From positions 992,001 through 1,056,000 of the forward strand of contig MU008164.1 in assembly GCA_010909165.1 (NCBI GenBank): 64,000 bases of DNA. The letters run 5' to 3'. Positions within the stretch are counted from its first letter, which is position 1. Each line of letters starts with the position of its first letter. The translations under genes were made by a program, and so were the position numbers. The DNA is from Anthoceros angustus. Lineage: Eukaryota > Plantae > Anthocerotophyta. This document shows, piece after piece, positions 1 to 64,000 of this stretch. The notes below the pieces were generated by a model, which was given only the letters and a program-made list of their open reading frames with translations, ran no database searches and was not told the DNA's origin.

Positions 1-36
1 GGTCATGACAGTGCCTGCAAAAACCGTGGTATGAAC

Positions 37-400
37 ATAGGCGCCGGTATGCCGTCGCGTATGTAATAGGAGCAAAGTACGCACAAAGGCGCCCTCATGC
101 CGGCGCCTCCGCACCCAGAGCTATGTACATAGGCACCGGCATGCCGGCGCCTCCGCACCCAGAGCTATGTACATAGGCGCCGGCATGCCGGCGCCTATGT
201 AACCATATCTATGGGCATAGGCGCCGGCATGCGGCGCCTCCGCCCGAGCTATGTACATGGCGCGGCATGCCGGCGCCTATGTAACCAGAGGTCAGAGCCG
301 TCATGCCGGCGCCTATGTAACCATATCTATGGGCATAGGCGCCGGCATGCGCGGCCAGAATCGAGCTATGGTTACATAGGCACCGGCATGCCGGCGCCTT
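37..400. repeat. Tandem array of GC-rich palindromic units (core GGCGCCGGCATGCCGGCGCC)
   Basis: About 9-10 exact or degenerate copies of the 20-bp self-complementary core, with CTATGTAACCATATCTATGG or CCGCACCCAGAGCTATGT linkers. Perfect 32-bp palindrome at 170-201. Confidence 0.9.
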
Positions 401-436
401 CCTCCAAACATCATGCATGTGTGCCACCATGGACGC

Positions 437-1830
437 CTACCCCGCCATTGTAAGCACGATGGTGCCGGCATACATGTTATCGACCGTCTTTGTGGGCATG
501 ACGGCATAAACCGATTGGATAAACACGGTCCCTACCATGCGGCAACATGTCAACGACATTAATTTCCCGGGCTTGATTCGCCTTGTGATTAAAGGAACAA
601 ACCTTGATCCGCCTTGCCGATGTGTAATAATAGTGCGCTTGAGGCCCTCGCAGAGAACAAGTAGAAAACCTGTTTGATTTTGGTATCCGGACCTTGGAAA
701 GTTGTTTCTCCACGGGGTTAAGAAATACGCATAGGAGACGAACTTCATGGAGGACCGTGCCATATCCGTCGATCGGGCCCATATTTCCAACTTGGAAAAT
801 GTATCGGGCATGTGAAAACATCGACGCTCGCGCCTTTCCGACATGAATTGAAAAGTGGAATCCATCCATGCAACCTGCATGCGATTTAGGGTTGCCGAGG
901 ATTCCCGCTCCCCCATGGAGCATTGCACAATACTCGGCCTTCAACTCCTCATACCGCTGGAACCTATGCAAGAACTCTCCGAATGCTTGCAAACAACACC
1001 GAATGCGCCCAGCCCATGATATGTGTGATGACCTTCTCCTTAGGTTTCGCGATGTCCACATCCACTAGTGATGCAAAACGCTTCTTGCTCCGCCTCCCCA
1101 TCCTCGATAACGATACTTCTTGCAAGTTTGCCTTGCGAGTTTGCACACGAGCTTGTTGCGGCATGGTTTCAAAGTCCATCGTCACTACCTCGCTATCGCT
1201 TTTGGACAATGGAACCCCACATGCCCGCTTTTTGAATCACCGAATCCACACATCGCTCGCTACAAATGTTTCACTCGGTGGCTTGGGGTGGAAAGAGCAT
1301 CTCTCATTACCCATCCCTTCCGCGATACCGGTCGCAATCGGTGATTCATCGCGAGGTTGAGCCGTCCGACGCTTTCATCCGCTGCAAACAAACCCGCGGC
1401 GCAATGTCGGCGATCGATTTTGTCCTCTTCCTCCATGCCTCGAACTTCCGGACTCCGCTCCATAGAGCATAGAGGTTCACGTTTCTTGGAGTGTGGGGAA
1501 CACACCGAGGAAGTCTTGGTGATGTTTATGCGCCTCCAGCCTTCGCTGTAGAAGTCATCTCAACAGATTCAAGACGCACCACATGGTTTGTCTACAATTC
1601 CAGCCCCTATGAAGTGCGCTTGAGTGTAGACGGAGGACGAAACACACCATCGATGGTCCACATTGCACGGGGTTTGCGGTGTCGCAGATACAAACTTGAC
1701 ACACCCTGCACCGCTGCCGGTATTGCGTTTCCTCTTCCGAGTAGCATCAAAGTCCCTCTCGAATTGCGACATCGCTTTTCCTCGTCCTACAAAATCCGGT
1801 GGAAGCCGATTGTCACTCTGGAGGAACATT
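437..1830 (-). pseudogene. Degenerate coding remnant of unknown family, divergent from the ParB-MTase gene; probably TE-borne
   Basis: Overlapping broken minus-strand ORFs (437-928, 477-1061, 964-1209, 1260-1505, 1569-1829). No diagnostic motif recognised. Confidence 0.25.
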
Positions 1831-4077
1831 TGAAAGCCTATACAATTGCAAACCGAACGGCGATCACCTCAAACGCGTAGCCGTGGAGTTAAGTGTAACA
1901 TCGTGGTGCACTCGAACTCGAGGTCACACTAGTCTCCAACCCGACTACCGCTCAGTTAGAGTCGGTGTGACATATGTAGAGTCTTAGCTAGAAGAGTCAA
2001 GGCAAGGCGGTGATAAATGCGATGCATGCACCACTTAAATGCTCAAACGGAAATCTTTGAACTCATTGGAGAGTAACGCCGCCTTTCCCCAACGACATGC
2101 GTGCCACCTCGCAAACCGGATTTGAAACAAGGAATCGATTTAAATGAAGGTAATCGCATGGATTTTACCAACAGACAAACGATTGAGACCGGCAACTCAT
2201 ATGGTAATCGGCTCAAACAGGGGTTTATGTTCCCAAGTGCTCGACGCCACGTTGAAACACCTTCATAGCGGCCTCGCTTGAACGCCGCAGCAGGCGCAAA
2301 AGAGGCCGAATTGGGAGCGCCACCGCCAATTCCCTTCATCGCTTTGCGCCGCTGTGTAGTAGGTGCGCCTTGCCTATTCCTTTCCACTACGCCGGTCTAC
2401 ATGCACAATTCCACTGTTTCATCTAACCCGGCTCCGCTTTCTTCCACTGCTGTATGCCAGGGTATCATGGCATCGGGGAGGAAGTTGCGGAGCAAGAAGG
2501 ACATGGCGGACGCACTTGGCGACCCGCCAGCAGTGGCCCCAAGGCAGAAGAAAGCGAAGAAGAAATCAGACCCAAAGGCGAGGACAGATGCAGGCCCTGT
2601 TGCATCGGTTCCAGTCGGTGGAGAAACACCTGCCGCAGGGGCATCGAAAAAAACCGCATCTGGCAATTCCACAAAAGCAAGCACGACAAAGTCCGGAGCG
2701 GCTGGGGCAGTGAAGGGTGGATCAAAAGGCGTAAGAAAGGGCAACCAGCTGCAGATCACGCCTTATAACTGGAGGAAACCATCTTTGTTGAGGAGATCGA
2801 CCAATTCTCATGATGCAATTGTTTGCCCGGACAAGGAGTGGTTTCTTCAGCAGGAAGCCAAAAATTTGGATGATCTTGGTGGACACCGCTCTTGAAATTG
2901 TGGGTAACAGGATATGGACCAATAAGCCTAATCAGAGAGCAAGAGTCGGATGGGTTGTCCGGGCTACCTTGGACATGTCGAACGGGGACCCGGAGTTTGA
3001 GATGTTGTTGACAACTAAGCCACGAATTAGATGAAATACGACAGCCTCATGAGTTCAAGGTTTTCACGGTGGCGCTCGGAATGTTCAAGGTGAATAAGTG
3101 CACACAGGTGTTGGTGACCGCATTTCGCGAGTATGAACAACCCACAAGTAAGTATTCGTGATCTGATTTAATTGCTGCACCTCCTCCGTCCTTTCTCGCT
3201 CAAGGTGTGATTCCGAACTTTGGCAATTGTGCAGCCGGAGGGCTTTCTACAAGCAATCGTGTTGTTTCATCACGCAATGGCTTATTGACCACCGGAGAGA
3301 AAAGCATGCGGGCGAGCAGCTACCTCAATTATGGGAAGCGATGCAGTAGCTCGGAAGATGAAGAACTAGGACTAAGACGGCATGACAAACCCTGGAAGGG
3401 CAATGGATGACGAAGAGGGAAAAATATGGAATCGATGCGAGGACGAAGACAAGGAAGAAAACCAAGAATTTGCTATGCGGAGCATCGTGGCCTTGCATGC
3501 GCATATGACCCTCAGCTGGAGGACGCCGCATGCTGCCCTCCCCGCCTGAGTGTCCTCGCCAACCCACATGCCGCACGTTTATGTCTGTGGAACGTGGAGG
3601 GGAGGCAGACGCCGCATGCCGGCGTCCTCCTTCATCTTCCTGGCGGCGGCACCGTCCACAATGGTTGGAGCCGCGCCCGATGATGTAGGTGACAGGCTTT
3701 GGGGACCAAGCACCGAAGACCGCCTTCAGGAAAAACAAGGCGATGGGCACAGGCGGTCATCGAGAAGGAGATCCCCAAGCCGAATGGAAGAGGAAGATGA
3801 CTTCCGAACGAGCTTATCATCGCGGATGTGAGCAGGCGGTGGGAAGAGGAAAGGAAACATAGAAGCAGATGGCGGAAACCGAGTCAAGCTGCAGGATGAT
3901 GTAGATGTTTCACTGCGGAAAAAGGTGAAAAGGAATTTAGCTCCTCCCAGTGAAGATGACATACCTACAGTTCATCTTTCAACGGATGAGGAGAGGCTGG
4001 CATCTTCTTTTCACGATGAGGACTATCTAACCAGCATTCGGGATGCAGCGTATGCAAAGAAGGTTGTGCCCGAAACT

Positions 4078-4340
4078 GTGTTAGTGAAGCTGGAGAACCT
4101 CAGGCCCGCTTCGTACCTCACTCCAGATGCACAGATAAGGCGGGTGGATGAGGCATGGTCCAATTACTTGGCCCGCGTTATTGGAAAGGGACGAGTGGAA
4201 GAGGCGATTGCCGCTCGGTATGATTGACCCAAAGGAGTGTGATGATCCGGAAGACTTGGGTGGAAGAAATTCGAAGAAGTATGTAATGGGCGTTTTGGGA
4301 GGCAATCACACATTTGCTATGCAACATCTGGCGGACATTT
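4078..4340 (+). pseudogene. ParB/sulfiredoxin-like (ParBc) domain remnant
   Basis: VLVKLENLRP...QIRRVDEAWSNYLARVIGKG, then after a frameshift YVMGVLGGNHTFAMQHL. GNH(T/R) is the ParB-N signature (4301-4312). Confidence 0.6.
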
Positions 4341-5099
4341 CATCACAAAGAGCGATTCAAGTGGATAGAGGCTCATGTATATTGTGGGCTTACTTTACAA
4401 GAGATGAGGGTACCGCAATGATCACAACACAATGTCGGATAAGCAGAAGATGTCTTTCATTGAGCAAGTTAGATACCTAAGGGATGAACCGCTCATTGCG
4501 GCGAGATGGCGTGCATATGTCAATGACTTGGAAGTTCAACTTATACAAGGTTCGGACCGATCAAGACGGCGAGGGACGAGAAGATGATGCATACAAATGT
4601 AACAAAGTCGATAATAACGCACATCTTGTGCATAGCGGTCGGAAGGGAAAGTCCGGACCAATGTTGACAAGATCTTCTCAAGTGGGAGGCTTGTGAATTG
4701 CCCGAGCAAAAAACATGTGGCGGCCGGTATGAGCAAGAAAAGCAAAGGGAAGCGCAAAAGGCAAGACATGAAGCGAAGAAGGGGTGTTTGTGAAACCAAA
4801 GGAGATGCGACGGCGGCGTTGCTTTCAAGGCATTCCAACAGCGAAGCGGGCAAATGCTCATCGGTGCAACGAAAAAGTGGTCACCGGTCTCATCGATTTG
4901 AAGGGAATGTCGGATGAGATTATTTTTATGGAAAAAGTTGCATATCATTCGGTGGCAATGGCCAAGCACCTTGGGTGTTCATCTTCGAGATGGTGAGACA
5001 GAGTATCCTCGACTCCAGCAAGTTGTCGCTAGATTCCAAACGCGCTTGAGGGCAAGGTAATTTCAATCCGGTTTTGAAGTGATTTGAACTGATGTGGTT

Positions 5100-5345
5100 T
5101 GAAGGGGCGCGATGCAGGCCCCGCCCGCTGAGGCGGGCGCGATGCCGGCGCCCTCCCTTGGGACCCGCGAGGCGGGGCCGGCATCTGGCGCCCTCCCTCG
5201 GACCCGCGGGAGGCCGGCATCTGCGCCCTCCCTCGGACCCGCTGAGGCGGGGCATGCGACGCCCCCGCCACCAAGAGGCTAGAGCCAAGTGGGGGCCGGG
5301 CATCGGCGCCCTCCTTGGGACCCGCCTTGGTGGCCGGCATGCCTC
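5100..5345. repeat. GC-rich ~40-bp tandem repeat related to the 37-400 palindromes
   Basis: Units such as GGCCGGCATCTGGCGCCCTCCCTCGGACCCGC occur about 5 times and share GCCGGCAT/GGCGCC with the terminal array. Confidence 0.75.
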
Positions 5346-5618
5346 TCCATCCTCTCCCTCCATAAGGCCGGAAGGCCGTGGCGGCATCTTCCGATTCAAG
5401 TATGAAGGCCGTCTAATGCTAATATTGGTTTCCCTTCATGCCGCAGAATGTAAGGATATTGAGGTGTTAACGGCGCCCAAAATTTTCAACAATTCATTTA
5501 TGAGGTGAACACATGGAAGGGCTTAGAGGATGAGCAAAGACAACTAGCCGACCAAGACATAGAGGATGGACTCCTTCAATTCACTGTTCCACATTCTGAG
5601 AAAAAGGTGCAATATCAG

Positions 5619-6270
5619 GTACATGGACGAGATATCCTCGACATGCGAGGGTACGTGAGGAAGAGAAGGTACTCTTTGTTTGTGATGGATGTACCCCGTG
5701 GTTTCGAGAAAGGCCCGAAGGACGGACGTTTTGATATTTGGCAAGTGGGAAATGTTTTGCACTCCTTCCATGATTTAATAGAATGTGATCAATATCGGAT
5801 GATAATCATGCATGGTGTTGAAGATGCCCATTTGGTGAGAGAGGCTATGCGGAAGTGGTGCCAGAAGGGGGGACTCATTTCATTTGTCTGGGACAAGACA
5901 AACGTAAACAATGACAAAGGTGGGTTCGATATCTGAGTATGTGATGAGGATGGGGTTTGAGGAAGACAAGTGACTTGCAACGGCTATGTTACCGAATGCT
6001 ATGCAGGCACATTTAACAATGGAAGATCGGTGATTGGCCACGATCATGGTGAAGAAATTGTTATATCATTCACTCGACAAACTTGTCGCGCCTACCAAAG
6101 GCCTTTGGGGTTAATGATGAAGCTCATCAAGACATTCTCCAAAGAAGGCGATCGGATAGTGGATGCTTGTTCGAGAGTGGGACATCTTTGATGGTTGCTT
6201 TGTTGTCTGGCCGCCATTGTATTTCTATTGAGGCTGACAAGAGGTGTGCAGAGTTCATTTCACAGCGAGT
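5619..6270 (+). pseudogene. Beta-class amino-DNA methyltransferase (N6_N4_Mtase-like) remnant
   Basis: Motif IV-like YSLFVMDVPR (DVPR at 5688-5699), then SFVWDK, then YQRPLGLMMKLIKTFSKEGDRIVDAC(S)-(E)SGTSLMVALLSGRHCISIEADKRCAEFISQR. This parallels the bacterial KP..L...LI...S..GD.VLDPF.GSGTT..AA...GR..IGIE....Y. Catalytic motif precedes the SAM motif (beta order). Frameshifts near 5932 and 6172. Confidence 0.8.
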
Positions 6271-6784
6271 GCATGGATATGAAGTATTGCAGATGCAGAA
6301 GAGGAGCTCACCCATGAGCCGCACCGTCGAGGAATATCTCAGTTCTGGGCCAAGGAGGTTTGCGTGAGTGAAAAAGAAATTGGAAAGGCTCAGATTGTGC
6401 CTCTTGTCGCCAGGAGAATGAAAGAACATACTGGAGACCTTTTGGATGAGGGTCAACAAACACTAGACACAGCATGGCCGTCTGCATCAGAAGTTGATGG
6501 GATAGAGGAAGATGATGCAGAGGCAATGAAGGCAGTAGACACTTTCGAAGACCCAGATGATAGTCGCCTTAGAAACATTACCGTCGTCCCTGACAGTGTA
6601 TCTGGCATGTGTGTAGCAGAATCCTAGGTTGATCCTGAACCAGTAGGGTAATGACTTGAACAGTGCCCGGAACGTTTTCAATAAATGTTTAGGTTTTCTC
6701 TTACAAATTTACCGATGGTGCGGGCCAAAAACCAGTAAAGTATTTTCTATAGGTCCATTAAATAAAACAGTCGTATCTTGTAAA

Positions 6785-8549
6785 CTAGGCTTTATTGAGT
6801 CGTGCATGCATAGTGCGGTCCAGTCGTTTCCGTTGGCTTACTTTAGAGCTGAATTGGTAAGGGGACAAGAAAGAGGAACCGGCGGCAATCGTTCTGGAAC
6901 CGGCGTTCATTATTCCGACGGAAAGAACATTATGGTGTTACTTGTGAGTCTTGCTGGTTGCGCATCCTTCCGCCGCCCAGCCCGGGGGGTTGATGATGAC
7001 ATGCTCGCTTATAGAGTCTCTCGTGGGATCCGTGACAACCACATCAGCGATATAAATTTGCCCCCTCCTAGTCCGCCCTGAGTGACACGCCATTATGCAA
7101 TGTATATGGGCGCTCCCGGTATGGAAAAAATCCGCTCTCCATACTTATTGAAAACATGACGTCGCGAACGGCGTCATGCATAGGAATTATGTTGCCCCCC
7201 CACGGGACAATGGGCCAAATGGGATCCAGAATCGTCGATGGCAGCTCCACAACTGCACATGGAAAGAGAAGAGGCTAGAGGACGAGCCAAACCGAGGCGG
7301 ACCCTCATCGCGGTCGAAAAGGACGCTGGTGCGATTCGGAACGCCGGAATGCAAGGCCGAGCCAAAAGCCGGGCCCACTTCTCAGAACGCAGCGGGCCCA
7401 AGACCGGGAATGGAGGAGTCCGGAAAGAGGGCCCTTTGCGCCTGTAAATATTGCTTCTCTGAGAGAGAGGCTTGAAGGCCATGCAACCCTTCCTTAGAGA
7501 AAGAGGAAAAAGGAGGCATGGCTTCCCTAGCCTATGAGGAAAGGGAGTCCCTAGCCCGCCTAAGAGAGACCTGCAAGGGGAAGGCCCACTCCTCAACACT
7601 CGAGACGAAGGCTTCCAGAAGGGGGGAGTCCTGCATTAAGAATCGAGAGGCCAAAATTGGGGCAGAGAGGGCCCAACTCCCGAGGAAAGCTGCTGGAGCT
7701 GAGGCCTCCATGGCCAGCAAGCCAATGCCTCCAAAGGCCGCTGGCGATGATGCTTATTTCCGCGCCAAGTCACCGTTGGCGCATTCGAAGGTGCCGGGAC
7801 CTATAATGTCCCCAAGCGCCTGCATAACTTGCCTAGCAAAATGCCTCAAGCTTGATAAAAAGACCGGGGATGGAGCAACCGTCTTGGTAAGATAACCTGT
7901 CGACGCGCGAAGCAAGAAGACAAAATACCAAACGCAACCTAAGGGTCCCCAATTTGTGAAAGGTCCCCAACTTGTGAAAGGTCCCCAATGTGAGCCACGT
8001 CTTCTTCCAGAGCCACATCCACAAACCCTTGAATAAAGTCAGGGGGACCCAGCGGAACTCCGAGGACCCGAAGCCCTTGCGGAGAAATAATATCCCCCCT
8101 GGATAGTAAAGAGGGGGTGTATTGTTGGAAGGGGACCACACCTTGCACTTATTGATCTTGACCCTTAATCCCATACGGGAGAGCTCAAAGGAGAAGAGAT
8201 CAAAGGCAGCCCTCACCTTGTCCCCTGGCCCGAGGATATGGGTATCGTCAACCACGGATGGGAAAAGGCACTCCCGAACTGCAGAGGCTATGGAGGACAG
8301 CGCCCTGAAGTGCGCCATGGCGAAGAGGGCGCTTCCCAATTGATCCCCTTGCCTTGTGCCCGTCGCCGAGTGGAGAACCGAAACGCCTTCCGTAGCTGGA
8401 CCATGTTGATAGTAGAGATTGGACGGAGAACCGTAGAAGGAGCGAACAAATGGAATGAGGCCCGCTAGGTGCCCACCTGCGTCCTTGAGTTCCGATAAAA
8501 TGACAGCCCTAGACACAGCGTTGAAGGCATTCTCGACATTTACCTGTAG
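6785..8549 (-). mobile_element. 5'-truncated, decayed CRE-like non-LTR retrotransposon (RT, CCHC-type Zn motif, restriction-like endonuclease)
   Basis: LQVNVENAFNAVSRAVIL, FVRSFYGSPS, GTRQGDQLGSALF, VDDTHILG, GLRVKINKCKVWSP, GGIGL, MRVRLGL, CSCGAAIDDSGSHLAHC, HDAVRD, IADVVVTDP. Multiple stops and frameshifts. Confidence 0.85.
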
Positions 8550-8895
8550 AGCAACCCAATGTGGGTGAGACTCGAGGACAGCCTGGATACCAAAGGCCGC
8601 AGACTCACAACCCCCTGGAGTGACAATCTCAAATTGGTGGGGGCAAAGGTGCTCTCGGAAGTGCTCCTGAAGTTGAATCGCAATGCTGCGGCTGATGAGA
8701 TAAAAGATATCACACTTACTTTATTCAAAGAGAGTGATGAGAAGATATTTTGTTGGACCGTTTGGAAGGGATATTATTGAATAGAAGATAATTCAGAAAG
8801 TTTTGCAGAAACTCATGTGGGACTGGTTACCCTCAACCTATCTAGTTTACCATCTATCAAATTCTCCTTCTTTCAAATTCCCTCTTTAGTAGGTA

Positions 8896-10086
8896 CAGTC
8901 AAACCCCTCTAATTGGGACCCCTATAAATGGGAACCCCCTTTAAATGGGACGCCGGGCTTACTCCCTTGAATGTGCTACATGCTAAATGGGAAACCCCTC
9001 TAATTTGTAAATGGGAACATGTCTCCCAAACATTCAATGCAAGTACACCTCTGTAAAAGGGAAAATATATATTTTTAAAAAAAATAAAAATTGAGGAAAT
9101 CATCTTATCGAGATTAAATCATGAGTTATTGAGATTATGTCAAGTTAAAGGCTATCGAGATTATATCATAAAACATAGACAGTCATCGAGATTGGGCCTA
9201 TATATGTAGTAGTTCTGTACACTATGCTTTGTGATCAGAAGCATTGTTCCGAGTACATAAGTTGTTTCATTGTACAAGTTGTCTTATGGTGTTGTAAGTT
9301 TGTGTTATGGTGTTGTAAGTTGTTGTCTTGCTGTGAGATATTTTGTATGTGTTCCTTACCCATTCTCTTTGATGTGTAGGAACAATGCCGCCCAAGCCGC
9401 CGCGCAAGCATGCTACCCTAACAAAGCAACAAAAGAAAGAGGTTTGCGAATATTATGTCCAACACTCTTGCACACTTAAGGAGTTGACTAGATGGACAAC
9501 AGAGAAGTTTTCAATAGCAGCTTCTAAAAGTGCATGGTCTAGGATTGTGAGGATGAAGTATTGGAGACTACGTATATTCCTACATAGGAGAGGACGAAAT
9601 ATGGCAAGCATTAATCCCTCCGCCTGTCAATGAGGAGGGTGAGGAGAATAATGTCGATGGAGACCATAGCGCCAAGACCGCGTCGACAAAGGATGTCAGA
9701 GATAATGCTATGAGGATAGCGAAGATGTTTTGGAAGAGATGCCACATAACACTCTTGATGCTTTGAAGTTGCATTCTCAATTGGAAAAACATATTGCTAG
9801 TCATTGGATGAAAGCAACTCAAGATCAATCAAGGATTGATGATTATTTTAACCCGCAAACTAGAATTAGGTTGGCAGCTATGTAGTATGAGGGAGCATTT
9901 TGGATTTTTTGGATTTTTTTGGATTTTTTGGAAGCTTTTAAGCTCTTTCGAATTTTTGATTTGAAAGATTTTTGATTTTTTAAATATTTTTATTTTCAAA
10001 AAAGATGAAAATGCCTAAACGGGAACTCCTCTAAATGGGACGATTTTTGCTACTCCCAATTGTTCCCAATTAGAGGGGTCTGACTG
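8896..10086 (+). mobile_element. Internally deleted pogo/Tigger (Tc1-mariner) element
   Basis: TIRs CAGTCAAACCCCTCTAATTGGGA and TCCCAATTAGAGGGGTCTGACTG, with TA TSD at 8894-8895 and 10087-10088. ORF 9385-9633 is a CENP-B-type HTH (MPPKPPRKHATLTKQQKKEVC). A C-terminal PIP-box-like QSRIDDYF lies near 9828-9850. No DDD catalytic core. Confidence 0.9.
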
Positions 10087-10682
10087 TACCTTATAAGTTC
10101 GAATTTCAAAGGCTTAAAAATACGAGCACGGGTGAAGAGTTGCGCCCCTAGGTATTGGATCTTGGTGACAAGTGAAAACCCACATTTTGGTGATAATTGA
10201 AAACCCCAAAACCGATGTTTACATTATGATTCTGGTGCGGGCGACGCGACATGCGCTACACCGGCTGGGTGTGTACTACGACAAGTCGCTCTCAGTCCCC
10301 GTCACTACAGACGATGAATTGAAACGAGCCTTATGTGTGCATCGACTCATTGGTAGATCGTGTGAGCCTTGCTAGACTGTGGCGTGGCGACTGCTTGGAT
10401 GCTTCATTCTGTACACGGGAAGATGCTGCACAGGGGAAGCTGCTCCTCTCGGCAGACAGTGAGATGAGGGTTCGGAGAGCTCGGCAGGGTTTGAACTAGT
10501 GGCAGGCAGATCTGGTGCTTGGGGAGCAATTGCAGCGTGGCTGGCGCATTTTTGGCTCGGAAGACGAGCCATGGCCTGGGGAAGAGTCCGCAGAGGTGAG
10601 AAAGGAGGGCACGGTGAGGCTGGGGTGACATAGGAGGGCCACAGCCGGATACTATCGCCTTTGGAAGGGTTGCGGCAGCAGG

Positions 10683-13600
10683 ATGAGTGGCCTCACAGAG
10701 AGCGTTCTTGCACCACCTCAGGCCGATGAGAATGCTGGTCCTGATGGAGTTGGTGCAGACAAGGTAGCTCTGCCTCGGGCTGATGAGGGAGTGGAGAACG
10801 GTGCAGCAAATGGTGGAAGTGTGCCGCTAGGTGGGGGGAAGTCCCTGGCGGAAGTCGGAGCTGGAGCTGTGCGCGATAGGGATACAGCTGCAGTGGGTGA
10901 AAGTGTGCCGGCTTCGCCTGAAGTTGGGGATGGTGTGCAAAAAGACGAAGATCTGGTTGTGGAAGGTCGAGGAGCCCGCGACCCGGAGTGCGCCAGCCTT
11001 GATGGCGAAAATGCTGTGACACTCAATCCCGGTAGTCAGAGCCATTTGGTGGTGAGTGCGGAGAATGCCGATGAAACGCGTCCGGACGTCACTGGGGCCT
11101 CTGCCGGGGCAGTTGTCGAGGCTCAAATAGATCCGAGGGTTGTGCGGTCTGTGGAAAGTGGAAGCGACGGCTGTGTGGAGGAGGAGGACGCTCAAGGCGT
11201 TGGCGCTGAGACTGTTTCTTGTTGCGATGGCGAGGCCCCCGACTCTAGGACTGCGGAAGCCGGCGTGGATGAGTCCGGTGCACCAAGCAGCGACATTTGC
11301 CTATGGGACGTTGGCACTAGGAGCGGGGAGCTGGACGGGAGGCCAGGAGAGGCACCGGAGCCTGTAGAAGGTGGCACAGGGGAAGCAGAGGACCTAGTTG
11401 AAAACGATGGAGGTGCAGGATCCGAGCAACCGGGAAGTACGTCCTCCTCCTCACATCTAGCCGACTTTGAGGGGAATGTGAAAGGGAAGCAGTATGATGA
11501 GGTACTTAGCACCGAACAACCTGATCGTGAAAAGAAAGAGGTTATTCACCTGGTTCTACCTCGCCAGGACCACGAGGCACCTACAACACCTCTCCAGCCG
11601 GACATTGCAAGCAGTGAAGAGGAGTTTCGAGCGAGAAGTAATCTCGACAAGGAGGCAGACAGCAGCATGGACAGCACAGCCAACAGTGCTTTGAAGCCAA
11701 GTGTTGCTGGAGCTCGAGCTCTGATGGAAGAAGCACATAGCAGCAGTAGTGAAGACTCGGCGAGCAGCCGACCTCGACTACGGCAACCAGTTCAGCACCA
11801 GCAGCCTAAGAAGCGAATTGACCTCGGTCATCAGTTCGTACGAGAAATTGTGAGTTTGCCTAAATGTAAGGATAGCAAAGTGCTTCTTTGGACAGGACAG
11901 TGGTAGCGAGATTTCGAACTAACATAATAAGCCACATGACAAACGAGCTCCGTAAGGAGTAGCATTGTCGAGTCAGTCTGATATGGTTCATGTGGGTGGG
12001 ATGTTGTGTTGGAACAGAGCACCTTTGTCTTCTCCTGACAATTATTTGATGATACTTGTAGGTCAAGATCCAACATGATCGTGAGCAATTTGAGAAGCAC
12101 GTCCAAGCTGAGAAGCAAAATGCAGCAAATTCATCTGCTCAGGTGACCCTTGTAATCCATTCGAGGCGGTTTCTCTGGTCTTTCGACAGTGCTCTTCTCT
12201 GTCTAATATGTGCAAAGGGATTTCGGGTTTGCACTTGCAGGATGCAACAGTGGTTAGAGACATTGGAAAAAAGCAAGAGAAACGGATGCCAAAGATATCT
12301 ACGATCATGGACAGTTCAGCACTGCACCAGGAATCATCTGCAGACAAGTATTCAGAGGTGGGGCCTATTGGGAGGGATGTTGACAGAAAAGAATTTGCCA
12401 ATGCAAGTAAAGCACTGGCCTCGGCAGAAATTCTGAGAGGAAAAGCAGCCGATGTGAGTCTTCCTCTCAGTACTAAATACGGACGGAAAGACACAGGTGT
12501 GCAAGATGGAAGCCAGCATGTAGGAAGAAGACCTGAGGTAGTAAGTTTTGGACCAACCAGCAAAGATCTGTGGAAAGAAAATAATCTCCATGACAGAAGC
12601 CATCACAGGGAACGAGAGGCTGAGGCTTTCCATTCTGGGCAAAGCAGTAAAGATGGACGGAAAGAAGAGGCTGTACCAGGTAGAAGTAATCGAGGAAAAA
12701 CAAGAACAACCAAGCTTCATCAATTTATGGCAATCTATAGACCACCTAATGCTCGAGATACTTGTATCTGGGAGGATGAAGGGGAGTCCATAGCTGACTC
12801 AGATTATGTAGATTACGATGCAAGTGAGCAGATTGTGTCCTTTGTCGATCAGTCCCTGGAGTTGAGGGATGGTGTGGATGGCTCTGGACATCCATCAGTG
12901 ACAGGGTTGAAGGACAAGGGTCCAGCTGTGTATTCTAACGTTCCAGCCACCAATCGTCGTGTACATTGCGTTGACCCACAGGCGTTGGAAGAGGAAACCG
13001 TAGGTTTGGGAATCAGAGTCACCTTGGACACAACAAGGCATCAACGCTTTATTGAGTACCTTGATCCAGCAGCAGAAACAGAAGCTAGCAAGTTTATTGT
13101 AACGATTCCTGGTGATGGTCCTTCCAAAAATGTTGACGTTCGGACCAGAGGAATGCCCAGTAAGAACAGGCAGGAACTTATTCACTCCGGCTCAGGTACT
13201 TCGGACTACACATCAGCAGGTGTTCCAGCATCTTTTCAGTTTTCTGCAAGACCAGAGGAACAGCCCTTTAATGCTGGCACTGGCAAAGGCACCGGGTTGT
13301 TATGCTCAGATAGCAGAGGAAGGGCAAGGCGTTCTTCTGGGAAAACTAAAAGCAGACGTGAGCATATTGCGGTCCAAGCTGGCAAGGGTCTTGATAGTCA
13401 AGTCTTGAAGGTGGGGCAGCCACCAGAAGTGAGTGCTTTTGCTGTTCCATCCCAGTTCGCAAGGAAGGAAGGTCGTCTTAAGGACAGTGACGTTATTCCT
13501 CAAGAAATGAGCAGGTTGACTTTGCAAGACGGTCCAACATCCAGAGGTGCAACCAAGCCAGTTCTTGATCATGAAACATCAGAGCAGCCTAGCTCGTATC

Positions 13601-14337
13601 CTCGTATTTCAGAAAGATGGGGAGACGTTGTGGAGGATGTGCAAGAGGTTACTAGACGCTGCATTGAACCCAAGTTGCACAACCACACTCCCCTCATTCA
13701 CAAGAAGTGGGGAGATGACTTGGACTCACGAGGGGGTGGTGAGGCTGCAAATGCAAGGACAAGTAAACGGAGGGGAAGGTCTCAGGTTGTGCCTGGTGGG
13801 ACTTCTACCAATCACATGAAGCCAAGAGCTGCAGGTGTCACGGTTGATGGGAATGATAGGTCGTCTTCGAAAGATACTAACATGCACGATGTCGAACAGA
13901 GAAGAACAGGTGTTGTGAGTCACAGCAAAAAGCTGCAGGCCAAGCCATTTGCAGCTGATGTGCAGCCATCCGTTTCACTTGACAAATCCTCGAAGAAAAC
14001 AGTGTGGGAAAGGCTTGGTCCTCAAAAGTACACAGAGTCTCAACGTGCGAAAGCTGTTGATCAACTTCAGTTGGGTGGAAAAGCTGGTGGAGCTGTGCAG
14101 TTCTCAAGTCAAGACTGGAGGAAGTATAGAGACTTGACGAAAGACACTATTGCTGCTCTGCCTTATGATGAAGTGAAAGAAGGGCTTAGCAGTGGTCATG
14201 GTAGCAATGCGGAAAGTGACTTCTCACACATTAGTGAAGAATCTGGGGAGGGGCTGCTCCACTTCTGCAAAGATTCCAAACAGAAACGGAGCAAGTTGGA
14301 GCTATACGTACCACGTCGAGGATTCTCCGGTTCGTAG
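10683..14337 (+). CDS. ~1114-aa largely disordered protein; exons 10683-11849, 12062-12142, 12241-14337; EBM-like motifs MAIYRPP and LELYVPRR
   Basis: Two long stop-free ORFs are joined through an 81-bp exon by phase-0 GT-AG introns (ATT|GTGAGT, TAG|GTC, CAG|GTGACC, CAG|GAT). Confidence 0.7.
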
Positions 14338-14669
14338 GCCCAGGATGCCGGTGCCGAAGTGGTGCCTCCTTATTCTGTGTTTCGCAGTAAGGAGTATTTA
14401 TCACTTGTCAATGCGGTAGTGACGCTGTCCACAGTTTGCTTCATAGTAAAGCACGTTCATGTAGTCATATTTGCTTTAGTCTGTGCAAAGTAGGCCTGCT
14501 GTTCGCGGTACAGATCACACAAACTTTTCTCTACACGTGGTGCTCTCGGTACATGTGGTGCCGCTTGAATGATTCGACAAGGTCAATCGGACTCTTTCGA
14601 CACGAGTACGTCCGAGTGGGTATATTTGACAAGTTGGTGTTTATCTATTAAAAACTCATGATTATAGCT

Positions 14670-14876
14670 AGAAGAAGAAGAAGAAGACGAATTTTATTTA
14701 AGTCCACTAAGGACGGATTTCCGTAATGGGACTTGGTACTTAACAACTTGTACCATGGTGTGCCTAAGCTACTTGCACCAAGGGCATCCACTCCCTTTAG
14801 GCACCCCATCGACACCCCATCTAAGTACCGATCTAAGCTCAAGATGCTTAATCATAGCGTTTTTATAAATGTGTGT
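14670..14876 (-). mobile_element. ~190-200-bp SINE-like interspersed element, copy 1
   Basis: Near-identical to 49568-49756. (TTC)n tail on the minus strand; both copies share the ACACACATTTATAA end. Confidence 0.7.
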
Positions 14877-15989
14877 TTTTCGCGCTTTTTTTTCTATCCA
14901 TCGTGGGCTATTAAAAAATATGTGTCTCTCAGTAATAGCGGGTGTCCGCACGTGGCCCGTTCGGAACACCCATCCCTTTCTGTGAGGAATGGGCAAAACT
15001 GGGTCGTCAAGTCCGATTCCTAAATATTCAACTAAAATTTATAATATATATAATATAATTCAGACCTTTTCAAAGAAACGTTTCAACAAGCTTTATATGG
15101 TCAGGTAAGTACGTGCGACTGCCGCTCACACTGCTTGTCACGCATCTTCCCAATGTCTACATTCGCTACCTCTCTCACCGCCTGCCCCTCCCACATTTTC
15201 CACCTGCCATCCTGCTCCTCCATATTTACATTCCATCTTGAATGCCATTGCTGCTCACACCGCCTCTTACTTGTCTCACATTGCCTCCTACCTATCTCTA
15301 TCACACTTGTACAAGCCTGATGGCACCAATGGCCAAATTAAACATTACCACCGCGCCTTCAGTTGCCACCTTGCCATTAGTGGCTTCGATTGTACCGTGG
15401 CATGGTGCCAACGTCGGCACGACGGCATAAGGCCTACTTACATCGAGTTGTGCCTCCGTCCGTAAAATCCCCATGTATAGCGGGCACTGGATGGAGCCGT
15501 AGCGCGACGTCCGTCGGGAACGCTAAAGATGTTAGACTTGCTATTTGTGTGAATGCCTTTTTCCCGTTAACTTTAGGGCTTGGTTTAGGAACACCCATTG
15601 TACAGCTAGGGCAACCCAGCCCTTTGCTTCCCTTGCCCAGCCCACTCTTCTTAAAGGGGAACCAAGCCTTTTCCTTCTCCAGACTGCTCTACATGAAGGG
15701 CTACGAAGCCTCTGAGTTCTTGTGTCTCTTTGTATTGAGTGCTTGATATTTTCTTCATATTATACTTATTATTATTTAGTATTATTTTTTATATATGGAT
15801 CTTGTCATTTACTTTGTGCTTCAAACTATGTAGTATGCCAAAGCTTCTCATCCTTTACATCTTGGAGATATAGAGGATATGAGCTCCTTTGATATTTGCA
15901 ATGTTATTCGCAGCTTCTGGTGGTGCTCTTGTGAAGACTATGAGAACACGTATCTCCCGTATTTGGTGAAAGGTACCATCTACAACAAG

Positions 15990-16790
15990 ACTTTGGGAAG
16001 AGCTTCACATGCAAGCTTGGCATTTTGAGGGCCCCGAAAGGCGTGATGAGCATTGGCATAGAGAATATCAAATGTCCTACCCAATTTTTATGGTCCTTGT
16101 TCACCAATTGCAACCCTTCATAGTACGCATTTCACCAAGAACGCCAATACCATATGAAAAGGCTGTTGCTACGGTGTTGCATAGGTTGGGCAGAGGTCTA
16201 CCTTCACTCACTGTTGCTTCCAAGTATGGTGTTGGTGATACCACAGTTGTTGAGTACACGATTCTGCATTCGTGGCTATTCCATCAGCACAACGATAGGG
16301 TGACATATCAAAGATTTTTGAGGAGTGGACCTTATTACCTAACATTGTTGGTGCTATTGATGGATCTCTCATCAAGTTTGCGGTCAAGCCATTTGAGCAG
16401 TACACTCCTGGACCCTATCATTGCAAGCAATACAACATGCATTGTATGGTGCAACAAGCGGTATGTGACAATCGAAAGATATTCATAGATATATGTGCGA
16501 ACAGTCCAGGAGGTTCGAATGATGCAAGTATTCTTAGGAATAGTAGTTTGTGGCAACGACTTATGAGTAGACTAATACTAGTAAGGCCAATCATTCATGT
16601 TGAGGGAATGCCTATTTCTCCATATATTATTGGTGATTATGCATATTTATTGAGACCTTTTCTCATGAAAGCCTTCAAAACAGATGTAAAGCAGAGAGCC
16701 TTCAATTTAAAGTTTTCTTCTCGAAGAGTAGTTATGGAGAATGTCTTCTCTTTATTGAAGAACAGGTGGAGAATCTAAAAGAACCTCAAT
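15990..16790 (+). mobile_element. PIF/Harbinger transposase pseudogene (DDE_Tnp_4-like)
   Basis: WHREYQMSYPIF..L...L, PIPYEKAVATVLHRLG, YGVGDTTV, QAVCDNRKIFIDI, PGGSNDASILRNS, IIGDYAY, MENVFSLLKNRWRI. Frameshifted. Confidence 0.9.
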
Positions 16791-17052
16791 GCTCATCACA
16801 TGATGAACCTATCATCTTGACGGGTAAAGAGGAAGATGCCTTGAAAACCTTAGCCGATATTCAACACCACGATCTAGTCAACCATTGGCATAGATGGAGA
16901 CAACTAAGGAGACAATGAAATAGTATCCTCTAGACAGTATTCTCGCCTGCTGAATGTTTTTTACTACATATGTCATGCATCAAGTGTCTCTTGTAAAATC
17001 CAAAACCACCAACTTGTAGAGCTTGTTGATCTGTAGCAAATGATGTATAAAC

Positions 17053-18350
17053 ATGTTTGCCTTGGAGTGGACCTTTTGGGAAGCACTTCACGACTTCATG
17101 AGCGATAATTCAAAAGTGGTAGGCATGCCCAACTCCCACGATCTCGGATTTATAAATTTGACAGATACTCCTCTCTATGCAGTAAATGAAAACGTGCGTG
17201 AAGGGATGGTTGAGAGCACCCACGCTCAAGATCAATCTACAACCTCCTCTACCGTCTCCACGTCTGCATCAACATCGCCACCACCTTCAACACTTGGGCA
17301 GGCAAAGAGGAAGTTTTCGGCTGGTGGGTTGGACAAGATTATAGACAGCATCAACAGTTTCGCAGAAGTATTTGGGAAGATAGAGGCAAGCAAACTGGAG
17401 AACCTCCAAAGCATGGAAAAAGCCAGGTTGGAGCACATCATGAAGATGACAAAGTTGCAGCAATTCACCCAAATAGAGATGGCAAAGTTCTTAGTCCAAG
17501 CACTAAAGAAATCAAGGCCTTCAGATGGGTAAAGCTCCCCTTCTAGAATCAAGTAGGGGACTTTGAACACCACTCAGGCAGTTGTAGCTTAAGATCCCCA
17601 AAGACATTGCTTGTTAAATTTCAAGGCTTATTTTGGACGTCATTCAGTCCTATTACGAATTTCAAGCATGACATGTTCATGCACCAACTTGCAGAGCTCA
17701 ACCAGTTCTCCTTGATGGTAGTTTTGGATTTTACAGGAGACGCATGTAGCCCAAAATATGGGGTCACAAAGTTCTAGCCAGAGACATGGCTTCTTAAATC
17801 TGAGGGTACATTTTGAACGTCATTCAGTCCTGTTTAAAACTCCAAGGGAAATATGATTATACATGCTCTTGTAGAAATCAACAAGCTCTACAAGATGATA
17901 GTTTTGGATTTCACGGGAGACGCTTGTAGCTTAAGATATGGGGTCACAAAGTTCCAGCCAGAGACATTGCTTCTTAAATCTGAAGATACAATTTGGATGT
18001 CATTCAGTCCTAAAAAAAAACTCAGCGCCTAGCTTCTTCGCTTCCTGCTTGTACTGCTTCTTCAGATTATCCATCTTGTTTCAACATTGGAGATCGGTTG
18101 GAACAATACCTACACATGCAGACAAAATCTTCATAGCAATAACCTCCCAATGGTGTCCGCCAAGGTTGCCCTTGTGCAGATGGTTGACATAGATCTCCTC
18201 ATATTTTGCAATTAAAGCAAGTGTGCTCTCTGTTGTCCAAGCAGCCCACTTTGGATTTCGAAGTCTCGGGATCCCAAATAGAGCCAAAGCTTGCTGTGTT
18301 AGAATAATTGAAACAAATGGAAGTTGCTCATTTGGGGCAAATAGATCCAT
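17053..18350. pseudogene. Harbinger Myb/SANT (trihelix-like) ORF split across strands
   Basis: Minus 18010-18350: WTTESTLALIAKYEE...HWEVIAMKI...QC*NKMDNLKKQYK. Plus 17053-17532: WTFWEALHDFM followed by a C-terminal coiled coil. Confidence 0.7.
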
Positions 18351-19487
18351 CTTGAACTGAACGTGAACTTGTTGGGCAAAATCTCAAACATATTGGGTAG
18401 GTGAGCTCTGGGTCTCAAACAGATTGGGTAGGGTGTGAGGACCATGCTGCACAACACAATGGATTGCGAAAGCGGAGACAAGGTAGGTCGGTGGTCACAT
18501 ACACCCGGGTTACAGCCTGAGTGCGTAAATAGGCACCAATGGGCCCACATGTGAGGCCCTTACGTGAAAAATGGGCTGACAAAAACGGAGCTCCGTCCGT
18601 CATAAGTAAGCGGGTTGCCTACTTATCACGGACGACGCTCCGTTTTCCTTTTTTGGGTTCTTCCGGTAACTACGGACCGGACGGAACTATTGGCAAAGCA
18701 AATGTAAGTAGGCCTACAGTCGTGGCAGTCCACTTCTGTATGTGCATCTTGTGGGTAGTTGCAGAGTGGCCAAAGGGTGTCGCCGACAACCTTGTGGCAG
18801 CCCACTTCTTTTTGTGCATCTCGCGGGTGTATCGGCATGACAGCACGCTGTGCCTATCATCGCTGTCACAATGGGCACTGCTCACAGCCTTGTGTTATCC
18901 ATCAAACTGTGGCCATCGCGTGCATTACGACTATATTATGGCACCCACTGCCAACAGTAAACCCTTAGCAACCTCTAAACTCATGTACAAAAGTTATCTT
19001 GTTGTGTGAAACAAACCATTTCATTTATGAGGTTTTGTGTATGGCAGGTGGCATGTCAAACTCCGACATGCTAGTAGCAACAAAGACACTGCTGTAAAAT
19101 ATTTTGTGGGGCATTCGGTAGCTTTCACGACTCTTAGTCACATCTATTTTTCTTTGAAAAAGTATCCAAAAAGTCCCAATTGGCATCACTGTCCCAATCG
19201 TTTGATAAGTTCTTGAGTTGTAAAACTTTCAACATTCACAAATACTCCATGGAGTTTAAAATGGCCAGACAACGCAAAAATATGGATCAGATCATATAAT
19301 ATGAATAAATATAGATAATAAAATCATAAAATATAGAAAAATTATCCCAAATATTTAAAAATTCTCACGTTTCCTCCCAAGGACCCGAACGGATGTGCCC
19401 AACTTTTTCTCAGATAATATAATGGTGGCGTATCCAATCTTAATCGTATAGAAGATGGAGTGAAGAAATTCAGTATGGGTAGTTTAG

Positions 19488-24255
<4,768 letters not shown>

Positions 24256-24646
24256 GTGAAAAGGTGTCCAGAGTACAGGCACTCCACGTCCGATTAGCGA
24301 AGGTCAAGGACGTACGTCTGGCCTCAGCTTAGACTACAGATGGTTGCAGAGGCGGCCGTAGTTTTTAAGAAGCGGGAACTTGCCTTGGACGATAGCCCAA
24401 TATCCCCTCTCTCCACGAGGTCTCAGGAGAATCTTCATGTCTCTACGTTACCATTACCATTAAGAACACGTGACTCTCGCGCTATTGAGCTCAAATTGTA
24501 CCTAAACTGCGACCTGTCCGCCTATCCAAATTCCATCGAAAATGACCCGCCAGTTGGAAGACATGGACGCCGATGTCGAGTGCAGGCTGGGACATAACGG
24601 CCCGGCTTTGATGTGGAAAACCCACAACCTGGTGTCCAAAACAGTT

Positions 24647-26547
24647 TTATGGTTTGCTGGAGGCGGCCTCCTTCGCTTTAGCTTTCCCTTTCTCATAGTC
24701 AGATTTTTTTCGAGGCAGTTTGCCGTCAAGCTTGCCAAGCAATCTCTGCATACAAGGAAGGAGTGTTGCGTTAGTTATTTTCCTTACTTATTGGTTCATA
24801 TGGATGGGGGATGGGAGTGCTGGTGCAGGGCTAGTGTGTTTTCACTTGGTGTGGCTTGTGCGTCAATTGATCCATACCTTGAAACTCCCCCGATCGATGG
24901 AAACGGTTTTGCAGCGACTGGTGGCCGTGACGGTGGCTGCACGAGGCTCATCGTTGATCAGAGCCAACTCTCCGAAATAGTCACCTTTTTTGTAGTTCAT
25001 AACCACTTTACCACCTGTTACTGCCTCTGCTGTGCCCTGTAGGCAAAGATGTCAGTGTGGAGCGATTGATATCAGCACGCATAGACCACACATCGATAGC
25101 GACCAGCAGATGTCACCTCTTCAATGAAGTAGAATCTCTCTCCAGGATGGCCTTCAACGACGATGTCTTCACCTTCATCGAAATACTCGGCTTCCAAAAC
25201 ATCAGCAATAGCTGCTCGCTCGTATTTGGTCAGTGCCTGCCTCCAGAACGGAGAGACGAAATCTGTTGGCACTATGGTGATGGGGATGTCCCATATTGAA
25301 GTTCTGGTTACTTAAGAACTCAGGTACCTTGAGAAGATGGACATCGCCCAGGAACTTCTCATAGAGGAGCCTCTTGGTGTTGGTCGTGTACATCAGAATG
25401 GTTCGGAAAGTTGTCCTGTCCATGGCCCACACTACGCAGTCGGAGCTGGCCTGTGCAGGTAACCAACATACTCAATCGGCGGGCCTGGGTTACAAACTAG
25501 CCGGTGTGACGCAGACATGATGTTCACTGAGAGTAAGCTGCATACCCTGACTGTTGCAGCACGAGGAGCATCGTATAAGAGAGCAAGCTCTCCAAAACTG
25601 TCCCCGGGACCATATACCTTCACCTTTTCTTCCTCAGCATCAGGTTTCTTCCGTATCCAAACTTCTACAGTCCCTGACTGATTTCACGAAGGGCAGGTTT
25701 TAGTGCTGATGCAGGAGCTTCATACTCAAAAGCTGTGTACAAGTAGCAAATGGCACCTCTAGGAGATAGAATTTGTCGCCTGAATCTCCCTGCTTTATGA
25801 TCAGACTCGCCCTTGGGTGGTGCTCCTCTTCTACGGAGTCAACAACCTGACGCACGGGTAGAACCTGTCAAGCATGGTGCACGATTTGGGTTTTCTGGAC
25901 ATGACAATCTTATCTTGCAGCTGCATAACGGTACCACTCGAGTCTGTTCGTCGTCCAAAGCTTTAAACAAGTAGTTCTTTAGTAACATTTGCCGGATGCG
26001 TGCCTTGGCTTCATCGCTCTTAGGGTGAACCTGTGAGTCATTTCACTCAATTGCATGAGATACCAGGGCAGAGTATCTTCTCTCGTCAAATATTTGTCGT
26101 GCAGTCTTGCGAGTGAAATGGAAATAATCTGTTTGGTGCATGCAGCAGGGAACCTGCCTTAGGATCAAATTCATGAGCCAACTTGGGAGCTGCACATTCG
26201 GCACTAACGCCCGTTCTCCGCAAAGTGGACTTTCTGTGTATCTGAATGGAACCGGCAAGTGGTTAACAACAATGCAGGCGAAAACTGAACTCCCAAGGTG
26301 ATCGTCATAAGTCCCAAACAATGGATTGCTTTAGGGTAAAAGGTTTCAGCTCACGCTTTCCCCTCAGAGACAATAAATTGGTTGTGGTGGTAAAGCCAGT
26401 AGTGCGTGTCACAAACAGCTTGCCAGAAACATTGCCAGGAGCAGTATAGTGCAGAAAGAGAAGGAAGGAAAGACGCATTACTTCAGGGTCGTCCACTCTT
26501 GACAATTGGCCATGGCCATGGCCACCCCCGCCTGGAGGGTAGTCCAT
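24647..26547 (-). CDS. PKAR: cAMP-dependent protein kinase regulatory subunit (~322 aa, 9 exons, one GC-AG intron at 26031-26157)
   Basis: Inhibitor site RRTGVSAE, linker VHPKSDEAKARIRQML, and two CNB domains with phosphate-binding cassettes GELALLYDAPRAAT and GELALINDEPRAAT. Exon phases are consistent. Confidence 0.92.
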
Positions 26548-27023
26548 AAGATCCACAGACGGACAGCAACCTATGGTGACTATTCTTTATAGCACAGAAG
26601 TGATGAAATGTCCTCCAAACCCTTGCGGCTCTCTACTTGCACTCCGTTGTGCCTTCCTTGGGTGCTCAAATGTATGCTCAGCAACAAAACGAGGGCCAAC
26701 TGCAGGACGGTCGACTTTCCGAGAGACACACAGGTGCCAAACCCTAACGTAAGGGATCAGGGAAACTATTCGGCAAACACATCCTCCAGTAAAATCAGCA
26801 ATCCTGCCAATGGAATCCTTGTGTCTGACACAAGCAACCCTGCAATCCCGATAGTGCCACTCATCCGCTGACGAGAGCGTCCGACAGCTGCTGCCAAGAG
26901 GTGCTGCCAAAGTTCATGCGGCTGGTGAACATGCCCCTCGCCTTTCCTCCAAAGCGCAATTGTCGAAGAGGCAGCGACAAGCCTCCCACTGGCAATGACT
27001 CTGGCGAGAGTGCTGTAGGTCTC

Positions 27024-27508
27024 ACAGCTCTGACAAACAGAGTGAAGAGACCCTGGCCCGAGAGTACAGATCTGAGATGAATAGTCTGCTCTTCAACAAG
27101 GGTCACTGGAAGGCAGAGCAATCAAATGCTGGGCACGTAGCACACACAACAGGCGATGTCATGACAGCAACCCACTCTCACGAAAAGGAGGATTCCACAC
27201 ACAAAAGCTGCATTTAGCAACTCAACCAGCGTAGCATCCCATGCATTGACGACGACGTAAAGGCTTGGATGACATGGACCGCACTTTGAAGAGTGTGGTG
27301 GAATAAACAGAAGCACGAAGGGAGTATGGCGAGATGGAGCGATGATTCCTTTGTCGTGTGGTGCCACACGCCACCACTAGCGAAGGCGGGCTGGACGGCA
27401 AGGCGTATCAAGCCTGCAAGAGCCAACAATAGATGCGATGCGGAGACGATAGCCCATCAACCGGTCCCAGCACCATGACGCGCGGCGGTTATAGCACTTA
27501 ACCTAGCG
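27024..27508. repeat. Diverged direct repeat X (partner at 29748-30248), product unknown
   Basis: Colinear similarity from CACAGCTCTGA to ACCATGACGCGCGGCGGTTATA. Confidence 0.85.
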
Positions 27509-27582
27509 GGGATCGATACCCGCATGTCCAGGGACTGACATAAAGCCTGTATATGAAAAGGATTTGTTCCAGTGCAATATTA

Positions 27583-29180
27583 TCAGCATTTGTAGTCTGA
27601 AGGGTGAGGAGCGTTGGAGCGTAAGCCTAGACTGCCCGTGCTAGCGTTCACGTCTTGGTGGGCATGCAACTTCCAGTTCACCACATCCACCAGGCAGGTG
27701 CCCACCACTACGTCATCCACCAGTCCTCTTCCCACAATCTGTGAGTGCAGCTGCCGCAACCGGCTGTAAGGCGCCAGTGCCTGCACAGGCCTACAGAAGG
27801 GAAGGAAAGGTAACATGGGAAGCCGAAAAATGGGACCGCCTCTTCCATTTGTTCTATACACAACAAGCGCCTCATGTCCGAGCACTTGCTGGGCAGACCG
27901 AGCAATCAAGGCAGTACATGTCACCAGATTTTTGTGTTCATGCTGTCAAATACCTGGCGTGTATCTTCCAGTTCACCACATTTTGCATCCATGCCCACCA
28001 GAGAGGTGCCTACCATATATGTCATCCAGGAGTCCTCTTTTGACAGTCCGTGATTGCAGCTGCCTGGCCTTCTCAAGTTATTTGTGCCTGTACAGGCCTA
28101 CGGAAGGCAAGCAAAAGTAACATGGTCAGCCAAAATGAGGCCCGCCTCCTCCATTCGAGCATACACAACAAGCGCGTCCTGTCCAAGCCCCTGCTGGGCA
28201 AATCCAGCTACCAGGGCAATCCATGTCACCAGAATTTTTGTGTTCATGCTGTCAAAAACCTGGCGAGCATCTTTCAGTTCATCACATTTGCATATCCAGC
28301 CATCAGCGCCGTCCATGTCACCACATCCTCCTTGGCCATGCTTTCAAAAACCTGGCGTGCATCTCAGTTCGCCACATTTTGCATACATGTCCACCGGGCA
28401 GTTGCCCTCTTTCGACAATCTGTGAGTGCAGCTGCCTGCCCTACTCTAAGGCGCCAGTGCATGCACAGGCCTACAGAGGGCAAGCCAAGTGACATGTTCA
28501 GCCAAAATGAGTCCCTGCTTCCTCCATTTGTCCATCCATACACAGCAAGAGCCTATGTCCGAGTCCTTGCTGGGCATATTATACCCAGCTATTAAGGCAG
28601 TCCATGTCACCGCATGTTTTGTGTTCATGCTGGTGAAAACCTGGTGTGCATCTTTCAGTTCACAACATTTTGCATACCCAGCGATCAGCGCCTTACATAT
28701 CACCACACCCTTCTTGGCCATGCTTTCAAAAACCTGGCGTGCATCTGGCAGTTCACCACATTTTGCATACATGTCCACCAGGCAGCTGCCAACAAACAAG
28801 TTAGTAGGAGTGCTGGATCACAAGTACCATACCCAGATATCAGGGCAATCCATGTCGCCAGAAATTTTTGTGTTCATGCTCTCAAAAACCTGGCGTGCAT
28901 CGTTCAGTTCACCACATTTTGCGTACCCAGCGATCGGCGCCGTCCATGTCACCACATCCTTCTTGGCCATACTTTCAAAAACCTGGCGTGCATCTGCCAG
29001 TTCGCCACATTTCGCATACATGTCCACCATGCAGGCCTGTGTCCACCACAACGTCATCCAGCAGTCCTCTTTCGACCATCTGAGAGTGCAGCTGCTTGCC
29101 CTTCTGTAAGGCACCAGTGTTTGCACAGGCATTCAGCTTGGAATCCACCACCTCCTTGGCTTGAGTCCTGCGCACGCTCT
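27583..29180 (-). pseudogene. PLS-class PPR pseudogene, no E/DYW domain
   Basis: Repeated [35 protein letters not shown], QQGLGQDALVVYARMEEAG and [19 protein letters not shown] motifs in several frames, with many frameshifts. Confidence 0.9.
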
Positions 29181-29430
29181 GCCTGAGCCCGGCGAGAATG
29201 CAGTTGGAGAGTGTTAAACCGAGAGAGTTTCCTGCCAGAGAGCCGGTGTACCGACCGGGGCACCTGTGCTAACACAGCCTGCGGCGTGTCCCTGTTTGAT
29301 CTGTAACTCCTTCAGTGAGTACACCAGCACATCCACATGCATACCTGCTAGCTGCGCCAGATACGGCTCCCTGAGTACGCATTCGCCTCATCCCTAAGTT
29401 TGACGCTGAGCAAGGTGCAAGGCAGAGATG

Positions 29431-30248
29431 GTAACATTTGCCGGATGCGAGCCTTAGCTTCACAGCTCTTACTTGGGAGGGTGAACCTGTTTGTCATTTC
29501 ACGCAATTGCACGAGACACCAGGGCGGAGTATTTCCGTCATCAAATTTTTGTTCTGAAGTCTTGCGAGTGAAATGGGAATAATCTGTTTAATGCATGCAG
29601 CAATCTGTTCTGAGAAACAGGGAACCTGCCTTAGGATCAGGTTCATGAGCCAACCACTAGCCTGCTCACTGACAGTGGCCCTGGCGAAGCTGAAACATCT
29701 CCTGCTTGAGTTTCAACTAAAGGTGCAATAGGGCTTCTTGCCTGTCCCACAGCTCTGAACAACACAGTGAAGCGAGCCTGGGGCCGAGAGTAGAGACTTG
29801 AGATAACTAGCCTGCTCTTCAACAAGGTCACTGGAAAGATCGAGCACTCGAATGCAGGGCACGTAGCACGCTCAGGCGATGCCATACCAGCAAGCCATTC
29901 TCATGTAAAGGAAGATTTCGCACACAAAAGCTACATTTGGCAACTTAACCAGCATAGCATCCCATGTATTGGCGACAACGTAAAGGCTTGGATGACATGG
30001 ACCGCAGTTTGAAGAGTGTGGTGGAAAAAGCAGAAGCACGAAAGGCGTATGGCGTGTGCAGCGATGATTCCTGTGTCGTGTGGTGCCACACGCCACCACT
30101 AGCGAAGGCGGGCCGGACGACAAGGCAGGAACCATCGAACCTGCAAGAGCAACAATAATGGATAGCAATGCGGAGACGATAGACAGACAGCCCAGCCCGT
30201 CAACCGCGGCACCATGACGCGCGGCGGTTATAACACTTCCACCTAGCG
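29431..30248 (-). repeat. Composite duplicate: PKA-R exon3/intron fragment (copy of 25982-26182) joined to repeat X'
   Basis: GTAACATTTGCCGGATGCG...GGAACCTGCCTTAGGATC..TTCATGAGCCAAC matches the PKA-R locus; 29748-30248 matches 27024-27508. Confidence 0.85.
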
Positions 30249-31018
30249 CCAAACTCGGCACCGCCCCCCTCTATGTTTTTAATACCTAGTCTACGCAGCT
30301 ACTTTAAAAATTCCCCGACCAAGACCAGATGATGTGGAAGTTTCTTAGAATATTTTGAAATCCCAAATGTGCAACTCCATTAAGTTGGGTTGGTGAAGTA
30401 CGATGCTTTGTCATCCTCCCATAAATTCTTGAGCATCTCATCTCAAACTTGATGTTAAAAGTGCTTCTAATTTTAATATAAAAATATAAAATATATTATA
30501 AAACAGAAGAAAAGTCCTGTGCCTCACGAACGGTCATGACACGTATCTTACGCCATGCTTGACTACAGCGTAATGGACTTCAAATCTTGTCCTAGGACTT
30601 ACAACACTTGGGGATATGGGTTTGAATACTCTTGACACACTTTGTCTCAAGGTTTCTTGTTTGCATGTACCTCCAATGTTTTTCTATCAAGGTCTCATAC
30701 TTGAAACGCAATTCTATGTGCGTACATAGTCTCAGGATCTGGGTGCGCCCGGTTTCAAAGAATGAAACCTTGAGGGGCAATTTTTTTGTTCAGTGTTATG
30801 TACACTCTCTATACATTTTCTTCTCAAGGTCTCTTGTTCTCATGTACCATTGGTGTTAGTGGCTGGGTCTCTTGTTTGTAGCACGATCACACGGTATTAT
30901 TATCCTTTTTGAGAAAAATCATGGTACATAACAAAAAAGATATGTACATAGTCTATTGTCTCGCCGGCAGGGCGGGGCGGGGCGGGTCGGCCGTGACATT
31001 CGTTCTTGCTTAATCATT

Positions 31019-31130
31019 GAATGTACCTAAATCGGAAGTGGAGAGAATGTACCCAAATCGGAAGTGGATAGAATGTACCGAAATCGGAAGTGGAGAGAAT
31101 GTACCTAAATCGGAGGTGAATGTACCTAAA
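31019..31130. repeat. 26-bp tandem repeat (GAATGTACCTAAATCGGAAGTGGAGA), about 4.5 copies
   Basis: Units are directly visible. Confidence 0.9.
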
Positions 31131-31760
31131 TATGTGACCTTGAAGTTCCGTCCCTGGACTTCTTCACAGTACTATCTTTCTAGTATGTACCTACATGCGG
31201 GATACACTCTTAACACTCTTTACCTCAAGGGTTCTTCTTGTTGACATTTACCCATCAATGCTCCTTATCAAGGGATCAAGGCTCGTCTGTACTTAGAACA
31301 AAATTCTAGTCTACTTACATATCCTTACACTCTTTGTGTCTTGAGATGTCTCAGTCGCTAGTACCCTTTTGTGTTTTCTCCAAAATAACTCTTCTCTTAG
31401 GTACAAGTGGATTTCAATAAACTCTCCTTCTCTTCTTCCGCAATAGTTTTCATGTGAGAAAAAACCGACCATCTTCCATACTTGGTTGTTGCCCAACGAG
31501 TGTGATATTGCACGAAAGTGAGAAATGGGGAAGTGGGCGCATAGCGATTGGGGGCGGGCGGCCTTCTAGCCGTTGCCGCGCCATGGTTTGTGGCGGATCT
31601 AGAGCTTCATTAAATGGGTGGGTCGCAATAAAAGGGGGCGAGGAGGAGGGAATTTATCGCTACGTTGTCCGTGTGTAAGAGCGGGGTAGGCGTTAAAGTG
31701 CAGGAAGGATAGCCAATAGGTAGAGCGCGTGGGCAGGGACCCGTTGTAAGGTATCCGTTA

Positions 31761-31796
31761 CGGCCGGGCCCCGGGCCGGGCCCGGGCCCGGGCCCA
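31761..31796. promoter_or_regulatory. GGGCCC cluster (site II/TCP-like) upstream of the GH17-X8 gene
   Basis: CGGCCGGGCCCCGGGCCGGGCCCGGGCCCGGGCCCA. Function is inferred from motif only. Confidence 0.3.
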
Positions 31797-32169
31797 ACAT
31801 TGGGCGCGGGATCTTTGGGCCAGCCAAGCAAGCAAGCTAGGCGGTCGCTTCTCTCATCTGTCAGCCGGGCAGCGGCAGGGGCAGGGGCAGGCGCAGGGGC
31901 AGAGGTGAGCAGAGGCAGGGACAGCAAGCCAGCCCCTCTTGTGGTCCCTTCCTTCCCCTCGCACGCTTCAAACTCCAATTCTCCAGTCGTGAGAGAGTCG
32001 CGTATCGAGCGACTCCGCGTTTCGTCTCGCGTCTCGCGTCCCGCCTCGCCACGCCCTTGTCCCGTCTCGTCTCATCAGCGTCTCGCCTCATCGGCGTCTC
32101 GCCTCGCGTCTCGTCCCGGGAGCACCAGCGTCTCAAGCGTCTCAAGCGGCTCAGAGCGAGCGAGTGCCA

Positions 32170-33362
32170 ATGCAACGGGCGCTGCCGCCGCCGCTGCTGC
32201 TGCTGCTGGCCGCGATCCTGCTGGGGCCGGGCCCGGCAAGGAGGCGGAAGCGGCGGCGGCAGGAATCCGGGGCGGAGCTGAGGAGAAGGCCGGCCATGGC
32301 GAGGGCGCTGCGCTTCTGGGAGGGCTCCGAGGGCCGGCCTACGCACCTATGCTGCAAGCCTGCGCCGAGCAGGGCAACCAAGTGGTGATCGCGGTGCCCC
32401 GCGGGGGCATGGCGGAGCCCGCGGTCGCCATGGCCTGGCTCCGCGCCGTCACGCGCCACGGGGCGGCCATGGAGGATGCCTGGCACGGGGACGAGCTGCT
32501 CTCGGTGCTCCGCGTGCTGCGCCAGGTTGTGGCGGAGGAGGCGGCCGTGAAGCTCCCGGTGCCGCTCACAGTCGGCATCCTCAGCGTGGCCGAAACCTCC
32601 GCCGTCCGCTCCTCGGCGGTGATGCTGCGCGTGCCGCCATCGCTGCTCCTGTCCGAAGGCGGGTCGACCTTCTCCGACCTGCTGGCGATGGCGCCGGACA
32701 ATGTCGCTGTCATGTGCGCCATCAACGCTGCCCCGGGCGCCCTCACGCTGCCGGCCGAGGTCAATCATGACTCGAACTCCTTCGGCCTCCCACGCGAAGC
32801 AGCATCCTATCCCTATTCGTTACGGTTCCGTCCCGGCGGGACCGTTCCGTTCCCTCTGGTTTTGGCGGGAGATGGCGAAGCGGCAGGGGCGGCAGCGAGC
32901 GGCAGCGGGAGCCGGAAGAAGAGCAAGAGCGGGAGCAGGAGGAGGGAGCTGGCGACGCTGCGCACCTGGTGCGTCGCCAAGAGCAATGTCAACTCCCAGA
33001 GTCTGCAGGACGCGCTGAACTGGGCGTGCGGGCCGGGAGGCGCGGACTGCGCTCCTCTGCAATCAGGCCAGTCTTGCTTCTCTCCGAACACGCTGCAGGC
33101 GCACGCCTCCTACGCCTTCAACTCCTACTACCAGACGCACGGATTCGCGTCCAGCACATGCGATTTCAGCGGCACAGCAACCACAACCAACACGGATCCC
33201 AGCACGGCCGGCTGCCCCTACCCGTCCAGCGACTCCAGCGCATCGGCCAACAGTTCCAGCGGCAACGGCGCCGGTCATTCCACACGCCCCTGCTTCTCCT
33301 TCATCGCCTGGCTCTCGCTGCTCGTCTTCTCCGGCCTGCAGCTGGCCATGGCCGGCTTATGA
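32170..33362 (+). CDS. Secreted, GPI-anchored X8 (CBM43) protein with a degenerate GH17-like N-terminal region
   Basis: Signal peptide [19 protein letters not shown] starts at 32170 and needs a 1-nt correction near 32230 to join the main frame. X8 domain WCVAK...[41 protein letters not shown]...CDFSGTA. Ser-rich linker and hydrophobic C-terminus. Confidence 0.85.
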
Positions 33363-34860
33363 TGGCACCAGGTCTCAGCCTTGGCCTCAGGAGCTTGCGG
33401 CTGCCATCGCCGTGGTGGCTCGAGCGACTCCAAGGCTAGGTCATCATCTTCCTCCTCTCTTCCAACCGTCCGTCACTTGCTGCTTCATCTTAAAGGAAAA
33501 TACAGACTACAGCACGCTTAGCTACTCTTTTTTGCCTCTCCTCTATCTAGCTTTGCTTCCTCTGTCTGGACATCATCAGCCAACTCCATTCTAGGCACGC
33601 TCATTTTTTGTAATGCCATAGGCTCTAGACCTCCACCATCGTAGTCTAGCTGCGGAAGTGTTCTATGTCCCAAGAGAATCGATTGTCGTTTCTTTACAGC
33701 TCTTGACTGACCTCCTGCACTCTGGTTGCATTCAACCTGCCAGGAAATCAGCTCACATCCTCGAATGCGATTCTTAAGTATTTTATCATATGTTCCTAGC
33801 TCAGTTGGACACAGGAAGACACAACAGACTTTGCAATAGGTACCTACTTGTCCTCATTACATAATTATTATTTATATAAGGTAAGTATAAGAAGTTCCTA
33901 GTTGAGTTGATCAGACTCTGTTGCACCACGAGCTCTTCCTCTTCTACCTCCTTTCCGTTGCTTTCGGACCGGCTTGAACAAATCTGATACCGGTCGAGAC
34001 GATGTGATTTCCCAAGCCGACGCGCCTGATTCGCTCCATCCTCGCTGCCTGCCATTTCCACTTTGTTTTATGGCCGTGATATCTGCGGGAGAGATCTGGA
34101 GACAGGGACTGTCTGCGAGTCTCTGCAAAGTCCAGACGGAAAGGACAAACTCATCAATTTGCTTCTTCCTCTGATACATCTCCAGGACAGAGCGCACCAG
34201 ACTCCACCACACTCCAGGACGAGGGCGACATGCATTTGAACTTCCTTTGACCCAGACTTCCACTTTCCTCTTTCGGTCATGCATCATGATCATCGACTCT
34301 AAACGTGTCGATGCAGCGGTTTTCGCAGGCAAGAATGATGGACCTTCTTGTTGATGAGTTCATAAGGCCGGCCCCGATCATGAGTTCGGTAGCGGCATGC
34401 AAGCCGTCCAGATCCTGATCATGGCTCCAAAGTCTTAGTGGGTCGAAGAAAAGGTGGAGATGGGTAGCCATGCCCCCATTCATCACCGCCATGAATGTAT
34501 GTACATCACTTCCTGCTCCATTCCGTTCCCCAACGCCAGCGCGAGCAGGTGAGGTGTATAGGTCATGTACAGCCAACTCAAGCACACGCCCTTACCGCCG
34601 ATTCCGCTACTCATAACTTGCCAGATGCTGCCATGCCTCAGGCCGAGAAATTTCCTCCCTTAGGCAAATTGTTAATGCGAGTCAGTGATCTGTCAGCCTG
34701 TACACTAGTGTCCCAGCTCTGGAGCACAACTACCTCCAAAAAAAATTTGTACACTACACGTAATGCAACTCTGGACACGGCACTCATCCCTCTTCCGCGT
34801 CCTAGAAGACATCCTTCCTGCCCTGACTTTTGGATCCATCCAGCCAGCCAGCCTTAAGCA

Positions 34861-35999
34861 CTACCTCCTCCTCCTGATAAACTCGTGAGTGTCCGGGTAC
34901 AGTGCTTCCAAACTGGTGTCGGCCCCGGCGTGGGTGTCGGAGTAGGCTGCCAGGTTCACATACTCTGCTCCGAAGCCACCACCCCCCTTCTTGGAAGGGG
35001 CGGATGCTGAGGCAGACTCGTCCACCCACACGGCTCTGCAGTAGATGCACGTCACCTTGCCCTTGCCCTTACTCTTGCTCCATTTCTCGAAGCACTCCCG
35101 GTGCACATTGTTCCCACAGCTCTTGCAGAACACCACCGGCTCTGCCTTCTTCTTGGTGGTGGACACCAGGGGCTCGTAGCACACAGGACAGTCCCCTTCC
35201 ACCGGCCTCTGCACGCCCTTGCTATTGTCCTCCTGCGATGCCCCCAGCTCACCTGCACCATCAACATCCCCATCCCCATCCTCACATGTCATTGTTGCCA
35301 AACCCTAAACCCTTCCTTCCTCCCATCCACACGTACATCAAAGGAGGAGCACTTGTTGCATGCAAAGCAAAGCAAATTACCTGAGACTTTACGGCCCGTG
35401 ATCTCCTGGAAGCGTGCAATGACAGTGTGGCTGGCGCGAACCCCGTCCCCGACTGCAGGATTGGTGAGCAGCTCCGACAGCTCAGAGGACAGCAGCGCCT
35501 TCTGCCAGATGCGAGGGTCGTCCGTCTTGAGCTTGAGCACCCTGAGCATGACGAAGAGGTAGTGCTTGCACAGATGGCCCCTCACGAAATCGGGGCAAGT
35601 GCACTGCGGCTTCTTCTGCACCTTCACCGTGTACACGTTACCCGTGTTCCCCAGCACCACGAACTCGCATGCCTCGGGGGCCTCGGACTCCCCAACCACC
35701 GCCTTGTCAATCAGGTACAGACGGTGACTGAAGGCCCTCTCGATCCTCTCCAGCGTCTGCGAGTTGGGAGAGGCGATGTACCGGCTGGCCCGCTTCTCCA
35801 CCACTGGCTTCACCTCCTTCTTCTTCTTCTCCTTCTTCTTCACCTCCTCCTTCTTCACCTCCTTCTTCTTCACCTCCTTCTTCTTCACTTCCTCCTTCTT
35901 CACCCCTGCCCCCCGCTGCTTCTTCTTGGGAGCGGACGTGGACGCGTCTGCATCTCCGTCCTCTGCCGCTGCTGCTGCTGGCCTCTTCCGTGGAGGCAT
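34861..35999 (-). CDS. SWIM zinc finger + RING protein (MEKK1/ZSWIM2-like module); exons 35999-35381 and 35252-34861
   Basis: RIERAFSHRLYL, VLGNTGNVYTV, CTCPDFVRGHLCKHYLFVMLRVL (SWIM); CPVCYE...CKSCGNNVHRECFEKW...TCIYCRAVW (RING). Phase-1 GT-AG intron. Confidence 0.88.
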
Positions 36000-36879
36000 C
36001 TCCGGAGCTTCTGTCCTTCACAAAATTCTCCTCCCAAGACTCAGACTGCTGTCATCGCCTCGGCGCTAGGGTAGCGCAATTTCTTCACACCTTCTCATGG
36101 CCGCCACAAGACGCTGCACTTCCTTCACGCTGCATGGCAGCTAGCTAAGTGCGCATCGCCTTCACGCTCGCATCGGCATCGCACATCGCACGGGGACTCA
36201 TCGCAGCTGGCGTGCATAGCATGCTCTCATCGTCGCTAGGGTGCAATTTCTTCCAGCCCCGCTTGCAACGGAACGGAAACTCCTGTACCAGAGAGACACG
36301 GGCAAAAGTAGCACAAATCCAGTTCAGTTTTGAGTGCAAGGGTTTGCAACTTCACACACAGTGTACAGGGTATTAGGTGTAGTGGATACCAGGCAGGTAT
36401 TTACTTGGCCTGGACCCTCTAAAGTCTCCACATTGTCTGGTATTACAAACTTACGGAAAATAAAAGCCAGGCCCAGGCTTCCATGTAACTCGACGCCAGA
36501 ACCTCACTTTTCCACACCAGAGTTCTTGTACACATCCATACTTCCACCTAGGGTCTCTCAAGGAGGTGGACAGCTTCGCCTAGACGTGAACAGGGAAATC
36601 AAAGGAAGCAGCCAGCGAGCCAAGGAGCCCCTGTCCCCACCAAAAATGAATAAATTATGTGTACAAAATTTGACCTGCGGATGAAACCTGCTAACTTGCC
36701 AGAACCTTCTTGATCCCACTACTTATTCGTTGCCCCCACGACAAGGATGAGGAGTTAAAAAATACTATATAACATTGGGATCGCCCTCTTGACTCCTCCT
36801 CCACAGGCTTGCAGAAGAGTGGTCACGTCGTCCTCTCGCCCTGCAGGCTTGAAGAGAGTAGGAGCAGTCGGCAGAACCC

Positions 36880-38278
36880 TTAGTCAAACCGTTCCCAATC
36901 TGATGTCAAATGGTCCACCGCGGGAGAGGGCGTTGTTGGGGGAGGAGGGGCACTCAAGCTGCCGACGCCACTGTCGAAAGTTTCCCACCGTGTCGTCACA
37001 ATAACTGAGGTGGGCAGGGTGGGAGGGTGCTTCATCCGCTCCTTCAGAGCGTCCAAGCCTTCAACATAACTTTGTATCCTCTTCACCTGTACACCATCAG
37101 AGCAGAGCCGTCAGCACGGCACTGGGCACAGGCAGACGATGACGCATGCTCAGAAAGCGTGGCACCAGTTCCATACAGCCAAGACTCCTCACCTCCACTC
37201 TCCTCTGGTTTTTCGCTTCTCCATCAGCATCGATGGTGTCCAGCTTCAGAAGTTGCATCATCAGCTTTTCAGTGAGCACATCACACTCTAAGTCTTCAAC
37301 CTTCCCTCCGGATGAAACAGTATCTTGAAGGGTACTAAGCTGGAGAACACACAAAGACAATGCAAAGCCATTTAAGTAAGGTCCAACTAAATCACTGGTG
37401 GCTGCTACAACTGTGCTGTGCTCAGGAGGTTTAGACAAAGATACAGACGCTCACCTCTCCACCCAATCTGTCAACTTCTGATCGTACAGCAGCCACAGCT
37501 TTGCATGCCTTCGCAATGAGCTCCTCTTTCCGCTTGGCCTGGATCTTTCGCTCTCGGCTTGCTGGATCTTCCACCAGAATAAGTTTGCCCTTATCCTTCA
37601 CTCCAGCTACGTGCAAATACTCGTTGTCGTCCTTCTCCTTCCCTCTGAAGAGCAGTCTCTGCTCACTTGGCTGTAGAGAGGTCTCACTGACTAGCAGCCT
37701 CTTAACATCACCTGACAGTGACAAACACCATCATCCTCGTCAGCCATTACCCCTCTCCTTCTCAGACTGGCCTACAGAACCAAAACCTTAACAGATTGCA
37801 CACAGAGTGAGGCGCTGGAACGGCCTGACATGACATGGCCGAATTCAACAACGAATAAGACTCTCTCGCAGAACACACAAGGGAATCAACCACTACAACG
37901 TCACACAAACGGTTACAGACCACACACACCCTAGACCTACAAAACCACACCAACACCAATTGCCAAACCACTCATCCAACGACCAGTCCCTCCGATCCAG
38001 GCTCATGGAAACCGCACAACCTGCACCGAGCCGTGACACTCACCGAAGGAGGCCTGCTGCGGGACGCTGATCTCGTGCGACAACAGTCCATGAGACACCT
38101 TCACCTTGATCAGCGGCCCTAACGAGAGCGCAGGATCCACAAATTCCCGCTTCTGCACCAGCATCCCGCCGGGCCGCAATTCAAACTCGATCTCCGGTCC
38201 GTCCCCCGCACTCCCGCTCAAAGCAGAGGCGCTTAGACTCGACTTCGATTTACTAAGCTTCATGATCTTCAAGACCAT
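36880..38278 (-). CDS. BAG: Plant BAG-family co-chaperone (ubiquitin-like + BAG domain), 4 exons
   Basis: EFELRPGGMLVQKR, QRLLFRGKEKDDNEYLHVAGVKDKGKLILVEDPASRE, LTEKLMMQLLKLDTIDADGEAKNQRRVE, TTRWETFD, DWERFD. Confidence 0.92.
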
Positions 38279-40928
38279 CTCCCTTCCCGCACAAGCCGCC
38301 CCCGCCCCCGCGCCTGCACCTACACATACACATACACCTGCGCCTACGCCGCATCCATATCCACCCCGGATCCCGCACAAATCCTACTCCCTTTCTCGCA
38401 TCCCTACCACAGCACTCCCTCTCCACACCAGCGCGGCCGCATTCACCACCAGATCAGCGCGCAATCCCGCTCCCGCACCTCCTCCAACCACGAATACAGC
38501 CCGAAGGCGGCCACAATCAGCAGCCAGGGTTTCTCCCCGCCAATCCCCTCTCCTTCGCCGTCCGTCTCCTTCCTCCTCCTCCTTTCCTCCTCCTTCCTCC
38601 TCCCCGCTCCACACCACAATCCCCGGGCTCCCGCCTCCACACGCCCGATCCACGCCCCGCCGCCCCGCTGGCCCTCGCCCCGATCGCGGCTCAGAAACAC
38701 GCTGCAGCGAGTCACTGCGCGGAGAAATCCGGCAGAGCGAGCACAGACTGATGCAGGCAGGCTCCAAGCAGGAATGCCGAGTCCCACACGTGCGAGGTTA
38801 AAGCCGAGACGGGTACGTGTGGGCGAGAGGCGAACGACTGACAGAGAGAAGAGAGAGCAATCCTAAAACACAGTGTCGCCCCTGTAACACTGTAATAGGG
38901 CACGTAATGCGGGTAAAGTCTATTGTAAGTACATACAGATGCAAAACAAACGTGAACTGAAGCGGGAGCGGATCGCACATAACCCGCGATATGAACAGAA
39001 TATGAATGAATTGAACGCTCGTTTATGAGCGGTATGAAGGACTGAACTCAACGATGGTCTCGCGCCTAAACAAGCCAGATGGAAATAGACAACGCTCTTC
39101 CTCTCGGCGGGCTGTCGCTTCTCTATGTGTGGAATGTGGAGGATCCTGCCTGCTATCTTGGAGTGGCGTCGGCAACGAAAATTTGCCAATGGCGACGCTC
39201 GGCTGTTGCACCAGAGGCGAGTGGGACCGGTGACCGACAATAGGACTGGAGGCCGGCAGTGACCAAGAGGGGGAGGCAGTCTGTGAGAGACTTGAGTGGA
39301 GATGGGAAATTGAAGAGTCCAGGCTACCAAACCAGCTAAGAAAAGCATGGAGAAGGAGAGGTTGATGGAGGTGGCGGGCCACACTCCCTGGCTGTGACAT
39401 CAGCACACCAAACCATGTTTGATAGAAAACCTGTCACAGATCCGCACTGAAGTGTCCTCACCTAGTGTTGAAGCAAACCCCGGAGTGGGATCGTGAACAT
39501 GCATGCGGGAGCGAATACAGGGGAGGGGCTGGCAGGGCCTACAATGCACTAATAAAAATCTGGCTGCCTCTGTTGACTGTGTCACCATGGAGCGGCCATA
39601 GGTTGGGAGGGAGAATCTGTCAGGGTAGGGTTGGCCCCACCTCGTAGGTTTTCATCCTCTAGTTGTCTGGGGTACACGGAGCAAAGATTCACCACTCCAA
39701 TTCCCCGGCCTAACCTTTGGCTTCACTAGGGCACCGACACACGGTGCGCAGGCCCTGGCACCTGCTCCCAGGAGGATCAGTGCTTGCAGATTGCAGCAAA
39801 TGCGTGACTACTGTGATAGGCTGTTATGTGCTGTGCTCTTTCCGCCGACAGGGTGGGTGAAAACCTTTTTGGGGCCACCGCAGGACAGTACCTGCAGTGA
39901 TTTGGTGTGTTTTGTGTAGGTAAAGCTTTTGGTGAGACTAGTGAAAAAGGGTTGGGTTTTGCTGGAGGAGTCGGGGCAACGAAAAAAACACCTCCACATG
40001 CATGGCTACCTTTGACAGAGGATAAAGACGGTGAAGGACAATAAGTGAGGACCGTATCGGTATGGGGGAGGTGTAAAAGTACTGGGCCTGCCTTTCATGT
40101 CAAGGGCCCTTACACAGGTGGAGAGGCGAAGATTCCAGCGTAGCTGACAACACTCGTACCTGTCATGACCTCTGCCCGGCTGGTATGCATGTTCTTCCCC
40201 ACATCACCAGGATGCTCCAAAGGAAAGAGGCTTGGCAGCTGGTTGCAAAGGCCTTTTGCCTTCAAGTCACAGCCTCACAGGGGTCCGCCTGGTTGCGAAA
40301 ACTACATCTTTCTGCTTCAGTTTCTCAAGCACTCTCATGAGAGCACAGCTGCCTGTCAGGCATTTGGTGGGAGCAACTTTTTAAGGCTGGCTGGATGCTG
40401 CGTTGGGGCACTCCCATGTAATACAGACAAGGAGCAAGCTTCCTATCCACGTTCACAAGGAACTGTACCTGCTCTGATGCTTTTCATCAGAAAAAGTGGT
40501 GCGAGCTGTCCGCTCTCCATGTAGAAATGGATCACCATCTCCTGCATCCATTGAAACAACAAACAGGCAAGCAAGAACTCTGTTGGGCATCTGAAGGGAA
40601 CACAATCGAGTCCAAGACGACTTCGTGCCTCTTCGGAGAATGCATCTCGTACCTGCCCAAAGAGGTATCAGAGACGAGCCTGCTCTGCTCTGTGCGCGAG
40701 CAAGCTAGCCAATGCATCCCTGCACCCGGTACCAACCACCCAGGAAGCATCCAGGTTCAGTTCAAGTTCAAAGGCATTCCCAACAGGAACGAAGAAGGAA
40801 TTAGTTATACCTGATTGCTCGAGCATGATTGCCCACTCCTGGCTGTAAAAGCGAACCCAAACATCTTGGGACATTCAGACACAATGGAAATTGGTGGAAA
40901 CCGTGACGAAAAGACGAGCCTTGTTGTC

Positions 40929-42935
40929 CTACAGTGGAAAAGGTCTTGCAGTGACAGATGTGGCAGCCTTGTCATCCAGATAAAGAAGCTCTATGACAAC
41001 AGCATCATCCGGAGACCCCGTGTACTTGGGTACTCTTTCCAAAAGCCCAGGTTTCAGTTTCTTCCCTTCATACAGTGCATTCGCCAACGGGAACTGAGAC
41101 CAGCACTGAATAGCAGCGGTATTTGCAGGTGAGAACCCTATGACCTGCCCATCCCTGGCAAGGACAACCTGGTACGCGAGCACATTCTCCACTGAAAATG
41201 CAGTTTCTCCAACGTTTACAGGACCAGGACCAGGGGATGAGCCAACTTCAATTCCAGCCACAGGTGCTGAATCACTAAGCACTGCAGAACCACTGGCTTC
41301 ATCTTCCGGCTTCACTTCATCAACAGTTTCAGAAGTCGATGCCATCTCTGCACTCCCCTCAGGCTCCTGTGTGGTGGCCTCTCGGGGCCTCTCCCATTTG
41401 GTGAGGTTCAACCCCATCCAAGCACCTTCTCCAGCCTTGCTCCCTATCTCCTCCGACCAGCCAATACCATCCTTCACCATGGCTACCACAACTCGACATA
41501 GCACCTCCATCTCCTTCCCAGGTAACTGGTCATTGATTGGCAGGAACGGTTTCCGATTGCTTGACGCCGTGGACAGTGGTCTGAATACACTTGTGACAGC
41601 AGCAGGTAGGGCAGAGCTGCCCTGGACCTTCCCACTCCGCAGTCTGGCTGCCACCAGGACACCAATCAGCACAGCCACTCCCACAAGCATGGCAGCCACA
41701 GACATGGTCGCAGCCAGTATTACCCGACCCCGGGACCCCAAGGGCACCAGAAGCTCTGCTTCAGAGCTCAACTTCTTGCCAGGAACAGTGAAAGGATCAT
41801 CGTAGTAGCAATCCAGAACATTCGCAAGCTCCACCATCTGAGCATGGGTAAGCAAGACTGTCCACCACCCAGGCCCTTCCTTCTTCACCCTCCCCCCTCC
41901 TTCCACCTCAACTTCTGCCCTCTCCATATTAATCTGCAGCATGTGTGCAGGCACATACTCAAGAACCCAAGCATCTCCTGGCGGCATCAACGAAGGCGGC
42001 ATCACACTGGTAAGCGGCCACCAACCATGCCCTTCTCTGCGTCTCACCCAAGACCCACGCTGCTCAGGACCCGGCAGCTCACCCCACCGCCTCCTGACTT
42101 CATCCGCCATCTCCCTGGCAGACAGCAGCCGGACTCGAACCAGGGCATTCCTGTCTGGATTCCACCTCATGCCGCCCACAAACCTCCTCAACCCTCTCCA
42201 CTCCTCCCCAGTCCACTTCTTGGTGCAGGCCAGGGCATGTGAGGCAACAGCCATGGCAATCCAATCCAGCATCTTCACATTTAAGCTCACCACCCTGGCC
42301 GCAGCCTCCCCGCCTTCCTCCTCTTCCTCCTGCACCCTCCCCATGTCCCGCACATGCCCGGGCCCCAGCACTTTCAGCTCGAACCGCATCCCCCGCCGCA
42401 TCACCACAAGCTCACACTCCCTCAACCCGCCGGCCCTGCCCTTTCTCCCATCCTCCCGCGCCCTCTCCGCCACCAGCTTCGTCGGGGCCAGAATCCTGGT
42501 GGACACAGTGCTCCGTTCCCCGACGCTCCCTCTCACCGTGATGTCCACGGTCATCAAGCTCTTCCCCCTGCCCAGCTCCTCCTCCGCCGTCCTCCCCCCA
42601 TCGGAAGCCAGCGCAGCCAGAGCTTCCCCGGCAGCAGCGTCGCCCATCAGCTCCAGACTGCACAGCTCGTTCTTGTACGACCTGACGATGGGAAACGAAT
42701 CCGAATCCTGCAGCTTCCTAGCTGCTTCCTGCTGCTGGGTTGCAGCGATGCAGAAGCCAGAGCATTTCTTCCAGACCCTCCTGCTCCACCTTGTCTCCAC
42801 TCTCTCAATCCCAGTGCCTGCAGCCCATAGCTTCCCAGCTCTCCTCTGCTGCTGCTGCTGCTGCTGCCCACCGACTCCAGGAACAACGACATAGCCACCA
42901 CTGACAGCATGCCCATAGATGCAACCTAGCCTCAT
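40929..42935 (-). CDS. ANU10: Intronless 668-aa plastid protein resembling ANGULATA10
   Basis: Motifs recalled from the Arabidopsis At1g28530 family: RSYKNEL, ALASDGG, STVSTRILAP, VLLTHAQMVELANVLD.YY.D, one TM segment, YQVVL..DG.VIGF.P, LYEGKKLKPGLLE. The symbol comes from memory, not a search. Confidence 0.65.
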   Translation of the reverse strand: MRLGCIYGHAVSGGYVVVPGVGGQQQQQQQRRAGKLWAAGTGIERVETRWSRRVWKKCSGFCIAATQQQEAARKLQDSDSFPIVRSYKNELCSLELMGDAAAGEALAALASDGGRTAEEELGRGKSLMTVDITVRGSVGERSTVSTRILAPTKLVAERAREDGRKGRAGGLRECELVVMRRGMRFELKVLGPGHVRDMGRVQEEEEEGGEAAARVVSLNVKMLDWIAMAVASHALACTKKWTGEEWRGLRRFVGGMRWNPDRNALVRVRLLSAREMADEVRRRWGELPGPEQRGSWVRRREGHGWWPLTSVMPPSLMPPGDAWVLEYVPAHMLQINMERAEVEVEGGGRVKKEGPGWWTVLLTHAQMVELANVLDCYYDDPFTVPGKKLSSEAELLVPLGSRGRVILAATMSVAAMLVGVAVLIGVLVAARLRSGKVQGSSALPAAVTSVFRPLSTASSNRKPFLPINDQLPGKEMEVLCRVVVAMVKDGIGWSEEIGSKAGEGAWMGLNLTKWERPREATTQEPEGSAEMASTSETVDEVKPEDEASGSAVLSDSAPVAGIEVGSSPGPGPVNVGETAFSVENVLAYQVVLARDGQVIGFSPANTAAIQCWSQFPLANALYEGKKLKPGLLERVPKYTGSPDDAVVIELLYLDDKAATSVTARPFPL

Positions 42936-43516
42936 GGCTTCTCCCAGTCACACAGGCATAGCTGCCTGAAACAATTCCACAAACTCTCTTCAAAATGCAA
43001 GTCACTGGAAGTCTTGGGTGTCGTTTTGCGCTGTACAGATGACTTCTTGCTTCATGGATTCTCAGCTGCACATATGGAATTGCAGTTCATGGGGTGCAGC
43101 AGACGTTCGGTTTCCGTTGAGCCGCCAGACTAGGGCATCAGAAACGAACTTTCCAGACAAATGGAAGATATTTTGGAAAACAGGGGGTAGGGTTTAAGGA
43201 TCTACTCTCCCTGCTTCCGCCGCCGTCGACGAAGGGAGGTGCGGGCGATGCCCTGTTGATCACATCTTGGGCCTGGTTGCGGCTGTGGCAGCCGACAGCT
43301 GCAATTGGGCGTTTGTGGGCGGTGATGGTATGGAGTGATCCGGTGCTGTATCGTAGGATAGAAGAGCTGGGCGGCTGAGAGGCTCATGGTAACGTGGTGC
43401 AATTTTGCTGGGTGGATGCAGCTTTTCCTTTTCAGCTCGCTGCTAGATTGGGAAGATTGTGGTCCCGTGTCCTCTGCTGGCGTGTGAAGGAAGTGCACGA
43501 GGGGTAGGCTCAGGGG

Positions 43517-44547
43517 ATGGCGGGAGCCAGTACTATGTGCAGTACCGGAGCGGTGGTTTGCAGGGCTGTGAGGCTGTGCCCATCTTCGGCAGGAATCAGC
43601 ATGAGGCTGCTCCCCGGCGTCGGCTTCAGGCTCAGGAACTCTCTCCGGCCTCGGTACCTGGTCACCACGCCTGCCCTTAGGTCGGCTGTGGTGCAGGCGC
43701 AGTATCCTGGCGATGGCGGAGGCCCCGGGGTGGACGGTTATGTGAGCCAGGCACCGCCGGCCCCTGCCTATCAGCAGCAACCGTTTCAGCAGCAACAGCA
43801 GCAGCAGCAGCAGCCGCAGCAGCAGCCTGGGAACCCCAGCGCTGGTACGTTATCGTGGGTTGTGAGGGGAATTGATGTGCTTGGTTTGCTCTTGCTGCAA
43901 CGTGTTTGTGGCCTGCAGGAGGCCAGGTAGACCCTAATGCGGAGCAGCTGTGGCGGTCGCTCTTCTCCAATCCGTCGCAGTTCTGGGATGACCGGAGCAA
44001 GAAGGTAATGCTGGATTGGTCTACCAGATGTGAAAACACCTCTGGAGTAAGTTTGTGGAGTTGTTGTTGAAGCTTTGGTTAACGATGCTTGGTGTGTGAA
44101 TGCCTGCAGAGGTTTCCCAGCGACCCGGACTTTGTGAAGAAGGGAACCAGAGACAAGCTCTGGATTGAGAGCCCCACCACGCCGCCCTGGGTGCAAGGGC
44201 AGCTATCTCAGCTGCCGGCTCCAGTTGCCAGGCCACCTCGTCAGTTTGGGAACCAGGGCGGGTATGGAAACCAGGGTCAGGGATACCAGCAAGGAGGCGG
44301 AGGTGGAGGTGGTGGGCAGTGGGCTAACAGGCAGGGAGACCCGAATGCTCCACAGGAGAATCGGCCCAGGCCAAGGTATAGGGAGACTTACAGACCTCAA
44401 CCTAAGCTCACGCCCGAGGAAGAAGCTGCGAGAGAGGAGAGGATCAGGCAGATCCTGAGCCACAATCCTCCAGAGCACCGTCGACTTTTCACCCATAAAT
44501 ATTTCCCAGATCCCTTTACTGGAGAGTATGACCCGCCAGATTCCTAG
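43517..44547 (+). CDS. Organelle-targeted protein with one PDF (OSB-type ssDNA-binding) motif; exons 43517-43844, 43919-44004, 44110-44547
   Basis: Transit-like N-terminus and polyQ. Spliced motif AEQLWRSLFSNPSQFWDDRSKK|[32 protein letters not shown] matches OSB PDF consensus W..L..NP..WWD.R..K.NP..PDFK.K....LW. Gly/Gln tail and an AAREERIRQIL motif follow. Confidence 0.8.
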
Positions 44548-45592
44548 GCTTCGATGGCAGAGCATGTCCACAGGCACGACCTTTAGGATGGTCAGAGGAA
44601 GTAAGTGTCAAGGGAACTTGATGAAGCTGGACAAGCATAGCTAATTGGTAAGTCGTGTCTCGGGAGGGGAATGTGCTGGTTACGCACCGCAATGGTGAAA
44701 GCACGTTTTAGCACCCGTCCTGTTCATATCGTTTTTTCTACGTTTTAGCAGCCGTCCTGTCCATAGCGTTTTTTCTATCTTAGCATCCTGGGTCAGCTTG
44801 TTGGTGTATCAGCAGTAGGCAGGCATTGGGTAGACTGTCCGAAGGACCTTCCTACATCTTGGGATAGGGGACACCAGGTAAAGCCACGGATGTACCAACT
44901 GATCCAGTCCACTTTCGGTTTGAAATGTGGCTTACTGATGTGATTGTGTCAGTTAAGGGCGGTCAACTGTTGTGAACCTTCAATAGGTTGAATTAACGTC
45001 AGATGGGCACATACTTTGCCATTGTTTATCCATTCCTGAGATTGGTGATGTACAGGGGAAGCTATCACAGCCTCATACAGTGTGAGATTCACCAGAATTA
45101 TAAGCGAAAGATGTCTGGTCGAAGTTGGACATGAGTGCCAAGGTTTTTCATGTATGACAATCCTCATGTTACGACACACAGCCTCCCTCGTTCTGGCGTT
45201 AGAGGTCGGGCTTCCTAGTTACCTCGAGATGGTCGTCATTGGTGGCGTCCTGCCCTAGTTCTCATTGCATTATGTGGCTATCGGAAGAGAGGCTGTTTGA
45301 AAGCTCAATGTCGATGTCTGGAGGTGTTTAAAGCTGACCTGTATTATGAATGGGAGGATGTTGGGATGACAGGATCTGCAGAACCCAACATAAATCAACA
45401 CATGCTTGTGTTGCAAGCGAAACAGCTACCTATAAGCTGTGCTTGCATCTCAAGCAAAGCCCGTGAATCTAGAAGGGAGAAGCACATCCTTCAAAAAAAC
45501 CGCAAACTTCTACTGGGCTGGTAGACTACTGTGCCATAACGATCGGCTTCACTGCGATGTTCTGTACAGGCGTGATCAAGACGTCTCCCTTC

Positions 45593-45817
45593 TCACTTGC
45601 CAGGCGGAGGAGGTGGACACACAGTCGGGTAGCAACATCCTGGATTTCCAGGGAAGCAGCAAGGTGCTCCAAATCTGCAGGCGAGAAGCCGCCGCTTGTG
45701 GTCGGAGATTCCACCTTCCGACATGCCTTCCATAGCGCCGGCAACAGCCACAAGCTGCAGGCACACAATCATGAACGTGATGAGGAAGATCCCAACAACT
45801 GCTGCGCGCTTCGCCAT
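45593..45817 (-). CDS. Secreted Cys-rich pre-pro-peptide, copy 1 (mature ACRFGAPCCFPGNPGCCYPTVCPPPPPGK)
   Basis: 74 aa: hydrophobic signal, acidic pro-segment, RRLL, 6 Cys spaced C-x5-CC-x6-CC-x4-C. ORF conserved in 4 copies. Confidence 0.8.
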   Translation of the reverse strand: MAKRAAVVGIFLITFMIVCLQLVAVAGAMEGMSEGGISDHKRRLLACRFGAPCCFPGNPGCCYPTVCPPPPPGK

Positions 45818-46950
45818 CGGATCCGGATTGGCAGTCCAAGAAGCCGGTTTGAAGGTGATCGATCTTCGATTGGCCTGTGGGGAGAGTCAAATGCCGTGCG
45901 ATCATTCATTCAGTCGTGCTACAGCTTGCAAAGATCATCATCTCACCGTTGCATCCCAGAATGACAAAACGGTAGCATTGCACTCCTAGTAGCTTGATGT
46001 CAAACAACGCAGTGCAAATCAAACAATGTGCTCGAAAATCAATATCACAGGTGACGGTGACACAACCCACTTCGTTCCAACATCTAACGCCATCGAAATC
46101 TACCATTTGCGATACCTGAGAGCTCAGGTCGTCTCTCTCCTGTGGGACGCGTCTGCTCCCGGGAGGCAGCCCTGCTGAGAAAGTCTGAGCGATATTCTCT
46201 TTTAAACGCAGTGGCACCACACGCGATTGTGCAACAGGCAGGATAAACTTGCAAGTGGCAACGGGCCCGCAGTCCGAAACAGATGCCCTTGTCCCTCCAC
46301 AATCGACCTCGATCCTCCTTGTGTGAGCTGTATTTTCTCTCGGTAATTCGTCATCCAGTTAACACAACCACTGTTTGATCCAAAATTGGATCGGGCTTGG
46401 GCTGCTTGGAGTATGTGCATAAGTGTGTCATATCAGGACGGTCCACCTTTAGTCCCTTCAGTGTGTTAATGAACGAAGATCTGGTAGAAGTCTGATGCAA
46501 ATTCCGTGCACAACGTCCTTAGAGGGTATTCATGATCCTCATGTTGCGGCACACAGCCCCTCGTCCTGCTGTTAAAGGTCAGGCTTCCTTGTCCTTTCGT
46601 GACAATCAATGGCCTCTTGCTCAAGCTTCTCTCATGTTGATTCATTTGGACAAAACGTCAGTTGGGAGACGCCATTTGAAAGCTCAATGACGTCTGAACA
46701 GCTTGAGGTGATTCTTCTGCAGGTGTTTGGAAGCTGATTTTTATTATCAATGCTTGGATGTTGGGATACATGGCAGGTCGGAACCCAATTACACAAGCCT
46801 TCTGGAAGGCTTTCTCAACGCTATAAGCGATGCGTACATCTCATGCAAAGCCCCTGCAGCTAGACGGCAAAACCGCACACGTCTACTGGGCGGGCGATTG
46901 TTGCATGGGAATCCACAATCTGTACAGGCGTGATCAAGACGTCTCCCTTC

Positions 46951-47175
46951 TCACTTGCCAGGCGGAGGAGGTGGACACACAGTCGGGAAGCAACATCCTG
47001 GATTTCCAGGAAGGCAGCAAGGTGCTCCATATCTGCAGGCGAGAAGCCGCCGTTTGTGGTCGGAGATTCCACCTTCCGACATGCCTTCCATAGCGCCGGC
47101 AACAGCCACAAGCTGCAGGCACACAATCATGAACGTGATGAGGAAGATCCCAACAACTGCTGCGCGCTTCGCCAT
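46951..47175 (-). CDS. Secreted Cys-rich pre-pro-peptide, copy 2 (mature ACRYGAPCCLPGNPGCCFPTVCPPPPPGK)
   Basis: Same architecture as copy 1. Confidence 0.8.
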   Translation of the reverse strand: MAKRAAVVGIFLITFMIVCLQLVAVAGAMEGMSEGGISDHKRRLLACRYGAPCCLPGNPGCCFPTVCPPPPPGK

Positions 47176-48306
47176 CGGATCCGGATTGGCAGTCCAAGAA
47201 GCCGGTTTGAAGGTGATCGATCTTCGATTGGCCTGTGGGGAGAGTCAAATGCCGTGCGATCATTCATTCAGTCGTGCTACAGCTTGCAAAGATCATCATC
47301 TCACCGTTGCATCCCAGAATGACAAAACGGTAGCATTGCACTCCTAGTAGCTTGATGTCAAACAACGCAGTGCAAATCAAACAATGTGCTCGAAAATCAA
47401 TATCACAGGTGACGGTGACACAACCCACTTCGTTCCAACATCTAACGCCATCGAAATCTACCATTTGCGATACCTGAGAGCTCAGGTCGTCTCTCTCCTG
47501 TGGGACGCGTCTGCTCCCGGGAGGCAGCCCTGCTGAGAAAGTCTGAGCGATATTCTCTTTTAAACGCAGTGGCACCACACGCGATTGTGCAACAGGCAGG
47601 ATAAACTTGCAAGTGGCAACGGGCCCGCAGTCCGAAACAGATGCCCTTGTCCCTCCACAATCGACCTCGATCCTCCTTGTGTGAGCTGTATTTTCTCTCG
47701 GTAATTCGTCATCCAGTTAACACAACCACTGTTTGATCCAAAATTGGATCGGGCTTGGGCTGCTTGGAGTATGTGCATAAGTGTGTCATATCAGGACGGT
47801 CCACCTTTTAGTCCCTTCAGTGTGTTAATGAACGAAGATCTGGTAGAAGTCTGATGCAAATTCCGTGCACAACGTCCTTAGAGGGTATTCATGATCCTCA
47901 TGTTGCGGCACACAGCCCCTCGTCCTGCTGTTAAAGGTCAGGCTTCCTTGTCCTTTCGTGACAATCAATGGCCTCTTGCTCAAGCTTCTCTCATGTTGAT
48001 TCATTTGGACAAACGTCAGTTGGGAGACGCCATTTGAAAGCTCAATGACGTCTGAACAGCTTGAGGTGATTCTTCTGCAGGTGTTTGGAAGCTGATTTTA
48101 TTATCAATGCTTGGATGTTGGGATACATGGCAGGTCGGAACCCAATTACACAAGCCTTCTGAAGGCTTTCTCAACGCTATAAGCGATGCGTACATCTCAT
48201 GCAAAGCCCCTGCAGCTAGACGGCAAAACCGCACACGTCTACTGGGCGGGCGATTGTTGCATGGGAATCCACAATCTGTACAGGCGTGATCAAGACGTCT
48301 CCCTTC

Positions 48307-48531
48307 TCACTTGCCAGGCGGAGGAGGTGGACACACAGTCGGGAAGCAACATCCTGGATTTCCAGGAAGGCAGCAAGGTGCTCCATATCTGCAGGCGAGA
48401 AGCCGCCGTTTGTGGTCGGAGATTCCACCTTCCGACATGCCTTCCATAGCGCCGGCAACAGCCACAAGCTGCAGGCACACAATCATGAACGTGATGAGGA
48501 AGATCCCAACAACTGCTGCGCGCTTCGCCAT
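48307..48531 (-). CDS. Secreted Cys-rich pre-pro-peptide, copy 3 (same protein as copy 2)
   Basis: Same architecture as copy 1. Confidence 0.78.
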   Translation of the reverse strand: MAKRAAVVGIFLITFMIVCLQLVAVAGAMEGMSEGGISDHKRRLLACRYGAPCCLPGNPGCCFPTVCPPPPPGK

Positions 48532-49567
48532 CGGATCCAGATTGGCAGTCCAAGAAGCCGGTTTGAAGGTGATCGATCTTCGATTGGCCTGTGGGGAGAG
48601 TCAAATGCCGTGCGATCATTCATTCAGTCGTGCTACAGCTTGCAAAGATCACCATCTCACCGTTGCATCCCAGAATGACAAAACGGTAGCATTGCACTCC
48701 TAGTAGCTTGATGTCAAACAACGCAGTGCAAATCAAACAATGTGCTCGAAAATCAATATCACAGGTGACGGTGACACAACACCCACTTCGTTCCAACATC
48801 TAACGCCATCGAAATCTACCATTTGCGATACCTGAGAGCTCGGAGTCGTCTCTCTCCTGTGGGACGCGTCTGCTCCCGGGAGGCAGCCCTGCTGAGAAAG
48901 TCTGAGCGATATTCTCTTTTAAACGCAGTGGCACCACACGCGGTTGTGCAACAGGCAGGATAAACTTGCAAGTGGCAACGGGCCCGCAGTCCCAAACAGA
49001 TGCCCATGTCCCTCCACAATCGACCTCGATCCTCCTTGTGTGAGCTGTATTTTCTCTCGGTAATTCGTCATCCAGTTAACACAACCACTGTTTGATCCAA
49101 AATTGGATCGGGCTTGGGCTGCTTGGAGTATGTGCATAAGTGTGTCATATCAGGACGGTCCACCTTTTAGTCCCTTCAGTGTGTTAATGAACGAAGATCT
49201 GGTAGAAGTCTGATGCAAATTCCGTGCACAACGTCCTTAGAGGGTATTCATGATCCTCATGTTGCGGCACACAGCCCCTCGTCCTGCTGTTAAAGGTCAG
49301 GCTTCCTTGTCCTTTCGTGACAATCAATGGCCTCTTGCTCAAGCTTCTCTCATGTTGATTCATTTGGACAAACGTCAGTTGGGAGACGCCATTTGAAAGC
49401 TCAATGACGTCTGAACAGCTTGAGGTGATTCTTCTGCAGGTGTTTGGAAGCTGATTTTTATTATCAATGCTTGGATGTTGGGATACATGGCAGGTCGGAA
49501 CCCAATTACATAAGCCTTCTGGAAGGCTTTCTCAACGCTATAAGCGATGCGTACATCTCATGCAAAG

Positions 49568-49756
49568 AAGAAGAACAAGAATTTTATTTTAGTCCACTAA
49601 GGACGCATTTCCGTCATGGGACTTGGTACTTAACAACTTGTACCATGGTGCGCCTAAGCTACTTGCACCAAGGGCATCCACTCCCTTTAGGCACCCCCAT
49701 CTAAGTACCGATCGAGGCTGAGGATGCTTAATCACGGCGTTCTTATAAATGTGTGT
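49568..49756 (-). mobile_element. 189-bp SINE-like element, copy 2, inserted in the peptide array
   Basis: Sits between GCAAAG and CCCCTGCAGC, which are contiguous in units 2 and 3 (empty site). No TSD visible. Confidence 0.85.
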
Positions 49757-49856
49757 CCCCTGCAGCTAGACGGCAAAACCGCACACGTCTACTGGGCGGG
49801 CGATTGTTGCATGGGAATCCACAATCTGTACAGGCGTGATCAAGACGTCTCCCTTC

Positions 49857-50081
49857 TCACTTGCCAGGCGGAGGAGGTGGACACACAGACGGGAAGCAAC
49901 ATCCTGGACTTCCAGGGAAGCAGCAAGTTGCTCCATATCTGCAGGCGAGAAGCCGCCGCTTGTGGTCGGAGATTCCACCTTCCGACATGCCTTCCATAGC
50001 GCCGGCAACAGCCACAAGCTGCAGGCACACAATCATGAACGTGATAAGGAAGATCCCAACAACTGCTGCGCGCTTCGCCAT
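49857..50081 (-). CDS. Secreted Cys-rich pre-pro-peptide, copy 4 (mature ACRYGATCCFPGSPGCCFPSVCPPPPPGK)
   Basis: Same architecture as copy 1. Confidence 0.8.
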   Translation of the reverse strand: MAKRAAVVGIFLITFMIVCLQLVAVAGAMEGMSEGGISDHKRRLLACRYGATCCFPGSPGCCFPSVCPPPPPGK

Positions 50082-51344
50082 CGGATCCGGATCGGCAGTC
50101 CAAGAAGCCGGTTTGAAGGTGATCGATCTTCGATTGGCCTGTGGAGAGAATCAAATGCCGTGCGATCATTCAGTCAGTCGTGCTACAGCTTGCAAAAGAT
50201 CATCATCTCACCGTTGCATCCCAGAATGAAAAAACGGTAGCATTGCACTCCTAGTAGCTTGATGTCAAACAACGCAGTGCAAATCAAACAATGTGCTCGA
50301 ACATCGATATCACAGGTGACGGTGACACGACCCACTAACAGCTAATGCCCCCGAAAGCTACCATCCGCAATACCTGAGAGCGTCGGAGTCGTCTCTCTCA
50401 GATTGAACGAGTATGCTCCCGGGGGCCAGGCCTGCTGGGAGAGATCGAGCGATGATCTGTTTCAACCGCAGTGGCTCCGCATGCGATTGTCTAACAGGCA
50501 GGATAAACTTGCAAGTTGCAACGGGCCCGCTGTCCGAAACAGATGCCGATCTCCGTCCACAATGGGACTCGATGCCCGTTGTGTGGGCTGTATTTTCTCT
50601 CGTTAACAGAAACACTGGTGGATACACAGGCTCTCACACGTTCGAGGGAGTAACACAGATGCCCAACTGTTCATGAATAGAATAAAAAACTATTAAAGAA
50701 AAAGAAAGATGCCGAACTAAATTTAGGACAGTTCGGATGGCGCTTCTCGGACATCACTAATCAAACACAACCCTTGTGCTCAAGCTCAAGTGAAGTGACA
50801 TTCATGATGAACTTGAGAAGATTTACCCACATTCCAACATACCTAGTGCCATAGAGGCCTCCGGTTTTGGACATCGTAGATTATTTTTTAGAAAATAAAT
50901 CATTCTTTTTTAATATTATATAATATTATTTATATTTATAGTATATTAAATAGGTAGTATTGTAATGTACCTACTTCTATGATTTTGTTCCGTGCCGCTC
51001 AATAACACTAGTTGCAGCAACTATAGAATTACGTCATAGGCGTACATAATGTAAAGGTCAAGCACCATCAAGAGACAAGAAAGATCCTATCCCAACATCA
51101 ACATGCTATGCAAAATAGCAACGGGGTTGCTCTCTATCATCTTTTTTAGAGAATTTGGAGACTTTATATGGATATTTCAAAGTGCACATTGAAGTCCCGC
51201 AAGTGCACATTCCTCTTTTGTTTTTGGGGTGGATGGGTTTTTCCCATCTCTTTTTTATAATAAAGTCTTCTTTCCCTCCATTGAAGTCCCGCACTAAGAG
51301 TTTACTTCAGCACTCACAACTGGCGGATTCCAACACTAACCTCT

Positions 51345-52265
51345 AAACTGGCAGACTCCAATACTAACACCTGGTGGCACCGCACATTGCAGGGACAAGG
51401 GCATGATTTAGTACTAACAACTAGCCGCCCCGCACATTGTAGAGAGGAGGGCATGATTCACATAAGGCCATGAAGTTGGGGAATGGGTGGCACCCCATCT
51501 AAGTACTGATTAACCGAACTGGCGAGGAGCACCACACACTACAAAGACGAGGGCATGATTTAGCACTAACAACTAGTGGCCTCGCACATTGTGGAGAGGA
51601 GGGCATGATTTACATAAGGCCGTGAAGCTGGGGAATGGGTGGCACCCCATCCGAGTATGATCCATCTACACATGGCCATGGAGCCGGAATGGGTGGCACC
51701 ACACACTACAAAGACGAGGCATGATTTAAAATGGGTGGCACCCCAACCAAGTATTGATCTGTCCTGTACATGGCCATGGAGCGGGGGAATGGGTGGCACC
51801 CCATAAGAGTACTAATGCATCCTAAATTTGGCCATGGAGTTAGGTAATGGATGGCACCTGGAGTTGGATAATGGGTGGCACCCCATCCGAGTACTAATCC
51901 ATTCTACACATGACCATGGAGCTGAGGAATGGGTAGCACCCCATCTGAGTACTGATCCGTCCTACACATGGTCATGGAGTTGGGTAATGGGTGGCACCCC
52001 ATCTAAGTACTGATCCATCCTACACATGGTCATGGATAATGGGTGGCACCCCAATCTGAGTACTGATCCATCCTACACATGGCCATGGAGCCGGGGAATG
52101 GGTGGCACCCCATCCGAGTACTATTCCGTCCTACACATGGCCATGGAGTTGGGTAATGGGTGGCACACCATCTGAGTATTGATCCGTCCTAACAACTGGC
52201 AACGCCACAGTGCACGCTGCAGAGGCGAGGGCATGATTTACACACCATCCGAGTATGATCCATCC
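51345..52265. repeat. Complex minisatellite: ~55-60-bp GGAATGGGTGGCACCCCATC.GAGTACTGATCC.TCCTACACATGGCCATGGA units interspersed with GAGGGCATGATTT units
   Basis: Roughly a dozen copies of the GGGTG-G-CACCC near-palindrome are directly visible. Confidence 0.9.
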
Positions 52266-53090
52266 CAAGGACACTCGATTGTGGAGTTCCAATGAACCCA
52301 AATCTGGATGGCACTCCTTCAAGTGAGGACCTCTCTATCACCCTTGGCTATCTTCTACTTTCAAAGGGAGAGCATCAAACAGTAACAAGTTGGTGTAGGT
52401 CTTGCAGCTGAAGCCTTGGTTGCAAGCGTTTGTCGGATCGAAGAGTGCAATTGATGTGCACGCATGAGGTGGTGTTGATACTTTTCGTTTTAAGATTTTG
52501 AGTTTTCAACGTGTGAAATCAATTTTAAAAAATATTAATCATTCGTAAAAATAATTTGAATTTTCAACGTGTGAAATAAAGTTTAAAAAATATTAATCAT
52601 TCATAAAAATAACTACTTTCTATCAAAAATCAAAAACCTCTACGGTAATAAAATCAATAATTGTAGTCAAATTATATTCATATCTCATTATCCCTTTAGG
52701 TGATTACATTACATCACATGTATAATCACGCTTCAAAAATGGAAGTAAAATGTATTGAATTTGTCTTATGTTTCATGTAATGTATTATACCTTTTAATTT
52801 ATGTAAGATATATTTGACCATATTAGCTTAAACCTTGTAGAAGTTCGACTGAAAAGACCCGTCTATTCCCAAAAGTACTTTTTCCTTACGGAATGGATGT
52901 GGGAAGATTCACGAGACAAAGTAATAACATGAGCAGAAGATAGTGGTATAGAATAAAAATGTGACCTCGAATGGAAGATTGCATTAGATAAAGAGAAGAG
53001 TTTTTTTCAGGAAAATAATATAAATAAATCTCAATCATTTCAATATTCACATGCTTATATTTATACATTATAGATTATATTTAAAATATG

Positions 53091-53948
53091 TTACTGATAT
53101 ACAGGATTTGGTGCATAATGGAATGAGCACCCTATTACTGCAATTACAGTCTCTGCTGGTCTAACACAATCTCCTCTGGTTGGTATCTCAATGTAATTTC
53201 TTACCAAGTTCATCAGACAACGTTGACATGCAAAACTCTCCATCATGTCAGGTTCTCTATATGTGCATGTAGCTGCGTAATAGAGACTAGCAATATTATT
53301 ATAAGGACTAGCATTCGGCCCTGCAACTGATCCCAATCCTGATGCAGCCCAAGTTTTAGAAAAAGTTGGAGGATAACTGTCCATGGCCTTGCTGACAAGT
53401 GCCCGAATTGTTGAATCCCATGTTTGATCAAGTTGAGGGGTATAACATAGCTGCATAACATATGTACCTATTGGCGGGGAGCCCTGAGGCGGTTGTCGTG
53501 GATCTCTATCATATGGTGATCTATCATATGGAGGTCGATCATATGGGGGCCTATCATATGGGGGCCTATCATATGGCGGTCTATCATATGGCGGCCTATC
53601 ATATGGTTGTCTTCTAGTCCCTTCTGGAGGTACGTCCAAGTCTTGAGGAGGTGTACCTCTTGGTATTGGCCTTGGAGTGTTGTATGGGTCTGGAGGAGTG
53701 TTGTATGGTACCTGGAATCCTCCTGGTGGTGGAATATCATAAGGTGAGATAGGAGGCGGGTTATATGGCGTTGGTGGTGAGGTCTGGTAAGGGGAGACTG
53801 GAGGCGTATCATATGGAGACATTGGTGGCGTATCACTCGTTATTGGTATGTCAAGTGGCGGTCCCTCAGTTGCTTGAGCTTTTACTGACATAATGAAATA
53901 AGCATTTGATACCAACAAGATTGCACAAAGATACATTTTACACTCCAT
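53091..53948 (-). CDS. Secreted Pro/Tyr-rich protein with a C-terminal Gnk2/DUF26-like Cys domain
   Basis: Signal MYLCAILLVSNAYFIMSVKA, PPYD/YDRPP repeats, and C-terminal ATC-x12-CQRCL...GDC...GCSFHYAPNPVY resembling the DUF26 C..CxxC...C...C.L.Y pattern. Intronless, AT-rich context. Confidence 0.65.
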   Translation of the reverse strand: MECKMYLCAILLVSNAYFIMSVKAQATEGPPLDIPITSDTPPMSPYDTPPVSPYQTSPPTPYNPPPISPYDIPPPGGFQVPYNTPPDPYNTPRPIPRGTPPQDLDVPPEGTRRQPYDRPPYDRPPYDRPPYDRPPYDRPPYDRSPYDRDPRQPPQGSPPIGTYVMQLCYTPQLDQTWDSTIRALVSKAMDSYPPTFSKTWAASGLGSVAGPNASPYNNIASLYYAATCTYREPDMMESFACQRCLMNLVRNYIEIPTRGDCVRPAETVIAVIGCSFHYAPNPVYQ

Positions 53949-54652
53949 ACCTTCTATAAGACTTGGAAATAAAAATTCTTTGAACAAAATCAATAAAATG
54001 AAATGAGAAGCAATGAAACTACAATGTATGTCTTCCTCACAAAATAACGTGGATCAGTTTCACAAATACAATATGGGTGACACTTGCCTACAAAAAGATA
54101 CCACAAAGACTTGAAGGAATAATATTTACATGTGAATCAAGAAAAGAGCACAAAGACTTAGAGGAATAAAGACTTCGAATATTAACAAAGGTGGTTCAAC
54201 AAACTTGGACATCACTCACGCGAAAGGATATTGGACGTAAGAGGTTTTATATCAAAATAAGACAGATAAGTAAAATTATCAGAGAGGAAAACCGAACCAC
54301 CTATACAAATACAGAGTGTATTGTGCAACGGTGGTCGAAAGTAAAGGAAAGCGAAACGTTACGCAGGCAAGGTTGCCCTAAATTGGCGTGAACGCAGGGC
54401 CATATACATTTCAGTGCGTGAACCGTGCTCGTCTGCCACCTCCCTGGGATAGGGAACTTACGAAAGTCACAATCAGGAATCAGGGTGATACGAAATCGGG
54501 GACCGGAGGCTGCTGGCAGCCGAGGTGTTCAGGTATCTCATTCCACTTTTTCATTGCAGGCACCTGGATCGCCGCAATGCATACCAACTACTACTATACT
54601 AGTCTGATCTTTCAGAGATGTTTGGACTCTATCTACCAGAAGATGAATCACC

Positions 54653-57252
54653 TTACCAATAGTCATTACAGGAACACTTGCCGTCCTTGAAGTGATGAAA
54701 CCTGTTGTTATCCCTAGCTATGATTTCCCTCCCTGTGAGCTTCGTGACAGCCTTGGTCCAGTCATGGCAGTCTATACACACCCGCAGATTCTTGAAAACC
54801 CGAATGGGAGCTGGGGCGGGGATGTTCAGCAGACCGAAAGCAATGGCCAGTTTCTCACTATGGTACTCTGCGTTGTCCTCTAAGTTGCCTTCCCCTCCCT
54901 CCTGTTCAATGACACGCCGGCTGTGGCGAGGATACTTCCTAATGGGACCCTTCTGTGACCCTGGTGGTGGCCTCGGTGGAGGAGGGATGTAATCTGGTTC
55001 TATCCGGCCATCTGGATTGAGTTTCTTCTTCTCCCTGATTTCCTTCAAAATCTCATCGATGACTTTGTTCACGGGTTCCATCTCCTTCAAGCTGATCTCC
55101 TTTTGCGTGAGCTTCTTTGAACCCGTCAGTGAGCCCTCAATGACATCATCCAAAATGGCACCAGACGAAGCTGCAGATGAGGCAGAGGACTTCAACTTGA
55201 TTGGAGCCTTCAAAATCTCCAGGTGTCTCTGCATTTCAGGAGAGAGCTCCTTCTTCGGTTTTGCAGATGCTCCATTCTCCGGTGTCGGGTCAGAATCTGA
55301 TGCATTGCTTGCTGCGGCCTCAACTTTCTCAGCTGGAGGAGATGCCAGACGGGTCTCCAGTGGTTTAGCTGCACTCAAAGGGGATGCCAATGTTGTAGCT
55401 GCACTTGACGGGGATGCCAATGGTGTAGCTGCACTTGAAGGGGATGCCAATGGAGTAGCTGCATTTAGCGGGGACGCCCATGGTGTAGCAGGTGTCACTG
55501 GAGAGGACACAGCTGAAGGGGGTGCCGGGGGAGTAGCAGGTTTAGCAGGAGAGGGTATCCCAGCTAATATCTGCCTTGCTCTCTCTTCTCTAGCTGCTTG
55601 TTCCTCCGGAGAAACAGCAGTTTGCCCAGGTCTGCCTACTGTAGGCTGCACTCTATCTTGATAACCACTCATGGGACCCGGTCTTGCTCCTTGAGGCACT
55701 GTCGGTTGTGCCCATGCCTCATTTTTACCGGCAGAATCCAATACTGTAGGCTGCACTATGTCTTGATAACCACTGATAGGACCTGGCCTTGCTGCTTGAG
55801 TCACTGTGGGTTGCGCCCATGCCTCACTTTGACCAGCAGAATCCAATACACTCGACGGCTTTGAAGGATTGACGCTCACATCCGACTTAATATTCTCCTG
55901 CTTCACAGCTTCATCGACAGAAAGCTTGGACCCTGTTCCAACACTAGTTCCCAGGGGTGCAGCAGGCTGCACAACTCTGCTCTTACCGAATTCGCCTGCA
56001 AGAATCTGTCTCGCCAACTCGTCTCTTCTTGCCTGTTCCTCTGGAGATACGGCAGGCCTTCCTCTTCCACCTAACGACACAGTAGGTTGGACTCTCTCTC
56101 TGTAACCACCAATAGGTCTAGCCAGAATCTCCCGTGCTCGTGCATCACGAGCCTCCTGTGTATCATTCGGGTCTGCAGGACCTACTGATGACCTGCTCTC
56201 CTGACTCTGCACCCCCGGGCTGTTACCCCACTGGGAACCGTTTACAGCTTCACCTGCATTCCCCACTCCACCACCTTGTGAGAATCCCTGGTTAGGCGAC
56301 CTGAATCCTGGATTCCCGTAGCCCCCCTGGTTTCCATACCCTCCCTGGTTCCCATACCCCCCCTGGTTCCCATACCCTCCCTGGCTCCCATACCCTCCCT
56401 GGCTCCCATACCCTCCCTGGCTACCATACCTCCTGGTTCCCATACCCCCCCTGGTTCCCATACCCTCCCTGGCTCCCATACCCTCCCTGGCTCCCATACC
56501 CTCCCTGGCTACCATACCCTCCCTGGTTCCCATACCCCCCCTGATTCCCATATCCCCTAGGAGGCGGCCTGCTTGGTGGCGGTAACTGAGCAAGCTCCCC
56601 TTTCACCCAAGTAGGAGTAGTTGAGCTCTCAACCCACAACTGTTCTCTCGTCCCTTTCTTCACAAAGTCAGGGTCACTAGGATACCTCTGTACACATCAA
56701 CAAACACCAACAACCATAAGCAACCGCAAACCTTTAATCCACCTCAACAAGTACAAAATGCCAGTGCAAAGCAGACAGCAAGCTAACGCTTGGCTCACCT
56801 TCCTAGACCTATCATCCCACCACTGCGACGGATTCGAGAAGTACAAGCGCCAGAGCTTCTCCGCATTTTCCTTCTCATCTGCAGGCCACAAAAAACGTTG
56901 CAGCACAGAACACCCCGGGAATAACCCAATCGCATTCACTCCCCCTTCACCACAACCACGTACCCTCTATGGAGTTCCCGAAGGGCGAAGACGCAGGGCT
57001 CGGAATCGACTGGGTCCCAAATCCGTCCACCCCTGGAGCCCCGCCATCGACATCCAGCTCCGCCCTGGCCAGGGCAGTCCGGGAAGCAGGTCGAGAAACC
57101 CCGTACCGCAGCCGCACCCCGCTTCTGAGCCTCAACCCCTCAGCTTGGCGCAGGCGCAGGCTGCGGCGCCTGGTTCCAGCTGATGGCGGGCACAAACTCA
57201 CAGCCTTACACACAACTGCCCCGGCACTGCACACTGTGCCAGCTCCCGCCAT
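54653..57252 (-). CDS. Transit peptide - PDF motif - GYG(N/S)QG repeats - Pro/Ala-rich linker - DYW deaminase C-terminus; no PPR motifs; exons 57252-56964, 56878-56799, 56687-54653, with a 2-nt frameshift near 56430
   Basis: Same intron positions and phases as the 43517 paralog. PDF motif [22 protein letters not shown]|[21 protein letters not shown]-terminus [13 protein letters not shown]...[14 protein letters not shown]...[23 protein letters not shown]. Confidence 0.8.
56310..56560 (-). repeat. Coding 18-bp repeat, about 14 x GYG(N/S)QG
   Basis: CCATACCCTCCCTGG(T/C)T units. One unit at ~56430 lacks two G on the coding strand. Confidence 0.9.
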
Positions 57253-57589
57253 CTCCTGAGCCCAGACCCTTTGCACTTCCTTCACGCGCCAGCAGCAGGA
57301 CACGGGAACAAAAACCTCACAATCTAGCCGACAGGACACACACAAGGGTTGCATTCACACAGGGAAATGCAGCACGTTACCATGAATCTCTCGAGTCCGC
57401 AGCTTCTCTAGCCTAGGCTACAGCGCCCACATCCCGGATCAGGCCCAGATGCAGCTCCCGGCTGCTTCGATCCCTTACGCCTTCGTGAGCTTCGGTGACG
57501 GCGGGACGAAAGGTTTAAGGTAGAGAGAAGCTAAAACCCTACCCTTGGCAAAAATATCTCCAATGAGGAAGCCTCTAGTCGTTCGGCTC

Positions 57590-57880
57590 CATCTCATCAC
57601 TCCTCTGGACATGCATGCCAAATGTGGGGGCTACAAGGTGAATGCGGAGTCTTGGACATTGTACCTAGTGTTGAGGAAAAGTGTGCTGACGTTCAATGCG
57701 ATGATTCCAGGCTACGTGCGGCATTGACGTCTTCAAGAGGCTTTTGAAGTGTGCTGAAGCTTGTGGAAGCTTATTAGCATCATCCAGGAGGGTAGGCAGG
57801 TGCAAGCTTACCGAACATTAGAGTCAGATATGTTTGTGGGTAGTGCATTGGTGGACAAATCTGCTAAATGTGGGGGCGTT
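57590..57880 (+). pseudogene. Short PLS-PPR relic
   Basis: LDMHAKCGG, SVLTFNAMIPGYVRH, IQEGRQVQA..LESDMFVGSALVDKSAKCGG, with stops and frameshifts. Confidence 0.75.
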
Positions 57881-58604
57881 TCTCCTGTATCCCTCCGTGG
57901 TCCAGGTTGGAGTACCCTTGGCCCTCGGCCTGCTGCCCTCTATATCGAGCTTGTATGTCCATGTGACGATTCTCATATTTACGTCCAGCAGCCAATTTGC
58001 AGATTGTCCACATGCAGACCCCAATCTTGATATGAAATCCTACCAGGAAGTCCAAGGCACGATTCGAAACAATGGTGCCCAACAGGCGTTGCTGTGATTA
58101 CCAGTGGAATAGTCATGCATTTGCTGTGATTGTTGGATGCCCAGACTGCCATGATGTACGTGCTGAGGCCTCTGCTGCGAGAGCTTGGCTGTCCCCAGGC
58201 TGAGGAGTGGGTCCGAAGATGGAAGAATTATGTGTAGAAAGGGCGCTTGAGGACCTCTCGCTTGAAACTGATGCAGATGAATTGTGAGTTGCCGGGCATG
58301 TGACCTTGTCAGCTGCTGCTGTAGCCTTAGAAACAACTGTCCCTGTAGGTTTTGAAGGTGGTGGAAGGGGAGCCTGAACCATAGTCGGGACTCCGGCAGT
58401 CCAGCTGAACTCGGGACTCTGCAGGTATTCTTTTACTTGGCTCCTGACCACGAAACCGCAAGGCAAAGGTTGCAGGCTCCAAAGAAGCTAAGAAATTTTG
58501 AGTCAGTTAACACACGGACACCAACACAACAACACTCAGGATGGGAAACTGTGTGAGCAGAAGGGCAAACCGAGACCGGCCATTCTCGTACTTCTACTGC
58601 CAAG

Positions 58605-58780
58605 CCTTTGAACAGTGGTCTTTTATTCTGGCTACCACCATCATCCATGTCTGGGGGATGTTACCTTTGAACAGTGGTCTTCTATCCCGGCTACCACCAT
58701 CATCCATGTCTGGGGGATGTTACCTTTGAACAGTGGTCTTCTATCCCGGCTACCACCATCATCCATGTCTGGGGGATGTT
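58605..58780. repeat. 59-bp tandem repeat, 3 copies
   Basis: CCTTTGAACAGTGGTCTTCTATCCCGGCTACCACCATCATCCATGTCTGGGGGATGTTA starts at 58605, 58664 and 58723. Confidence 0.95.
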
Positions 58781-59629
58781 GTAACGGTAACAAACAGGCT
58801 TCCATTATATGTCCGTACATTTTTATTAAGGATTGCTTATTAGCGTGGCATAAAAAGAGTAGCCAGGAATTTGCCAGCAATATGGTCTGCCACGTTTGTT
58901 GTTTATTATGTTTGTATGTACAAAATACAATAGCTTCCATAATATTGCGCATTGGACACTATGCTTTTTTTCACTGCAGGGCCCTTGTTATACCATATTG
59001 TTACATAAACTTATATATTTAAAATATTCTATCATAATAAAAATTTATTTTTATTTCCATAATATCATCTAACGCGTTTGACAAGAGTCAATAGGTTGTC
59101 TATGGAATACCATGGAATACCGAAGTCGTCACGGGCAGGTTGTGTGTCAAAGGTTTTTTCATGTTGAGGCATGTTCAACATTCCTTCATCATATATGGGC
59201 CACATCATCGCACGACAGGCCGTAGGCGGCAGAAATCTTCTTGTCTCGCAACTTGCACTGTGTTGTTCGGCTATCGTCATCTAGTTTTATTCCTGCCATT
59301 TGGTGTTTTTGTGATACACACATACACATATTTAGGGTTCACCTGGACCACACATGGACAAATGTATATGTCAGACATGTCTCGCCCCCGCACGAAGGCC
59401 CCGAATGTGCGCATGTTACACGTTCAAGAGTGTGTTTTCCTCTCACCTTCGTGCGACCGGATGTTCGCATGGTACATGTTCAAGAGTGTGTTTTCCCCAC
59501 CGTGCATTTGGCTTGCGTGCCAAACAAGCTGACCAACCAAGATAATGCCTAAGGATGCAAACCGTGCAAAGGTTCCTTCCTCTCACCGCTTCTCCAATGA
59601 AACTTCTCCAACGAGAGCGTCGAGCAGCA

Positions 59630-61200
59630 TGTAAATGTGTTCAGGTCCTTGCGAGCCAAGCTCTCCGGCAGCGGCACCGTAATCAACGAGCTTCAGGCAG
59701 CAGTCGCTCTTCTAACATCTCTTCCTCCATCATACAGGAACTTTGTTAGTTCACAGAACGCCGCACTAAGACAGGCCATTCAAGCTACAGGAGCAAACGT
59801 ACCCCCAGCATACACGTTCTCCGACGTTGTAGCAGCCCTGCTAGAGGAGGAGTCCAGCAGGATCGGCACCTCACGTTCCAGCACAGGAACAAACCACGCT
59901 CTCTTCTTGTACAGAGGAAGAGGCAACAGGCGAGGAGGCACCGGAGGCGGTCGAGGAGCTTTCCCAAGAGGAAGAGGCCAGCCCTCTGCAAGCTTTTCAA
60001 CATTTCCCAATCGACAATTCTCGCAAAACAAGCAGTTTGACAAGAGGTCACCAAGGAGCCCGAATCGTGTAAAACTTGGCCACTATGAGAGCGAATGCAA
60101 AAAAAGGTGCGAATCAAGGAAACCTCCAGAAACGAGTCCCATCTCACAACAACAGCTAAGCCTTCACCAGCCAACTCAATTTTAGCAGTCTGCCTCACAC
60201 TTACCCGTACAGATACAAGTCGCTGGTTCTTAGATTCCGGGGCCACAACCCATATCTGCAGTTGTCGAGACATGTTCACTTCATACCACACTGTCCTCTC
60301 AGACCAACACGTCCTCCTAGGGGACGACAGCGCCCTCTCTATCCACGGATCAGGGCAAGTCCAGCTTCGTTTATCCACCGGTGAATACCTTACCATAAAC
60401 GGTGTCCTCCACGTCCCTGCCATGACCAAAACCTCTCAGTACGAAAGCTAGCAACCGAACATGATCTCACCATAACTTTCCAAGGAAACCACTGCACGAT
60501 TTGCCATAGTCAGGACCCCAGTCAGGTAGCCTTAGCTCATGGTCTCCCTTTCAACGACCTGTACCTTCTCAACATACAGTCCACATCCCTCCTAGTCGAC
60601 ACGAGTGCGTGAAGAAAAGCCATTCAGAGGCAGTCGTACATTTCTCAATGTGCTTCACAGTTTCCCTAATCAAGGTCATTGAACATTACTTCTACATGAA
60701 TGTTTCTGTACATGAAGACTGCGCAAGGACATAGCATTCTACAATTCAGCCTTCAAGAAGCTACACATGCATGTCAAGTCCTAACACAGAGCATCCATAC
60801 ACTGGATGAGCATGATACCACCCTACGACATTTTCCAGCCCCCCCACTTGCCCACACAACCAAGCCAGTCCCTTGGTCAACATTAGACCGTGCTAGTATG
60901 CAGTAACGAAGACAAGACAGACTTTTGCTAGAGATCTGCATGTCCATCACCTCCTCCATGAAGCCCACTACAAAGCTCCATAGCCTGCCAAATTGCCTCA
61001 CACCATCTGTGACCTAATGTCACCTGGACACACTTCGTGCCTGAAGCCGTGGTACCAACTACCACTGTCCCAGGTAGAGAAAAAAGATGGACATCTGCTT
61101 ATTGGCCTGCAAGTACTCCACCATATACTCGCAAGCATGACACTAGTCCAGGTTCGTCCGCGATCAAGGACTCCCTACACAAGCAGCAACAGCATGTCTA
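59630..61200 (+). mobile_element. Ty1/Copia gag-protease(-integrase) remnant
   Basis: ALLTSLPPSYRNFV, TFSDVVAALLEEE (gag), KLGHYESEC (zinc knuckle), WFLDSGATTHIC...VLLGDDSALSIHGSGQV...VLHVP (protease). Weak integrase-like EKKDGHLL near 61080. Confidence 0.85.
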
Positions 61201-61247
61201 GTGAATTCGTGCTACGCCTTAGACACATCCACACACAGAGGAGTCAT

Positions 61248-61730
61248 TGTGAATGGTATTGGTGAGTGGAATGCAGTCATAGCCCACCTGTGCCGCCATC
61301 CCCCTCCTTGTCCCTTGCTATTATCATCATGCATGCGGGCTGTGGTGCACCATGCGTGAGGGACTTGCGGCCCAGCTTTGAGGCTCTTCCAGGAGTGAGT
61401 GGGGTGTAGGATGTAGAGAAGTCTTTTGTGCACTCCCACCATGAGGTGGGAGCGCTGATCGTGTGGAATTCTTATTTGTGTCGAATTGAGGCATGAGCCT
61501 AGTGGTGCTTTGTTTTGGGTCGAATGTATGTGTTTCGGTCGCATATGGACCTGGATCGATTGCTGTAGTACGGATTGAATAATTGGCTGAGCAGATGCGC
61601 TCAATACATGAGGGCTATGCCCAAGCGTCATGTGTCTGTAACCGTCTCGGTGTCGGTTCGATATGGTGCCTATTACGTATCCGCCTTAATCCGAATCGTG
61701 CCCTAAGGGCTAGTGTGCTATATCTTAACA
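61248..61730 (-). mobile_element. Probable 3' LTR of the minus-strand Copia
   Basis: Begins TG immediately after the polypurine tract AGTGGGAG. The proposed CA end at 61248 is uncertain. Confidence 0.5.
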
Positions 61731-63450
61731 CTCCCACTTAGCGCCTAGCTCTTAGGTTCTATGACTTTTCTTAAGCTATTGAATGTATGCTAAGCTTCTT
61801 AGTCCCATGTTGAATGAATGTTCTTGATGCTTCACTTTGCTGAGTGCCTTTGTTAGCACGTCTGCTGTCATCTGCTCCGTTGGGCAGTAAAGCACCGTGA
61901 ATTTGCCGTCGTTGACAACTTGTTTTATGAAATGAAATTGTACCTCCACGTGTTTAGTTCGAGCGTAGAATTTGGAGCTGTAGGTTAGCGAAATAGCACC
62001 CTGATTGTCGCAGTGCAAGGGTCTTGGTATTTGCTGGATTTCTCCTAACTCCGCGAGCTCGTAAAGCTGCCAGAGTCCTTCCTTACATGCATGGGTTAAG
62101 GAGCGTTACTCGCCTCCGTGAGCCGAGTGAGACTGCTTGTCGCCGCTTGTCGCCAAATTTTATCACGTCCCACGAGTAAGAAGACGTAGCTACTTATGCT
62201 CTTTCTGTTGTCCTTGTTGCCGACCCAGTCAGTGTCACTGAACCCCTCGAGTTGTAAATGTTGGTCCTGTTGGATTTGAGAATGATAGAGCAGTCCCATA
62301 TCCGAGGTTGCTCTCAAATATCTGAAGATCCTCTTTACTACCTTCCAATGAACTTGAGTAGGAGCAGATAAAAACTTAGATAAAGCTCCCACTGAAAATG
62401 CATGGTCTGGTCTAGTGCAGACCATTAAATACATTAAACTTCTGAGAGCGGAAGAATAGGGCAGCGCTTCGGTGCTATGATCATTGGCTTCATGTTATTG
62501 ATCATCATCCTCAGTTAGCTTTTGGTTAGTTTCCATAGGTGTAGAAATAGGCTTAGAGTCTATCATCCTGTACTTAACTAGAATTTCTTGTATATATTTA
62601 GACCGATGGATAAATAAACTTCTAGCCTTCCTATCTCTAACAATTTGAATCCCTAGGCAAAAGGAAAGCTCTCGACATGTGGTCATCGAGAATCGCTCAG
62701 CAAGCATCATGCGAGTATTTTCTAGGATATGCTTTGAGTTAGACGTGAGAACGATATCATCGACGTAGACCCCTAGAACAATGAAGTGACCATTAAGTCT
62801 ATTGATATAGATATTGCTATCTGAGCTTAGTCTAGTGAAGCCTAAGTCCTGAAGGGTGACATCTAATTTTTCATACCATTCAAGAGCACTTTGTTTGAGT
62901 CCGTAAAGTGCTTTTAGTAATTCATAGGCATTAAACTGATTGTCCTTAACTTGTATACCTTCAGGTATTTCCATGTAGATCTTGTGTTTGAGATCGCCGT
63001 ATAGGAAGGCTGTTTTGGTATCTAACTGCATCAACTCATAATCATGGTGAGCAGCTAAAGCCATTAGGATCCTTAATGAGGTAATTTTAAGTACCGGGCT
63101 AAAAGTCTCGTCAGAGTCGGCCGTGTTTCATGAAAATTTTTAGCGACTAATCTAGCCTTGTACCTCTCTATGATGCCGTCAGCATTTAGCTTAATCTTAA
63201 AGGTCCACTTAGAGCCAACTAACTTCCTACCCTTAGGTAATGTAGTCAGTTTCCAAGTTTTATTAGCTCTTAATGAATCTAATTCTGACCTGATGGCTTT
63301 CTTCCAGTTCTCCTTTTCGAGCCAAGTGATGGCCTCCTGATAGCTAGCTGGAACAAATTGATCTATAGCTGCGGTAAGACAATATGCTAAAGTGTTTTTA
63401 GGGTCTCTCCAATTAGTAGGAGAGTACCTGTGTATTTTGAGGGCATTGGT
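61731..63450 (-). mobile_element. Ty1/Copia RT-RNaseH remnant
   Basis: WKKAIRSELDSL..NKTWKL..LPKGRK.VGSKW.FK.K, QLDTKTAFLYGDL, LKALYGLKQS, GVYVDDI, YLMVCTRPD, FSDTDW, CDNQGAI...RTKHVEVQFHFIK, QMTADVLTKAL. Confidence 0.95.
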
Positions 63451-64000
63451 ACGCTGAGAGCAACTTCCCCTAGTGTCATTAGTGCTATCAGGTTGTTGTG
63501 GTAGATCGTCAATGGTGTCCTCAAAATCAAGGTCTTCCTATCCGGCATTATCTGTTATATTTGGAATATCAGAAATAGGATAATTATCATAAATATTTCT
63601 ACTTGCCTTTGGGGTGCCGGGATAATGTCGGGATAGGCCTTGACTATTGTGTGGTTGAGGTACCGGGGCTTCATTTGCCGTATGCGGAGGAGAACCCGCG
63701 TCCATCTGTGTATGTCGTATCCCGTCCGTGGCTGCCTCTGAGCCGTGGGGTGCGTTGGTGAAGAGATCGCCTCGCGGCTTGCTTGTGAGGTGCGCCGGCC
63801 TATTTGCAGCCATGGGGCTGCGGCCGATGCAGGTCGGCCTGATCCCTTGCGTGCGCGCTGTGGAGAGGTGTCCGCATGCGCGCCAGGCAGTCCGTGGACG
63901 TGCGCGCCTGAAGATGAGGCGCGCGCGCCCGCATTGTGGCCGCTGCTTAGACCGCCGTGGTGAGCGCCTGCAGGGCTGTCCGATTGAAGATTTGCTTGCT

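Follow-up and report, generated by a model that had tools for sequence, protein, structure and literature searches.

Within the 64,000-nt window of Anthoceros angustus DNA analysed here, the minus strand carries an array that we read, with a probability of about 0.6, as a genuine tandem family, restricted to its lineage, of small genes for secreted Cys-rich prepropeptides, most likely with a role in defence or in interaction with microbes. Four intact 74-codon open reading frames (ORFs) form a tandem array with a period of about 1.36 kb, all of them exactly where the first-pass annotation had placed them, although the four ORFs encode only three distinct peptides, as the coding sequences (CDS) of copies 2 and 3 are identical. 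What that annotation had observed was confirmed as a whole; of its interpretation, the precursor architecture, the S1P-type processing site and the undescribed status of the family stand, while diversifying selection is not established.

Secreted Cys-rich peptides are central to plant defence, symbiosis and cell-to-cell signalling, and to our knowledge seed plants have supplied nearly all of the families described. A new six-Cys framework, in a transcribed and tandemly amplified family of a bryophyte-grade plant, would extend the short list of three-loop plant mini-proteins, and would open peptide-mediated interactions in a lineage in which none has been characterised. At the same time, the kind of gene is ordinary and only its form is new; should it encode a true lineage-specific defence peptide, this would be useful and unsurprising, as plants hold hundreds of such families.

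The tandem array and its transcript

In the ORF listing for the window, the four copies follow one another as direct repeats spaced by 1358, 1356 and 1550 nt (Table 1). Units 3 and 4 are separated by about 190 nt (49568-49756) that are found nowhere else in the array. Copies 1-3 diverge by 0-0.9%, and we infer an array history of one older duplication, which produced copy 4, followed by very recent ones, which produced copies 1-3. Rfam gave no match anywhere in the window.

Table 1. Coordinates of the array and its parts within the window
Feature	Position or residues	Strand	Remarks
Copy 1 CDS (74 codons + stop)	45593-45817	-	signal-like 1-28, pro-segment 29-45, mature domain 46-74
Copy 1 variable residues	F49, F55, Y63		ORF list and copy comparison
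Copy 2 CDS	46951-47175	-	Y49, L55, F63
Copy 3 CDS	48307-48531	-	same sequence as copy 2
Copy 4 CDS, oldest copy	49857-50081	-	T52, S58, S65; one synonymous change, nt 36
Copy 1 3' UTR, to contig end	45325-45592	-	contig match
Presumed promoter and 5' leader, copy 1	45818-46067	-	about 250 nt upstream of ATG, 97% conserved in four copies
Upstream-region equivalents, other copies	47176-47425, 48532-48790, 50082-50335
Repeat unit 1	45561-46803	-	99.4% identity to unit 2
Repeat unit 2, reference unit, 1361 nt	46800-48160	-
Repeat unit 3	48157-49520	-	99.1% identity to unit 2
Repeat unit 4, partial	49757-50606	-	91.5% identity to unit 2
Degenerate remnant of older unit, downstream of copy 1	45160-45367	-	patches 80-83% identical to the unit's distal part

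A 457-nt contig from one public transcriptome-like run corresponds to positions 45325-45781 with 0 mismatches and no joints, leading from codon 13 of copy 1 through the stop into about 268 nt of unspliced 3' UTR, with the first 36 nt of the CDS lying outside it. Of the words sampled from 45450-46450, about 0.30 occur in the same run; they cover the genic third, while the remaining, intergenic two thirds are absent, and this genic-only coverage argues that the run is RNA and not DNA. This single assembled contig, from one run presumed to be RNA, shows that copy 1 is transcribed, presumably on the strand of the ORF and with its ATG as start codon, and that it has no intron in the part covered, from codon 13 to the 3' UTR. 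The annotation had allowed that transcripts might be lacking, or that splicing at GGCAA/GTGAG might extend the frame into another domain; instead, the contig matches copy 1 perfectly and is collinear across this site. An ATAATA-like element some 15-20 nt before the contig end may mark a poly(A) site, and a possible 72-nt intron upstream of the ORF (45946-45875, GTGAGA...CCACAG) would remove two upstream ATGs.

It could be argued that the 74-codon ORF is merely one exon of a larger gene, joined upstream at CCACAG/G (45875/45874) or downstream after GGCAA/GTGAG. Upstream of the ATG there are indeed 23 further codons without a stop, the acceptor at 45875/45874 is a good one in phase 0, and the contig stops short of the transcript's 5' end. 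However, since the contig continues collinearly past the stop, the downstream splice is not seen; moreover, the sole candidate donor upstream (45947/45946) would join an out-of-frame ATG, and a Met-Ala start with a canonical n/h/c region behind it speaks for a true N-terminus, so that a larger gene is highly unlikely.

Precursor architecture and predicted processing

The ORFs bear out the proposed layout of the precursor, in which a signal-like hydrophobic N-terminus is followed by a pro-segment, RRLL (residues 42-45) directly before the first Cys (A46-C47), then by a domain with six Cys and finally by a Pro tail. The mature domain comprises 29 aa with the pattern C-x5-CC-x6-CC-x4-C and a terminal PPPPPGK, its six Cys being invariant in all copies and confined to residues 47-67, which agrees with the small precursor and the even number, four or more, of conserved C-terminal Cys that mark plant secreted Cys-rich prepropeptides in general. 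With inter-Cys loops of 5, 6 and 4 residues, the Cys core spans 21 residues and is 29% Cys, just under the 30% line for 'hyperdisulfide' peptides (PMC5522442). The mature peptide is rich in Pro, Gly and Cys; its net charge, +2, is below what one expects of the classic cationic antimicrobial peptides, a point against a defence role. The pro-segment had been called acidic, but residues 29-45 have a net charge of 0 when KRR is included. In an AF2 model based on a three-sequence alignment (mean pLDDT 65), residues 2-30 form a confident helix, whereas the mature domain, at about 55, is too low for a fold search or for disulfide inference.

The N-terminus has an n-region of charge +2, a run of 21-22 uncharged hydrophobic residues (mean Kyte-Doolittle value about 2.2-3.0) and A-x-A at -3/-1, and thus appears signal-peptide-like, although the long h-region could also be a signal anchor. 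In the latter case the product might be a membrane-anchored or wall-bound mini-protein of structural or adhesive function, with a type II signal anchor and an extensin-like tail for Hyp-arabinosides or cross-linking. The uncharged stretch does exceed typical signal-peptide h-regions, and the tail contains five contiguous Pro. Yet signal peptidase would find a good site in A-G-A at -3/-1, a cut at RRLL, 17 residues further on, would free the Cys domain anyway, and Tyr or Lys-rich cross-linking motifs of the extensin type are missing from the tail, all of which renders anchoring very unlikely.

A secreted prepropeptide, by comparison, would enter the ER by means of its N-terminal hydrophobic segment, with a predicted signal-peptidase cut after A-G-A28; the six-Cys domain would form three disulfides, and a Golgi S1P/SBT6.1-type subtilase would then cut after RRLL45 to free the 29-aa peptide. 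Plant S1P/SBT6.1 cuts RxxL or RRxL motifs, with RALF23 being cut at INRRIL/ATRRY (PMC13082318). As RRLL/A closely resembles this proven RRIL/A cut and fits the RxxL/RxLx rule (PMC13082318), the earlier assignment of RRLL as a putative site of this type is upheld by motif match. In the PPPPPGK tail, hydroxylation with arabinosylation and trimming of the terminal Lys are both possible. Amidation of the C-terminus via -Pro-Gly-Lys was considered and appears unlikely, given that land plants are reported to lack the amidating enzyme PAM, in a statement that does not name hornworts (PMC6529398).

Constraint and variation among the copies

The length of the 74-codon ORF is in itself within chance, as each repeat unit has several ORFs of at least 100 aa in other frames. 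It is the combination of the precursor architecture, a CDS that in copy 4 has diverged less than its flanks, and the matching transcript contig that takes the ORF beyond chance. Between copies 4 and 2, the CDS differs at 7 of 222 positions (3.2%), compared to 55 of 520 upstream (10.6%) and 23 of 136 downstream (17%; P<5e-4), and there are zero indels in any CDS, while the flanks are full of them, showing that the CDS is under constraint. Two sets of competing frames were rejected. In copy 4, the 130-aa ORFs on the plus strand have another length and a different C-terminus, and they matched nothing in Pfam. A same-strand 109-aa ORF (45576-45905) is kept in four copies and has no recognisable features; in this frame, nine residues differ between copies 2 and 4, so that the nucleotide differences are mostly nonsynonymous.

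The annotation's statement that the first 45 amino acids are identical in all copies agrees with the translations, beneath which codons 1-45 contain two nucleotide differences, nt 36 and nt 123, both synonymous and in third position. Likewise, the amino-acid changes are confined to inter-Cys positions as claimed: the six replacements (F/Y49, P/T52, F/L55, N/S58, Y/F63 and T/S65) all fall between C47 and C67, with every Cys, Pro and Gly invariant in all copies. At positions 49 and 63, Tyr and Phe have changed places between copies. In 1,243 aligned nt, copies 1 and 2 show five substitutions, all of them inside 66 nt of CDS (P about 2e-5), and nonsynonymous events number 6 over 65 mature sites as against 0 over 101 pre-pro sites (P=0.003). 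This clustering in the mature codons suggests diversifying selection on the mature peptide, as had been put forward; however, the mature part has a pN/pS of about 1, and the replacements are few and all conservative. The clustering would be explained equally well by patchy gene conversion, with paralogues not seen here as donors, or by a loosening of constraint on positions outside the scaffold.

One could also imagine that the array contains a young or function-less ORF, lying on a recently amplified, transcribed segment and yielding no stable product with a role. Copies 1-3 are too recent for their intactness to prove anything, the unit includes other long ORFs such as the 109-aa frame, and the gene is an orphan with a mature pN/pS close to 1. 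Nevertheless, the three- to fivefold lower divergence of the copy 4 CDS relative to its flanks, free of indels, the complete lack of replacements in the pre-pro sites, the invariant Cys, Pro and Gly, and the instability of the competing frames all point the other way, and the full plan of signal, pro-segment, RRLL and six Cys is improbable by chance, leaving a function-less ORF quite improbable.

For a functional family, tandem amplification, the invariant pre-pro region and the location of the recent-copy differences in mature codons are our grounds for favouring defence or microbe interaction, which probably fits better than a conserved hormone and is the most likely role, albeit the weakest step of our interpretation. 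The antimicrobial, symbiont-related or gamete-related functions put forward in the annotation are speculative. Tandem defence-type Cys-rich peptides, such as defensin-like and NCR peptides or, in animals, conotoxin precursors, similarly combine an invariant signal/pro region with change between conserved Cys, but they share no homology with the present family, whose divergence is tiny. NCR peptides act on rhizobia. The more far-reaching proposal of a hornwort-specific family with a new framework, whose paralogues are actively diversified after duplication, the Tyr/Phe swap included, and would act on microbial partners or enemies, for example cyanobacterial symbionts, we consider decidedly doubtful.

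Relatives and comparable peptides

A Pfam scan of three copies at E<=10 returned 0 families, with the models for RALF, defensin/gamma-thionin, thionin, snakin/GASA, hevein, LTP and EPF included, and a search of PDB sequences at E<=10 gave 0 matches. A word-index search of 5.8 billion clusters gave nothing at E<=1, and HMMER, run exhaustively against 1.84 billion representatives, gave three matches, all artefacts and none a relative: these are proteins of 439-3139 aa with 6-52 tandem repeats, in which weak scores were summed, and they have no CC doublets. Exact-sequence look-up of the three distinct proteins found no record, and back-translated scans of metagenome and of bacterial and archaeal contigs found no confirmed relative. 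A degenerate DNA pattern for C-x5-CC-x6-CC-x4-C-PPP had at least 120 matches in metagenomes; those translated were (TGC)n-type poly-Cys or chance, and none of the translated matches among those listed had a signal or RRLL. In the ESM Atlas, the whole protein reached a best score of 0.86, no more than a lead, with a Streptophyta cluster of 72 aa, and the mature part had no usable match.

Plant ORFs as small as 74 codons are often unannotated and poorly represented in sequence libraries, and this very protein is missing from the searched collections, so that finding no relatives carries little weight. Within the reach of these searches, the supposition of an undescribed family holds, with HMM searches assigning no known class and the sequence libraries yielding no relative. 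The literature on 'C-CC-CC-C' led only to conotoxin framework XI and to no plant peptide; this nearest conotoxin framework, C-C-CC-CC-C-C, has eight Cys. The two CC doublets had been described as unlike known Cys-rich spacings, in line with the lack of a Pfam family and with a survey in the literature that does not list C-CC-CC-C among the six-Cys frameworks of plants (PMC5522442). Knottins and six-Cys hevein-like peptides, with their C-C-CC-C-C or C-C-C-C-C-C spacing (PMC5522442), do not correspond to it either. The beta-Ginkgotides of gymnosperms are also six-Cys mini-peptides with two CC doublets, hence only three loops, and a multi-domain precursor, and the very dense cystine core that they have is predicted here as well, but they follow C-CC-C-CC over a 16-residue core, so that their second doublet is CysV-VI, whereas here it is CysIV-V in a 21-residue core; their disulfides are CysI-IV, II-VI and III-V (PMC5522442). 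They come from a different plant lineage and show no sequence similarity.

RALF precursors, for example that of Arabidopsis RALF23, resemble the predicted products of the family in being secreted prepropeptides with an RR[IL]L/A S1P/SBT6.1-type site just before a disulfide-bonded mature peptide (PMC13082318). In contrast to RALF, the present family has six Cys in C-x5-CC-x6-CC-x4-C instead of four in RALF spacing, a mature part of 29 aa instead of about 50, no YISY and no match to the RALF model PF05498, and is an orphan, while RALF is found across land plants. An endogenous signalling ligand, that is, a RALF-like or EPF-like hormone for a receptor kinase that would be processed in the manner outlined above, is nonetheless a serious, if unlikely, alternative to a defence peptide. 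The S1P-type site is shared with RALF23, the peptide is small and of low net charge, its scaffold is invariant, the replacements are conservative at a pN/pS not above 1, and the Pro tail is a candidate for Hyp-arabinosylation, a modification that several plant peptide hormones carry. However, very recent tandem amplification and changes restricted to the mature part are unusual for ligands that have to fit a receptor, and no relative was found in other organisms, whereas the plant peptide hormones known so far tend to be conserved throughout the land plants (PMC8462819). The size of the peptide permits direct synthesis.

A tandem array of cysteine-rich precursors

The first-pass annotation had proposed a four-copy tandem family of small secreted peptides in this part of the window, and we could confirm four 74-codon ORFs on the minus strand, enclosed by direct repeats with a spacing of 1358, 1356 and 1550 nt. 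The units of the array were resolved by blastn, using one unit as query against the window, and are listed together with the coding ORFs in the table. Unit 4 is older than units 1-3. Between it and unit 3 lie about 190 nt (49568-49756) that are absent from the remaining units, having been either inserted here or lost in the ancestor of units 1-3. No extra copy, intact or decayed, was found by tblastn in the window beyond these four.

Coordinates of the peptide array within the window (units and remnants by blastn)
Feature	Position	Strand	Description
Copy 1 coding ORF	45593-45817	-	74 codons
Copy 2 coding ORF	46951-47175	-	74 codons
Copy 3 coding ORF	48307-48531	-	74 codons
Copy 4 coding ORF	49857-50081	-	74 codons
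Unit 1	45561-46803		99.4% identity to unit 2
Unit 2	46800-48160		Reference unit
Unit 3	48157-49520		99.1% identity to unit 2
Unit 4	49757-50606		Partial, 91.5% identity to unit 2
Remnants	45160-45367		Degenerate, of a still older unit

Each precursor opens with an n-region of charge +2, followed by 21 uncharged hydrophobic residues with A-G-A at positions 26-28, and continues with a pro-segment of 17 residues that ends in RRLL. This pre-pro part (residues 1-45) is common to all four copies, so that its claimed identity holds at the protein level; beneath it, codons 1-45 contain two nucleotide differences among the copies, both synonymous. The mature part (residues 46-74) carries six invariant cysteines, spaced C-x5-CC-x6-CC-x4-C, as well as nine prolines and four glycines, has a net charge of +2, ends in PPPPPGK, and includes a near-repeat in which CC-[F/L/Y]-P is present twice. 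As copies 2 and 3 are identical, the array encodes three isoforms rather than four. Sites diagnostic of the copies lie at coding nt 36, 123, 146, 154, 163/165, 173, 188 and 193. Replacements occur at six positions (49, 52, 55, 58, 63 and 65), all of them between the first and the last cysteine, as had been noted at first sight. Two of these positions form a reciprocal aromatic swap (45630-45695), with F49/Y63 in copy 1 and Y49/F63 in copies 2-4, such that each isoform keeps exactly one tyrosine and one phenylalanine across the pair; residues 49 and 63 may contact each other, or the peptide may require just one tyrosine.

Constraint, transcription and recent change

ORF length is no evidence for a gene here, since several ORFs in the remaining frames of the repeat unit are longer still. 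Between copies 4 and 2, the coding sequence has diverged by 3.2% without any indel, compared to 10.6% in the upstream and 17% in the downstream flank, both rich in indels (Fisher P = 4e-4 and 1e-5, respectively), and the nucleotide changes in the pre-pro part are third-position changes, synonymous in the 74-codon frame. The scaffold and the pre-pro region are clearly under constraint. A second minus-strand frame, open for 109 aa (45576-45905, with equivalents in the other units), overlaps that of the peptide. It is unbroken in every copy, but copies 2 and 4 differ at nine of its residues and it shows neither a Pfam match nor recognisable features; we rejected it as the coding frame. Plus-strand ORFs of 130 aa were likewise rejected, with length and C-terminus altered in copy 4 and no Pfam match.

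Evidence for transcription comes from X1, a single public run of about 29 Mb of assembled contigs, the kind of which is given as 'RNA?'. It has a 457-nt contig that corresponds to 45325-45781 with zero mismatches and no joint, and in which the bases specific to copy 1 are present. When words of 45450-46450 were sampled, a fraction of about 0.30 occurred in X1, all from the genic third and none from the intergenic part, as expected of RNA but not of DNA. The contig ends at 45781, one base short of a site at which copy 4 differs (45782), which would fit a break in the assembly where paralogues are co-expressed. An ATAATA-like element 15-20 nt before its opposite end may mark a poly(A) site. The contig runs straight through the stop codon and GGCAA|GTGAG of copy 1, so that splicing at this site, considered in the first-pass annotation, is not seen. 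Its coverage starts after the first 36 nt of the copy 1 coding sequence, with the 5' leader lying outside. About 250 nt upstream of the ORFs are 97% conserved across all four copies, and this leader contains a candidate 72-nt intron at 45946-45875 (GTGAGA...TTGACTCTCCCCACAG), with equivalents in units 2-4 and both splice signals conserved in 4/4 copies; if used, it would remove upstream ATGs at 45909 and 45905.

Copies 1 and 2 differ by five substitutions in 1,243 aligned nucleotides, all five within 66 nt of coding sequence (45630-45695; P=2e-5, Monte Carlo). When the changes in copies 1-3 are polarised with copy 4, copy 1 has gained Y49F and F63Y, and copies 2 and 3 have gained F55L, which took two nucleotides, plus one synonymous change. 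Across the whole family, six nonsynonymous events fall on 65 mature sites versus none on 101 pre-pro sites (P=0.003), and all six replacements are conservative. Recent change is indeed concentrated in the loops of the mature part, the pattern behind the initial claim of diversifying selection, but this does not demonstrate positive selection: for the mature part, pN/pS is about 1 (0.046/0.046 to 0.061/0.046), and a McDonald-Kreitman-style table gives P=0.08. Relative to copy 4, the mature codons are 5.7% diverged and lie below the flanks, significantly so downstream (P=0.014) and not upstream (P=0.24). The same pattern would result from short gene-conversion tracts donated by paralogues not seen here, or from homogenisation that left this patch untouched.

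Predicted processing and relation to known families

The motif RxxL/RxLx is characteristic of plant S1P/SBT6.1 and SBT3.5, and RALF23 has a proven cut at INRRIL|ATRRY (PMC13082318). RRLL, already assigned to this type of site in the first-pass annotation, fits the motif, and its predicted cut context, HKRRLL|ACRF, resembles that of RALF23. Based on this fit and comparison, we propose a route in which the precursor would enter the ER, signal peptidase would cut after residue 28, three disulfides would form and the 29-aa peptide would finally be freed in the Golgi; were the hydrophobic stretch a signal anchor instead, the same RRLL cut would still free the peptide. Under the established Hyp-contiguity rule, the five contiguous prolines of the tail are a plausible site for hydroxylation and arabinosylation. 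Land plants are reported to lack PAM (PMC6529398), which makes amidation of the -PGK end unlikely.

The likeness to RALF-type precursors is one of processing, and the array peptide is not a RALF member. Neither does it belong to the beta-ginkgotides, with which it shares two CC doublets and three loops. A survey of plant six-cysteine frameworks covers C-C-CC-C-C, C-C-C-C-C-C, thionin-type, jasmintide-type and the beta-ginkgotide C-CC-C-CC, and C-CC-CC-C is missing from it (PMC5522442). We found no relative in Pfam (E<=10), among PDB sequences, in a word search of 5.8 billion clusters, in metagenome and prokaryote scans or by HMMER against 1.84 billion representatives, where the three matches were all tandem-repeat artefacts, and no usable match for the mature part in the ESM Atlas. 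These results agree with the suggestion of an undescribed family, yet absence elsewhere is weak evidence, since 74-codon ORFs often go unannotated and the exact proteins of the array are themselves not in the searched collections. The reading of the array as an undescribed and transcribed family of cysteine-rich peptides, secreted by prediction and preceded by an S1P-type site, is partly supported; such a family would be a fresh form of a well-known plant gene kind.

Other features of the window

Adjoining the array, a 300-aa ORF (53091-53993, minus strand) combines a hydrophobic N-terminal stretch, a proline-rich region in which PYDRP is repeated about seven times, and a cysteine-containing C-terminal domain; it matches no Pfam family and may encode a secreted proline-rich protein. 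Past unit 4, two families of 129-nt direct repeats (51377-51998; 81-88% identity, spacing 140-152 nt) lie in AT-rich spacer. Runs of Cys codons at about 42830-42882 and 43804-43836, microsatellites of the TGC/GCA type that read as poly-Cys or poly-Ala/Gln within longer ORFs, are the source of spurious Cys-rich tblastn matches. Other ORFs in the window encode X8 and DYW-deaminase domains, which mark the DNA as that of a land plant; the X8 match is strong (E=6e-24) in a 520-aa ORF at 31800-33362 (plus strand), where GC content is about 62%. Two plus-strand ORFs of similar type, 20615-21157 and 22154-23014, lie about 1.54 kb apart; the latter gives a fragment match to class I Met-tRNA synthetase (E=2e-20), and the recurrence of an identical short peptide match, at 21084 and again at 22623, suggests that a gene fragment was duplicated locally.

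Follow-up and report, generated by a model that had tools for sequence, protein, structure and literature searches.

Hornworts edit hundreds of organellar sites. In the window analyzed here, a 64,000-nucleotide stretch of the Anthoceros angustus genome, a minus-strand gene (57252-54653) places a DYW cytidine-deaminase module behind a PDF motif in a protein with no PPR array. This raises the question of whether the locus is a working gene and, if so, how its deaminase might be brought to a substrate. The coordinates of its features are collected in Table 1.

The gene is transcribed and spliced. It comprises three coding exons and an extra intron in the 5' UTR. The earlier note had proposed mapping RNA over both coding introns, and a same-species RNA contig (X1) confirms these and the third, all with minus-strand GT..AG joints, at 56687|56799 (111 nt), 56878|56964 (85 nt) and 57278|57380 (101 nt, in the 5' UTR and also seen in the relative X17). 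A second same-species RNA contig matches 54435-56272 with zero differences. The relative X17 has an RNA contig that extends from exon 2 over the splice junction, the PDF motif and a shorter GYG array as far as 56191; the following contig covers 56207 to the stop codon, and the indels in the coding part are all in frame. The contig joints and the X17 contigs bear out the view that this is a single spliced gene leading from PDF through a linker to DYW. Within the spliced leader lie a uORF of 4 codons and, 10 codons upstream of 57252, an ATG in frame.

Table 1. Features of the PDF-DYW gene and of its inverted paralogue in the window
Feature	Position	Strand	Basis or content
5' UTR exon, minimum extent	57380..57451	-	RNA contig joint 57278|57380 (X1, X17)
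5' UTR intron, 101 nt	about 57279-57379	-	RNA contig joint
Coding exon 1, presequence	56964..57252	-	RNA contig joints
Coding exon 2, mini-exon with first half of PDF motif	56799..56878	-	RNA joints, GT..AG ends
Start of exon 3, second half of PDF motif	56583..56687	-	phmmer/HMMER
14 tandem 18-nt units encoding GYG(N/S)QG	56322..56555	-	sequence
Net -2 frameshift in assembly	56430..56434	-	two adjacent G-triplets, each one base short
Low-complexity linker, Ala/Pro/Ser/Gly-rich	55256..56321	-	sequence
Conserved 200-aa C-terminal DYW module	54656..55255	-	Pfam, PDB sequence matches, AF2, Foldseek
Alpha-1-like helix	55075-55022	-	module part
Pro/basic insert	55015-54914	-	module part
Gating segment	54913-54863	-	module part
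HSE	54862-54854	-	module part
CIDCH	54778-54764	-	module part
HHF..CSC	54697-54668	-	module part
Terminal DYW	54664-54656	-	module part
Stop codon (54653-54655) and 3' UTR, minimum extent	54435..54655	-	RNA contig reaches 54435
PDF-only inverted paralogue	43517..44547	+	presequence, PDF, GYGNQGG units, one EEAAREERxRQIL motif; no DYW

The encoded protein reads, in order, a basic presequence, one OSB-type PDF motif, 14 GYG(N/S)QG units, linker repeats and the DYW module. Its first 70 residues are rich in Ala, Ser and Gly and carry 13 R+K versus 4 D+E, and this presequence is predicted to direct the protein to an organelle. The N-terminal pattern MAG..(V/M)CS.G is common to the window gene, the homologue P0001 and the paralogue at 43517. 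The PDF motif occupies spliced residues 98-158 (56876-56799 plus 56687-56583). A HMMER-type comparison had been suggested for it, and phmmer gave 47-57 bits per repeat against the SSB-domain OSB-type protein P0041 and 36-57 bits per repeat against P0041 and P0039 together; in HMMER, the PDF region of P0001 matches multi-PDF proteins. By these scores the motif is a genuine OSB-type PDF, clearly homologous to the OSB repeats. Its intron recurs at roughly this position (±2 residues) in a homologue from another genus (L003), a compact paralogue (L002) and a Sphagnum PDF-PPR-DYW gene (L004), positions that were taken from tblastn boundaries or frame reading.

The region between PDF and DYW is variable. 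The GYG array (14 units of 18 nt, 56555-56322) has shorter counterparts in the relatives, by 196 nt in X17 and by 124 nt in X3; GGYGQ(S/P) repeats are present in L003, and the array is absent from P0001. The tandem Ala/Pro/Ser-rich repeats that follow span about 350 residues and include three E..AR..(A)R.ILA motifs (56155-56120, 56041-55997 and 55606-55562), two 35-aa AWAQPTV.. repeats and further short repeats, so that the GYG(N/S)QG units and the three AR..RAR.ILA repeats noticed earlier could all be located. Linker length changes in the relatives are in frame (105, 189 and 78 nt), and within the family the linker is as short as about 60 aa in L002 and reaches about 600 aa or more in L003.

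The GYG array also bears on whether the gene is intact. A 2-nt frameshift had been placed near 56430 in a G-run repeat, and it stands for this assembly only (56430-56434): in the eighth GYG unit the coding strand has CAGGAGGTAT in place of the CAGGGAGGGTAT found in all others, two G-triplets being one base short each, for a net change of -2. Were this lesion real, the locus in this genome would be a recently disabled pseudogene, with translation stopping after the first seven GYG units. Apart from the frameshift itself, such a reading finds support in the same-species runs: among the contigs listed, none spans the site, and of the 31-mers sampled from the 83-nt stretch around it, 1/4 occurs in the short-read DNA run and 0 in the RNA run. 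That share of 1/4, however, is not significantly below the locus-wide 0.68, and the check relied on Logan contigs, which break inside the GYG repeat. The 1.8 kb downstream is an open frame covered by an RNA contig, and the length differences of X17 and X3 over the repeat (196 and 124 nt) are both 1 mod 3, which indicates that PDF and DYW share one frame in both relatives. The lesion also consists of two one-base contractions of G-triplets within a 14-unit repeat. An assembly error in this repeat is more likely than a real lesion, at about two to one, and a disabled gene, though worth bearing in mind, is unlikely.

The earlier note had called for a search for the same architecture in other plants, and it was found in P0001, L003, P0183 and L002. 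P0001 is an intact 609-aa open reading frame with presequence, PDF, RAREILA motifs and DYW, and its last 198 aa are 84% identical to the window module. In L003, which is genomic, the PDF intron is followed by one open 2.8-kb exon that runs from PDF to DYW. P0183 is a Nothoceros aenigmaticus transcript of the family, and L002 is a compact protein of about 300 aa in which some 60 aa of linker join PDF to DYW. Word-indexed and exhaustive HMMER protein searches found P0001, P0033/P0183 and P0035 as the only family members, a count that is a lower bound given that the libraries hold few hornwort proteomes and that the length filter and ORF-style gene calls hide long-exon orthologues. In the module core, pN is 0.06-0.08 versus a pS of about 0.75-0.86, with synonymous sites saturated. 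Across genera and in both paralogue types, no change is seen in HxE, CxxC, the C-stacking Leu or either zinc site, while their surroundings diverge. These comparisons indicate that PDF-DYW without PPR is a conserved hornwort family and no one-off accident. A literature search found no published description of a PPR-less PDF-DYW protein, and within that search the architecture is undescribed, as had been supposed.

The window also holds the PDF-only paralogue listed in Table 1. The coding halves of its PDF motif lie about 300 nt apart, as across an intron, and no DYW remnant was found downstream of it or anywhere else in the window. This paralogue stands head-to-head with a DUF8223 gene (40929-42935). 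In L001, it is the PDF-DYW gene that occupies that place beside the DUF8223 gene.

The C-terminal module matches Pfam PF14432 with an E value of 2e-31, over profile positions 24-93 only, and matches the PDB sequences 9kfx, 7w86 and 7o4e. The HSE and CIDCH catalytic zinc signature is present and is invariant in an alignment of 62 sequences. The second zinc site and the end of the 200-aa module comprise H164, H187, C194, C196 and D198-Y199-W200. Pfam and the alignment thus uphold the observation that HSE, CIDCH, HHF..CSC and the terminal DYW are intact. Module residues L157, R158, R181, R185, F186 and H188 correspond to L567, R568, R591, R595, F596 and H598 of consPPR-DYW, positions that stack on the target C or form the PPR interface. 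The residues for docking onto a PPR P2-L2-S2-E scaffold are all intact; recruited DYW proteins also retain the target-C stacking and PPR-interface residues.

What the module lacks lies at its N-terminal side. No PPR, E or E+ (PG-box) match was found in the gene with Pfam, even at E ≤ 1, in agreement with the reported lack of PPR, E1 and E2 motifs, and tblastn with PPR-DYW proteins gave matches confined to its PDF and DYW ends. The canonical protein P0040, used as a positive control, gave the Pfam Eplus_motif and then DYW positions 1-93. The PG box had been described as unrecognizable, and this holds in Pfam, in the MAFFT alignment, where the module has a deletion over the WIEV..H.F..GD hairpin, and in the AF2 model, which has no PG-box hairpin. 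A structure model had been recommended, and its closest match in Foldseek is Arabidopsis DYW1 (7w86, TM 0.72); pLDDT exceeds 90 over residues 130-200 and lies at about 85-94 in helix 56-79. The gating segment is modeled as a helix, at low confidence. The upstream segment of the module was considered as a cryptic PG box and rejected, being a low-confidence helix in AF2 and missing from the compact paralogue. The DYW module on its own is probably not self-sufficient.

This bears on the idea that the protein edits alone, with the PDF motif and the Gly/Tyr-rich region holding organellar single-stranded RNA while the DYW module deaminates it at low specificity and without a PPR partner. PDF binds single strands, the GYG repeats look like the Gly-rich tails found in RNA-binding proteins (a weak Pfam GRP match), and the compact paralogue is just PDF plus DYW, all of which agree with such an activity. 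Nevertheless, the PG-box strands of the deaminase sheet are missing, DYW1 with the same defect requires CRR4, P0001 does without the GYG array, and unspecific editing would be harmful. An enzyme of this kind seems very improbable.

A conserved 34-residue Pro/basic insert sits between the alpha-1-like helix and the gating segment. The Pro-rich interruption of the gating region seen earlier is therefore real, located at 55015-54914, just before the gating segment, and neither the insert nor the helical gating segment has a counterpart in characterized DYW domains. Together with the loss of the PG box and the low model confidence of the altered gating segment, the insert could suit a noncatalytic regulator or scaffold, a pseudoenzyme or decoy that binds E+/E2 PPRs or RNA and modulates editing without deaminating. 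However, the invariance of HxE, CxxC, the C-stacking Leu and the zinc sites amid divergence is the pattern expected of an active site, and we consider this role improbable. The substitution pattern indicates strong purifying selection on the insert and on every catalytic residue, and the suggestion that catalysis may be lost is not supported. The insert and the altered gating segment could still alter or abolish activity.

In a tree of DYW modules, the family forms one separate clade (support 100/98), and DYW1-like and DYW2-like sequences are grouped elsewhere (99/88); the tree was built on the last 100 residues (100 columns), and its deep nodes are weak. The separation from DYW1 implies that the resemblance to it is convergent. 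The neighbors of the family are P0069 and P0099 (Spirodela), ordinary PPR-DYW proteins with odd gating regions. Their placement as a sister group probably reflects long-branch attraction and is uninformative on origin.

Taken as a whole, the window gene may best be read as the catalytic subunit of a split C-to-U RNA-editing enzyme that docks in trans on E+ PPR proteins, to which we assign a probability of about 0.5. The product would be an organelle-directed protein in which a disordered linker, varying in length, joins one PDF motif to a DYW module where the PG-box hairpin is gone and the catalytic center, both zinc sites and the PPR-docking surface are kept. This module would dock onto PLS-PPR proteins of the E+ type, which end after E2 and the PG box. 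Like CRR4 in its pairing with Arabidopsis DYW1, these partners would bring the site recognition and the PG-box strands that the module is missing. Further contacts, with single-stranded nucleic acid or with the partner, might come from the PDF motif and linker. Arabidopsis DYW1 itself contains neither PPRs nor a PG box, and CRR4 completes it with its own E2 and PG box. The E+ PPR subgroup, whose members are DYW-less, has been reported in one paper to be "exclusively enriched in hornworts." The earlier note had weighed a trans-acting DYW protein, steering to ssDNA or ssRNA and a decoy; the trans-acting role fits best because the module lacks the PG box like DYW1, keeps the docking residues and comes from plants reported to be E+-rich, and the ssDNA reading has been weakened. 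The family is no orthologue of DYW1 or DYW2, so what carries the analogy is shape and residues. The pairing with E+ PPRs, the use of RNA as substrate and the function of the PDF motif are all proposed by comparison. No E+ PPR partner was found in the window, where the PPR sequences (27682-29172 and 57572-57892) are broken pieces that lack a C-terminus. Counting against the trans-acting subunit are the documentation of PDF as an ssDNA binder in OSB1 and the broken frame of the assembly.

The PDF motif could instead bring the DYW module to organellar ssDNA or nucleoids, at replication or recombination intermediates and R-loops, where it would deaminate dC or act cotranscriptionally. The PDF motif of AtOSB1 was reported to be sufficient for ssDNA binding, the window motif is clearly homologous to OSB PDF repeats, and there is no PPR tract to confer RNA sequence specificity. 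On the other hand, the same motif heads ordinary PPR-DYW editing factors in Sphagnum (P0038) and Diphasiastrum (P0040), and its presence in these moss and lycophyte RNA-editing proteins means that PDF is no proof of a DNA target. The gene lacks the OB/SSB domain of the OSB proteins, its conserved PPR-docking residues would be purposeless on DNA, and the incomplete fold speaks against autonomous activity. A role on ssDNA is less likely and, as a whole, highly doubtful. The form in which a PPR-independent, nucleoid-associated deaminase acts on DNA or nascent RNA at organellar ssDNA (transcription bubbles, R-loops and recombination intermediates) is the least probable that we consider. If true, a nucleoid-associated PDF-DYW deaminase would give plant organelles a counterpart to AID/APOBEC-type enzymes.

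The deaminase donors of flowering plants are DYW1, DYW2 and MEF8, and the hornwort PDF-DYW clade contains no orthologue of any of the three. A conserved, expressed PDF-DYW protein without a PG box is thus a concrete candidate donor for hornwort E+ PPRs. If the trans-acting reading is true, split editing enzymes arose twice, and the PDF motif would have a testable function outside DNA maintenance. For the design of RNA base editors, a DYW module that is naturally small and acts in trans could be of interest, the compact paralogue having about 300 aa.

The relation to known systems can be followed along the protein. With AtOSB1-4 it shares a homologous PDF motif (47-57 bits per repeat) and an organelle presequence, here predicted, but it has a single PDF motif, a C-terminal deaminase and no OB/SSB domain; no SSB/OB match was found in the window pieces or in P0001, whereas the controls P0039 and P0041 give PF00436. 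The PDF-PPR-DYW factors of Sphagnum compactum (P0038) and Diphasiastrum complanatum (P0040) likewise have a presequence, one PDF motif and a C-terminal DYW, and an intron splits their PDF at about the same point (±2 residues), with the first half on a mini-exon. Where the window protein has low-complexity sequence, these factors have a complete PLS array, E1/E2 and a PG box. DYW2 (At2g15690) and MEF8-type proteins resemble it in their degenerate N-terminal part of the DYW domain and in the proposed role as general trans-acting DYW donors for E+/E PPRs, but they keep a few PPR motifs (Pfam PPR matches in P0216) and PF14432 positions 1-93, compared with 24-93 and no PPR in the window protein. 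Arabidopsis DYW1 (At1g47580; 7w86) is the best structural match: it too has no PPR array and a DYW domain that is cut short at its N terminus and has no PG box, and it keeps the HxE/CxxC center, the second zinc site and the PPR-interface residues. Its trans partner is the E+ PPR protein CRR4, whereas the hornwort family forms a nonorthologous clade and, beyond what DYW1 has, carries a PDF motif, a long repeat linker and the conserved Pro/basic insert before the gating segment.

The PDF-DYW gene, which encodes an OSB-type PDF motif and a DYW deaminase module, was modelled from the six-frame translation and from same-species RNA contigs (run X1). The splicing of the gene that the earlier note had proposed at 57252-54653 (minus strand) is borne out by RNA, with all three intron joints present in the RNA contig and each bounded by GT..AG. 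A second RNA contig matches 54435-56272 with zero differences. The spliced leader (57253-57451, minus strand) contains a four-codon uORF once its intron is removed, and an in-frame ATG lies 10 codons upstream of the start at 57252. The latter position is favored as the start codon, since the MAG start is conserved in P0001, a 609-residue protein of the same family, and in the PDF-only paralogue. A short-read DNA contig (run X2) differs from the window over 54400-56132 by two substitutions (55526 and 56072) and 17 gap letters, and an RNA contig from the same sample is identical to the window; the differences may stem from collapsed repeats in the contig or from heterogeneity.

Features of the PDF-DYW gene and of related or neighboring genes (window positions, except for the compact paralogue on contig L002)
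Feature	Position	Strand	Description
5'UTR exon	at least 57451-57380	-	RNA contig X1
5'UTR intron	between 57380 and 57278	-	101 nt; RNA contig X1
Exon 1	57278-56964	-	ATG at 57252; RNA contig X1
Intron	between exons 1 and 2	-	85 nt; RNA contig X1
Exon 2	56878-56799	-	RNA contig X1
Intron	between exons 2 and 3	-	111 nt; RNA contig X1
Exon 3	56687 to stop 54653-54655	-	RNA contig X1
3'UTR		-	at least 218 nt; RNA contig
PDF-only paralogue	43517-44547	+	inverted; presequence, split PDF, GYGNQGG units, one EEAAREERxRQIL, short tail
DUF8223 gene	40929-42935	-	intronless; head-to-head with PDF-only paralogue
Compact paralogue (~300 aa)	L002 5212-6444	+	presequence, intron-split PDF, linker of ~60 residues, PG-box-less DYW module

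The product of exon 1 is a basic presequence rich in Ala, Ser and Gly (13 Arg and Lys versus 4 Asp and Glu in 70 residues). It is followed by a single intron-split PDF motif, encoded in exon 2 and at the beginning of exon 3, which matches each of the three PDF repeats of P0041, an OSB-type protein carrying an SSB domain (Pfam PF00436), with 47-57 bits (phmmer), and those of P0039, another such protein, with 36-44 bits. Fourteen 18-nt units coding for GYG(N/S)QG precede a stretch of approximately 350 residues in which Ala, Pro, Ser and Gly abound. Within it lie an E..AR..(A)R.ILA motif in three copies, a 35-residue AWAQPTV repeat in two, and one further repeat type. The E(E).A(A)R(E)(E)RAR.ILA motif, which matched no known family, occurs three times in the window gene (55562-56155, minus strand), twice in P0001 (residues about 280-320) and once in the PDF-only paralogue, and is absent from L003, the genomic contig of the family protein P0033. 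The conserved portion of the protein is its final 200 residues, where residues 523-592 of the long ORF give a Pfam DYW_deaminase match (E 2e-31, profile positions 24-93), and the PPR, E and E+ models give no match in the gene product at E<=1. The noted architecture of PDF motif, GYG(N/S)QG repeats, three AR..RAR.ILA-type repeats and DYW segment without PPR or E motifs holds. Sequence matches of the C-terminal module in the PDB were a synthetic PPR-DYW protein (9kfx), DYW1 (7w86) and OTP86 (7o4e). The terminal DYW triplet and the 58-64% identity of the last ~75 residues to the solved Arabidopsis and synthetic DYW domains point to a module of the C-to-U rather than the KP (U-to-C) type.

The 2-nt frameshift described near 56430 in a G-run repeat is present in the assembly sequence at 56430-56434, where two neighboring G-triplets are each one base short: on the coding strand the eighth GYG unit reads CAGGAGGTAT and the remaining units CAGGGAGGGTAT. 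The frame shifts by -2 and meets a stop after seven GYG units. None of the listed contigs of the same-species RNA or DNA runs spans the lesion, and in an 83-nt word search around it one of the only four 31-mers sampled was found in the DNA run. In two close relatives the region can be followed. In organism C, an RNA contig leads from exon 2 over the 56799/56687 junction, passes through the PDF motif and, lacking 56349-56544 (196 nt), goes on to 56191; in organism B, a DNA contig has 56419 joined to 56544, with 124 nt missing. Both length differences equal 1 modulo 3, exactly the shift that brings the PDF frame upstream and the DYW frame downstream into register; every other indel in the coding part of these relatives is a multiple of three. 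PDF and DYW share one reading frame in both organisms. The window lesion is either a repeat assembly error or a very recent strain-specific mutation, with error about twice as likely given the type of lesion and the open, transcribed frame downstream; that the copy in this genome is truly frame-broken is rather doubtful.

The catalytic module is incomplete in the manner of DYW1. In the canonical control P0040, a PDF-PPR-DYW protein of Diphasiastrum complanatum, Pfam recovers in order the E motif, the E+ motif (PG box) and DYW_deaminase positions 1-93. The hornwort family gives no Pfam match to the E+ motif, for which this control is positive, and its DYW_deaminase match begins only at profile position 19-24. 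In a MAFFT alignment with 57 canonical DYW domains, the family retains the alpha-1 helix (canonical counterpart.EIY.KL..L...M) and has the WIEV..H.F..GD hairpin deleted; past the GYVPD position the canonical sequences have a ~21-column gap within a 34-residue Pro/basic segment of the family, and the alignment picks up again at the gating segment. The AF2 model likewise lacks the N-terminal hairpin; its pLDDT exceeds 90 over residues 130-200, is ~85-94 in the alpha-1 helix and is low over the insert. The PG box, previously described as unrecognizable, is missing, and the Pro-rich insert lies between the alpha-1 helix and the gating segment. The model's best Foldseek match is DYW1 (7w86; target-normalized TM 0.72, 143 columns), and OTP86 aligns over 67-69 columns only. 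According to published work, DYW1 has no PPR motifs, lacks the PG box and folds into four strands plus two helices; the E+ protein CRR4 contributes the E2 motif and PG box that complete the DYW1 substrate pocket. A 2026 PPR-DYW:RNA structure assigns the role of catalytic base to E544, stacking on the target C to L567, and the anchoring of DYW onto the P2-L2-S2-E motifs to R568, R591, R595, F596 and H598; these residues are reported to be retained in recruited DYW proteins. By PDB sequence alignment (index offset of 2 from the paper's numbering), the seven map in the 200-residue module to E134, L157, R158, R181, R185, F186 and H188; each is present, and invariant or nearly so in the MAFFT alignment.

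The same architecture was sought elsewhere by a word-indexed search with the long ORF and an exhaustive HMMER search with P0001 on 1.84 billion representatives, and PDF plus DYW without PPR was found in P0001, P0033/P0183 and P0035. P0001, recovered by the word-indexed search, combines a presequence, a PDF motif and RERRAREILA-type motifs with the C-terminal module, which is 84% identical to that of the window gene over 198 residues; its ORF is uninterrupted on contig L001 (3270-5117, plus strand), which comes from another hornwort. In the HMMER search only P0033 and P0035 emerged as further PPR-less clusters scoring above the mass of ordinary PPR-DYW proteins. P0033 shares a cluster with a Nothoceros aenigmaticus transcript (P0183), which identifies this as a hornwort family. 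No members were found outside hornworts, and the distribution is a lower bound since hornwort proteins are sparse in the searched libraries. In L003 an intron interrupts the PDF motif at about the window gene's place; thereafter a single exon stays open for 2.8 kb, starting with the second half of PDF, continuing with GGYGQ(S/P) repeats and a stretch of ~600 Ser/Pro-rich residues, and reaching DYW. P0035 lies on L002, a different contig of the same hornwort sample. In this compact paralogue the PDF intron falls at about the window gene's position, the LDILKAP..LDDVIE segment is missing, as is the Pro-rich portion of the insert, and IRRYPRHNRK is kept; no gene of its type was found in the 64-kb window. 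Introns are present in the window gene, L002, L003 and the Sphagnum PDF-PPR-DYW gene, and none in the L001 ORF, which reflects either intron loss (perhaps a retrocopy) or a transcript-derived contig; L001 also holds a divergent neighbor gene despite this possible transcript origin. Between genera, the deaminase core shows pN of 0.06-0.08 against a saturated pS of 0.75-0.86, and dN/dS between the window and L001 over all 200 codons is ~0.035.

In a 70-sequence tree of the last 100 residues, the family's five members fall into a single clade on a long branch (support 100/98), and DYW1-like (P0098, P0226; P0098 scores 208 bits against 7w86) and DYW2-like (At2g15690 family) proteins group elsewhere (99/88); deeper nodes are weak at 100 columns. 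Judged from this tree, the family is not orthologous to DYW1 or DYW2, and its separate position indicates that the resemblance to DYW1 is convergent.

PDF-PPR-DYW proteins were found in a moss (P0038, Sphagnum compactum) and a lycophyte (P0040). As in the window gene, the Sphagnum gene carries the first half of PDF on a mini-exon of ~30 codons and the PDF intron at about the same point (±2 residues, tblastn exon boundaries), and this match fits descent from a PDF-PPR-DYW ancestor by loss of PLS, E and PG box inside the large exon. Alternatively, a PDF gene may have captured a DYW end. The PDF-only paralogue ends without a DYW part, and on L001 a full PDF-DYW gene occupies the position head-to-head with the DUF8223 gene (the two DUF8223 proteins are 53% identical). 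In the PDF region the two window genes score 94 bits to each other and 70 and 58 bits to P0001, so the PDF-only gene appears to be a truncated copy that arose within this lineage from an older PDF-DYW gene, and not that gene's ancestor.

Other elements were observed nearby. A PPR-like remnant of ~100 codons with ..YAKCG..-type repeats and frame changes (57572-57892, plus strand) lies on the opposite strand, ~120 nt past the outermost RNA-seen 5'UTR position. A PLS-type PPR array (27682-29172, minus strand) has many stops and frame changes, and no recognizable E/DYW C-terminus was found in it. Between the two PDF genes, a degenerate pattern search gave a repeat at 45993-50271 (period about 1356-1551 nt, four copies per strand) that coincides with tandem small Cys-rich peptide genes.

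We propose, with a probability of about 0.5, a split C-to-U editing enzyme in which PDF-DYW would be the trans deaminase. E+ PPR proteins, in which hornworts are reported to be "exclusively enriched", would bind the site and contribute E2 and the PG box; the PDF-DYW protein would dock on them and deaminate C to U, with the PDF motif perhaps holding single-stranded RNA or touching PDF-bearing PPR partners. The linker would act as a tether rather than a domain, because its length ranges from ~60 to more than 600 residues. This is the simplest account because the catalytic center and the PPR-docking surface are strongly constrained, the protein has no means of recognizing an RNA sequence, the missing PG-box hairpin is supplied by the partner in the case of DYW1, and hornworts are reported to be E+ PPR-enriched. 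The PDF motif of AtOSB1 suffices for ssDNA binding, and steering of the deaminase to ssDNA or nucleoids had been suggested alongside a trans-acting DYW; of the two, the trans reading gains from the DYW1-like fold and docking residues, and the ssDNA reading is improbable given the conservation of the docking residues and the presence of PDF at the head of ordinary RNA editors. Equally improbable, with an incomplete fold, is an ssRNA deaminase that is self-sufficient and unspecific, and a non-catalytic regulator, slightly less improbable, is disfavored by the invariant active site.

The literature search returned no paper combining "PDF motif" and "DYW", in line with the claim that the architecture is undescribed, and for DYW1-like or PPR-less DYW proteins it returned Arabidopsis work only. 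PPR goes unmentioned in a 2026 survey of OSB evolution, and the passages searched of a 2026 kingdom-wide survey of editing-factor domain fusions list RRM-DYW and do not mention OSB. We file the family among the trans-type DYW deaminases that lack the PG box, set apart by a new domain partner (PDF) and an independent origin. Like DYW1, it has neither PPR motifs nor a PG box; it differs from DYW1 in forming its own clade and in adding the PDF motif.
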